This document shows, in pieces, positions 1 through 64,000 of a stretch of 64,000 nt of DNA; the stretch's first letter is position 1, and each line of letters starts with the position of its first letter. The notes under the pieces are model-generated. The model was not told the DNA's origin and did no database searches. It worked only from the letters and a program-made list of their open reading frames with translations. This stretch comes from the human T2T-CHM13v2.0 reference genome, Homo sapiens. Position numbers and translations under genes: made by a program. The stretch lies in NCBI RefSeq assembly GCF_009914755.1, contig NC_060941.1. One strand, 5' to 3'.

Positions 1-1296
1 CTTCCATTCCTAAGTGGGATTGGCTCAGTTTTGCCCATCCATATGGCAGCATCTCTAATAGCTCTTGTACAGGGTATCAGATATTGTGCCTTTTGGTGCC
101 AGGTTCAAAGTCAAGTGCCGATCTATGAACCAGTGTACAAAAAAAAAAAAATCCAGGTATTTGAAGGAGAGACGCTCCATTGTGAATAAAGAGCTCATAC
201 CAGCTCCTAAGCCCTATTAAGAAGAGGCCTGGTCCTCTAATGCCTTGTTTCCATTTCAGTTGTTCTTTGAGAGACAGAATGATGTACTAACCATTCGTGA
301 TTATTAAGATAGGGTTGGGTCAGGGCTTAGGGAGGGGGCAGAAATATTGGGGATAGAAAAAAAATCTGATCATTCCTCAGTGCTACCCATTTCTGTCCTG
401 TGTGGGCTGCTTAGCTAGACAGCAGGAGAATAAAGTACACCGAGAACCATAATGAAAAAACCTTCCGTGTGTTTTGTCATGTTTTGTTCCAGGGAAGCAG
501 TTGATGAGTGCTGTTACTAATGCTTTCTCCCAGATCCATTCAGTGGTGGAGAGGAGGAAAATGGGCTGGTTGGATGTGGTCTTGGTGCCTTGCAGTTACT
601 CTGCACTGGTTATGCATTTAATTCTCCTCTTTTCTAGTTAACCTTTTGCCAGTGGGTTTTCCATAGTCTGGGTATTTGTCCTTATATCAGTTATACCACC
701 TAAGGCAACTGGGTGCAAAATGCATTCTGTTCACTCACTGTCTGGGCCTTCCCCACCCTAGTCTTGGCACATTCCTTCAAGAATGTAGTTACCGTCTGCT
801 TGGGAAGATGTCAGTGCAAATGTGAAGATAATGGGCATCGGACTAGGCTTTGGTTTGCCACAAGTGGCAGCTGCCTGTATCAATTACATTTATTAATTTT
901 GCTTTTCATTTTTCCCAGTTCTCCTCACCCCCCCTTTGTTGAAATGTTGGACTTGCTGTCAGAGGCAACTGTAATATTGCCTTAGGGACTTGTGGAGAAG
1001 GGGAATTGCTCAGTGTAGTGTTTTAACTTTCAGAACCAAGCAATCTATTTACTCTTACAAATATTTAAGAAGTGTGTTAGTCCAACTTTAAGAAAAATCC
1101 AAACTCATCAGCTTTTGATAGCATCTTGGTTTTTGAAACAACTTCAATCTGTAATTGGCATTCAGAATGCCCTTGGCATGCCAGTCTGTGATGGCATTTA
1201 AGACCTGTAAAACACTTGAGCCCAACTCGATTAACCAAAACCGATAACCACCACCTTTATCTTCTAAATAAAGTCCGCTTTATTTTTATTTTCAAC
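1..1296 (+). other. KPNB1: Probable distal 3' UTR of the upstream gene (importin beta-1)
   Basis: AT-rich, no credible ORF, several AATAAA (185, 429, 1267), the last followed by a T-rich tract. Gene identity comes from recalled gene order, not from coding sequence in the window. Confidence 0.65.
1267..1272 (+). terminator. Poly(A) signal of the upstream gene
   Basis: AATAAA, a CA at ~1295 and a downstream T-run (~1307-1322). Confidence 0.7.
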
Positions 1297-1541
1297 ATCT
1301 TGCTGCTTTTTTTTTTTTTTTTGTCCCAAATGGTGTCACCTCCATGGAGGTGAAATGGTTTGAAAGTCAGAATGTGTGGTGAGAGGTGTTTGTGTATGTA
1401 TGTGTGTGGGGAAAAGGAGGGACACACTTCTTGAAATGGATATTACATAGTGTAATGTGATATAGATGAAACAGTGTCCTACAAATGAGGTAAGGCAAAA
1501 GTATGCATGGAGGATGTTTCGTGTTTGGAGAGTTTGAAGCA

Positions 1542-1826
1542 TTCCTCATCAGTAAAACAGGAATACTGACTAAGGTTGTTCTGCAAATTAAAACATAAAA
1601 TCTCAGTGTTTACCATTTTTCACTTCAGGTGGGCCAAGCTGGCACCTTGGAGGCCAGGTGGAACTGCAGGCTTGCACTGTGTTTCTGAGTGTTTGTATTG
1701 GGACCAGGTATACGGTAATGGGGTTTCTTGTGGGAGCAGTTGCTCCTTCTCTGCCATTTGATGAACTAATTGCATTCTTTTCTCAAATCTCACCTTCAGT
1801 GGAGAAATGTTCTCAGTGAATCATTG
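1542..1826 (+). repeat. Long inverted repeat, left arm (285 bp)
   Basis: Reverse complement of 2317-2597; manual alignment gives 5 substitutions and one 4-nt indel. Confidence 0.97.
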
Positions 1827-2316
1827 TCCTCTGTTTGTGCCTATTTCTCAAGCTAATTCCGTGTCTAATGGATCATCCAAAAGTTGGCCTTTCACTTAGT
1901 TTTCATCATGTATTTCATTTCTACTTGCATTTCCCCCCCTCAAGAAACTTAGAACACTAGTTTGAGATTTAGGAGACTAGGCCCTTTCCTTTAACCCTGC
2001 TGCTTATTAGCGTAGTGGTGCCTGCAGGCTAGTTCATGGAAATACACCCTTTCTTAGTTAAGCAAAGTAAGGGCTGTAGACTCCCTTTTCTGATTGTACA
2101 CCCTGTTAGTAAACTTTTGATCATGCATACCCCATGTGTTTATAAATAACATACTTGGACTACTATAACCACATATTGTGTAATCATAAGACACAAAAAT
2201 AGAAAGTAAAAAGCAATTACATGATAAATAGAAGTTCTAGTATTTCTAAATCCAATTTGGAGGTTACTGAGTTATAGAGAGTAAATTTTTACCAGACTGC
2301 ATTAAGTCCTGAACAG

Positions 2317-2597
2317 CAATGATTCACTGAGAACATTTCTCCACTGAAGGTGAGACTTGAGAAAAGAATGCAATTAGTTCATCAAATGGCAGAGAAGGAG
2401 CAACTGCTCCCACAAGAAACCCGGTTACCGTATACCTGGTCCCAATACAAACACTCAGAAACACAGTGCAAGCCTGCAGTTCCACCTGGCCTCCAAGGTG
2501 CCAGCTTGGCCCACCTGAAGTGAAAAATGGTAAACACTGAGATTTTGTGTTTTAATTTGTAGAACAACCTTAGTATTCCTGTTTTACTGATGAGGAA
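2317..2597 (-). repeat. Long inverted repeat, right arm (281 bp)
   Basis: Same alignment; the near-identical ORFs 1576-1761(+) and 2382-2624(-) reflect it. Confidence 0.97.
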
Positions 2598-2670
2598 GGA
2601 AGGGCAGAAAGATTGACTCATCACACCAAGGTCACTTAGAGCCAGAATTCGGAGCCCGGTCTGTCAAATC
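2550..2670. mobile_element. MIR remnant overlapping and extending past the right arm
   Basis: tattcctgttttactgatgaggaa...ccaaggtcac...ggtctgtc resembles the MIR core. Confidence 0.6.
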
Positions 2671-3484
2671 AAGGCTTTACACATTTGCCCTGGACAGATG
2701 CTATGAGCCTCTTAGTAATAAAAAAACAAAGGTCCATATTGCACATACTTAGGATATGCCATCCATTTCCTTCCCAGCACTATCTAAAAGTATATTTTAA
2801 TTTCGTTGTTTATCTGTTGCCAGTTTTCCCCGCTATAACGTAAGTTCCCTAATGCAGTGACCTTGACTGTCTTTTAGTATGCTCAGCTGAGAGAGCGCCT
2901 GACATATAGTAGACCTTCGATAAATATTTGTTGAACTAATGACATAGTAGAGTTCACAGAGTTCCTGTGATGGCATCACTTAGCCTTTGAAGGGCAAAGC
3001 ATCCAGAAACCTGGGAATGGCAGGGCCACAGAAGACTTCTAGCTCTTATCTGCTGGATGACTTCAGGCTAACTTCTCAACCTTGGATTAACTGATGGAAT
3101 GGGAACAGGATTAGTGAATAGTCATTATTTACATGATGTTCTTTTTATGTGCTTACAAGATGCTAGGCCTGTAATAAGTTCTTTCATAGAGTAATAAACT
3201 TTATCAACACTATAAGGAAGGCACCATTTTAGTCCCATTTTACAGGAGGAAATGTGAACAGGCTAAGAACCTTGCCCAAAGTCATGTGGGCTAGCAAGCA
3301 GTCCTGACCTGGATTTGTACCTCTAGCCTACATTGTGTGCCAGTGTTGTAAATGAGCTTATAGTTATCAATCAGAGAGAACCCTGGTTGAGATTTTGGAA
3401 TTCAATAACAAAGCCATTTTGTCTTAATTCTACAATAAGTTCCATTATTAACCTTTGGCAACTGCCAGACTCTTAATTGAGTGT

Positions 3485-3563
3485 GTGTGTGTGAGATCAG
3501 TTTCTCTCCTAATTGGAGTTTGAATGTGTGTGTGATCAGCTTCCCTCCTAATTGGAGTTTGAA
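3485..3563. repeat. Tandem duplication of a ~39-bp unit
   Basis: tgtgtgtg(a)gatcagYttcYctcctaattggagtttgaa occurs twice. Confidence 0.85.
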
Positions 3564-4162
3564 CCAAACCATCTCCCTGCACTTCTGCTCCCTTTCTCTC
3601 TAAGCTGGAAGCTTTTGGGAACCAGGGCTGGGGGAGGGGTGGTTGTTGGTGCTCAGTGGCCAAAAAGGCCACTAGGCTGCTGAGTAAGCTCCACATCTGA
3701 ATTACCCCAGCTCTGTCAGCTGATTGCATGCACAGCACAGGCAGGAGGCCTTCAAAGCCTGAGCTGTTCCCTCTCCCAGGTGCTCCTTGGCCACAGGTTA
3801 CCAAGCTGAGCTGTCCTCAGTGTGAAATGTACCTTTTTGTCTGAAAGGAAAGTACATCTCAGCTTTGGCATATGGCATTAGCTCTGGATGCAGAGGGGCA
3901 GCCTGTCACCATTTCCGAAGGAAAGAGTTCACAAATGGCTCTGTGTGAATAAGCTCTTCATAGCGATGAGCAATGCCTGCTATGTTCTGGGCATTGCCCT
4001 TCAAAATATTTTAGTCTTTCGAGTATGACCTTGGACAAATTCTCCAACTCTTCTGATTCTCGATTTCCTCCTGTAAAACAGGGATCCCAATGAAAGATAA
4101 TGCATACAAAGTTTTTAGCACAGGACCTTGAACTCACATTGATTAACCAATCAGCTACTACT

Positions 4163-5422
<1,260 letters not shown>

Positions 5423-5523
5423 TCAATATAACCTTTTAAAAATTCTGTTTGGGAGATAGCAGAAATGAACATGGCTGTGGAGAAAAATGAAGCACATATG
5501 GAATTATAAAAAACAAAAAACAT

Positions 5524-5843
<320 letters not shown>

Positions 5844-6498
5844 CTACTAATTCAATTAGGGGCTCTGCATTACCTCCACAGGAATTTGGGGACGTGGTGA
5901 AGGAATGTCTTTCTACCACTGCCCTACCCTCCCATCTGATGGAACACCTGCAGCTGCAGTTGGAGTCCCAGGATGCTTGCATGGTGAATGGCCCACTTTC
6001 TAGGGTCTGGAACTGGAGGGCGAAGGTGGCACCTAGATCCTGCAGTCACATGGGGCTAATCAATTTTCCTGCCCGCCAGGGTTCCATTTGAGTCATCTGG
6101 GTTTTATTTTGATTCAGCCTCTTTAACTGGCTGCTAATGTCACCTCCTCCTACTCTTTTCAGGCAATAATGGGACAGGAAAGACAGCCTCCAGAGCAAGA
6201 GTCATGGGAGTGGGAGAGTCTCCCTGGTGGTTTCCAAGGAGGAAACACTGGCAGGGCCTGGCTCTGGGGGCCTGCATTTGCACTGTCTCTCCTACCTTAA
6301 CGATTGGAGGTGGGTCCTCTGTTATCACACCTGTGAAGGCCATTTAGAAATGTTTTACAACTCATGCCTGACCACTGTCCACCACTTTCCCCACTGTCCT
6401 CCCACTGTGGCTCCTATCCCCTTCACCATCTCCCCTATTATTGTCTCCACCATGATGAGCCCTGCCAATACCAGGGGCTCTTAAAAGGGATTCAGACC

Positions 6499-6783
6499 AG
6501 CTGGGCATGGTGTCTCACGCCTGTAATCCCAGCACTTTGGAATGCCGAGGCAGGCGGATCACGAGGTCAGGAGATCGAGACCCCATCTCTACTAAAAATA
6601 CAAAAAATTAGCTGGGCGTGGTGGCGGGCGCCTGTAGTTCCAGCTACTCAGGAGGCTGAGGCAGGAGAATGGCATGAACCTGGGAGGCGGAGCTTGCAGT
6701 GAGCGGAGACCACGCCACTGCACTCCAGCCTGGGTGACAGAGCGAGACTCCGTCTCATAAAAAAATAAAAATAAAAATAAAAA
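6499..6783 (+). mobile_element. AluY-like with a small deletion in the left arm
   Basis: Alu dimer; flanking direct repeat aaaaggg(t)attcagacca. Confidence 0.88.
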
Positions 6784-6920
6784 GGGTATTCAGACCAATG
6801 TTCAGCTTTCTCAGATGAGGAAACAGGCCTAGAAAAGTGAAGTAGTCTTAAGTCACACTGCCTCATTTATTTATTCATTCAACAAAGAACATACTTTCTT
6901 ACTCTTTTAAGATTTAGCTT

Positions 6921-7231
6921 AGCCAGGTGCGGTGGCTCATGCCTGTAATCACAGCACTTTGGGAGGCCGAGGCAGGTGGATGGCTTGAACCCAGGATTTT
7001 GAGAGCAGCCTGGGCTACATGGTGAAACCTTGTCTCTACAAAAAATACAAAAATTAGCCGGGCGTGTGGCATACGCCTGTAGTCCCAGCTGAGGCGCAAG
7101 CCACCACGCCTGGAGACTGAGGTGGGAGGATCACCTTAGCCCAGGAGGGCGAAGCTGCAGTGAGCCAAAATTGCACCACTGCACTCCAGCCTGGGCGCCA
7201 GAGAAAGACCCTGTCTTTTAAAAAAAAAAAA
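6921..7231 (+). mobile_element. AluJ-like with an internal inverted insertion
   Basis: Alu dimer with an extra segment at 7092-7113. Confidence 0.85.
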
Positions 7232-7302
7232 TTGTAAGAGCTCATCAAGGAGACCTCCTCTGAATACTGTGAAGCAGATCCCATCCTCCCATTCTTCTCT
7301 AG

Positions 7303-7800
<498 letters not shown>

Positions 7801-9524
7801 TAATAGATGTTCAAGAAATCTTTGCCGAATAAATATACAACGAGCAGGTACCAACCCTCAGGGCACCTTAGAATACAAGGATGGATGGGATATAATCTCT
7901 GCTCTCAGAACTGCCTGGTATGAGCAGCAGAACTAGAAATGGAGAATGCAATGAGATCAGGTCCAGATTGGAGGAGGGGGAGGATTTTAGGGCACCTAAA
8001 CCAGGCCTAATGGACTTTTGCCACCAACCACCTAGAACCAAGGATAGAAGCATTTGGCTGCACCCTGCCAGGTGACTCAATTAGGCCCTGAGCATCCAAG
8101 CAGCAGCAGGGGGCTGATGACTCATCCCAGACAGTGTGTGCTTAGAGGGTCCTGGGACCCCTTTTTCCAGTGAGGGAGGGCTTGCCAGTTGGTCTTATGG
8201 GTCCTGTTTGTGGCCAAGTCCAAGGTCACCGAGGGTCCCAGAGACAACCCTACACCTCCTAGTCTAGCCTCCAATCTTTTGCCTGGTCCCTTGCTTCAGA
8301 AGAGATCTTGGGGAGTACTAGGGAAAGGAACATCTGCCTAGCCCTTGGGATTAGTGGGGTGACAGATGTCCCCACTGGTTTGCCTTCATATCTAGAGGGT
8401 AGATAGGTCATCCCACATGGTTCAGAGAAAGCTAGTGCCTCAGAGAACAAGTGGCTGACCTGCCTTCCTGTTCTGGACTACAAACGGGAGCCAGTGCTGG
8501 CAGGAAAGACTGAAAGGGAACCCAGCAGGAGGAGGAGGAAGGAAGCCACTGAGAATCCCCCCTTCTATGAAGAGAATGAGTCTAGAGCTCTGGCTGGCTC
8601 TCCTGGTAGAAGCTCACCTCTCAGTCCAATTTTCTCCCAGCAGTGAGGAAAGATGGCAGCTGCTGCTTTTCAAAGCTCAGAGAGAGCAAGAAACCTTTTC
8701 CTTCCATCCTCCCCCTCGGAGATTCCCACCCCCATCCCACCTCAGGAGCCAAAAAGGTAGGCTCAGGTTCCCAGCAGTCTTCGCAGCTAAGGCTGAATCT
8801 GCCAAAAGCCCCCGCCCAGCTTATCCCCTGCTTCCGGGCTTTGCCTCCCTGTCCACAGAGGATGCTCTTCAGCCAGAGTGCTCCAGGGTTCCCCTGATCA
8901 TTCTCTACCTGCAGCTAGGCTGACCATGCCTCTGTCCACATTATTTAATCCACCAGGCAATACTCAAAATGACATCGTTAACACTTCCTGAGCATTCGCA
9001 GGCTGCTGTATTTAGTTCTGATCCCCATTCTTCCTCCATGAGAGTGCTTAGGTGGGGCATGATCTCCAGCTTAGAAAGGTTAAGGTAACTTGCCCAAGGT
9101 CACACAGCAGGAAAGTAGCAAAAAACTTGTTTCTCTTGCCCAGCAGTTTGGCAGGTGCTCAAATAATCTTTGTGCACAGGGTGACATCTGTTGTTTCTTC
9201 ATTTCCCTGACCTGTGGGTACTTGAGGGTGGCCGGGGAGTGGTGTGTGGGGAGGGAGATGGCTGTCCTTCTTCATGAATGAATCTTTGACCTCCTTAGTT
9301 TACTCTCACTTCCAAAGAAGTTACAGCTTTAATCTCTCTGTACCCTATGTTCAATGTATTTATCGCAGCAATGCCCCTTTTACCAAGAGCAACGAAGAGC
9401 AGGTCTAATGATTTCCTTCTCAAAAGCGCAAAGACCAAAAAAAAAAAAAAAAAAGCCAAATAAATAGCCCCACTTCCTCCCCAAATATACAGCCCATAAC
9501 TAAACAACCAAAACAACCAAAGCA

Positions 9525-11560
9525 TCAGCCGGGCCCCTGCACTGACCGCAGACGCCCCCAACACACGCCACCACGCCACACTGCGCCGGGAGGCGTCGGG
9601 GAGGGGGCGCCAGCGCGGGCCGCTGGCGCCGCAGGGAGCCGGTGGGCTCCGGGCGCGCTGCCAGGAAGGGCCGCACCGTAGGGGCCGCCGCCTCTCGCCA
9701 CGTGGTGGTGGCAGCGGCGGGGTCCGGGGCGCCTTCCCAGCTGGAGAAACCCGGAGCAGCCGGGGAGGAGGAGGCGGAGGAGGCGGCGGCGGCGGAGGAG
9801 GAGCGGGGCGGACGGGAGGGAGGGGGTTGGGGGGAGGGGTGGGGGGTGGGGAGAGACCCGGCGGCGGCGACAGGGCGAGGAGCAGAGCGCGGTACCAGGG
9901 GGGTGGGGGCACTGGTGCCCGTTTGGGGAGGGAGCAGGCGGAGGGGGTAAGCTGCGATTACAAGCAGGAACCGGCAGCAGCTGTGAGTCCCCGGCTGGGG
10001 CTAGGGCTGGGGGAGGGGAGCGGCGCCCGGGCTGGGCCCCAGGGGTCGCGGGGTGGGCAGGAGGAGGCGGCAGGAGGGCGGCTGGCAGCCGCACGGGATG
10101 GCTGGGAGGGAAGGGGTCCGGTGTCGGCCGCCCTCATCCCCTCGCGTCCCCCTCCGCCGCCGTTCCTCAGGCCGCGCCACTCCCGGAGCCCCTTCCCCGG
10201 CCCCGAGAGGGTGTCCGGGGGCCCAGGGCTCGGCCGGCTGTGGGGGAGGGGGCTGCGTGGTCTCGGCCCCCGAGAGGGGAGGGGCGACAATTTCCGTCGG
10301 CCGAGCGAAAGGGGTTTAAAGGGCGGCTCTTAAAGGGGCCGCAGGAGGGGCCCGCGCCGACAGAGGCACTCACCCCTTCCCCAGCCGCCTTCCATTGCGC
10401 TCACCCGGGCGCTGGGCCCAGAGAGGAATGCGGAGGAAGGAGGCATTTGTGGTGCGGCCTCGGGGACAGAGCCCCGCCAGCGGGGTGGGCGCAGAGGGGC
10501 GGGCGGGGGTCTGGGGGGGTGTGGTAAGCGCTGGCGCGCGGAGCTGGGGGGAGGGGATGGCGTGGGAAGGAGAGGGTTAAAGGTGGGGCCGGCCCTACAA
10601 ACGCGCGCACACACTCCTTACTCAGACCCAGTCACTCGCGTTTCCCTGGCACTTAGATGGGCCTGTGGGTGGCGGAGGGGGGGGGTGGATTGAATTGGAG
10701 CCTGCGCCGGAGCCCTTTGCACCCCAAGCTCCTGCAGCCCGACCTGGGGGCCCCGCTGTCTGAACTCACAGCTCCCTGCCGAGCCCCCTCTCCGGGGTGC
10801 ACATAACGCTCCAGCGCGCGCACACACCTCGGACAGTCCCCTCGCGTCTCACGTGACACGCGGCCCGAACGTGCCACCCTGCCCACGCGCTCACGCACGC
10901 GTGCACACACCAGCCTCCTGGTCGCTGCCCCACTCCGTCCCGACGCCCCTGCGACCCCGAAGGCACTCATTGACTGACACACCTACACTCATTCACAGAC
11001 GCACACTCCCCCCATACGCCAACCCCAGACACACATTCATAACCAGGCCCGAGAGAAGTACACACGCACCCCCTCACTGCCTACTCCTGCTTTCGGGAGC
11101 CTGAGTCATTCCTGCCCCCTCGTAGGGTTCCCCATTTCCCGGTGCGCGGGCACCCTGAGACAGCCTTGGGAATTCGTTCGCGTCCCCTTCCACCTGGGTC
11201 CCCTTCCCCAGTTTGCGCCCCGTAACACTCAGCCAAGGACTTCCTGTGGGTCCCAGGTCAGGGGCCAAGGGGTCCTGGACCGCTGCCACAGCCCCGGTGC
11301 GCCCGGGGGAGGCGCTTCCTTTTCCTGAACTCTGGGATCCTGCGGGAGGAAGCGGGGAAGTTGGGCGGGGGTGCAGCCGAGGGCGTGCCGACTGTGGAGG
11401 GGCCGACCCTCGCGCAGCTCTGGGCCTTCCTTGGGGAGGAGCTGGGGTGCCAGAGGCCCAGGCTGAGGAGCTTGGCGGCGAGGTATTTGGGGAAGTAAGG
11501 CCTGGGGTGGAGAAGCGCGGAGGAATGGGCCGGGCCCGGCTGGGAAGGCAGCCCTCTCCC
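9525..11560 (+). promoter_or_regulatory. TBKBP1: CpG island / TBKBP1 promoter and non-coding first exon(s)
   Basis: Very GC- and CpG-rich; E-boxes CCACGTGG 9698-9705 and TCACGTGAC 10849-10857; candidate donors gtaagc at 9947 and gtgagt at 9983. Confidence 0.85.
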
Positions 11561-11899
11561 ATCCACAGGTCTCCCTGGGTTCTGGCAGGAGCCTGCCCCT
11601 GCTGCCGGCCTGGCTTACTTGTCCCTACTTGTCAACACCCTGGCAGCGGGGTCTTCACCTGGTTCCAGCCCCTTTTCCCCAAGGCGGCAGAGAGGATGGG
11701 GCTGAGGAGTCTGGGAAGGGGCCATGGGAGTCCCTGCTGAGCTCGGGGCAGGAAGTTTCTGGGTTGCATCTTAGCCGGCCCCAGGGAGTGCAGAGCCAGG
11801 GAGAGGGGTACCAGGGACAAACCCTAGACAGACGGCCCTGTCCACGGTTGCTCCTGCTCTCCTAGGAGGCCCCGTGTGGGCCGCGGCCCGGCCCTCACC

Positions 11900-12124
11900 A
11901 TGGAGTCCATGTTCGAGGACGACATCAGCATCCTGACGCAGGAGGCCCTGGGGCCTAGTGAGGTGTGGCTGGACAGTCCCGGAGACCCCTCGCTTGGGGG
12001 CGACATGTGCTCCGCCTCCCACTTTGCCCTCATCACTGCTTACGGAGACATCAAGGAACGGCTGGGGGGCCTGGAGAGGGAGAACGCCACCCTCCGACGC
12101 CGCCTCAAAGTCTACGAGATCAAG
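11900..12124 (+). CDS. TBKBP1: TBK1-binding protein 1 (SINTBAD), coding exon 1 (MESMFEDDISIL...VYEIK)
   Basis: Kozak caccATGG; acceptor AG at 11864-11865; donor gtcaga; 225 nt; recognised N-terminus. Confidence 0.97.
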
Positions 12125-12497
12125 GTCAGAACTTGGAGAGGAGGGCGCCTGATAGAGTGTATGGGATGGGGAGGGGGACTGGGAATCTGGTAGATACCAG
12201 GGATCCAAAAGAGGGGTCACTGTGCAGACTCTTGGGAACTTGAGGGTCTCCCATGAGAGACGTGGCTGTTCCGGATGCGAACTGTCTCCTGTTGGCTTCA
12301 GAAGGGCTGGATCTGGGATCTAAAACAGATCCGGTGGGTGGGAGATGGCTACAGACCCATGGGAATTGGGATCCCACTAGCCAAGGAGAAGGAGGGTCAA
12401 AGGTCTGAGGCAGGTTGTGGGTTGGGGGCACAGCCAGGCTGAGGCCTGGGCTGGGCACCCGGGAATCCACTCTCCTGAAGCTCCACCCCACCCGCAG

Positions 12498-12620
12498 TAC
12501 CCACTGATCAGTGACTTTGGAGAGGAGCATGGCTTTTCTCTGTATGAAATCAAGGATGGCTCCCTGCTGGAGGTGGAGAAGGTCAGCCTGCAGCAACGGC
12601 TCAACCAGTTCCAGCATGAG
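12498..12620 (+). CDS. TBKBP1: TBKBP1 coding exon 2 (YPLISDF...QFQHE)
   Basis: cag| and |gtgag; 123 nt, phase 0. Confidence 0.96.
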
Positions 12621-12875
12621 GTGAGCCTACCAGGCTGGGCGCACCCCCTGAGCATCTTGCTCCAGTCTGTTTCTGATACCCTTCCCTCCACACCCCCCAG
12701 CATCTGGCCTCTGCCCTTTGATTAGAGATGGCCAGGTCCTCCCTAAGCCCAGCTGCAGCTCCTCCTGCCCCTCCATAGGGTGCTGGGAGTGGGGGTGGGG
12801 AGGTGCAGGGAGCTCTCCAACTCCAAGTCCAGTGTGGGACTGACCCTGTGGTGGGGCCCTCTGGGCCTCATCCAG

Positions 12876-12980
12876 TTACAGAAGAACAAGGAGCAGGAAG
12901 AACAGCTTGGAGAGATGATCCAGGCCTACGAGAAACTCTGCGTGGAGAAGAGTGACTTGGAGACAGAGCTGAGGGAGATG
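12876..12980 (+). CDS. TBKBP1: TBKBP1 coding exon 3 (LQKNKEQ...ELREM)
   Basis: cag| and |gtgag; 105 nt; coiled-coil composition. Confidence 0.96.
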
Positions 12981-13257
12981 GTGAGGCCTGGGGAGCCGGA
13001 GGTGCTTGAGGATGTGTAGCTGGTTGTGTGTGTGCATGTGTGCATTTAGTTCTGTGTGTGAGGATTCCAGCCTGTGACAGTGCAGTCCCATGTGTCACAC
13101 ATCACTTGTTTGTGCCCTGCTTGTGTTCATGTGTATCTGTGAGTGCCCGCCCATTTGCCCTTGTGAGGGAGACTGCATGTGTTATCCATGTTGCGGTGTC
13201 TGTGTGCATCCTGGCCATGCAGTGGCCCCGTGGGAACCTCTGTCTCTGTGTGTATGC

Positions 13258-13345
13258 CTGGCTGTCACGCTGGGGTGACCCTGTGCCTGTGAGCACTGCC
13301 CTGGCTCTCACGCTGGGGTGACCCTGTGCCTGTGAGCACTGCCCT
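13258..13345. repeat. 43-bp tandem duplication
   Basis: ctggctStcacgctggggtgaccctgtgcctgtgagcactgcc twice, one mismatch. Confidence 0.93.
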
Positions 13346-13470
13346 TGGGAGGCTGTGAGGGTGAGGGCAGAGGTGACCAGGAGTGTGTGACTGCTAGGAT
13401 GGGCCTGTGCTTGGGTGTGCTTCCGAGTCAGGGTATGGCTGTGCCGGTGAGCAGGTCAAAATCAAGAGAC

Positions 13471-13762
<292 letters not shown>

Positions 13763-14381
13763 TCAGGAGACATGGTCTCAGCCAACCCTAAGCTATGACC
13801 TCAGTTAAGTCACTTAGCCTCCATCCCTCCTCTGAAAAGTGGGGCAAATATTAACACCCTCACCAGGTTGTGGTGAGGGTGATGGGGCATTCATGTATAG
13901 ATGCTTTGCCTTCATAATCATAGATATTTATGTGGCACTCGGGGTGTGCCAGGCACTGTTCTTTTCACCTGGCATACACTAGCTCATTTTAATTCTCAAA
14001 ACAACCCTAAGAGGTGAGTGTGGGACTGTTATCCCCATTTTATGGATCAGGTGGGTGAAGTCCAGAAGCTCTTGTCATGTATGCAAATGGAAGTTCTGAT
14101 GCTCCTGAGGGGGGCTGGCCTCCAAACAGGGGGCTGAGTGTTCTTTTAAGTGTCCCTGTGTGTTAATGACAGAGCAGGGGCATTAACTTGACCTCGCCAG
14201 GGGCAACAGCCCGCAACAGCTGCATTGCGGTGGCTGAGAGGAGACTTTGCACTCACAGCCACTTGGAGAGTGGGCTTGGGATGTGTGACCTGGGGCCTCT
14301 GCTGTAGTCTGGGGTGATGACTCTCCAGACATGGGGAAGTCCTGGGCCTGTGCAGACCCTCCCCTCTGTCTCTCTCTCCAG

Positions 14382-14562
14382 AGGGCCCTGGTGGAGACGC
14401 ACCTGCGTCAGATCTGTGGTTTGGAGCAGCAGCTGCGGCAACAGCAAGGCCTCCAGGATGCAGCCTTCTCCAACCTGAGCCCACCGCCAGCCCCCGCCCC
14501 TCCCTGCACTGATTTAGACCTGCACTACCTGGCACTGAGAGGGGGATCTGGCTTGAGTCATG
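14382..14562 (+). CDS. TBKBP1: TBKBP1 coding exon 4 (RALVETH...GLSH)
   Basis: Pyrimidine tract + cag|, |gtgag; 181 nt. Confidence 0.96.
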
Positions 14563-14768
14563 GTGAGATCTCAGTGACCCCGACTTACCTCCTAGTCCCC
14601 AACCCCCATTTCAACATTCCTAGACACCTCGCACTTACTTACCATCCCATTTGTAATATAATCTATTTCTCCATAATCATCCCATCCTCCCTTACCTGCT
14701 GTCCCCTCACCTCACCCACTGTTACCCTAATTTCTCCCCTTCTAACTCGGGCATTCCTGATCACCTCG

Positions 14769-14802
14769 TTGCAATTCCTGTGCCTGCCAGCAGAGGGCGC
14801 CC
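14769..14802 (+). promoter_or_regulatory. Candidate CTCF site with upstream module, forward orientation
   Basis: TTGCAATTCC-tgtgc-ctgCCAGCAGAGGGCGC fits the upstream motif plus core with typical spacing. Confidence 0.75.
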
Positions 14803-15106
14803 CCACCCAGAGTCCCCCCGCCCCGTCTCTGGCTGTGACTAGGAGAGGCCCTTGCAGATGCTCTAGACTTGAGTCTGGCCAGTAAAGCCTTCAAGAGCCC
14901 ATCTTATTTTTTTCCTGGCCTCCAGGAAAATTAGAAATGCGGCTCAGCCCATCTTTCCTCGCTGCCCTTGTCGCAGTCATCCCTCCTTGGCTAGCTGTCC
15001 TGGCTTCTCTCTTGGAGTCCCCATGCTGCATCCTCCTGTTTCACTCTGGCTCTGGGAGCTGGAGGAGGCAGCTGAGCTCGCCTGACGTTGTCCTGTCCAC
15101 CGACAG

Positions 15107-15282
15107 CAGGCTGGCCGGGCTCCACACCCAGTGTGAGTGACCTGGAGCGGCGGCGGCTAGAAGAGGCTTTGGAGGCCGCGCAGGGAGAGGCCCGGGGGGC
15201 TCAGCTCCGGGAGGAGCAGCTCCAGGCCGAGTGCGAGCGGCTGCAGGGGGAGCTGAAGCAGCTGCAGGAGACCCGGGCCCAG
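15107..15282 (+). CDS. TBKBP1: TBKBP1 coding exon 5 (AGWPGS...ETRAQ)
   Basis: CAGCAG tandem acceptor; |gtaaat; 176 nt restores the frame. Confidence 0.94.
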
Positions 15283-15422
15283 GTAAATGCAGGGGCCTGG
15301 AACAGCTTCTGGAGGTCCAGGGCTGGGCCTTCCCCACTGTGTGCAGACTGGCCCAGGGAACTGTAGACAAGGGCCCTGGCAGGGGTGAGCTTGGGCTCTG
15401 ACCTCTTCATCTTCTTCCTTAG

Positions 15423-15484
15423 GATCTGGCCTCCAACCAGTCGGAGCGAGACATGGCGTGGGTGAAAAGAGTTGGGGATGATCA
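15423..15484 (+). CDS. TBKBP1: TBKBP1 coding exon 6 (DLASNQSERDMAWVKRVGDDQ)
   Basis: tag| and |gtaagt; 62 nt. Confidence 0.95.
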
Positions 15485-15501
15485 GTAAGTCACATTGGTA
15501 A

Positions 15502-16174
<673 letters not shown>

Positions 16175-17138
16175 GGAGGTGGGGTTCTTGAGTGTTTGGG
16201 ATCTGGGACATTCCCTTTGCTTTCCTCTGGGGCCCAAACCCATCTCTTCTGGAGATGCCAGGGCTAAGTGACACTTACTCGGCTGCTTTGTCGCTGTGTC
16301 CAGTGTAATGTCCCCTGCTGAGCTTTTGGGCCTCCGTAGGGCCCCATTTTCTATTCCAGTGACAAGGCCCGGCCAGTTGGGTTCACCCTCCCCTCCCTAG
16401 TGAGGAAGAGGGAGGTGGTGTTTCTTGGGATTTGTTGGGCCTTGTCTGCTGATCTCAGGAGAGAGAAGCCTGAGGCTTAGAGACAGGAGAGGTTTCCATG
16501 GGTTCACACAGCCGTGGGGTGGGGAGTTAGAATCTGCTCTGCTAGGGTACTCCCTTGAATCCTACCAAGAAAGGGGCAGCAGAGAGCGGCAAGGGAGCTG
16601 TGTTGGTGGGGGGCCCAGTGCTGGGGCCTCCAGGGGGGCACTGGACAGCAAGGGAGGGGTGAGCAGCCACCCGGCAACAGTGGAACCTGGTGCCTTTCAC
16701 ATCCGCACTGAACTCACCCTCTCCCACTTTCTGAGAAATAGAGCTCAAACCTCTTTCCGCCTAAGTCCTCTCCCCTAAGATGAGCTGTGTGGCACAGACT
16801 CCCTACTCTAATTGGAGGAGAAGACTGAGGCCCAGAGAGGGGCAGGAACTAACCCTCCACCGCATAGCATACCCAGCTCCGGGGCTCCGGAGGTCTCCTG
16901 CCCAGCAGGCTTCTTCCTTATCTGCCTCCCAGCTTCTGGCCAACTGGGGATACCCCTCGCCTACCTCCCTACCTAAGAGTGAGGGCTTGGGTGGAGCTGT
17001 GATAGCTGGGGAGGTGGTGAGAACCCAGTTTGTGGGACTGGTGGGTGGGACCCCTCAGCTAGGCCTTTGTGGAGAGGGTCCACCCTAGCTTGTGGCTGGA
17101 GCTTGGGGCCCATCATAGCCCATGTGCCCAGACCTGGA

Positions 17139-17156
17139 ACACACAGACACACACAG

Positions 17157-17187
<31 letters not shown>

Positions 17188-17200
17188 CTCTCTCTCTCTC
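17139..17200. repeat. Compound (CA)n(CT)n microsatellite
   Basis: Read directly. Confidence 0.95.
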
Positions 17201-19800
17201 ACACTCTCCAATCCTAGCTTGCCCCAGAAGTCATGATGTAGGGCCCTTCATGGGTCACTGAACCCAGTCCCCTCTTACCAGACCAGCAGTGAATCTCCCT
17301 GAATTGGTAGAACTCCAAGGGAGGACATTTTGGTGGGGCTGGAGTCTGGCTCTTCAGGTTTTGAATCCCAGGGGCCTTTCTTTACTGACTTGGACTCTAC
17401 CTCTCTGGATCCAGTTTCCCTCACAGGCTCAGGGGCCAGTCATTGCTGAGAGATGGGAGAGGAAGGTGAGGCGGTGGGTAGAAGCAGAGAAGGGGCAGGG
17501 CTCCCAGGGGCCAAGGTTGTATTGTGTGAGTGAAAGGAAGCCCACCCTATAAGGGGCTAGGAGGCCGTATCATCCACGCTGCCCATTCTGGCAAGAGCAG
17601 CCCCTTCCCTCTCTCTCTCAAGGCTCCTGCCCTTCTCAGGCCCTTTGGCTGGAGGGAGCTGGCCTCTGCTTGGGGGCTGGCCCCACAGGCTTACTGGAGG
17701 CCACCTCCTGGCTCCTCCCCTCCTTCCCTGTGATTAGGCTCTGCCTCCAGCCTCCCAGATCTCTGCATCTGGAGCCAGCCAGGCTCTGCTGCCCAGCCAC
17801 ACGCTTCCTTTCAGGCCGAGCGAGCATCTCTGGACAGCCCTAGTTTGGCGAGCGTTAATTCTCAGAGGAAGTCCTCACTACCCCGATAGTTTTATTTTCT
17901 TATAAACTCAGCTCCTTTTGGTAATAGGCTGCTTCCCGAGTGCTCCCTCCCCTGTCCTTCCACCCAAGGAAGCCTCAGTCACTTGCTTTCAGCTCCTCTT
18001 CCCCCACTAGTGCCCCTCTTTCTTCTGTTTCCACCTGACTTTCCAGGCTGGTGGGAATTTTACAAGTAGGCTTTTCCGGGAGTGGAGTGAGTGTCGAGGC
18101 TGGATGACCCAGGTTTGGGGTGTGATTGGGGTGAGGAGGACCAGGATATGAAGGCTGAAGAGGGGTACACCCAATTCCTGAGTCCAGCCCACTCTTAGGC
18201 GGGAGTCTTCTGTATGGTGAACTCTGTATGTATGTATGCCCACCTGTCTTGGTCTAGACACCTCCGGGGCAGCCAGTTTTATTGCGGGAGTCCTCAAGGT
18301 TAACCGCCCCCACCCCCATCTCTATTAATTCCCTTCTCTGGATCCTAGCCCCAGCCCCAGGGTTTCCCAGTTCCTTCCCTCCCAGCCCCTGGCCCACAAG
18401 TTCTGGCCATTAACGTTCCCACGAAAACAGACACCCAGACCAGACCGAGGCAGACTACTACCCTCCAGGTCTGACCCCCTGGGAAACCCATGGTTTGGTT
18501 TGCCCAGCTCCTGGGGACAGAGCCCAGGGAGACAAATTGCCCCAGAGGAAGAGCCACTGGGGGTCACGCAGAGGCCAAAGGCAGTGATGAGGGAGGCGGT
18601 GGGAGCAGAGCCCACCCTGCTCCTGAGGATGCACAGGGAGGTAAAGACCCTGACCCTTGGGGGGTTCCCAGCCCAGGTGGAAGGCGCAGCACCCACAACC
18701 CCCTTCTCTCTGGGCCCAGCTCCCCAGCCTGGGGTTCCAGAGTGGGGCCTTTTGGAGGGTATGGCCGTGCTGAGGGGGAGGGGAAATGCGGGGGGGGACT
18801 TCTTGAAGGGGATGAGGGCTCCGAAGGGACAGGGGGTCTGTGAGGGGAATAAGGGCCCGGTAAGGGAGGGTGGGCTCATCTGTGCGGGGTCCATCTGGGA
18901 GAAGATGGGGACTCAGTATGGGCGATGAGGAAAAAACTATAGGCCTTTCTTTCTTCCCAACGTTGGGGGCTCAGCGCTGCAGCCCGGGCCCTTTTCCGCA
19001 CCACCTCCCCCCCCACCCCTCTCTCCACCCACAAGCCTCTGCGTGGGCTGCGGTTAGTGGTGGGAAGAAGTGTGAACTCGAGAGAGAGGATGGAAACTCT
19101 GCACGGAGGTCAAGGGCAGCGTGGGGTGGGTCAGGACGGAAGTCGGAGACCCCCGCATACCCTGAGCGTAGCCTCATGCCCCAGAACCAGCAGGCCCAGG
19201 GCCTCCCCCTTCACGCTTCTCACCCTCCCTACTTCCTTTCTTTCAAGTCTCCTTCGGCCAGGGCACCCGCGCTGCACTCACAGGAGTTAACCCCTGAGCA
19301 CTTGCAGCCTCGGGGGCTCCCAGAGGCTAGGTGGGTCTGAGGGATGTGTGGGCTTTCAGCCCCAGTCCTTGGTGCTTTGCCTGCCAGCAGGGTGGGGAGC
19401 AGCTCATGCCAGCGCCCCCTCCCTCGATGGGAAACGCCCATCTTCCCTCCTTAAACCGAAGCCACTAGGCTGCTGTCTCCAAAAAAAGGCTCAAAACAAG
19501 TTTCCCCCCTTCTCCACCTATCTGCTAGGCACTCCCCTGAAATTTTTTTTTTTTTTTGTCCATGCCAGACACTATGCGAGGTGATTTACCTACAAAATCT
19601 CATTTCATTCTCACAAACGTGATGTAGGTATTGTCCCCCTTTTACAGATGAGCAAACTGAGGTGCAGGGAAGTGAAGTAATCTGAGAGTTCAGTAAGAAG
19701 TTCAGTGCAGATGCCAAGTGGGTCCTGAGCAGATCGGGTGATGGCACCTCTGCGGTGTGTTTCTGGTTCAGGTTCTTCTTCAGGTAGAAAGCCCTTATAT

Positions 19801-19934
19801 GAGGGGCAACCGTGTGATTTGTTGACCAGACTGGATCACTTTTGAAAGTGAAAGGGGGCACTATTAATAATTATGCTGGGGCAACTAGCGTGAACTGGGA
19901 CAGTCCTAGGCAAACTGGGATCTCTGGGCACCCC
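19801..19934. mobile_element. hAT-Blackjack DNA transposon remnant (MER94-like)
   Basis: agtgaaagggggcactattaataattatgctgggg...gggacagtcctaggcaaactgggat resembles the MER94 consensus as I recall it. Confidence 0.65.
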
Positions 19935-20422
19935 ACCTATGTAGGAACCCTGGTTTCCAGGCCTACCCCTGAGCTGCTCCAATCAGCTGCATCTGGGAAG
20001 CTTTCTAGACCCGGGATGTCAGCTCTGGTGGATTTGTGGCAGGGGCTGCCATGAAGAGCCAGGCTCTGGGGACCCCACCAGTCATAGCTGGTCGAGGAGA
20101 GAGAAGGGGCTCAAGGCGCCCGAAAGGAAGTGGTGGAGCACTGGGTTGTTGCAAAGCAACTTCCTCCTCCCCGCCGGCCCGCAACCTCAAGTCCGTTCCA
20201 CGGCCCGGTGCCTGTGGTCCCCTCCCCGAGGGTCAGGCGGGAAGACTGATGCTGGGTGTGCCTGTGGGTGGTGGAAAGTTTGGTCCCTAAATTATCCCAC
20301 AGGGGTGAGGTGGCTGGGGCAGCTGGGGGCAGCTTTGAGCAAGGATGGAAGGGCCCTGGAAGGTTGGATTTCTGTTTTCCTCCCAATTCTGAATCAGACG
20401 ATGATTCTGACCACATGGACAG

Positions 20423-20500
20423 CTCTAAACCTAACCCTAATCCTAACCCTTTTACTGCTCCCGTCCCTGACTCTAACCCTATCCCTGATCCTGACCTTCA
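20423..20500. repeat. Degenerate telomere-like hexamer array
   Basis: 13 in-register hexamers including ctctaa acctaa ccctaa tcctaa and ccctga ctctaa ccctat ccctga tcctga. Confidence 0.75.
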
Positions 20501-21009
20501 GCTCTGTCCACAATCTTGGCCACGTGCTACATCAACCCCACTCCTAGTCTGACCCTGGCTCCTTTAATCCTGTCCTCAAGGCAGTCCCCAGCTTTATCGT
20601 TTCCAGAAAAGTGTGTGAGATCTGTGAATTATTCGTGGAAAGACTGAATGAAAGGATGCGAAGCGTGGAATATTTGCAGCCCAGGGGGCCCTCCTTCCTG
20701 CCAGCTCTGCCATTTGCTCTCTGGCTCCTCCGAAGTTGCCAGCTTGGCAGGCTGAGGTGCCAAGAACCTGTGTTTGAATCTGCTGTGTGCCACTGCCACT
20801 CTGTGACCTTGAGCCAGCCTCTTAATCGCCCTGATTTTCTACTTCCACATGTGTCTAGCACCTTCCTATCACCCCCAGGGAAGGGGTGGTGATTCTCAGG
20901 GCTTCCAGGCCACTGCCAAGGTCCCCAGTCCCCTCCTCCTCTTCGTCTTTCCCTTCTGTTGCTGCCTTGCCTTTCCTCTCCCCTCCTTCCCGCTTCTTTG
21001 GGGGACGTT

Positions 21010-21240
21010 ATAGCATGATGGTCAGTAGCCTGGACTTTGGAGTCTAGGGGGCAGAGCTCCCATCCCAGCAACTCCATTGCTAGTAGGCTTTATGATTTTG
21101 GTCAAGTAACTTAACCTCTGTAAGCCTCAGTTTTCTCATCTGTAAAATGAAGGTAACAGTGGCAATGCCGTAGGGTTGTTGTGGAGATGAATAAAGTTCT
21201 CAGCAGAGTGCCTGGCCCCGGGGTGAGCACTCAAACAGAT
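21010..21240. mobile_element. MIR
   Basis: gcctcagttttctcatctgtaaaatg core. Confidence 0.75.
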
Positions 21241-22631
21241 CATCCGATTCTTTTCTCTCTGGGTGCCTCCCAGGTTTTGAAAGACTCAGAACTTTCTCCT
21301 GTCATGTAAGCAATAAAGCAGCATCCAAATGCAGCCATCTGCTGCCACTTACCTGACCCATTCTTCCCAAGCAGTCATGATGGTGAAAAAGCACTCAGGT
21401 GTGGGCCAGGAAGCCAGGAAATGGAATGTGTATTTCGGTGCACGTGTGCAACTCTTGGTTGTGTTGTGAAGTTGAGATTTTTTTTTCCACTGAATTGGCA
21501 GTGTTTTCAGTGAGTCATTCAGGTCGTTAGCATCTTCAGCGGCCCAGGCCTGTGCATCTTGAGATGGAGAGAGACACCCAATGAAGGGGGAGGTCCCAAA
21601 AGGCCATGGGGCATCAGGAGGAGGTCAAGTCAATCACCTTGCCGGGGACTTAGCAGTCTTTGTGAGGGTTGCCTGAAGTTCTGGGTGGACAGAACCCACC
21701 TGCCTCAGGCCCCAGGTGGCAGAGCTGGGAGAGGGGCTGGGCATTGTGGGCCAGGGCTTCTTCCTTCCATTTTCAGCCACCCTGTCTGTTTCACTGTGAG
21801 AAGGATGCCAGGGGCTGGGTGGTAGAAACTGGGGTAGCTCCTGACAAGGGGAGGGAGGCAAGCAGGGGAGTGACAGGGACCTGGGAACTGAGTGTGGCAG
21901 GTGAAATCTCTGAGGCGGGGTGTGAAGACGACGACCTGTATCTGTCGCCTGAGATACAGCAGTGAAAATGGATGGTGAGAGAAGCTTTGGCTATGTGGAC
22001 AGAGGACCACACTCTGTCTGTGCCCTGCCCAGAGCCCTCTCCTTCCCCTGCTGCCAAGGAGATAGCACGATCCTGCCCTCCAAAAACCGCCAGTCTGATG
22101 GGGGACACACAGCTCCTGCCCACAGATGTCCTCAGTCTGAAGGGGAAGCCTTCCCTTGGGGAGTCCCCAATTTGACGTGGGACACACCTGGACCTCCCAG
22201 TCTGATGGGGGAGATGCCATTTCTTCCCACAGACCCATGAGCTGAGGATGAGGGGGCACAGGACACATTTAACAAAAACAAGGGCTGAGATGTGATGGGA
22301 TGGAGGCTGCAGGGTCTCAGCAGCAGCTTCTGGGACTCCTTCCTCTCTGCCTGCCCAGCCCTGCTCACCATCAGATGGGTGGCGAGGACTCCCTCCCTAA
22401 GAAGAGGGCTGTCTCCCAGAGACCTGGCCCATTTGCAGTAATTTGGCTTTGGCCCAAGTGGGTTAAAAATAGTCTTGTGGGAGGGGCAGTTTCTGCCCCA
22501 GGATTAGTAAGAGACAGCCAGTGAGCGACAGCAGGGAGCCTAGTCATTATCTACCCTCTCCACCTCTCTTTTCCTGCCCTCTGAAGCCCTAACCTCACGA
22601 CTTCCCCTCCTCTCCTTTAGGGTTAGACTTA

Positions 22632-22632
<1 letters not shown>

Positions 22633-22685
<53 letters not shown>

Positions 22686-22686
22686 C
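22633..22686. repeat. (AC)23 microsatellite with a short interrupted tail
   Basis: Read directly. Confidence 0.95.
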
Positions 22687-24201
22687 CCCTACGCTCATTC
22701 ACGCCTTTCCTCATTCATCAGCCTGGCCTCACACCTCTCTTCACACTCTCCCATCCACATGTCCATCACTATGGGATGGGGACAGGGCCCTCCAGGCTTA
22801 AGAACTTGAGCCCCCTTGTCCTGGGACAAGACCTCCCCTGGGAAGAGATCTGTGTGGAGTGACACCTGGTATTTTCTCCCAGCTCCATCTTCCACTAAGT
22901 TCCCCGAGTCCCTTCTGGAGCTGGAGGTGGGGAGAGCCAAAGAAACCTAAATCTCTGCCTTCAGGGAGATTCAAGGCTCTGTCCACACTCAGAACAGTGA
23001 TGAAGGCAGGGCCCAAGGGCATGGCAGAGCTTCCCATGAGGTCAGGGAGGGCTCCTGGGGCCGTGCAGGCCACAGTGGGAGAAAGCAGAGAGCAGTGGAG
23101 TGATGACCTTCCATGGTTCTGGGTTGCAAGTGACCTAGAGATAAAGGAAGTGGGTGAGGTTCCTTGCCAAGTCTGTTCCAGCTCCATGAGGGTGGGTGCC
23201 CAAGATGCCTGAACAGGAAGCAGGGAGGAAGAAAGGGAAGGAGAAAGAAAAATGGAGGGAGAGGCTCAAATGCATTATCCACTTACTGAACATCTGCTGG
23301 GTTCCAGGCCCTGGACAAGGTGGTGGGAATATAAATACAATGACGTAATCCTCACCATCAAGAAACTTCCCATAAAGTTCTAGAACAAGGCAGCCTTTGA
23401 GAAGTGCCTGGTGTGACTGGCACTCACTGCAAGTGTGCAGTGTACAGCAGCTGTTCACAAAGATCTCAGTGTTAAGGCCCTGGTGGAGTTGTACAGCAAG
23501 GAGGTCCTGGGAGGGGCAAAGCTGAAAAGAGCCCAGAGGCAGCTTTGAGGTCGAGCCAGGTGCAGTGGACATGGAATTGGGCTGGCTTGGGGTTAAGTTT
23601 ATCAGTTAGCACCTCCACCAGCCAGGAAACCATCTTCACTTATGGAACGAGCTATTCTATGCAGCAGGGTCCCCAACCTTTTCAAAGGTGAGGACTCTTC
23701 ATGGATCCCACTCCCAGTACACAGATTATAACACTTTTAGTATGCATTGCTTGAGAAAATTCACAGTGACAGAAGCTACTATAAATTCAGTACAGCTTTT
23801 TGATGAATCGGTGCTTTAATTCATCATCACAGCTTTTGCACAGATTAGAAAAACATTCACACATACCTGTATGAGCTGTGTTCAGACCACGGACAGTGCC
23901 TGATGCAGGGATTCAGGGAGCCCTTGGAATCTCTCTGCTCCCTGTCCCTGCACTTAGGCTGGGAACCACTGCCCTAGCCCAGGGAATGGGTCTCAGGATG
24001 CAGAGGGAGTCTCCCTGGAAGAGGTGGCTTTTGAGCTGGACCTTAAAGGTAGGGAGGATTTCTGCAATTGGGGTAGGAGGGCCCTGCGGGTGGGAGGGAG
24101 CATGGTGGGGCCAGATGCTGGGGTAGAGCCAGTTCTTCCTCCACAGCTGGGACGGTAGACCCACTGCCCTTCTCGTCTTTCCCACTGCCCTCTGACTTCA
24201 G

Positions 24202-24320
24202 GGTGAATTTGGCGCTGGCCTACACCGAGCTGACGGAGGAGCTGGGCCGGCTTCGGGAGTTGAGTTCCCTACAGGGGAGAATCTTGAGGACTCTGTTGCA
24301 GGAACAGGCCCGGAGTGGCG
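24202..24320 (+). CDS. TBKBP1: TBKBP1 coding exon 7 (VNLALAYTELTEEL...ARSG), TBK1-binding domain region
   Basis: cag| and |gtgag; 119 nt; phase matches both neighbours. Confidence 0.95.
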
Positions 24321-24532
24321 GTGAGATGGGGCAGGGCAGGGGGAGGCAGCCGCGGGACCCGGGAAGGAGCGGGTAGCCATGGCAACCATCTTGGTCATGG
24401 GGACCACCCTTTATTTCCTTTCCTGTGGCCTGGAGTTGGTGGGCATGGGTCCGGGCAAGCCCCTGGCGCTCCAGTTCTGAGGTCTTCTCTCTGCACCTTT
24501 GTCCCCCCACCCCGTCCCGGTTTCTCTTCCAG

Positions 24533-25260
24533 GCCAGAGGCACTCGCCGCTGTCACAACGCCACTCCCCGGCCCCCCAGTGCCCCTCCCCCTCCCCGCCT
24601 GCCCGAGCGGCTCCCCCGTGCCCCCCGTGCCAGTCCCCCGTCCCCCAGCGCCGCTCTCCCGTGCCCCCGTGCCCCTCGCCGCAGCAGCGCCGCTCTCCGG
24701 CCTCACCCTCCTGCCCGTCGCCCGTCCCGCAGCGCCGCTCGCCGGTGCCGCCGTCGTGCCAGTCCCCCAGCCCGCAGCGCCGTTCCCCGGTGCCCCCCAG
24801 CTGCCCGGCCCCGCAGCCCCGGCCACCGCCGCCGCCCCCGCCGGGCGAGAGGACGCTGGCCGAGCGCGCCTACGCCAAGCCGCCCAGCCACCATGTGAAG
24901 GCCGGCTTCCAGGGCCGCCGCAGCTACTCTGAGCTGGCGGAGGGCGCGGCCTACGCGGGCGCCTCCCCGCCCTGGCTGCAGGCCGAAGCGGCCACTCTCC
25001 CCAAGCCCCGGGCCTACGGCAGCGAGCTCTACGGCCCTGGCAGGCCCCTCAGCCCGCGGCGCGCCTTCGAGGGCATCCGGCTGCGCTTCGAGAAGCAGCC
25101 GTCGGAGGAGGACGAGTGGGCTGTGCCCACCAGCCCGCCCAGCCCGGAGGTGGGCACCATCCGCTGCGCCTCCTTCTGCGCGGGCTTCCCCATCCCCGAG
25201 TCGCCCGCCGCCACCGCCTACGCCCACGCCGAGCACGCGCAGTCCTGGCCGTCCATCAAC
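24533..25260 (+). CDS. TBKBP1: TBKBP1 coding exon 8, Pro/Ser-rich repeats, inside an intragenic CpG island
   Basis: cag| and |gtgagt; 728 nt; lies in ORF 24499-25305. Confidence 0.96.
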
Positions 25261-25489
25261 GTGAGTGGGGCGCCCGCGTTCCGCCCACCCCGGACCGGGC
25301 CTTGAGATTGAGACCCCAGCGCCTCACCCTCCGTTGAGGGCCTTGCCCCTTTCGGGTGTCAGCGCACAAACTATTCACCCTCCTTGGACCCCGGGCCACA
25401 GTCTAGGTCCTTTCACCTCCCTTTCCCGTGGTCTTCTGTCACCAGAAATTGGGGCCTGCCCCATTAAGATTTCGTTCATTTCCTTGGAT

Positions 25490-25705
25490 AAGGATATGGA
25501 TTTTGGAGTGAGTGACAGTTCTGCCTTTGATTCCAAACTCCACCGCTTAATAGCTGTGGGACCTTGTGCAAGTTACTTATCCTCTCTGATCCTCAATATT
25601 CTCATCTGCAAAATGGGGACAATGATTATAGTATCTGACTACCTTACAGGGTTCTTAAGAAGCAGGCAGTGAGCCTAAAGTGGTCAGCACAGTGCCTGGC
25701 TCAAG
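25490..25705. mobile_element. MIR
   Basis: agctgtgggaccttgtgcaagttactt...ttctcatctgcaaaatgggg. Confidence 0.75.
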
Positions 25706-26305
25706 CACCTGCTATTATATTGGCTGTGGTGATGGTGGCTACTGACCATAGCAGGCCACCAGCCAACACAGGAACAGGCCTGTTTATCCAGCTCCCTTCT
25801 TCAGGCCTCAGAGCCCTTGCCCTTTTCTGTCTGTCCTGAAAGACAGAAGCCTATCTCAGGGCTCAATCATTTCACTGAAATAATGAGTTCCCTGAATGTC
25901 AGAGCCACCCATTGTAACCTGGAAAGACCAAAATATACTCCAAAGCCAGACAGAAAATTATTTTGGGGTTGTACCTTGTTTAGGATCGTACATTGCTTTG
26001 AGTTATCCGGGAGCTGTCTTAGTCACTCTGGGGGCATGTCTGGGTCTTGGCTTCTCTCATTACCACAGATGCCCTGGCAAGCTTAGCAGTGACTCTCTCA
26101 TACCTGCCTCCTGGGGACCCTGTCCCTGGGCAGGGGGGTGGACACTGAGCTGGTGTGGGGGAGGACGGTGCTGAAGAAAGGGTGGCTGGACCCCTCCTGC
26201 ATGCCACAGCCCTCCCTGCCCTGGGTCCTGGGACAGGGCAGGCTGGGATGTGGGGACCATGGGTGGGGGCTGGGGACCATAAGTGACTTCCTTCTCTCTC
26301 GACAG

Positions 26306-26434
26306 TTGCTGATGGAGACGGTGGGCTCCGACATCCGCAGCTGCCCCCTCTGCCAGCTGGGTTTCCCTGTCGGGTACCCGGATGATGCCCTCATCAAACA
26401 CATTGACTCCCACCTGGAGAACAGCAAGATCTAG
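26306..26434 (+). CDS. TBKBP1: TBKBP1 last coding exon, C-terminal zinc finger (CPLC...HIDSH), stop TAG
   Basis: cag|; exon lengths sum to 1848 nt = 615 aa plus stop. Confidence 0.97.
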   Translation: MLMETVGSDIRSCPLCQLGFPVGYPDDALIKHIDSHLENSKI

Positions 26435-27840
26435 GGCACCAGCCCCACCCACTGGCTGTTTCTCCGTCCTCTCCTATCACCCCCAAACACTCACTTTGAA
26501 TGCTGCATGAATCTCGTGGGGGGTCCCTGCCCTTGCGACCCCCAGATACCTCCACTTGCTACCGAGTCAACGTGTGTGCCATCTTCCCTGGTCCAGGCAC
26601 CACTCAGCTCTGGCTCTTCCTGGGAGGTCAGCCGAGGCTCCCCCCATGCTCCTGGTTTCTGCTTAGGAGGTGGGGACTTGGGCTGGGATGGGGACGGCAT
26701 ACCCCTCCCAGGCCTCTCCCTCTGCCTTTCTGTTCTTAATCAGGGTTGGATCCAAGAAGGTGTCCAGTGCTTGGGCCTGGGGTGGGGGGAAGGTGTTAGA
26801 GGACTCCAGGAGCTCCTGCACCCCTCCCCAAATGTCCATCTTTCTCAGACGGGGCTCTGTCTGGGGAGCACCCACAGGCTGCCTTTGGGGTCCCAGAGCC
26901 TGCTCTGTGCACTGACCCCAGTTCCTCCATCCTGTGGCCAGCCTAGGGCTCATGGCATGGGCCCCCACTGGGGGAGGGAGGCATCTTGTTTCTTGTGGTT
27001 CCCTGCAGGCCAGTCCTGTCCTCCTTTCCCTGTTCTGCCCACTCTGGGGAATAGGGAGGGGAGGAGAGGAGAGGAGAGGGAGGATCCTGGAGGACTGGGA
27101 AGATCTAGCCTAAAGAGGCTTCTCTGAGGGCCAGGGCCCTACAGCATGCCCCTACGGCCAGGGGACTGTCTGCCAGCCTCCCAGGCCCATGCCCTCCTGG
27201 TGCCCCTGGCACTGAGGCACAGATCGTCAAGGCAGGTACCCCCTCAACCCTTCTTCCACTGGAGCCCCTGACACCACAGGTGCCCTGGAGCCCTTGTGTG
27301 ACTCAGCCTCTGTTAGCTGGGTGGGTGTCATCAGCCCCTGCCTCCCAGGCCAGAACCTGAGAACGGGCCCAGGGTGCTGTGGAGATCAACTTCAAAAGAG
27401 CTAACCCCTTCCCACACTCCACCCACCCACCTACATTTCCTCTGTGAAATCTACCTCAGAGTTGTACCCTCAGAAGGACGGGTAAGCAGGAGGCCAGGGG
27501 GTCCCCAGGGCTGAGGTGGGGAGCCTTCTACGGCGAAAGCCTGCCACCCCACAATGAATCCACCCTGCTCCACTGCGCGCCTCTCCCAGGTCTCAGCTCT
27601 GGGTGGGGAGCAGTGGCCGCTACCGACAGCGCATGTCCCGCTCTTATCCAACTCTTCCAGGCCCCACCTCCCTGCACCCCTCCCCTCTATAGAGCAGGGG
27701 AGTGAAGGGGTATGTCAGGCGGGGAAGGGGCCAAGGACACGTCATTGTACCCTGAGCGTCCCCAGGGAGTGGAAATGGGGAAGGGGGCCTGGAGAGGGGA
27801 GGCAGGGGCCCCTGTGCTCTCTGAACAAGTTGAAAGTCCA

Positions 27841-27846
27841 AATAAA
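27841..27846 (+). terminator. TBKBP1: TBKBP1 poly(A) signal (3' UTR ~26435-27865)
   Basis: First AATAAA I found after the stop; GT-rich sequence follows. Confidence 0.85.
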
Positions 27847-30800
27847 ACTTACCTGTTCCATCTGTGCTCAATCTGTGCCCTCTGTGGCTGGGGGCAGGGC
27901 GGGGGACGGGTAGAGCCCTTGGTAGCAGGAGGTCTTGGAAAGTGTGTCTCAAGGGACTGTGACCATGGGAGGTAGACACTGGGCAAGTAGGGGATGCATG
28001 GGGCACCCACATTCAGAGCGGTTCTGGAGGTTCAGATGTGTAAGTGGTTGCAGATGACTTGTGGCACGGCAGTCATTAGAACAGATAGATACAAAGCAGT
28101 CACCCAGCCCTGAGCAGGCCTCTTGAATTTCCCACCCAGTAGGTCTGGCCAGTCAAGGTTCTAAAGCCTTGGGGTTTATCAGTAACAGTTATGTATTCAT
28201 CAAATGATTTCTGCTTGTCAGGAACCAGGCTGGGGCCTCAAAGAGGAAGAACATCCGTGTTCCATGTCCTCATGGGTCTAAGAACAGGGGAGGGGCTGGG
28301 TTCCAGGCTCAGCAGCTGCCTCGGAAGTCCCACAGCCTGAAAAGTCAGAGCTGGGTCATGAACCCATGACTTCTGCCCCAGCCGGGGCTGTGCCCTGTGT
28401 CTGCAAAAAGTGCTTCAGTGACTTGTTCATCAACTGGGTGCCTTTCTCTTCCATGTGGCCATTTTTGGTCAATGGTTCACTTAAAAACAAAAAGGGGACA
28501 AAGGCAATTGCTCATTGAAGGTGTGAGGTTCAGCTCTAGACCCAGGGCAAATGTGCCTTCCCATTCAGTGCCAAAGTCCAGACCCCCATGGGAAGACTTC
28601 CCAGCTGCCCTGGGTTCTCTGTTGCAGTTAACAACTATGCTGCCCTCTCAAAGTTCATCCAAGCTCAATTGTGCCCGTGGCCAAGTTCTGAGTGCCAGGA
28701 GAAGTTTGACCAGCCTTCCCTATGTGACATGGGTTCACAGCCCTGGGAAAGAAGGTTCTGGAACCTTTGGCACATGGGTGCCCGTGTAGTGCCCCCTGCT
28801 ATTTCTCCACCTCCATGGAGGAAGGCAGCACCCGAGTTTCTGGACCTGGGTGCCATTTGGATCTTTGGAAGCACTTAGGAGATGTGCATGAATGAATAAG
28901 GGTGGTCTAGGGACACATGAGGCAAAGAGAAATCCTGCTGTTGAGAAAAGGCACAAAGGATGGCTGGGAATGAGAGCACAGAGGCAGGGGGATGACCCAG
29001 GTAACCACTGCTGGTCCTTGAGTATGTCTGAAGGTGGGAGGGAACCCAGGTGTCCTGCAACCTGGACATTCCCCTGTCACCAGGGTGAGGGGGAGTGTGG
29101 GGACACAGGGCGCAGGTTCTGGCAGCTTGTCTCCTTGATTTCTAGGGGCCTGGGAGACGGCTCAGGTGCAGGGCGGAAAGTTGCTGGGGGCTGGGAGGGA
29201 AGGCTGGGAAGGAGAGAAAGCTAGCGTGCCCCAGCCTTTCCTCTAATCCTCCCCCTCACCCCTGCCACCAAAAGGAGAGGACATGGTGTGGGGAGATGGG
29301 GAAGGGCTAGGGAGCCCTGCCAGTCCTTCTCTCAAGGGCTGTGATCATGGAAGGACACTTGATATGCATTACTCTGTGGAGACAGGGAGGCAGGGCACTG
29401 GGGCTGAGAAAATGCAGAGGCAAAGGGGTCTCTAGGCTCCCGGAAAGGGGAAGGGGGTGGGAAAACTGCGGCAGGAGCAAGGCGGAGGGAGGGAAGACCT
29501 CTGTCGAGGCTGGAAAGACACACGTGGGGGACCCACTCACTCTCCCAAAGCCAGACATGCAGGGGTGGGGGAAGACAACTTCACAGGGAACAAGCCACCC
29601 TCGGGCGCATCGCCACATGCTGTATTAAAGGCCAGTGTCCCACAGTCTCTCCGGCTATGCCCCTTCTCCCCACAGGGTTTCCCCAGCCAGTGCTACTAGG
29701 CCATGGAGACCCCTGCCCCTGGCCTGGGTCCCCATGCAGGCTGTGTCAGGAGATCAGCTGAGTGCAGCAACAGCTCCTTTCAGCAGCTGGTGGTGCATGT
29801 ACGTGCACATGTGTGCGGGACAGTGTATGTTGGGAGCATCGGATCCTAACAAGGGGAGGGGTGTGTGGGTGAGTCAGCCGTGTTAATCAGAAACACCTTA
29901 CCCAGCTGATTAGGACTAATGAAGAATGGAGTGGGTGGGGGGCTCACTCAGTGACGTCTTTATAGAGTAGGGAAAGCTGGACAGTTCCCCCAGTCCCATC
30001 TCTCCCTCTGCAAGGACAAGAACAGACCAACTTTGGCGGCCACAGGAAGAATAGAGGTCAGATATAAGGATGAACCACAAGGGCCGGGCATCCTAGCTGG
30101 GAAGGGGCGGGCAAGGTGTCTGAGGCAGCGGCCAGGTAATGTGGGGAAAATGTGTGAAATCCTCCAGCACCTGCCCCTATTCCTGCACTTCCTCCACTTT
30201 CTCTGTTTTGACCCCAGAGACATTCTCAGTGCTCAAGGCTGCGCCCCCTGGTTGCCTTCTAAGAGCCAACCCACATCTGCTGCACCGGAGCCCGGTGAGC
30301 ACGTGAGCCATGCTGTTCAGGAGCCTCCAGCCGTGCCCTTTACACCGCAGCCCAGGACAGAAGGCTCTGGCTTGAGGCACTTACTGGTTTGTGCATTCAC
30401 TGTTCATGCAGATGCCATGTAGATGCCATGTGGCTCTGTCATGACCAGGGAGGTCTGGCAGGGCTGAGGGCACAAAGGGGCTGCACAGGGGGAACCTGGG
30501 CATCAGCTAGAGGCCCTCTCGCACCTGCCCTTCCTTGGGGCAGAGGCAGATGCCCCTGAGAACCCAGTCTCAGCCCACAGCTTCACCCATCCTGCATGCC
30601 AATTCAGCCAAGGGCAGAGTCACCAGGCGCATCTCACAGATGTCCCATTCGGCTATGTGAGTGTGGGCATGGGGGAGGGGGAGGGCTGAGGGGACAGGAT
30701 GGGTGTCGGCCAGCACCTCAAACACCTCCTAATTTGCATTACCACTGACACCCTTCTTGACCAAGAAAATGGAGCCAGAAATAACAAGGGGGGAGGCGGT

Positions 30801-33800
30801 TCCCTTGAGGGGGACTTTGAGGTTCCCTTTCCTTGCCTCCAACACTCCCACGGTGCAGGGGACAGGAGGTCAGCCCCACAGCAGGGCCCTGGGCAGGGGA
30901 AATGCACCTGCTGTGGCTCATCCCTCTCCAGGTTGGGCAGACACCTCTTTCTAGCTTCCCACTTCCCTCAACCCCAAACACCTGAGCCCTGACCTTTCCC
31001 TCTTCAGAGCCTTCCCCACTGTCTTTTCCTCTGGGAACCCTCTCCCTGGTGCCCCTCTGGCAGCGGTAATGACCCCAGCTCTACCTAACTGGGGAGTTGT
31101 CTCTGCCAGTGTTCTCAGTCTGTGTCCTGCCTTCCCCATCAGACTGGGCATTTCCCAGGGCCAAGGTCTGAACCTCCCCTGCCAATCTGGGACCAGCTCA
31201 GTGGACCATTCTACATGGGAAATAGGCCACACAATAGAGCAGAAGAGCTTGCGATGAGATTCTAAAAATGGCATGAGGTAAATCCGGGTCCGGTGTGAGA
31301 CTGTGGCTGTGTGGTGGGGCAAAGGTAGACCCCCGTCCCCGCAACCCCAGGGACTCCCAGCTCTGTTAGAGGCCTCTGAGTGTCAGGCAATGGGATCCTG
31401 GAAGAAAAGGATCAGGACCGTGGCAGCGCGACACTTCTATCCCCTGCCCCAGTGACTGAGGCACAGACTCACAGACACATTTGATGCTCAAACTGTGTGG
31501 ATTGAATTTACTTCTGTCCCAAAGAGGGGAGGGAATGGTGTGACAGTCACGGCTTGGAAGTGGGAAATGATGGGCCATGGAGAGCAGGCCCCCTCTCTGG
31601 CCAAGAGGTCCTGGCACCTGGCAGGGCGAGGTGGAGGCAGAGCAGAAGGGCCTGGCAGGGAAACCAGGTCGTGAGAGACAGTGAGAGAGCTGTGAACGCA
31701 CTGTGGGAAGGAGAGAACAGTGAACTGAGAACTCCCCCACTCCTCCCTCCAGAGATGCTATTTTAGGGGGAGAAAATATATGCAGCGCAGGGGGCAGGGG
31801 TGGGGGAGCAGGCTCTCCATGGGGTCAGCTGGGCTACTGCTGCCCTCCTAGGCATCTTCTTTGGCCCTGGGACACCTAAGCACTTCCTTCCTCTCTGGGA
31901 AAGTCTTCTTGTTCCCTTGAGTGTGAGGGTGGAAAGAACGAGCCAGGAGATTTGGAGCTGGCCTCTTGGTACCCTGTGAGGGTCCCTGGGGCCTCAGACC
32001 TAGGGGGAAGTTTCTATTTCCGTTGCTTCCTTGGAAGGTGGGTGTGGAGGGCAGACTGTGAGGCAGGCACGGAGCCCGGTTCAGCAGGCCTGAGTACTTC
32101 TTGCACCCAACTCCACACTTAGGCACTCTGCGCAGATCCTCCCTTAGTGTCAAGCAGGGGGAGTGAAATTTGGTGTTAGAGGAGGCCAGGGCGAAAGGCG
32201 CATCCAGGCCAGCCGAGCTTCCACAGGTGGTTGGACCCCTCCCAATGGGGAGGCTGACCTGCTCCTTGGCCCAAGGAGGCTGGGTGGAGATTGCTATTAG
32301 ATAGAACCCTTGCTTGGCATGAAGGGAAATTCTTGCACCCCAGTTCAACCCTCTGAAGGGCCCTGACTCATTTTGGGATGAAGGCTCCAATGCCCTGTGG
32401 GTTTCTGTGGTGGCTGGGGACAGGGGTGGGCAGGGAGGGTAGGGGATGAACAAAGACTTTTGTTTTCTTTTTTGGAGCTGGGTTGTTTCTCCACCTGATC
32501 CAGCTTCACCTGAAGGAGAGCATTGGCTGGAGTGGGAAGAAGACCCAACTTCCAGCCTGGGAGGTGCTGGGCACTGGCTGCAGTAGAAGGAACCTTCGGT
32601 TAAACTTTAGGAAGAACTTCCTGCGGACACATTTCCAAAGAAGAACTGAGGGATCCTGTCCCCTGGATGTTCCCCACAGCAGATCCCTAGAGGGATCTGG
32701 GAGCTTGGCCTGGCCTTGGGAACAGAGGCAGAGAGATGAACAGAGAGACCCACTGCGGGTGGGGAGTGGGTGGCAGAAGGCTCCAGGCAGGAGGGATGAG
32801 GGTGGGTCCAGGCGTGAGAACACACATGTCCCCAGGCCACAGCCTGCGTTGAGGGATCTGAGGTGGAAGAGTACAGGGAGGAAAGGCTACCTCTCCGCAC
32901 CTCCTCTCACCTGTCCTGTCTTCCTGCTTTTCTTCTTCTGGCCTTATGGGCCAGGGCAGAGAGGGGGTGGGAAGAAACGGCTCTGGTCCTTCTACCCGTT
33001 CCTCCCTTGAGCAAGAGGCCTGCAGGACTTCTTGGTGGGGAGACTGAGATGAAACCTCATTTGGAGCCTCAAAGGTCAATGCAACAGTGGAGCCAAGTCC
33101 CCTGGGGTAGAGCAGCTGGAGGCAGCCAATGAGGCGAGAGGCAGGGGGCCATGTCACTTTGAAGGGATGCCCATGCCAGGCCTCCAGCCCAGAGGTGAGA
33201 AGGTGGCCAGGCTGACTGAATAATGATCTTGCCCCTCCCCTTTCATGGGGCCCTTGGCCTTGTGGGTGTTGCAGGAGCCGAACTCTCCCTTCCCCCCACA
33301 GACAGCAAAAGCACACTGTGGATGGGAGGTGAGGGGGAGGATCAGGAGATGGTGTGAAAGAAATAGTTCACCCCTGCATGGGTGAGGGGGAAGGGAGAGG
33401 ACAGTGCCCCCTGGTGCTGGCCTCTGTGTGTGCCCAGCACACACACACAACTCACATGAGGGATCAGAGAGCCCTATGCCCACCTGGACACTCCACTCCT
33501 TCCCAGACTGGCAAATGGTTGTGCCTGAGGACAGAAGCAGTGCAGAGGTGAGACTTCGCACAGGGTCTCAGGACTCCCTGCGTCCTCTGAGCTCAGAGGT
33601 GTGTGTCTCTGATCTCAGGTGCTGCCCTAGTCCCCCACAGTGGGCACAGGTGGGTCTCCTTCCCACGGATGGTCAAGCAGTTGCATTGTCACCACACCAC
33701 CCTCCAGACTCACCCTGTCACATCACCCCAGATACACAAAGCACACGGACCGACCCAGTTCCATGCTCATCCCTTCCCCACCTACCAGGCTTCCAGGGAC

Positions 33801-34970
33801 ACCCACGTGCAGGGACACACTCCTCCCAACACACACAGCCAGGATCACAGTGCCACACAGGTGTGTCCCACGTGCCACAGGAACCGAGGAATAGTGCACA
33901 CTAACACATGCATGGAAATCCCACACCCATATGCAGACGCGTACACTCCTGGCTCTGAAGCTGACCTCATTATCCAGTGGTGTGCTGGCAAATGTTTAAC
34001 AACCAGCTCTCCAATGTAAGCTACCTCAGCACTGAGCACTGGGAAGAGATACTCATAATTGGCTCTTGAGAGCTGGCATGAGCCAGCTCCAGCCCACCAC
34101 TCCATTATCCTTCATAGAAATCACATGATAAAACTTAAAACGCAGCTGGGCAGCCCCAAGGAGGGCTGCACCTGGGCAGCAGTGACTCATCAGGGCAGCT
34201 TTTTTCCCCGTGGGAGTGCCTCCCCTTCCCTAGCTTCACGCACCTCCCCACTCCTGTCTGGACCCCACTTCCTGCCCCTCTCATTCCTCCTCCTTCCTCT
34301 CTGTCACTCAGGGCTGTGAGCTGTGGCTGGTACTCAGGCACATCTCGTTCATCCTTTCTCTCTCTGCCATGGCTGAGGCCACCAGGTGTGGAGGGTGACA
34401 GGCTCATTCCTAATTCTAGTAGGCTTCCTGGAGGAAGAGGACACGGCAATGCCATATGTTACCAAAATGCTGTAGCTGTCTGTGCCTGGGCTGCCACTGA
34501 CCTGTATCCACATCCTTGAGCCAAGTCCATTCCTCTTTACTTTCTTCTTCTGTCTGGTCATGAGGACAAGGGGTCTGGTTTACACTGAAAATTGTGAGAA
34601 GGGGAGGGAATTCTCAGCTTGCAGGGTAGCGAAGGAAGCCGTTTAGAGCCTGTTCTGAGAGTGAGCACCTCTGGTTCTAGCCGCACTCTGTGAACACTGT
34701 GCGGTTTCTCAGTGCTTCTGTTCCTCAGTGGACTAGGTGGTTTAATTTCCATCACGGCTCTGACATTTTGGCATTCTATATTTCTGAGATTACTCCAAAC
34801 TCCACTCAGCAGGAAGCTTCCCTTAGAGCTAATCTTGATCTCTTTCCCTGTAGCTCATGAGGGAGGTGACAGATGTGGTTCGGGAGTATACCTGGGGGAC
34901 TCAGGGGCCTCTGCTCTTGGTTGTGACTCCTAGATTATTCCTGCCAGGCACACATGTAATGGGGCAGGGG

Positions 34971-35140
34971 CAGAGAGAGAAGGAGAGAGAGAGGAGGGAA
35001 TAAGGAAGGAAGAGAAAGGAAAGGAAGAAAAGAGGGAAGGAAAGAAAAATGAAAGAGGGAAAGAGAAAGGAAGTGAAATGATATGAAAGAAGAAAGGAGG
35101 GGAAATGAAGGAAAACAAAAGAGAAAAGCAAAGCAAAAGG
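34971..35140. repeat. Polypurine (GA-rich) low-complexity tract
   Basis: ~170 nt almost entirely A/G. Confidence 0.9.
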
Positions 35141-36759
35141 GCTCATCGTGGATGCAGAAAGCAGCCAGCCTTGCCAGTAAAGTAGCCAGGGGTACATGGA
35201 GGGGATACAGAAGGCTGTTTCTGGTTGTTGCAAACCCTGTCTGTGTGAATCTGTAAAGTGGGTGCAGTTCTGGGTCTTGCTGAGCCTTGGGCTGGGTCGT
35301 GCTAGGGCAGAGTGCTCTGGGCAGGGGCTGGGGTCCGGGAGTCAGCCCACTCCTCTGCCCAGGGCCTCCTGCCACTGCTTTGCTGCTCCTTCTGAAAACA
35401 ACTGAAACCGCAAAATTGGCTTGTGGTCGGGTGACTATCAGTCACTGCTATTCAGCTTGGCTTCCTAGGATGACTAAGGGGGTTAAAAGTCCCTCCCATT
35501 AGCCCCCCAGATTTTCAGGGGAGTCAGAGGCCAAGACAGAACATTGTTTTCTTTGGAGGCTTTTGCTAGGGTCTGAGTTCCCAAGTGGCAGGGCCTGCGC
35601 GCACTGTGTCTCGCAATGTCTGTGGGTTCAGGAGCTGGGGGGTCACCAAGGTGGAGGTAGCAGTATCCCTGGGCTTGCACACCCAGCAGCTTGGAGTGGG
35701 GAGGGGTTGGGGTGGAGGACGCCTGGGTCATCAAAAGAGTCTCCTTTCAACATGCCTCTTCTGGTCCCAGTTCTCGGGGTAGCTAAGCTGCTGATGCTGC
35801 TAGTGGGACTGGGTATCATGGGTCCCCTTGGCAGGGCCTGGGCACCAGCTAGGCAGCCCAGCTGCTTGAGCTGCAGAGAGTGCTGGAACTGCCCCTGCTG
35901 TGCTGAACATCCCAGGTGCTGGGTCCTCCTGATTCCCCATGGGGTTAGAAAATTCACAACCTGGGAGGCAGGAGGGTGGGCTCTACAGGGTTCTGTATTC
36001 CCTTTTAGTGGCTCTGAGCCGTCTTGCTCTGACTCGATTTCTCCTTGAGATGAAAGGCTTGGATTATCTCAGCACTGACCTTTCGCGTATCTGTGATGCT
36101 AGAGAAGAAAGGGAAAAGGCAACCACTTTGTAGACCCGCAGGCCCCCTCACCACACTGCCCGGCTATCCAGAAGGTCCTGCCCACATCCAGCGCTGCCCT
36201 CCTCTCTCTTTGTGACTGCCCGTGGTCTCAGTTTCTCTCTTTCCCTCTCTTTCTTTCTCCCTCTGTCCTGCTCACTTTCTGTTTAGGCTCCCTCATACTC
36301 CCCCCACCCCTGACAGCGAGGTGCACGTGAGTTCTTCTGATTGCTGACCTAGACCTTCCTAACCACTCCCCGGCTGGGTTCAATTTCCCCAAGGGGTGAG
36401 ACCCTCCCCAAACTCTCCCACCTACATCCAGGGTCTAGGGGTGGAGTTTTGATATCTCTTTGAGCCCTCAAACAGATGGGAAGGTTGAGGGTCTGCATGG
36501 CACGTCTGTGACCTGCCCCCACCAGGCCGAGGGTCCTCTGCTGGGAGGAGGAGCCAGTTTTCTGAGAGGGAGGTGCCGGTATCCTCAGAGACTCCTGAAT
36601 TCCCAACCCTTCCCTCCCGAGGTGGGCGGGTCTCCTCACAGGGAGGCGGAGGGAATCCGCTTAATACCCAGGGATCAATGCCAAGCGGGGGAGCGGGACG
36701 CCGATCAGACATGTGACTCGGGAGGCATGATGAGCACGTGCAGACCCAGAACGTGTGAA

Positions 36760-37300
36760 GAACATACGTGTGGAAAAAGTTTGTGTCACTGATAGGCACA
36801 TCAGAGGCATGACACCTTCCTTCCCTCCTCCACCCGCCCTCTCCCTCGGGGGGCTAGAGGGCCCCCCTACATACCAACCACACACGTGTTTTAAGTGTGT
36901 GTGCACACGCACACATGCAGCCGTCTGGAAGAGCATGGCCGGGGAGCTGGGCTGGAGGGGTGGAGGGGGAAGGGAGAGGAAGGCAGGGTCGCCCCACCCC
37001 CACCCCGTGCCCGTGCCTACCGAGTGCCGCCTCCCGGTGGCTGGTGAGGTCTCTGCCCCCTTGACTTTTCCCTGCTTCGAGGAAACACCTCCCTTTAGGG
37101 GAAAGCGAGATGGTGAGGGGAAGGAGGGGAAGCACTGACTCTCGGCAGAGGCATGAGCCTGATTTTCCAGTCCGGGGAGGGGCGGAGGGAGATGGCACTG
37201 GGGACGCCCGGGCGATGGGGCCTGACTCAGAGCCAGAACCACAGGGCTCCTCCGCTGTATTGTCGTCGGGGAACTAGAAGCCACCAGGTTTATAAGAAAC
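36760..37300. promoter_or_regulatory. Candidate TBX21 distal enhancer ~12 kb upstream
   Basis: TGACACCT 36810, AACCACA 36876 and 37237, TTCGAGGAA 37076 overlapping AACACCT, TGACTCA 37223; local CpG enrichment. Confidence 0.7.
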
Positions 37301-38555
37301 TGCAATTCATCTCTGCCCTCTTCCACCCCTCTGCAAGGGATCAAGGTTAGACTAGAAGAAGAACTTATAGCCCGGGGCAAGAAAGGGACTCTGCCTCAGG
37401 TGATTTTTTTGGAAGCCTTCCCTGGGTTTCTTCGAGAAGAAGGGCCTGCCCCAAGGGGGTTAGATCGTAAGAAGAGCCTGGGGCCAGGGCGTGGGGCCCC
37501 CCATTTCCCTGTTTGTTGTCAAGGAAAGCCCCCTCCTCACTTCCAGCCCGGAACAGGAGCTCCTAAGAGCTGTCGACAGAGCTACTGCTGAGGCTGCGGC
37601 AGGGGCATACAGGGATCCCCAGAATCCCAGGCAGTCTGGCTGGCATGGAGGGGATGAGGCAGCTGGTGGCTCCACTTGGCTCTGCTGCCTCACTCTTGGC
37701 CACTGGCTCACGTGTCCCAAGGTGAAAAGCAAGAGGGAGGAGAGTGCAGGTTCGATTAGCAGGAGGGCAGAGCAGAAGGTGTGATGAACTTAGGCGTGGG
37801 CAGAAAGACGGAAGCACTGCCTGGCAGGGCACATGCCCAGTGGCATTCTCTTCCCATTCTAGGAGCTGCCCAGGCCCCTTCCCTCCTCAGGCAGAAACAC
37901 CTAACAGCTTGGATGGCTGGCAGTGGGCTCCGTTGCCTGGGGCAGGGAGTTTGGAGAAGTGAGGAAGGCTCCTGCCTCTCACTCCACCTGGAAACCAGGA
38001 CTCCTGGGTCCTTCCCATCTGGACTCATCTTCCTCCACTGCCACAGTGGCTGCTGTGTGACGAAGCTAGTCCCTGCCCCTTTCGGTCTCTCAGCCCTGCT
38101 TCCCCACTCCTACCCCATCAGCAGGATGGGATTTGCTGAGTAACGGGGTCGGGTTCTGCAGGGTCATCAGACAGAAAGGACACCAGGAGAGGTGAGAAGA
38201 GGCCTGGGTTGAGGGAAGGGTAATGTCAATTAGGACACCAGGATGACTTCCCAAAACATAGGGGAACACTCACTGGGTGACATAGAGGGCCCTTCCATCT
38301 TGCCTTTCTCCAGAGGGAATAAGGAGAAGGACTCAGCCCGGGTTGGGTTGGGTACCTTATAAGGAGAGAGGGTCAGGGGATAAAAATAACTGAGAGCCTG
38401 GGAAAATTGTGTCACCTCTCTGAGCACCAGCTTCTCATCTGCAAAATGGGAACGATAGTGTCCTCTTCACACAGGTGTGGGAGGCTCCACTCAGGAAAGT
38501 GCACAGTAAGTGTTCATTAGGTCACCAGCCATGTGATCTTGACAAGGTATTTAAC

Positions 38556-39152
38556 TTTTCTTTTTTTTTTTGAGACAGAATCTCTGTCTGTTGCCCAGGC
38601 TGGAGAGCAATGGCACGACCTCGGCTCAGTGCAGCCTCTGCCTCCTGGGTTCAAGCAATTATCCTGTCTCAGCCTCTTAGTATCTGGGATTACAGGCATG
38701 TGCCATCACGCCCGGCTAATTTTTGTGTTTTTAGTAGAGACGGAGTTTCGCCATATTGGCCAGGCTGATCTCGAACTCCTGACCTCCAGTGATACACCCA
38801 TCTCAGCCTCCCAAAGTGCTGGGATTACAGGCATGAGCCACTGTGCCCAGCTGGTACTTAACTTTTTTTTTTTTGAGATGGAGTCTCGCTCTGTCACCAG
38901 GCTGTAGTGCAGTGGCACAATCCCAGATCACTGCAACCTCCAACTCCCTCGTTCAAGCAATTCTCCTGCCTCAGCCTCCTGAGTAGCTGGGACTACAGGC
39001 GCGTGCCACCACACCAGGTAATTTTTGTATTTTTAGTAGAGACGGGGTTTCACCATGTTGGCCAGGATGGTCTCAATCTCCTGACCCTGTGATCCTCCCG
39101 CCTCGGCCTCCCAAAGTGCTGGGATTACAGACATGAGCCACTGTGCCTGGCT
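38556..39152 (-). mobile_element. Two tandem AluS elements (38556-38853, 38863-39152) interrupting a MIR
   Basis: taYttaactttt at all three junctions; MIR halves on either side. Confidence 0.9.
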
Positions 39153-39274
39153 GATACTTAACTTTTTTATATCTCAGTTTCCTTGTCTGTAAAATGGGAA
39201 CAATGGTTCCCACCCAGTTGCCTTCACACCATTGTGAAGTCTAATGAAATCAAAGGTATATTGACTAGTCTTAA

Positions 39275-39718
<444 letters not shown>

Positions 39719-42700
39719 TAATTAGGAAGAACTGGGGTTTTTACAGTTTCCAAACTCACTGGGAGTCAAGGATTGAGACAAAGTACAAGCTAGATTTGGC
39801 AACATCCAGGGTCATGCATGGGAACCTGGGAGCCCCATGCCCCACTGCCTATTTGCAGGGCCCTGGGTCTTGGGTGGCCCTAGTTCAGTGTGTGCATGTG
39901 TGTGAAATGCAAGGTGATGAGGTCAGTATCTCAACTCCCAGTTACTGGTCCAGTTGCTAAGAACTTGCCTGACCATAACCATCCTTTCCCAACTCACAGA
40001 ATGTCAGGTTCTGATGCCAGTGATTGGAAAGAAATGGCGGTGAGCAAGGAGAGGGGGCAATGCTGGGCAGCCATGCCACCTTTATGTCCCCTGTGGCCAG
40101 AGACGTGGGTCCAGGGCCCTTCTCAGTGCCCAGCTCGGTCCAGCCAGCTGCCCATGGCCCTGGTGGGAGGAGGTAGGCTGGACGCCTTCTGACACTTCCT
40201 GGGTAACTGAGCGGGGCAAGCAGCAAACAGCAGGCTCCTGGGGAAATCTCAGACTTGTGTGTCAGAGCGGATCTGTGTCTGGGGTGGTAAGTGGGGTTAA
40301 ACTCAAGGTCAGACCTAGCCAATCCATTTTCGCGCCAACATGGCCTTGGGTGTCCTCCATTCCAGTGGCTGGGACCCAGGTGCCCACTCAGCTGGAGACA
40401 GCACTGCTGGGAGCCTAATGCCTGGTTTGTCCCTCTGCTTCACACACTGGTTGCTTGCCTGATTTCTGCCTGTGCCTAGGATTTATAAGGAAGGGAGTTG
40501 TGGCATGTGGATCCCAGGCCTCCGTTCTACTCCCAAATTTCAGGTGCTAATCTCTCCATGAGTTTCAGTGACCTCAGAAAAGGAAATGGGATTAAGCTGC
40601 AATTTAAGGGGTTGTGGGAAGACAGCTGAAAGAATGTCCCAGTCTTCAGTAGAGGAGGTGGGAGGTGGCTGTAAACTGCCTAAATCGGGGGAACACTACC
40701 AGGAATCTCAAATTGCTGTACAATGCAGACACAGTCAATCAGCCTCCACCTACTTAGATCTCTAAGTGCTTAGAGATCACCAACCTGTCCCAGGCTCCTG
40801 AGTCTATTACCTCACTCCTCCTTGTTCTCTGCCTTTCCCAGGCTACTGTGGTTATGATTTGTGGCAGAAGTTGGGAAGGCAGAAAAGGAGAGAAGGAGGG
40901 AAAAGGACAATCTGAGAACAAGCTGGAGGGCCAAAGTGGACCCCTTGCAGAGTTGGCAAGATGGCAAAGGGGATGCAGTGGCAGGTGAATTAGTTCAGAT
41001 GGGCAAGAAATGTAGGATAAGTCAGCAAGCTGCCTTTGCGCAGGAGATCCCTAGGTGAGAAGGTAAGAAGGGCTTCCACATGCGGCAGTAGCCTCAGTGT
41101 TTCTGGAATGGAGTTTGTATATATGTTGTGGGTGGGGTAGGGGGAACAGAAGAAGAGCTGCAGCATCCTGCCTTTGAGGAGGAAGATGGTACAACAGGAA
41201 GGCCAGGAGGTGGGCTGCAGGTAAAATGTCCCCGTGAGACAGGGTTGAGGGAAGCAGAGGGCCAGCTGCTGGGCCTGCAGCCTTCTTGCCCCCACTCCCA
41301 GCTCACCCGCCCACTGCGAACACTCCTCAGCTCCCCCACCCCATTCTGGCCCACAGCCCTGGGGAAGCGACATGGCGTTCTCACCACGGACCCAGTGCCG
41401 GCTGTGGCTTCTTCCCTCTGACCTATTTTTTAATCATTTGATGGGATTTTTCCCCCCCAAACCAAACCCCCAGCCCCCTGGGCCCGTCAGCTCCACCGCG
41501 TGTCAAAACCACCCCTGTCACTTTGCGTTGGTTTCTCAGTCCAGCCAGCCCCTCCCCGCAGGGCCTGAGAGCGATGGCTAATTACCCAGCTGCTGAACGC
41601 CCCCCACTCCTGCCCCTCCACCCCTAGCCCTGACAGAGGGGCCCTGGAGGACTGCTGGGAGAAGCTGGGGCCTCCTCACCCTCCCACTGCTTGGCAGGAA
41701 GTCCTTCCTGCTGTCTAACCTCCATTCTTCCCTCTGTCCTGCCCCTAGTGGTGCTGAATCGCAGACACAGAGGCTGTTGGTACTATAAGGGTCTTTGGGA
41801 TACCTCCTTAAGGGACAGAAAGGGGCAACTAGTCTTCTGTCCTGGGTTTAGGGATGTCTTCTGTCACTCTGGCTCTCTAACAGAATTCTAGGGGATGGTC
41901 CTTGCTGTCTCATTTTACAGAGCAGAAAACTGCGACACACAGAGGGAAAGGGCCTAGCCCAAGGTGATCTACGCCAGTGGCGGAGCCAGAATCAGAACCT
42001 AGAGTTCCATGTTTGTCTTTCCACCTGTTTCTGGGTCCTGTTTCTGGTATGTAGAGGGCCCACCCCCACATACCAACTAGGTCTGTTTCTGTTTCTGTGC
42101 AACTCCGCTGCCAGCCCTGAGCAGGTGTGTTCCCTGCCATGCCCTCTCTCCCTTGCCCCCTGGCCACACAGAGCTTCACCCTGGCATTTCAGGGCTGGGC
42201 AGCTTGCTTCAGGCACTATTTAGGAATGGGACTCTTTCCCCCAATACCACCCATGCCCTTTTCCCTCTTCCTCTCTCATTCATCCCTAACCAAGTCCGTA
42301 AGTCTGCTCTGTCTCACCCGCACCCTGAGACATTAACCAGGTGGACAAGGCAAAAAGCTCTAGGCCAGACACAGGAAGGCCAGAGCCAACTCACAGATGA
42401 GGCCTAGTCCCAGATGGACAGATAGACATGCAGGAGATACATGGAGCGCTGGATAGCCCTGGAGACACGGACAGTGACATGAAGATGCAGAGACAGACAC
42501 AAACACGCTACAGAGACAAGGCAAGTTCCGAGGCCCACAGGTAACAGACAGACACAGAGACGCAGACAGAGGCACAGAACCTACACTCAGGACCAGCGTG
42601 CAGACCTCTCACAGGTCCCAGGGATAGGAGTGGACGTAAAGAGGATACACAAGACGCAGGCAAAAACACAGGGACCCAGAGAGGGGCCGAATCAGACCAG

Positions 42701-44799
42701 AGGAACCCAGACACTCAGGAGCCCTGAGAGACATGGGCACACAGGGCTGCCCACAGATCCCAGGAAGCCAGAGAGAACCTTGGGGAGAGAGGAGGCCCCA
42801 GGGGGTGGGTGGCCCTCTGAAGGACAGCGAGGCCTGGCCTGGCAGAGCCTGACTGTGCCAGGAAGTCATGCCAAGATGGCAAGATGGGAAGCAGAGAGGA
42901 GCTTGGCAGCGTGGGGGTTAACCCCTCAGCCTGTGCCCTCCCTCCAAGTCCCTTTTCCTTGGCTCTTCTTTTTCTTCCCTCCTCTCCCAGCTCCTTTTAC
43001 CCAAAGCCCTGGATATTTCCCGCCTCCCCAGCCCAACTCCTGGTAACCAGACCCTGCTTCCTGCCTGAGATTAAGGGCCTGTCTGCTGAGAGGCAGGAAG
43101 GGTGGGGGCACAGCTTCTCCCCAGTGCCTCCTGAAGCTTGGGCTTGCCCATCCATACTGTGGCATGCCCTCCTGATAACAGAGTTACCCAAGTACCTGAT
43201 GTCTGAATATCCCTTCAGGAGGGCGCAGGAGCCCTAGCCTGGGAGTGCAGCGGGGGCGGCCTACTGCATGCGTGGGTGTGCATGGAGGGTGTGGGTCTTA
43301 TGTGAAATGCTGGCAGGGGTGAGAGCAGCTAGAGATAGAGAGAGGATAGATGATTCAAAATAAGATGCCACGGAGAAGGAGGACTGAAAGGCACCCAGGC
43401 CTGGCCTGGAGCCCAGGGGTAAGGGCCGCTCAGGCTTGGTGGGGGGTGTGTGGGGAAGGGTGACCCAGCCTGCAGATGAGAGCCTGGAGCCCTTGACCTT
43501 GGGAGGAGCCCTCTGTTCTGTGTTCACACTGACCACCTGGTGCTGGGTGCTGGGGACTCGGAACTCCTGCAGCTGTCACGGGGCGGGGGGGTTCTACAGG
43601 TGCTTGTCCCTCCCCTTCCCCCCTCTCTGGCTGTTAATCTGATGGTTCCGGCCATGCCCTCTGAAGGACTGGCAGTCTGGGCCCAGAGGGGGAGGGGATT
43701 CAGGGCACGCGGGGTGGGCAGAGTCAGATGCTGAAGGAGCTCTGGGATGCTGGATGTGGGGCAAGAGCAGGCGGTGGGGCTGCAGGGACTGGATCGCAGA
43801 GATTTCCCTAGCATAGCTCTGCATGGGGTGTGTGTGCACATGCGTGGATGATGGCGTGTGTGCACGTGGTGTGTTGTGAGTCTACACCCCAGGAGCAAGA
43901 GGGCTGAGGGGGTCACTTTGCTAGGAGCTCTTTGGGGGCAGGGACTGACCCTAATTTATCTTTGTGATCCCAGATCTCCAAGGGCCTGGCTTATCCCAGC
44001 GCTCAGGTACCCAGGGAATGGTATATGGGTATCAGGAGGGGAAGCCTGTCCCTTTCTAATATGTGAGTCTTATGAACAGAGGGGCTCTCTTTTGGCCCCA
44101 GGCCCTGAGTGGAGGCTGAGGATGGACCTGAAGGACACTTTGTGGATGAGCCACTAAGCCAGAGGGAGGAAAGGGCAGGTGTAAGTGGCTGGGAGTAGAG
44201 GAAAGAGGGCTTAGCACAGTTTATGCCTCTGTTTTGTTTCAGCCTTAGGACAGCATCCCTCAACCTTCACATGACAGACCCAGTCAGTCCTGGCAGAGGT
44301 CTGATAGCTCCATTTACTGACAAAAAAAACCCAGAGAGGTTAAGATACTTTAATAGATAGCACAGCCAGTAAGGGTTGGGATTGAGGTTCCAACCCAGCC
44401 ACCCAACTAAGTCTCCCCACCCCATTTCTCTCTGCCCCAGCTCCAGCACCCCCAGGCCTCTCTGCCTCTGCAGACTTTCCTCCCATTGGCCCATCTCTGT
44501 CTGTCTCCTTTCTTTCATGCCCCTCTCGCAGGCCCAGCCTGAGACTTTCCCACTGAGTCACGATCTGGGTCCCTGACTTTGTGGTCCCTGTCCCTCTCTG
44601 GGTCTAAATCTTTCTTTCAGAAATGCACCCTAAGCCTCTCACTTTGCTCTCTCTTTCTTTTCACGCCTTCTCCCCAACTCGCTGCCCCCTCTCTTTTACT
44701 ATCTACCCTCTCACAGCCTCTAAGGCTCTGCCCAGCAGGGTGGAGGGTGGAAATCCTGGGTCCTGGTGCCATGCCATGCTCCACTAACAGTTTCCAGTA

Positions 44800-45254
<455 letters not shown>

Positions 45255-45751
45255 TCATCTGGTCCTAGAGCATCAATAAGGAAATCTCAATGCCTGCAGC
45301 CACCCTCCTCAGGCATGAAACCTCCTCCACCGCCCTCAGTGTGCATACCCAGCAAGCTCAAGGCACACTGACTCGCAGGATGGGACTTGGAGATGGGACA
45401 GCAAAATGGGAGGGAGCCTGAGAGTGGGGTGCATGGACTCCCTGAAGTCCAACGCATCACCTGGAGTCCTTAAACATACAGATTCTAGAGACCCGCCACA
45501 GGCCTGGGCCTCAGAATCTCTAGAAGCAAGTCCCAGAAATCCACATCGTTGTGGCTTCCTGGCATAGTCTGCAGCCCACAGGTGAAGCAAGTGCTGTGTG
45601 ACCTTCGGGGAGCCTCTCTCATTTTGAGTCTTCATGGGAAACAGTTTGAAAGGAAGCCCTGAACGTTTGCAGAGGACAACAGCGTGGAGAGAACCAGTGT
45701 CTAGGCTGTGGGATTAGGCATGATTTTCTTTTCTGTTTTCTAAACCTTTTC

Positions 45752-46230
<479 letters not shown>

Positions 46231-48879
46231 TGTTTTCTAAACCTTTTCCAGTGTTAGTATGATTCTTCCTCATTCTTGTGGGAAGAGCACTGGCCTGGGA
46301 GTCAAGAGACCTGGGTTCTAGCTTCAGCTCTGCCACAAATGCACTGTGTGAGTTTGGTGTCTTATTCCATTTTGCATAGTTACCATCCACCGTGTCTCAT
46401 AAAATGTGATGCTGGTTGGAGGCCATGTCTCTCTCATTCCTGGACACTTATCTTGTGTTTCTTCACTCCGGTCTCACCAGGACCAGCCTCATAATGCTCC
46501 CTGTATTGATGGGATAGAGAGGGCTGGGAGGAGCAGCCATGGGGAAGTGAGGGGATCCCAGGGGGCCTCATCTCCTCACTCCTCTTCTCCCACCTTTCCA
46601 GCCCCAGGGCCCGGGAGGAGGGTGAGGTGGCAGCTGGAGGAGAAGGTGTCACTGCCAGGGCCCTTATTCTCACCCAAGCTGGCAGAGGGGCGGGACTGGC
46701 AGCAGTGACACCAGGGCCACTCAGCCCCCGCTTTTCACAAGCACTTTCTTTTTTGGGTGGAAGAAATTGGAGAGAGGGGGTGAGAAATCGGGGATTGAGG
46801 AACCAGGCTGTAAGACCCTATAACAGCCTGTCAGGTTCTAGAGAGACCACCCCCAGCCTTCCTCTTCCTCCAGAGGCATGGCCCCAGGGCCACCTGATTC
46901 TGAGATTCATAATTCCACCTGCCCCAGAAAGCTGGGTGGGAGCTCATGTCATCCTGTTCAGAGGCAAGGGGATGAATCACTTGACCTGAGGATTAATGTG
47001 GAAAAGAGGAGGGGGAGAGAGAGGGAGGAGCAAGACTCCATTTGATCTTCAACAGCCAAGCACTGAGCAAAAATGTCCCCCAAAGGGGTGTCAGCATTCA
47101 ACAGTCTCACATCTCCTAGGGAATCAGTCATTCAGGAGGGTCTTACTGAAAGCTCTCATGTTTCCCCAAAAGTAGTGAAGGATCCCAAGGTCACCCTCTC
47201 TTCCAAGCAATGCTGCCCCACTTTGAACATCAGGCAGAAACTTCCCTGTTCCTTAAGGTACGGAGAAATGGTGGGTAAGGTGTTGGGGAGGAGGCCAGTC
47301 CTGTGTTTCTGGTACTGTCATGTATCCGGTCTCCAACCTCAAAAGATGTGCTGATTCTCTCTCCCCCAAGCCTCCCTGGGTCATGCCCACCTCCTGGAGT
47401 CCCCAGCTTTGCCTTTGCCTGCCAACTTGCCTCTTGGTTCAGCTCTATTTGGGAGCAGAGAGTCCCCATAGGCCCCTAAGGGTGAAGCCCTGTCAGGCTG
47501 GGACAGAAATGTAGAGCTGGGGCCAGTTCCCAGGGGAGAACTGGGGAGGACTGGGGTGAAGGTAGAGAGAGGAGAAGTTAAACTTTAACATGACAAAAAT
47601 ATTAAAGTATTTTTCAAAGTACTCTTAAAAATGTAAATCTTTATCTATATACTGATATGCAAAATATTCCATGACACCTTGTGGAGTGAAAAAAAAGTAC
47701 ACATTATAAAGCAGCATGTGTAGTGTTTATATAAATTATATATTTGTGCATGTGTGCAAAAGACAGAGACAGAGAGTATATAAGGAGTGAGGTCTCAGAG
47801 GGTGTTCACTGAAATGTTAATCCTGTTTGGCTTTAGGGGGTGGAATTTGGGGTGATTTATACAGTCTTGTTTTTACTTTTCTGTGCTGCTTAAATTTCCT
47901 ATATAAGTATGTTTCATCTTTATACACAGGAAAACTCCCAATGATGCTATTTTCAATTGGGGGGGGGGAAACGGATAGTTTTCATCATAAAAGGAGTCTA
48001 ATACATTAGTTAACATAAAAGGAAAATGGAGAAAGAAAAGCCTCCATCGTCCTATCTCCGAGGCAGCCCTTCAGAGCATGTGGTGGGTTTCCTTCCTGTC
48101 AGCCGGCTCTGAATCTGTTCAAAGCAGCTTTTCCATCCAGGTATAATAATAGATTGGAAAGTGCTGCACACGTACACCCTCTCATGTAAGGCTTGCAGCC
48201 CCCCTGAAAAGTAGATCTGTTTATTTCCCCCAGTCTATGGATGAGGCACGTGAGGTTGACTTTCAGGCAAGGAAAATGACTTGCCTGGGTCACATATACC
48301 TGGCAGGCAGAGCCAGACCTGGGACTCTCAGCACTGGCAGCCCAATGCTACTTCCAGTGCCCATGACTGCCATGCAGGGTAGGGGAGCTTTTGTGGGCCC
48401 TGCCAGGCCCAGCTCAGGGCCCTGCAAACCCCTGGCTGCTGCTGATGCAGTGCGCTTTAAGGAACATTTCCTGTTGTCCATCAGGTTCCAGGTCTGCCCC
48501 CAGGGCTAGAGCTACAAGATGCAGCCAACTCAGCACATGTGGACCTCTGGTGGGGAGAAAGAGGGCAACCCGAAAGGTCACTTAGCACAGAGTCTGGGCA
48601 CACAGTAGGTATCAATAAAGATCGATTGAATGTTCATGGTCAAAGTTGCTTCTAGTGTGCCCGTGCTCCGAGCCTCTGAGTGCCAGGAGAATGCCCAGCG
48701 AGTCCCACTTGGGCCATCTCGGAAGGCTTCCTGTAGGAGAGGGCCTTTGAGCTGAGACTTCAAAGCTGGGCTGAATTTCCCCGAGGGTCCAGAAGAGAGC
48801 CACGGGCTGGTGTGTCAGGCAGCGGAGCTGACACTCCCAGAAAGCAAGATCTTCGAACTACAGGGTGCGCGCAGGCTCT

Positions 48880-49830
48880 CGCTTCTCTCCACCATGGGGG
48901 GCCCTGCAGTACTCGCCAAGAGCGTAGAATTTGCCTAGTATTAGCCACGAGAGGGCGGGGTGGGGCGAGGCGGAGCAGGGCCGAGGTGGCGGAGTGGGGG
49001 GGAGCCGGAGAGCTTCATAAAGCCACAGCAAAGCGCTGCGACTCTAGTGACAGCGGCCCGCTGGAGAGGAAGCCCGAGAGCTGCCGCGCGCCTGCCGGAC
49101 GAGGGCGTAGAAGCCAGGCGTCAGAGCCCGGGCTCCGGTGGGGTCCCCCACCCGGCCCTCGGGTCCCCCGCCCCCTGCTCCCTGCCCATCCCAGCCCACG
49201 CGACCCTCTCGCGCGCGGAGGGGCGGGTCCTCGACGGCTACGGGAAGGTGCCAGCCCGCCCCGGATGGGCATCGTGGAGCCGGGTTGCGGAGACATGCTG
49301 ACGGGCACCGAGCCGATGCCGGGGAGCGACGAGGGCCGGGCGCCTGGCGCCGACCCGCAGCACCGCTACTTCTACCCGGAGCCGGGCGCGCAGGACGCGG
49401 ACGAGCGTCGCGGGGGCGGCAGCCTGGGGTCTCCCTACCCGGGGGGCGCCTTGGTGCCCGCCCCGCCGAGCCGCTTCCTTGGAGCCTACGCCTACCCGCC
49501 GCGACCCCAGGCGGCCGGCTTCCCCGGCGCGGGCGAGTCCTTCCCGCCGCCCGCGGACGCCGAGGGCTACCAGCCGGGCGAGGGCTACGCCGCCCCGGAC
49601 CCGCGCGCCGGGCTCTACCCGGGGCCGCGTGAGGACTACGCGCTACCCGCGGGACTGGAGGTGTCGGGGAAACTGAGGGTCGCGCTCAACAACCACCTGT
49701 TGTGGTCCAAGTTTAATCAGCACCAGACAGAGATGATCATCACCAAGCAGGGACGGTGAGTGCGGCGCGCCGGCCCTTGGGGCCTCTGTGCCCGCGCCGG
49801 AACAAGAACGTCTCGTCTGTTTTTCTGGCT
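48880..49830 (+). promoter_or_regulatory. TBX21: TBX21 promoter / CpG island
   Basis: GC boxes 48953-48975, TATA-like CATAAA 49016-49021, CpG-rich through exon 1. Confidence 0.88.
49265..49755 (+). CDS. TBX21: T-box transcription factor T-bet, exon 1 (MGIVEPGCGD...IITKQGR)
   Basis: Recognised N-terminus and T-box start LWSKFNQHQTEMIITKQGR; |gtgagt; 491 nt. Confidence 0.98.
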
Positions 49831-50363
49831 CGACAATGCTTCTGACTCCGTGTCCCTCACTGCTTTGGCTTCAGCGTAGGGAGACAGGGGAATGGGGTTG
49901 TTAGGAGGACAGGGAAAGCTCCGGAGGGGCGTCTGTGCCCAGGCTGTTGCACCAACAGCCAGAGGACTCACAAGGGAGACGGGTGAGTGCGGGACAGTGA
50001 GAAGTCACCTTGATTTAGGGGAAGGGTGACTGTGGCTTCACCTAGAATTGGTGTGCGCCCCTGCCCCACTCTCTACTGTAGAGGAGTCGCAGCGGGCAGT
50101 GAAAGCCTGTGCTCTGGGCGGACAGGACGCCTGGGCCTCCTGTGTGGGAAACTGGAGGGGAAGGGAGCCCCTTATCTCCGGGCCCCCTGCGCCCACCTCC
50201 CCCGGCTCCTTTGCTGCTGGTGTGCTCAGGTCAGCTTTAGTGGTGGTAGTGGTGGTGGTAGCGGTGGTGGTGGTGTGTGTGTACGGGGGGAGATTGGGAT
50301 TTGGTGACATGGAGAAGCAGTCGCCAAGTTTCCTTTCCGGTCTTACTTTGAGATCATATGTCT

Positions 50364-50364
<1 letters not shown>

Positions 50365-50427
<63 letters not shown>

Positions 50428-50441
50428 TGTGGGTGTGTGTG
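50365..50441. repeat. (GT)28 microsatellite plus imperfect tail, TBX21 intron 1
   Basis: Read directly. Confidence 0.95.
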
Positions 50442-53412
50442 TATGGGGGCTAGTGCAGTAAAGCTTGTAGGGGGCACAGATCCCTTCCAGGCACAAATGC
50501 CCACGGGCTGGGCAGATGAAGCTCACCCAGGGGTCCAGCCTGGTAGCCAGCCCCACACTGCACCCTTTGAGGCTGGTCCAGTGAAAACCTTCCCCACACT
50601 CCTGTCCAGAAATTCACCGGTTCAGCCTGGAGAAGTGGGGAAGGGGTGTCCCATGGCTTCATGGCTCAGGGTTCCTGAGCCCCGTGCGTGATGGGGAGAG
50701 TTTGGGGCTGAGGGTGCTGCTTCCGGATAGAGCCTCCTGCGCAAGGAAAGAAACAGAAACCTGTGACTTGTGTGGTATTTGTTTAGTAAGCAACCCCCGG
50801 AGTGGACTGTGTCTGATGTGGGCTGTGCGCACCCACCCTTCCCAGTGCGGCCCATGTGAGCAGGGGACCAGCGAGGACCAGTGTGGAAGGGCTGTTGTCA
50901 TTGGTGGACCTGGGATGCTGGGTCCCAGGTCCGAGAGGTGTGGATACCAAACGTGGGGCTTGGGGTGGAGGGGAGAGGGAGAAGGCCATGTTGGACCCCA
51001 GAGGTTGGTATTCGATCTGGGCATTGCTGGAACATTCTTCCCTCCAGATGATTTTTGTGGGGTAGCCTGGGACTGGGGAACCTGTTGCCAGCCACAACTG
51101 GCTTCAAGTTACTGAGCTGTTCCACTTTCCCTGGGATGAACCCAGGAAAGTTGGCGTGTTCTTTGATGGCTCAGCCTTCATCTCTTAAGCCTTCTGATAA
51201 TTTCTCTCTGCTCCCCCCAACCCTAGTCACCCTTTGGGTGTACCCAGACACAGCCCAAGCTTCTGGTCCCAATGTGTCTGAATTGGAAGGGACCCAGAAG
51301 ATCCTGTCCCTCTCACTGCACAGACAGGGAAACAGGCCCAGAGATAGCAAGAGACTCTTCCAAGGTCACACAACACACTCATTGCAGGCAGAGCTGGCAC
51401 TACAGCCCAGATAGTATTTGCTTGGGTTTCTTTCTCTGGCCCCCTACGGCCACCAGTAAAAACAGCCACCCACGCTCTCTGAAGGCCCTGATGCATTCAG
51501 AGTGCTTTCACTTCCATTATTTCACTGTGCGTTAGGTAGGCCAAGCAGTCTCCCCATTTTACAGTTGAGGTCACTGAGTTGCAGGGTCAGCTAGGGGCTT
51601 GCACTCCATCACACAGCAGACCAGAAGTGGGGCCTCTTAACCTTCCACTCTGTTGTGTGGTCAGGAGGACTTCCCACCCTGGGCCCTTGCTGGGGTCTCC
51701 CCACAGCCTCTGCCAGGCCTCTGCCTCCTCCTGCCAGACTTGAGGGATGGGGTGGATGGAGCATCAGCCAGCACTCTAGGGAGTTGGCCAGTGCTAGGGG
51801 GCTGCCTCTCTGCCTGTAGAGCCAGCTTCAGGGAGGCTGTAGAGCACTTCAGGGAGGCACTTGAGGGGATGATTCTCGAAGTGTGTATCACCATCTCTAC
51901 TCCCATGGCCTCCTTTCCTTGGTGTTCCTGCTGAGTAATTCTCACTTGACAAGTTTTTTTGTCCCCCTTTTAGATACATACACTTACATTTTTTTATTAT
52001 GAAAAATTCCACTACATACAAACATGGACAGAAGAATGTAACAGACTTCCATCCCCAGCTTCCACAGTTGTCAATATGGGTCCAATCTTGTTTCTGCATC
52101 CTCACTTCGCTTCTTCTGTCTGCAACTATATTAGTAATATAGTAATTACTAAGTACATTCTAGATATTATTTTATCTCTGCACCTCTAAAAATGACTTTT
52201 TAAAATGAATGCATTACCATTAGCAAACCTGAAAAGAATTTCCTAAATATCACCAAGCTTCTCTGATTGCTTCATAAATGTGTGTGTGTGTGTGTTTTCC
52301 AATCCTCACACTTTTTGCTCCATTCTGAGGGGCTCCATACGCGGGGTCCCTGTTGAAGGAGGCAGTGGCTCTTCACTGTTTCTTTTGGTGCTTTTTCTTG
52401 GATCAGGCTTCATAGACCCCACGCTGCCATGGAGGGGACAGAGGACACACAACCCCAATTCAGTCCCACTAGCCCCAGGTTACCTCCATACCTTCTCAGC
52501 TTGGGCTCCTGAGATCTGGGAAATCAGTGGCCATTTCCTCTCAAAACAGGCTTTTGGGCTTATAGCACAGCTTCCTTTCCGTCTTCCTGCTTTTGTGGGC
52601 TGGCCTATCCCTCCGTGGGTTCCAGTGACCCACCAGTCACACCACATCACCCATGACCTTCTTCCTTTTTGAAAGGTTCTCCCACCTCAGGCCCACCTAC
52701 AGCCTACAGCCCCACGGCTTTTTGCCTTGAGCTGACTCACGCCGTCCCGGATTCTTCCTCTCCCACCCACCCTGGATCTATCCCTCGGTATTGACCAGCG
52801 CCAGTGGCATGCTCTTCCCAACGGGCAGAAATGGGGCAGGGCACAGGGGGTGATTCCTGGGTCTGGAGATTGATCAAGGCAGCTCAGATGGGGCTGAGAG
52901 AGGGGAACTGAGAACAAAACGGTGGATTATCCCAGTAGGAGACTTTGGTGTCTACGTTTGTGTCTGGAGATTTGGGGCAGCCTGATAATGCCCCACACAG
53001 GCTTGTGCGAGGGTTTCTGTGTGGCAGTGTGTGTGTGTTGCGAATGTGTTGGCGAGTATATAATAGTTGATGGTAGACATTCTCAGTAGAGGAAGAGAGA
53101 GGCCTGTGTCTCTGTGGGTGTGTGGGTGTGTATTAATTGCTGGCAATCCCCACTTTCTGGGTGTGATTGGTTGATTATTATAATTAAGATAACTTTGGGT
53201 AGCTGTGTTGTGTTAAGCTCAATCTGCATTTGGATTTGTGCATGTGAAGACAGAGGTTGGTAAAACAACAATTTCAGTCCCACACTATCCTTGCTATCCT
53301 CACAGTCATTACAATTTTTTTTTGTCTCCACTTTCCCAACTCCAAGAACTTTAATTTTTTTATTTGTAATATTTTTCATGGGCCAGGAAGTGGACTTGAA
53401 CCTCCCACATAG

Positions 53413-56653
<3,241 letters not shown>

Positions 56654-56924
56654 CTAGGACACCTTCCCAAGGTTGTTAGGTAAGTTGTCCTGGGGACCTC
56701 TGGGGATTAGAAGTCCCTCAAAAACAGTTCCTAGGCCCCTGGAACCCTCCCTCCTCCAGGTTTCCTGACTCAGATAGGTCCCTTTTTCCTCATCCTTCAG
56801 GGCTTCTCATGAGAGGAGGGGGAAGTGTGTGGAAATGAAAAATAATTCTGATGAGGATTAGCTTCTGCCATTCTGAAAACTCTGCTCTTCCTGCTTGTGT
56901 TAGAAGAGAAAGGCTAAGCCATTG

Positions 56925-57201
56925 GAGCTGGTGATGGAATTGGTGCTGGTGGAGGTGGTGGTTGTAGTGACGGTACTACTGGTGGTGGTTGTGATGGTGA
57001 AGGTGGTGGCTGTAGATGGTGGTGCCCGTGCTGGTGCTGGTGGAGATCGTGGTTATCGTGATGGTGGAGGGGGCAGTTGTAGTGACGGTGGTTGTGATGG
57101 TGGTGATGGGTGGTTACAGTGCTACTGGTGGTGATGGTGCTGGTTGTAGTGGTGGTGGTGACGGGGCTAGTGAAGGTGTTAGTGGTGGAGATGGTGATGG
57201 T
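56925..57201. repeat. Degenerate (GGT/GAT)n trinucleotide tract
   Basis: Read directly; produces Val/Gly-rich pseudo-ORFs. Confidence 0.9.
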
Positions 57202-57873
57202 AGAAGAGTGCTTCTTTTCTGAATCTGTTACTCTGGCACAACAGCGGAATCATACAGCATCCCACCCCCTAACTTCCTCTACTTTTCCTGGAAACAAGGA
57301 CTTTGAACATGAGCCCCGTGTTCAATAGAGCCTTCTTTCAGGTGGATGGGAAGCTCCCTGTTCAACTAGGATGTGTGCAACTTCTCTAAAGGCTGAGGGC
57401 AGACTATACCGCAGGTGGCAGACCCAGGAGCATGGGAGAGGGAGGGCCTGTGAGTGGGTGTCATGGGTCTGGGAGTGTGTTAGCACTGTGAGAGCCACGG
57501 CAGAGAGGGTGGCTGAGGAACTGAGGCGTGAGGACCTTCCAGGAACTGCCTGTGGAGAGCTGGTGGTGCCCCCTCCTAGGAAGCAGCTAAGGTTAGAGAC
57601 AGGGGTGTGCAGGTAGATGTCGAGCAACTGACCCTCTGAAAGAACATTTTAAAAAACTCTGATTTGTAGTGTTTGCTGATCCCTGTGGTGTAAATACTCC
57701 TGCTATGGATGATTTCAAGCGACTCATGTGAGTCATTGAACACAGAGCCGGGAAGAGACTCACAGTGCACTGTGATTTAGTACCTCCTCCATGCAGCTGC
57801 GATAGACGGAAGTAACCTCGACAGTGCAGACAATAGTAAAACGTAAAATAACTGGGCAGTGATGATTTTTTAG

Positions 57874-58214
<341 letters not shown>

Positions 58215-58420
58215 TGAATTGCAAGTTTATATAATTTAATTTTTAATTATGGCTGTGTTTAACCACTGGCTGGCAAACTCCCTAAACACCTTCCAGCTGG
58301 TTCTTGTGAGTGGGAGGAAGCCGGCTACAGCACACCACTGATGCCTGGGCACTGTTGCAGGGGGGACTGGCTGTCAAGCTGGAGCTGATGGGTGCTGGGG
58401 GCTTTCTCTCTTCTCTCCAG

Positions 58421-58575
58421 GCGGATGTTCCCATTCCTGTCATTTACTGTGGCCGGGCTGGAGCCCACCAGCCACTACAGGATGTTTGTGGACGTGGTCT
58501 TGGTGGACCAGCACCACTGGCGGTACCAGAGCGGCAAGTGGGTGCAGTGTGGAAAGGCCGAGGGCAGCATGCCAG
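58421..58575 (+). CDS. TBX21: TBX21 exon 2 (RMFPFLSF...EGSMPG)
   Basis: cag| and |gtgcgc; 155 nt; T-box motif RRMFP. Confidence 0.97.
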
Positions 58576-58620
58576 GTGCGCGCGCCCCTGGGAGCGGTGG
58601 GCTCTGTTTCGCTGGGACTG

Positions 58621-58636
58621 GGCGCCCCCTGGTGGG
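58621..58636 (-). promoter_or_regulatory. Candidate CTCF site, reverse orientation
   Basis: Reverse complement contains CCACCAGGGGGCGC, a consensus core. Confidence 0.75.
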
Positions 58637-58881
58637 CCCACCAAGCCCCTACCCCTAATTCCTAGACCTTTAACCCCCTCCCACTCCATCCCACGCCATT
58701 GCATCCCTCCTGTTTCTGGCTTCCTGCTTTGCTCTAGCCTGTCCTCTGCTGAGTCCTCTGCCCTTCCCTGCCTGGTCCTCCCCCTGTGTCCTTCCTTACG
58801 TCCCTCTCGGGACAGGCAAAGCCCTACATCACCAGGGTTCTGTCCCGGGGGCTGCATGTCAAAGAGGTGAACTGTCCACAG

Positions 58882-59003
58882 GAAACCGCCTGTACGTCCA
58901 CCCGGACTCCCCCAACACAGGAGCGCACTGGATGCGCCAGGAAGTTTCATTTGGGAAACTAAAGCTCACAAACAACAAGGGGGCGTCCAACAATGTGACC
59001 CAG
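58882..59003 (+). CDS. TBX21: TBX21 exon 3 ([17 protein letters not shown]...NNVTQ)
   Basis: T-box motif YVHPDSP..GAHWM; 122 nt; |gtagga. Confidence 0.97.
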
Positions 59004-59410
59004 GTAGGACCTGCTCTTCAAAAGGTAGCCTCGCCCTGCTCCCCACCCTGGGTCTGAGACCTCCAAGGCCACAAGGGTCCTGCGGGGCCAGTTTGGTTCA
59101 TTTTTTCTTCCTTCCTACAGGAAGGAAGGTTCGTTTTTCTTCTGTCCTAAACGAAGGGTCATTTTTCCTCCTTCCTAAACTCTGGCTGTTTCTCACCCAC
59201 CTTGGGAGGAAGATGAGATGGGATGAAGCTGAATCTTGGACGGGGGTCATATTCAGGCCACACAGGCCAACCCAGCCTCAGGGTTTCTTCACCAAATCAT
59301 GGGTTGCCATTGCTCCGGCACCATGAAAGGCACAGAGTTGGCCCTGTGGTCCCAGGGAATAGATGCCGAGTTTCTCTAGGTTGAACAATCCTGTTAAAAG
59401 TGCCCTTGCT

Positions 59411-59740
<330 letters not shown>

Positions 59741-60005
59741 CTAAAGCCCTGTTTGTGCTGATACCTTGGTCTCAATTGACATCTGGAGGTAGAAGAGGGG
59801 GCAAGAGGCTAGAATTGGTGCCCCAAAGAGTCCGGACACTGGAGTTGGAAAGCTTGGGGGAAGTTACATGGTGGCAGAGCAGGGGAATGGACAGGATGAC
59901 CTCAAGGTGCTTGCTAGCCTCACGTGGGGCCAGCTGTTGGTGGGGGTGATGGGATCCTCGAAATCCTTCCTCCCCACCCCTACAACCGTCTTGCTCTGTC
60001 TACAG

Positions 60006-60164
60006 ATGATTGTGCTCCAGTCCCTCCATAAGTACCAGCCCCGGCTGCATATCGTTGAGGTGAACGACGGAGAGCCAGAGGCAGCCTGCAACGCTTCCAA
60101 CACGCATATCTTTACTTTCCAAGAAACCCAGTTCATTGCCGTGACTGCCTACCAGAATGCCGAG
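60006..60164 (+). CDS. TBX21: TBX21 exon 4 ([13 protein letters not shown]...AYQNAE)
   Basis: T-box motifs; 159 nt. Confidence 0.97.
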
Positions 60165-60292
60165 GTGAGGGCTGCCTGAGCCCCGGTGGGGAGGAGGGCA
60201 GAGTGGGGCCCACTGTCTTCCTTGGGAGGGATTTGGAAAGTTCCCGAGCCCCAGACTCAGGACTCAGGTGACTCTATTTCCCTTCTCTCTAG

Positions 60293-60354
60293 ATTACTCA
60301 GCTGAAAATTGATAATAACCCCTTTGCCAAAGGATTCCGGGAGAACTTTGAGTC
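60293..60354 (+). CDS. TBX21: TBX21 exon 5 (ITQLKIDNNPFAKGFRENFE)
   Basis: tag| and |gtaagt; 62 nt; T-box end NPFAKGFR. Confidence 0.97.
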
Positions 60355-60558
60355 GTAAGTGCCACTGGGTTCAACTCAGCTTTGGTCCCTCCTGAGACAC
60401 ATCCTCTCCCTGCCCCTGAAAACAGGAGGGTGGGGGACAGATGCTACAGGTGGGCAGGCCAGGGAAGGAGGGTCGGAGAAGGAATGTGTGAAACAGGTAG
60501 GCTCACAGGTGACTGGTTCTGCTTGTGACCCGTTTTCTTGCCTTCTATTTTTTTCTAG

Positions 60559-61177
60559 CATGTACACATCTGTTGACACCAGCATCCCCTCCCCGCCTGG
60601 ACCCAACTGTCAATTCCTTGGGGGAGATCACTACTCTCCTCTCCTACCCAACCAGTATCCTGTTCCCAGCCGCTTCTACCCCGACCTTCCTGGCCAGGCG
60701 AAGGATGTGGTTCCCCAGGCTTACTGGCTGGGGGCCCCCCGGGACCACAGCTATGAGGCTGAGTTTCGAGCAGTCAGCATGAAGCCTGCATTCTTGCCCT
60801 CTGCCCCTGGGCCCACCATGTCCTACTACCGAGGCCAGGAGGTCCTGGCACCTGGAGCTGGCTGGCCTGTGGCACCCCAGTACCCTCCCAAGATGGGCCC
60901 GGCCAGCTGGTTCCGCCCTATGCGGACTCTGCCCATGGAACCCGGCCCTGGAGGCTCAGAGGGACGGGGACCAGAGGACCAGGGTCCCCCCTTGGTGTGG
61001 ACTGAGATTGCCCCCATCCGGCCGGAATCCAGTGATTCAGGACTGGGCGAAGGAGACTCTAAGAGGAGGCGCGTGTCCCCCTATCCTTCCAGTGGTGACA
61101 GCTCCTCCCCTGCTGGGGCCCCTTCTCCTTTTGATAAGGAAGCTGAAGGACAGTTTTATAACTATTTTCCCAACTGA
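60559..61177 (+). CDS. TBX21: TBX21 exon 6 coding part (MYTSVDTS...FYNYFPN*)
   Basis: Exon lengths sum to 1608 nt = 535 aa plus stop. Confidence 0.98.
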
Positions 61178-61421
61178 GCAGATGACATGATGAAAGGAAC
61201 AGAAACAGTGTTATTAGGTTGGAGGACACCGACTAATTTGGGAAACGGATGAAGGACTGAGAAGGCCCCCGCTCCCTCTGGCCCTTCTCTGTTTAGTAGT
61301 TGGTTGGGGAAGTGGGGCTCAAGAAGGATTTTGGGGTTCACCAGATGCTTCCTGGCCCACGATGAAACCTGAGAGGGGTGTCCCCTTGCCCCATCCTCTG
61401 CCCTAACTACAGTCGTTTACC

Positions 61422-61428
61422 TGGTGCT
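61422..61428 (+). promoter_or_regulatory. miR-29 seed match (7mer-m8) in the TBX21 3' UTR
   Basis: TGGTGCT; miR-29 is a known repressor of T-bet. Confidence 0.7.
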
Positions 61429-61912
61429 GCGTCTTGCTTTTGGTTTCCAGCTGGAGAAAAGAAGACAAGAAAGTCTTGGACATGAAGGAGCTTTTTGCAT
61501 CTAGTGGGTGGGAGGGGTCAGGTGTGGGACATGGGAGCAGGAGACTCCACTTTCTTCCTTTGTACAGTAACTTTCAACCTTTTCGTTGGCATGTGTGTTA
61601 ATCCCTGATCCAAAAAGAACAAATACACGTATGTTATAACCATCAGCCCGCCAGGGTCAGGGAAAGGACTCACCTGACTTTGGACAGCTGGCCTGGGCTC
61701 CCCCTGCTCAAACACAGTGGGGATCAGAGAAAAGGGGCTGGAAAGGGGGGAATGGCCCACATCTCAAGAAGCAAGATATTGTTTGTGGTGGTTGTGTGTG
61801 GGTGTGTGTTTTTTCTTTTTCTTTCTTTTTATTTTTTTTGAATGGGGGAGGCTATTTATTGTACTGAGAGTGGTGTCTGGATATATTCCTTTTGTCTTCA
61901 TCACTTTCTGAA

Positions 61913-61918
61913 AATAAA
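61913..61918 (+). terminator. TBX21: TBX21 poly(A) signal
   Basis: AATAAA ~735 nt after the stop codon. Confidence 0.88.
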
Positions 61919-62550
61919 CATAAAACTGTTGAATGTGCCTGCCTCAGTGCCAGCATGGGGGGACATGGATGGGGACTCAGTTGGGGTTGTACCCAAGCTG
62001 GTGTACCCAAGGTGTTCTGTCAGCTTTCATTTATGGGGAACCTGCTAAGACCCTGAAATGACTCCAGCTGAGTTACAGCAAGGCCACATGTCCTACCTTC
62101 AGCACTCAGGGGGTTGGTTGATGCTACCTCTTAAGGCATCTTGGGACGGACAGAGAAGAATCCCTTGCCCTGTGTGCACCCTGACATTGAAAGGAGGGGT
62201 GTGAGGGCAAGGCCAAGGGCTGGACTGGGAGCGGGGGTGCAGGGCGCTGTGAGGCGGTGGCACTTGATTTTTCTTTGCATTTCTAGCAGCCCTCCACCTT
62301 TATCTCTAGGGTTATTCAAGGATTAAAGAAATAAATATAAAATGAGCCATGTGAAATTACCATTTTTGTAGGTCGAAAAGCCAAATATTAGCAATTTTAT
62401 GTGACTCAAGCTAATACATGTAAAGGGTTTAAGAACATTGCCTGACAAACAGTAAGCACTCACTGTGTAAGCTACTGTTACCAACAGTTTCTAGCTGTTT
62501 CTGTCTGTCTTTTTATACACACTGAATTGTGTTTGTAAAATAATACATAC

Positions 62551-62850
62551 TTTTTTTTTTTTTTTTTGAGACAGAGTTTTGCTCTTGTTGCCCAGGCTGG
62601 AATGCAATGGTGCGATCTCAGCTCACTGAAACCTTCGCCTCCCAGGTTCAAGTGATTCTCCTGCCTCACCCTCCTGAGTAGCTGGGATTACAGATGTGCA
62701 CCACCATGCCTGGCTAATTTTTGTATTTTTAGTAGAGACGGTGTTTCGCCATATTGGCCAGGCTGGTCTCGAACTCCTGACGTCAGGTGATCTACCCACC
62801 TTGGCTTCCCAAAGTGCTGGGATTACAGGCGTGCGCCACCACACTCAGCC
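62551..62850 (-). mobile_element. AluS
   Basis: Full antisense Alu. Confidence 0.9.
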
Positions 62851-63037
62851 TATACATGCTTCTTTTAAATAATTCAAGCAAGGAAGAAAAGTATAAAGAC
62901 AACAATAAATTATCTCAAATCTTACCCATCAAGAATTATCATTAACATTAGGTGGGTTAGACAGAAATAGTTTTATAAATTGGAACCATACTGAAAAGGC
63001 TTTTTCTTAATGAAAATGGTTAAATTTTAGCTTATAG

Positions 63038-63469
<432 letters not shown>

Positions 63470-63646
63470 AAGAAATAGTTTCTAAAAGAACACTCTCAGG
63501 CTAAGACAGGTGCTTATAGGAAACATTAAGAAGTTAGAGTTACTATGTTGCCCCACCACAGTCCAGGGTGCACCCCATTCTAATGGGGAAACATCATCAT
63601 GGGCTTTGGGTAGTTCTCCCAGTTCTGTTTAAAGTCTGGAAAACCT

Positions 63647-63682
<36 letters not shown>

Positions 63683-64000
63683 GTCACAGTTCACATCCCA
63701 TCCTTTTTTGCTCTCTACTCAGAGGCACCTTCTAGTTAGAAGGAAAAAATACGGTGGCATACTTGGCTCCCTTTCCTTTGAATTTGGAATCTCATAATTT
63801 TGTAAATGACAGGAGATCTGCCACATTGTGCTCTGTGAGTTCAGATTATTTGTCCCCCTACTCCTACCCCGTGGCTGTCACTTTCTAAAGTTAATGGGTT
63901 GGGTCTATTTCCTTTCTTGGAGGAACTGTGGTTGATAATTATAATACTCTTTTCGCTCACCATTTAAAAATGATTTTTGCTCCCTTCATTAGATATGAAG

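What the first reader, a model, noticed from the sequence alone, without database searches (positions are those of the whole stretch)
1542..2597. Near-perfect non-Alu inverted duplication (~280-bp stem, 490-nt loop) just past the KPNB1 poly(A) signal
Seen: 1542-1826 is the reverse complement of 2317-2597 with 5 substitutions and one 4-nt bulge (~98% identity), much closer than typical inverted Alu pairs. The left arm starts ~270 nt after AATAAA 1267, and further AATAAA hexamers follow the right arm (2717-2722, 3193-3198). Known: Pol II reads past poly(A) sites, and long near-perfect dsRNA is a substrate for ADAR1, Dicer/Drosha, PKR and MDA5. Inference: readthrough or distal-poly(A) RNA from a housekeeping gene would fold into a long duplex. 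It could act as a hyper-edited self-dsRNA, an endo-siRNA source or a termination element, and it sits directly upstream of a TBK1 adaptor gene. I cannot tell whether it has been described before.
Basis: partly seen in the sequence, partly recalled or inferred. Interest (0 to 1): 0.85.

Follow-up and report, generated by a model that had tools for sequence, protein, structure and literature searches.

The report
Recent inverted duplication downstream of KPNB1
A 281-base stretch just past the end of the KPNB1 gene was copied, flipped and reinserted 490 bases upstream fairly recently in evolution, leaving a real but probably functionless hairpin-capable repeat.

Summary
Arms 1542-1826 and 2317-2597 are reverse complements with 5 substitutions, one 4-nt indel and a 490-nt spacer. 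The arm sequence occurs only at these two places in the genome and the spacer once. It is therefore a local duplication, not a repeat family.

Among 161 inverted pairs (arms >=150 nt, spacer <=5 kb) in 264 kb, it is the only one at >=95% identity.

An ancient interspersed repeat, which I recall as MIR, runs unbroken across the right arm's outer edge. It is cut off at the left arm's edge. So the right arm is the parent and the left arm is the inverted copy.

Arm divergence (K=0.018) suggests an age of about 9-18 Myr (95% range 3-43) if there was no gene conversion.

Single-stranded RNA or DNA would fold into one long stem. However, no annotated transcript covers it, there is no Rfam match, and the searched papers do not mention it. 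TBKBP1 lies 7.25 kb away.

Most likely it is a neutral by-product of replication template switching. A role for its dsRNA is untested and unlikely.

The parts
1542..1826 (.). Left arm (285 nt): the derived, inverted copy
   Evidence: alignment to the right arm; one of only two places in the genome; it carries the inner half of the interspersed repeat, but the repeat is cut off at 1541/1542.
1565..1568 (.). 4-nt indel (present in the left arm only); forms a bulge in the folded strand
1827..2316 (.). 490-nt spacer (the loop); single-copy sequence, 36.5% G+C
   Evidence: one place in the genome; G+C
2317..2597 (.). Right arm (281 nt): the parental copy, still in its original context on the outer side
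   Evidence: the two-part repeat motif spans 2597/2598 without a break.
2563..2635 (+). Tool-supported extent of an ancient interspersed repeat (MIR by my recall) crossing the right arm's outer boundary. By eye it runs on to about 2705.
   Evidence: 16-mer: 4763 genome hits against 12 control; 622 against 1; single window match at 2589-2635; 219 against 10; window matches at 2563-2597 and 1542-1580
1267..1295 (+). KPNB1 poly(A) signal (AATAAA 1267-1272) and annotated 3' end (1295). A T17 run and a GT-rich tract follow.
   Evidence: annotation supplied with the finding
2717..2722 (+). AATAAA hexamer 120 nt past the right arm; use unknown
3193..3198 (+). AATAAA hexamer; use unknown

Best explanation
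This is a genuine single-locus inverted duplication. A 281-nt stretch (now 2317-2597) consists of part of an old interspersed repeat plus adjoining unique sequence. It was copied in reverse-complement orientation and inserted 490 bp upstream, between what are now 1541 and 1827. The likeliest cause is a replication template switch: the growing strand left its template at 1541, copied the opposite strand from 2597 back to 2317, then returned at 1827. In the four-point notation of PMC7954356 this is order 1-4-3-2. The event is evolutionarily recent, roughly great-ape age on the arm divergence. Since then the arms have gained 5 substitutions and one 4-nt indel. I take it to be selectively neutral DNA. 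Both arms lie 0.25-1.3 kb past the KPNB1 cleavage site, so they are probably transcribed only as uncapped post-cleavage RNA. There the hairpin would form briefly in the nucleus, might be edited, and would be degraded with the rest of that RNA. Shown: structure, uniqueness, polarity, fold. Inferred: mechanism, age, transcription, neutrality.
For: Structure and identity. Uniqueness: the arm matches 2 places in the genome and the spacer 1, and a probe across the right boundary finds only itself and the left arm. Polarity: the 16-mer at the outer arm end is highly repeated genome-wide (4763 hits against 12 for the reversed control). A two-part motif with one half inside the right arm and the other half 28 nt outside it occurs 622 times against 1. 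In the window that motif matches only at 2589-2635. The motif lying wholly inside the arm (219 against 10) matches both arms. So the old repeat is whole across 2597/2598 and truncated at 1541/1542. Mechanism: passages of PMC7954356 state that 1-4-3-2 and 3-2-1-4 template switches are the majority patterns and generate single inverted repeats. Age: K=0.018, giving 9 Myr at 1e-9 or 18 Myr at 0.5e-9 per site per year (the rates are recalled). No sign of function: no transcript, element or masked repeat is annotated between 48547295 and 48550157; there are 0 Rfam matches at E<=1 in 1000-3600; the mismatches show no strand bias. KPNB1 has a canonical AATAAA followed by T17 and GT-rich tracts, which I read as an efficient site leaving little stable read-through mRNA (inference).
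Against: No outgroup genome could be consulted, so the empty ancestral site, the age and fixation in humans are all unverified. The junctions show no microhomology, whereas replication-based switches often use a few bases. The copied tract (281 nt) and the jump (0.5-1 kb) are larger than the range the cited method searches (+/-100 nt, tens to hundreds of nucleotides). Gene conversion between arms would make the true age older than the divergence suggests. Copy-against-copy alignments failed to show the repeat's continuity across the boundary at conventional significance (negative; Stouffer Z 1.82 beyond the right arm against 0.20 beyond the left). The polarity therefore rests on the motif counts. 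Neutrality is a default, not a result: no expression, editing or small-RNA data were available, and KPNB1 is highly expressed (recalled), so even transient dsRNA could be abundant.
Confidence: 0.6

Rival explanations
1. Functional self-dsRNA element. Read-through or distal-poly(A) KPNB1 RNA folds into a ~280-bp duplex that serves as an ADAR1 hyper-editing substrate, a source of endo-siRNAs, a PKR/MDA5 ligand or a termination element.
For: The fold is very stable and almost perfect. The element lies inside the zone where Pol II usually still transcribes (PMC11754735 passages). AATAAA hexamers follow the right arm. Barak et al. (PMC7006430, Results read) show that expressed long near-perfect duplexes in human transcripts tend to be heavily edited. 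A 2026 preprint, seen only in the search listing, reports that RNA in termination windows can influence 3'-end processing.
Against: No annotated transcript or element covers it and there is no RNA family match. No paper was found linking KPNB1 to such a duplex (KPNB1 occurs 0 times in PMC13508285). The substitutions show no bias towards keeping + strand pairing (P=0.31). Post-cleavage RNA is uncapped, nuclear and short-lived (established knowledge), so cytoplasmic sensors should rarely meet it. Barak et al. argue that such duplexes are selected against in mRNAs. The element is young, so any function would be lineage-specific.
Confidence: 0.1
2. The duplication is much older than its divergence suggests, and the arms have been kept alike by gene conversion between them.
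For: Close inverted repeats are known to convert each other (established knowledge). The differences leave a 122-bp identical core. The Poisson range on 5 events already reaches 43 Myr.
Against: With 281-nt arms and only 6 differences there is no power to detect conversion tracts. Nothing in the sequence requires conversion. The duplication must post-date the insertion and decay of the old interspersed repeat it copies.
Confidence: 0.12
3. Same duplication, different mechanism. A double-strand break at 1541/1827 was repaired by end joining that captured an inverted copy of nearby DNA (fold-back or fragment capture), rather than by a replication template switch.
For: Both junctions are blunt, with no microhomology. 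The copied tract is longer than typical short-range switches. Fold-back models for inverted duplications with spacers exist (PMC3907307 and PMC10766186, seen in the search listing only).
Against: Those fold-back models concern large duplications with terminal deletions or triplications, not a clean 281-nt interstitial insertion (my reading of abstracts only). One or two bases of original microhomology could have been erased by later substitution.
Confidence: 0.2
4. A DNA transposon or MITE with long terminal inverted repeats, or two independent insertions of the same SINE in opposite orientation.
For: The overall shape (two inverted arms around a core) resembles a TIR element, and the arms' outer ends are SINE-derived.
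Against: The arm has only 2 places and the core only 1 place in the whole genome. No target-site duplication flanks either the whole unit or the left arm. An old repeat runs through the right end. 98% identity, extending about 200 nt beyond the recognisable repeat part, is incompatible with two independent ancient insertions; other inverted repeat pairs here are <=93.5%.
Confidence: 0.02
5. Assembly artefact in T2T-CHM13.
For: None found.
Against: The arms differ at 5 sites and a 4-nt indel and are separated by 490 nt of unique sequence. The whole unit (1,056 nt) is shorter than a long read (inference).
Confidence: 0.02

Closest known systems
Inverted repeats created by local template switching (four-point model; Walker et al. 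2021, PMC7954356, passages read)
   Same: A stretch of nearby sequence reappears as its reverse complement. The switch-point order 1-4-3-2 is one of the two majority patterns said to give a single inverted repeat. The result is a new hairpin-capable sequence.
   Different: Here the copied tract is 281 nt and the jump is 0.5-1 kb, whereas the published search space is +/-100 nt (tens to hundreds of nucleotides). No ancestral sequence was available to prove the event, and there is no microhomology at the junctions.
Long, nearly perfect inverted duplicated sequences (IDS) in human transcripts (Barak et al. 2020, PMC7006430, abstract and Results read)
   Same: Near-perfect intramolecular duplex potential of about 300 bp. 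That paper counts 197 human IDS >300 bp and >96% identical within RefSeq transcripts, mostly weakly expressed and, when expressed, edited.
   Different: This one is 281-285 nt (just under their 300-bp cut). It lies outside any RefSeq transcript. It is mostly unique sequence rather than a pair of young mobile elements. Their Table S8 could not be opened because supplements are closed.
Inverted Alu pairs in 3' UTRs and introns (ADAR substrates, nuclear retention, MDA5 ligands; recalled literature)
   Same: Arm length of about 300 nt, a spacer of a few hundred nt, and the same expected fate if transcribed (editing, retention).
   Different: It is not Alu. The arm matches only its partner in the genome, no masked repeat of >=100 nt lies in 1542-2597, and identity is 98% against <=93.5% for the other inverted pairs in 264 kb.
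Recombinogenic long inverted repeats (Lobachev criteria as quoted in Lirex, PMC5414712, passages read)
   Same: High arm identity (>85%) and arms of Alu-like length.
   Different: The spacer is 490 bp and the arm/spacer ratio is 0.58, against the quoted labile range of spacer <20 bp and ratio >16. Strong DNA instability is therefore not expected.
Hairpin-RNA (hpRNA) endo-siRNA loci of flies and mouse oocytes (recalled literature)
   Same: A genomic inverted duplication giving a long perfect hairpin.
   Different: No evidence of a dedicated transcript or small RNAs here. Human somatic Dicer processes long dsRNA poorly (recalled).

Membership tests
Inverted Alu pair | Both arms are Alu elements (high-copy primate SINE) | tested here: not met
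   The arm aligns full length only to itself and its partner in the genome. There is no masked repeat of >=100 nt in 1542-2597, whereas the neighbouring blocks from 4157 on are masked.
Template-switch inverted repeat (four-point model) | The derived segment is the reverse complement of nearby sequence on the same chromosome | tested here: met
   the donor lies 490 nt away.
Template-switch inverted repeat (four-point model) | Direction resolved: one copy sits in ancestral context and the other is an insertion | tested here: met
   The interspersed repeat is continuous across 2597/2598 (622 against 1 genome-wide; sole window match at 2589-2635) and truncated at 1541/1542 (one search shows both arms carry only the inner half).
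Template-switch inverted repeat (four-point model) | Ancestral (outgroup) sequence lacks the insertion and explains the junctions | not testable with these tools
   No primate or other mammalian genome was on hand.
Template-switch inverted repeat (four-point model) | Short range (tens to hundreds of nucleotides) | tested here: inconclusive
   The tract is 281 nt and the switch points are 286-1,056 nt apart. This is at or beyond the published search space of +/-100 nt.
Long near-perfect IDS of Barak et al. | >300 bp, >96% identity, inside a RefSeq transcript | tested here: not met
   Length is 281-285 nt. Identity is 96.8-98.2% (met). The element lies 246 nt beyond the last annotated KPNB1 base.
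Recombinogenic / labile LIR | Spacer <20 bp, identity >85%, arm/spacer ratio >16 | tested here: not met
   The spacer is 490 nt and the ratio is 0.58; only the identity criterion is met. Lirex's own looser rule, as worded, is ambiguous in its units.
TIR DNA transposon / MITE | Multiple genomic copies and a target-site duplication | tested here: not met
   (2 places for the arm, 1 for the core). No flanking direct repeat.
MIR SINE (name recalled) | Sequence matches the family's conserved core in the right order and spacing | tested here: inconclusive
   Motif counts show that a highly repeated element covers 2563-2635 and 1542-1580. No repeat library was available, so the family name comes from my memory. 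Copy-to-copy alignments were not significant.
pri-miRNA or other described RNA family | Match to an Rfam covariance model | tested here: not met
   0 matches at E<=1 in 1000-3600, both strands.
hpRNA / endo-siRNA locus | Dicer-dependent 21-23-nt RNAs confined to the arms | not testable with these tools
   No small-RNA data.
ADAR hyper-editing substrate | Clustered A-to-G mismatches in RNA over both arms | not testable with these tools
   No reads or editing tables. Paper searches for KPNB1 with editing terms found nothing relevant.

The most novel reading that the evidence does not exclude
A great-ape-age, near-perfect 280-bp hairpin placed 250 nt beyond the cleavage site of a very highly expressed housekeeping gene works as a built-in alarm for failed 3'-end processing. 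Normally it exists only in short-lived nuclear post-cleavage RNA. When cleavage or termination is blocked (viral host shut-off, stress), capped read-through RNA ending at the 2717 or 3193 signals would carry the duplex to the cytoplasm. There it would engage ADAR1 p150, PKR or MDA5. Alternatively, in the nucleus it could slow the 5'-3' exonuclease and tune KPNB1 termination.
Probability: 0.04. Interest if true: 0.75.

Novelty: new member of a known kind. Interest (0 to 1): 0.28.

Why it matters
As it stands, this is a tidy example of how a local inverted duplication creates a long hairpin-capable sequence from mostly unique DNA. The direction of the event can be read from a bisected old repeat without any outgroup genome. 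It would matter more if the duplex were shown to be transcribed. Long near-perfect non-Alu duplexes are rare and appear to be selected against in human mRNAs (PMC7006430). One sitting in the termination zone of an abundant housekeeping gene would then be a natural test case. It could show how cells handle self-dsRNA made by read-through, and whether structure in termination-window RNA affects 3'-end processing. It is also a candidate site for a small inversion polymorphism of the 490-bp spacer.

Tried and rejected
(1) I looked for other copies of the boundary-spanning repeat inside the window. Strict blastn, single-sequence nhmmer and a tiled Smith-Waterman scan (best score 15 against a shuffled maximum of 17) gave only self and arm matches.

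(2) I aligned 2500-2720 against a neighbouring element I took by eye for the same family (3200-3450). The result was not significant: 117 of 2000 shuffles reached the score, and the reverse-complement control scored as high, with 70 of 2000.

(3) A whole-genome BLAST with 2540-2730 returned only the locus itself and the left arm. That tool skips very common words, so this says nothing about old repeats.

(4) I ran an anchored extension test on 8 short blastn anchors in 264 kb. Stouffer Z was 1.82 beyond the right arm, 0.20 beyond the left and 1.68 inside the arm. This is only suggestive, and some anchors are purine-rich and may be spurious. The motif-count approach replaced these attempts.

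(5) Transposon, double SINE insertion, miRNA and artefact readings were rejected for the reasons given under the rival explanations.

(6) I tested for selection on RNA pairing using the G.U pattern. There is no signal: 3 of 4 transitions, P=0.31.

(7) Literature:
- KPNB1 + 'inverted repeat' + dsRNA gave 4 papers, none relevant by title or abstract start.
- KPNB1 + readthrough + downstream-of-gene gave 1 paper, which contains only mouse Kpnb1 isoform primers.
- KPNB1 + edQTL gave 0 papers.
- KPNB1 / hyper-edited / A-to-I with at least 2 of 3 terms gave 338 papers; the 10 listed contain KPNB1 0 times.
- KPNB1 + RNA editing + ADAR1 + 3 UTR gave 1 unrelated review.
The statement that the element is undescribed rests on these searches only. 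Supplementary tables were closed (for example Table S8 of PMC7006430 and S1 Data of PMC7954356) and coordinate-based catalogues could not be queried.

(8) The bacterial-type promoter/terminator scan, ORF listing and protein tools were not used, because they do not bear on this non-coding human locus.
Full report
The repeat finder on 1000-3500 gives two collinear inverted pairs with 490 nt between the inner ends. They are 1569-1826 / 2317-2574 (258 nt, 98%) and 1542-1567 / 2572-2597 (26 nt, 100%). A global alignment of the left arm with the reverse complement of the right arm joins them into one pair. That pair is 1542-1826 (285 nt) against 2317-2597 (281 nt). It has five substitutions (1583/2560, 1596/2547, 1719/2424, 1720/2423, 1787/2356) and one 4-nt indel (1565-1568). 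Similarity ends abruptly at all four arm ends. The AATAAA hexamers at 1267, 2717 and 3193 are in place, and the left arm begins 246 nt after the annotated KPNB1 3' end.

IT IS A LOCAL DUPLICATION, NOT A REPEAT FAMILY. A search of the whole reference with the left arm finds two places only, the two arms (100% and 97%, E 8e-144 and 4e-131). The spacer is found once. The tool warns that very common words are skipped and closed regions are hidden. However, the arm aligned over its full length, so it was not masked. RefSeq lists no transcript, functional element or masked repeat of 100 nt or more between chromosome positions 48547295 and 48550157, that is window 1296-4156. Rfam gives no match at E<=1 on either strand of 1000-3600.

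HOW UNUSUAL IT IS. Across the whole window, the repeat finder lists 40 inverted pairs of >=100 nt within 5 kb. Of the 25 shown, this pair is the longest and the only one above 94%. I also ran a blastn self-comparison of the window plus twenty 10-kb stretches of the same chromosome, 264 kb in all. It finds 161 inverted pairs with arms >=150 nt and spacer <=5 kb. One of the 161 (this pair) is >=95% identical. The next is 93.5% (window 5125-5321 / 6577-6776, inside masked repeat blocks). All others are <=88.5%. For scale, Barak et al. count 197 inverted duplicates >300 bp and >96% identical inside human RefSeq transcripts (PMC7006430; abstract and Results read). Such things are uncommon but not unheard of. 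This pair would miss that list on two counts: its length (281-285 nt) and its position outside any transcript.

WHICH ARM IS THE ORIGINAL. By eye, the outer end of each arm looked to me like the core of an old mammalian SINE (MIR; the name and consensus are from memory, and no tool here names repeat families). Direct alignment to other copies failed to confirm this:
- Strict blastn, nhmmer and a tiled Smith-Waterman scan of the window gave nothing beyond self matches.
- A pairwise test against a neighbouring look-alike was not significant (117 of 2000 shuffles).
- An anchored extension test on 8 short anchors was only suggestive (Stouffer Z 1.82 beyond the right arm against 0.20 beyond the left).

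Motif counting settled the question:
- The 16-mer at the arm's outer end, with one position left open, occurs 4,763 times in the genome against 12 for the same pattern read backwards.
- I then built a two-part pattern that straddles the right arm's outer boundary. Nine bases end at 2597 inside the arm. Ten bases lie at 2626-2635 outside it. The gap is 22-36 nt. This pattern occurs 622 times against 1.
- In the window that pattern matches once, at 2589-2635 on the + strand, and not at the left arm.
- A two-part pattern lying wholly inside the arm occurs 219 times against 10 and matches both arms (1542-1580 + and 2563-2597 -).

So one old interspersed element runs unbroken from inside the right arm into its flank, while the left arm carries only the inner half and is cut at 1541/1542. 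The right arm therefore sits in its ancestral context, and the left arm is the inverted copy inserted 490 bp upstream.

This also disposes of three other readings. Two independent SINE insertions are excluded by the 98% identity, which continues about 200 nt past the recognisable repeat part. A transposon with long terminal repeats is excluded by the copy numbers, the lack of a target-site duplication, and the old repeat running through one 'end'. An assembly fold-back artefact is unlikely because the arms differ and are separated by unique sequence.

HOW IT AROSE (INFERENCE). The arrangement fits the four-point template-switch description (PMC7954356; passages read). Synthesis runs to point 1 (1541). 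It switches to the other strand at point 2 (2597) and copies back to point 3 (2317). It then returns at point 4 (1827). The order along the ancestral sequence is 1-4-3-2. The paper says this order, together with 3-2-1-4, forms the majority of events and yields single inverted repeats. Read in this direction, point 2 lies ahead of point 1, which the paper says excludes an intra-strand switch. Read on the other strand, the order is 3-2-1-4.

There are three points against. Neither junction shows microhomology. The tract and the jump are larger than the +/-100-nt space that study searched. No ancestral sequence was available. Capture of an inverted fragment during break repair is the main mechanistic rival.

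AGE (INFERENCE). Five substitutions in 281 aligned sites give a Jukes-Cantor distance of 0.018. That corresponds to 9 Myr at 1e-9 and 18 Myr at 0.5e-9 substitutions per site per year. The Poisson 95% range is 3-43 Myr across those rates (the rates are recalled). Gene conversion between the arms would make this an underestimate. A great-ape-age event is the central guess. Anything from human-specific to catarrhine is allowed.

WHAT IT COULD DO. As single-stranded RNA, 1542-2597 folds into one long stem with MFE -640.3 kcal/mol. As DNA the value is -390.1 kcal/mol.
- On the + strand the stem has 276 Watson-Crick pairs, 3 G.U pairs, 2 mismatches and a 4-nt bulge. The longest perfect run is 122 bp, or 151 bp if G.U pairs are allowed.
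- On the - strand it has 276 Watson-Crick pairs, 1 G.U pair and 4 mismatches.
- Three of four transitions fall as G.U on the + strand. This is not significant (P=0.31), so there is no trace of selection for pairing in the KPNB1-sense RNA.

Pol II generally continues hundreds to thousands of bases past the poly(A) site, and most human genes terminate within 6 kb (PMC11754735; passages read). Both arms (+0.25 to +1.3 kb) are therefore probably transcribed as post-cleavage RNA. That RNA is uncapped, nuclear and quickly degraded (established knowledge). It could meet nuclear ADARs but would hardly meet cytoplasmic PKR or MDA5.

KPNB1's own site is canonical: AATAAA followed by a T17 run and a GT-rich tract. 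This argues for efficient cleavage. The downstream hexamers are unremarkable, with 19 AATAAA on the + strand of the window, about one per 3.4 kb. TBKBP1's first exon is 7,253 nt beyond the right arm, so 'directly upstream' is an overstatement.

At the DNA level, the 490-nt spacer and the arm/spacer ratio of 0.58 are far from the labile range quoted in Lirex from Lobachev et al. (spacer <20 bp, ratio >16; PMC5414712 passages). Strong fragility is therefore not expected. Recombination between the arms could still invert the spacer.

IS IT KNOWN? Full-text searches found nothing describing this element:
- KPNB1 with 'inverted repeat' and dsRNA gave 4 papers, unrelated by title or abstract start.
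- KPNB1 with readthrough and downstream-of-gene gave 1 paper, containing only mouse Kpnb1 isoform primers.
- KPNB1 with edQTL gave 0 papers.
- KPNB1 with RNA editing, ADAR1 and 3 UTR gave 1 unrelated review.
- A recent paper on cytoplasmic editing substrates does not mention the gene.
Supplementary tables were closed and coordinate-based resources were not available. 'Not found' therefore means not found in main texts.

VERDICT. This is a real and well-defined but ordinary kind of feature: a recent local inverted duplication. Its direction is resolved (right arm to left arm). It most likely arose by template switching and is most likely neutral. I rate the dsRNA-function reading at about 0.1 and the boldest version, a read-through alarm or termination tuner, at about 0.04. 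The first decisive step is a simple comparison with other primate genomes, followed by a look at nascent-RNA, 3'-end and editing data for this 1-kb interval.

Noticed in passing
window 5125-5321 and 6577-6776: The second most similar inverted pair in the 264 kb scanned: about 200-nt arms, 93.5-94% identity, 1,255-nt spacer. It lies inside masked repeat blocks of the same KPNB1-TBKBP1 intergenic region, so it is presumably a pair of young SINEs. It would also form dsRNA in long read-through RNA.
   Followed up: partly
window 1306-1322 and 1374-1412: A run of 17 T immediately after the annotated KPNB1 3' end, and a GT-rich, microsatellite-like tract about 80 nt downstream. These look like classical downstream elements of a strong poly(A) site.
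   Followed up: no
window 1756-1775 vs 2926-2945 (and 2368-2387): A 20-nt stretch inside each arm is 85% identical to a stretch 330 nt past the right arm (D1/I3). By eye, 2880-2945 and 3229-3300 look like further fragments of the same old SINE family (recall only). The match may be chance, or it may mean that more of the arm is repeat-derived than the motif tests show.
   Followed up: no
window 1587-1592: An ATTAAA variant poly(A) hexamer lies inside the left arm on the + strand. Its use is unknown.
   Followed up: no
window 53400-59800 (TBX21 intron 1): A dense cluster of inverted pairs of 115-230 nt at 82-87% identity, most likely Alu-type repeats.
   Followed up: no
literature (mouse Kpnb1): A 2023 paper on influenza-induced alternative polyadenylation lists primer pairs for a common and an alternative (extended) mouse Kpnb1 3' UTR isoform (PMC10427651, one passage). 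This suggests the gene's 3' end is subject to regulated site choice, at least in mouse.
   Followed up: partly
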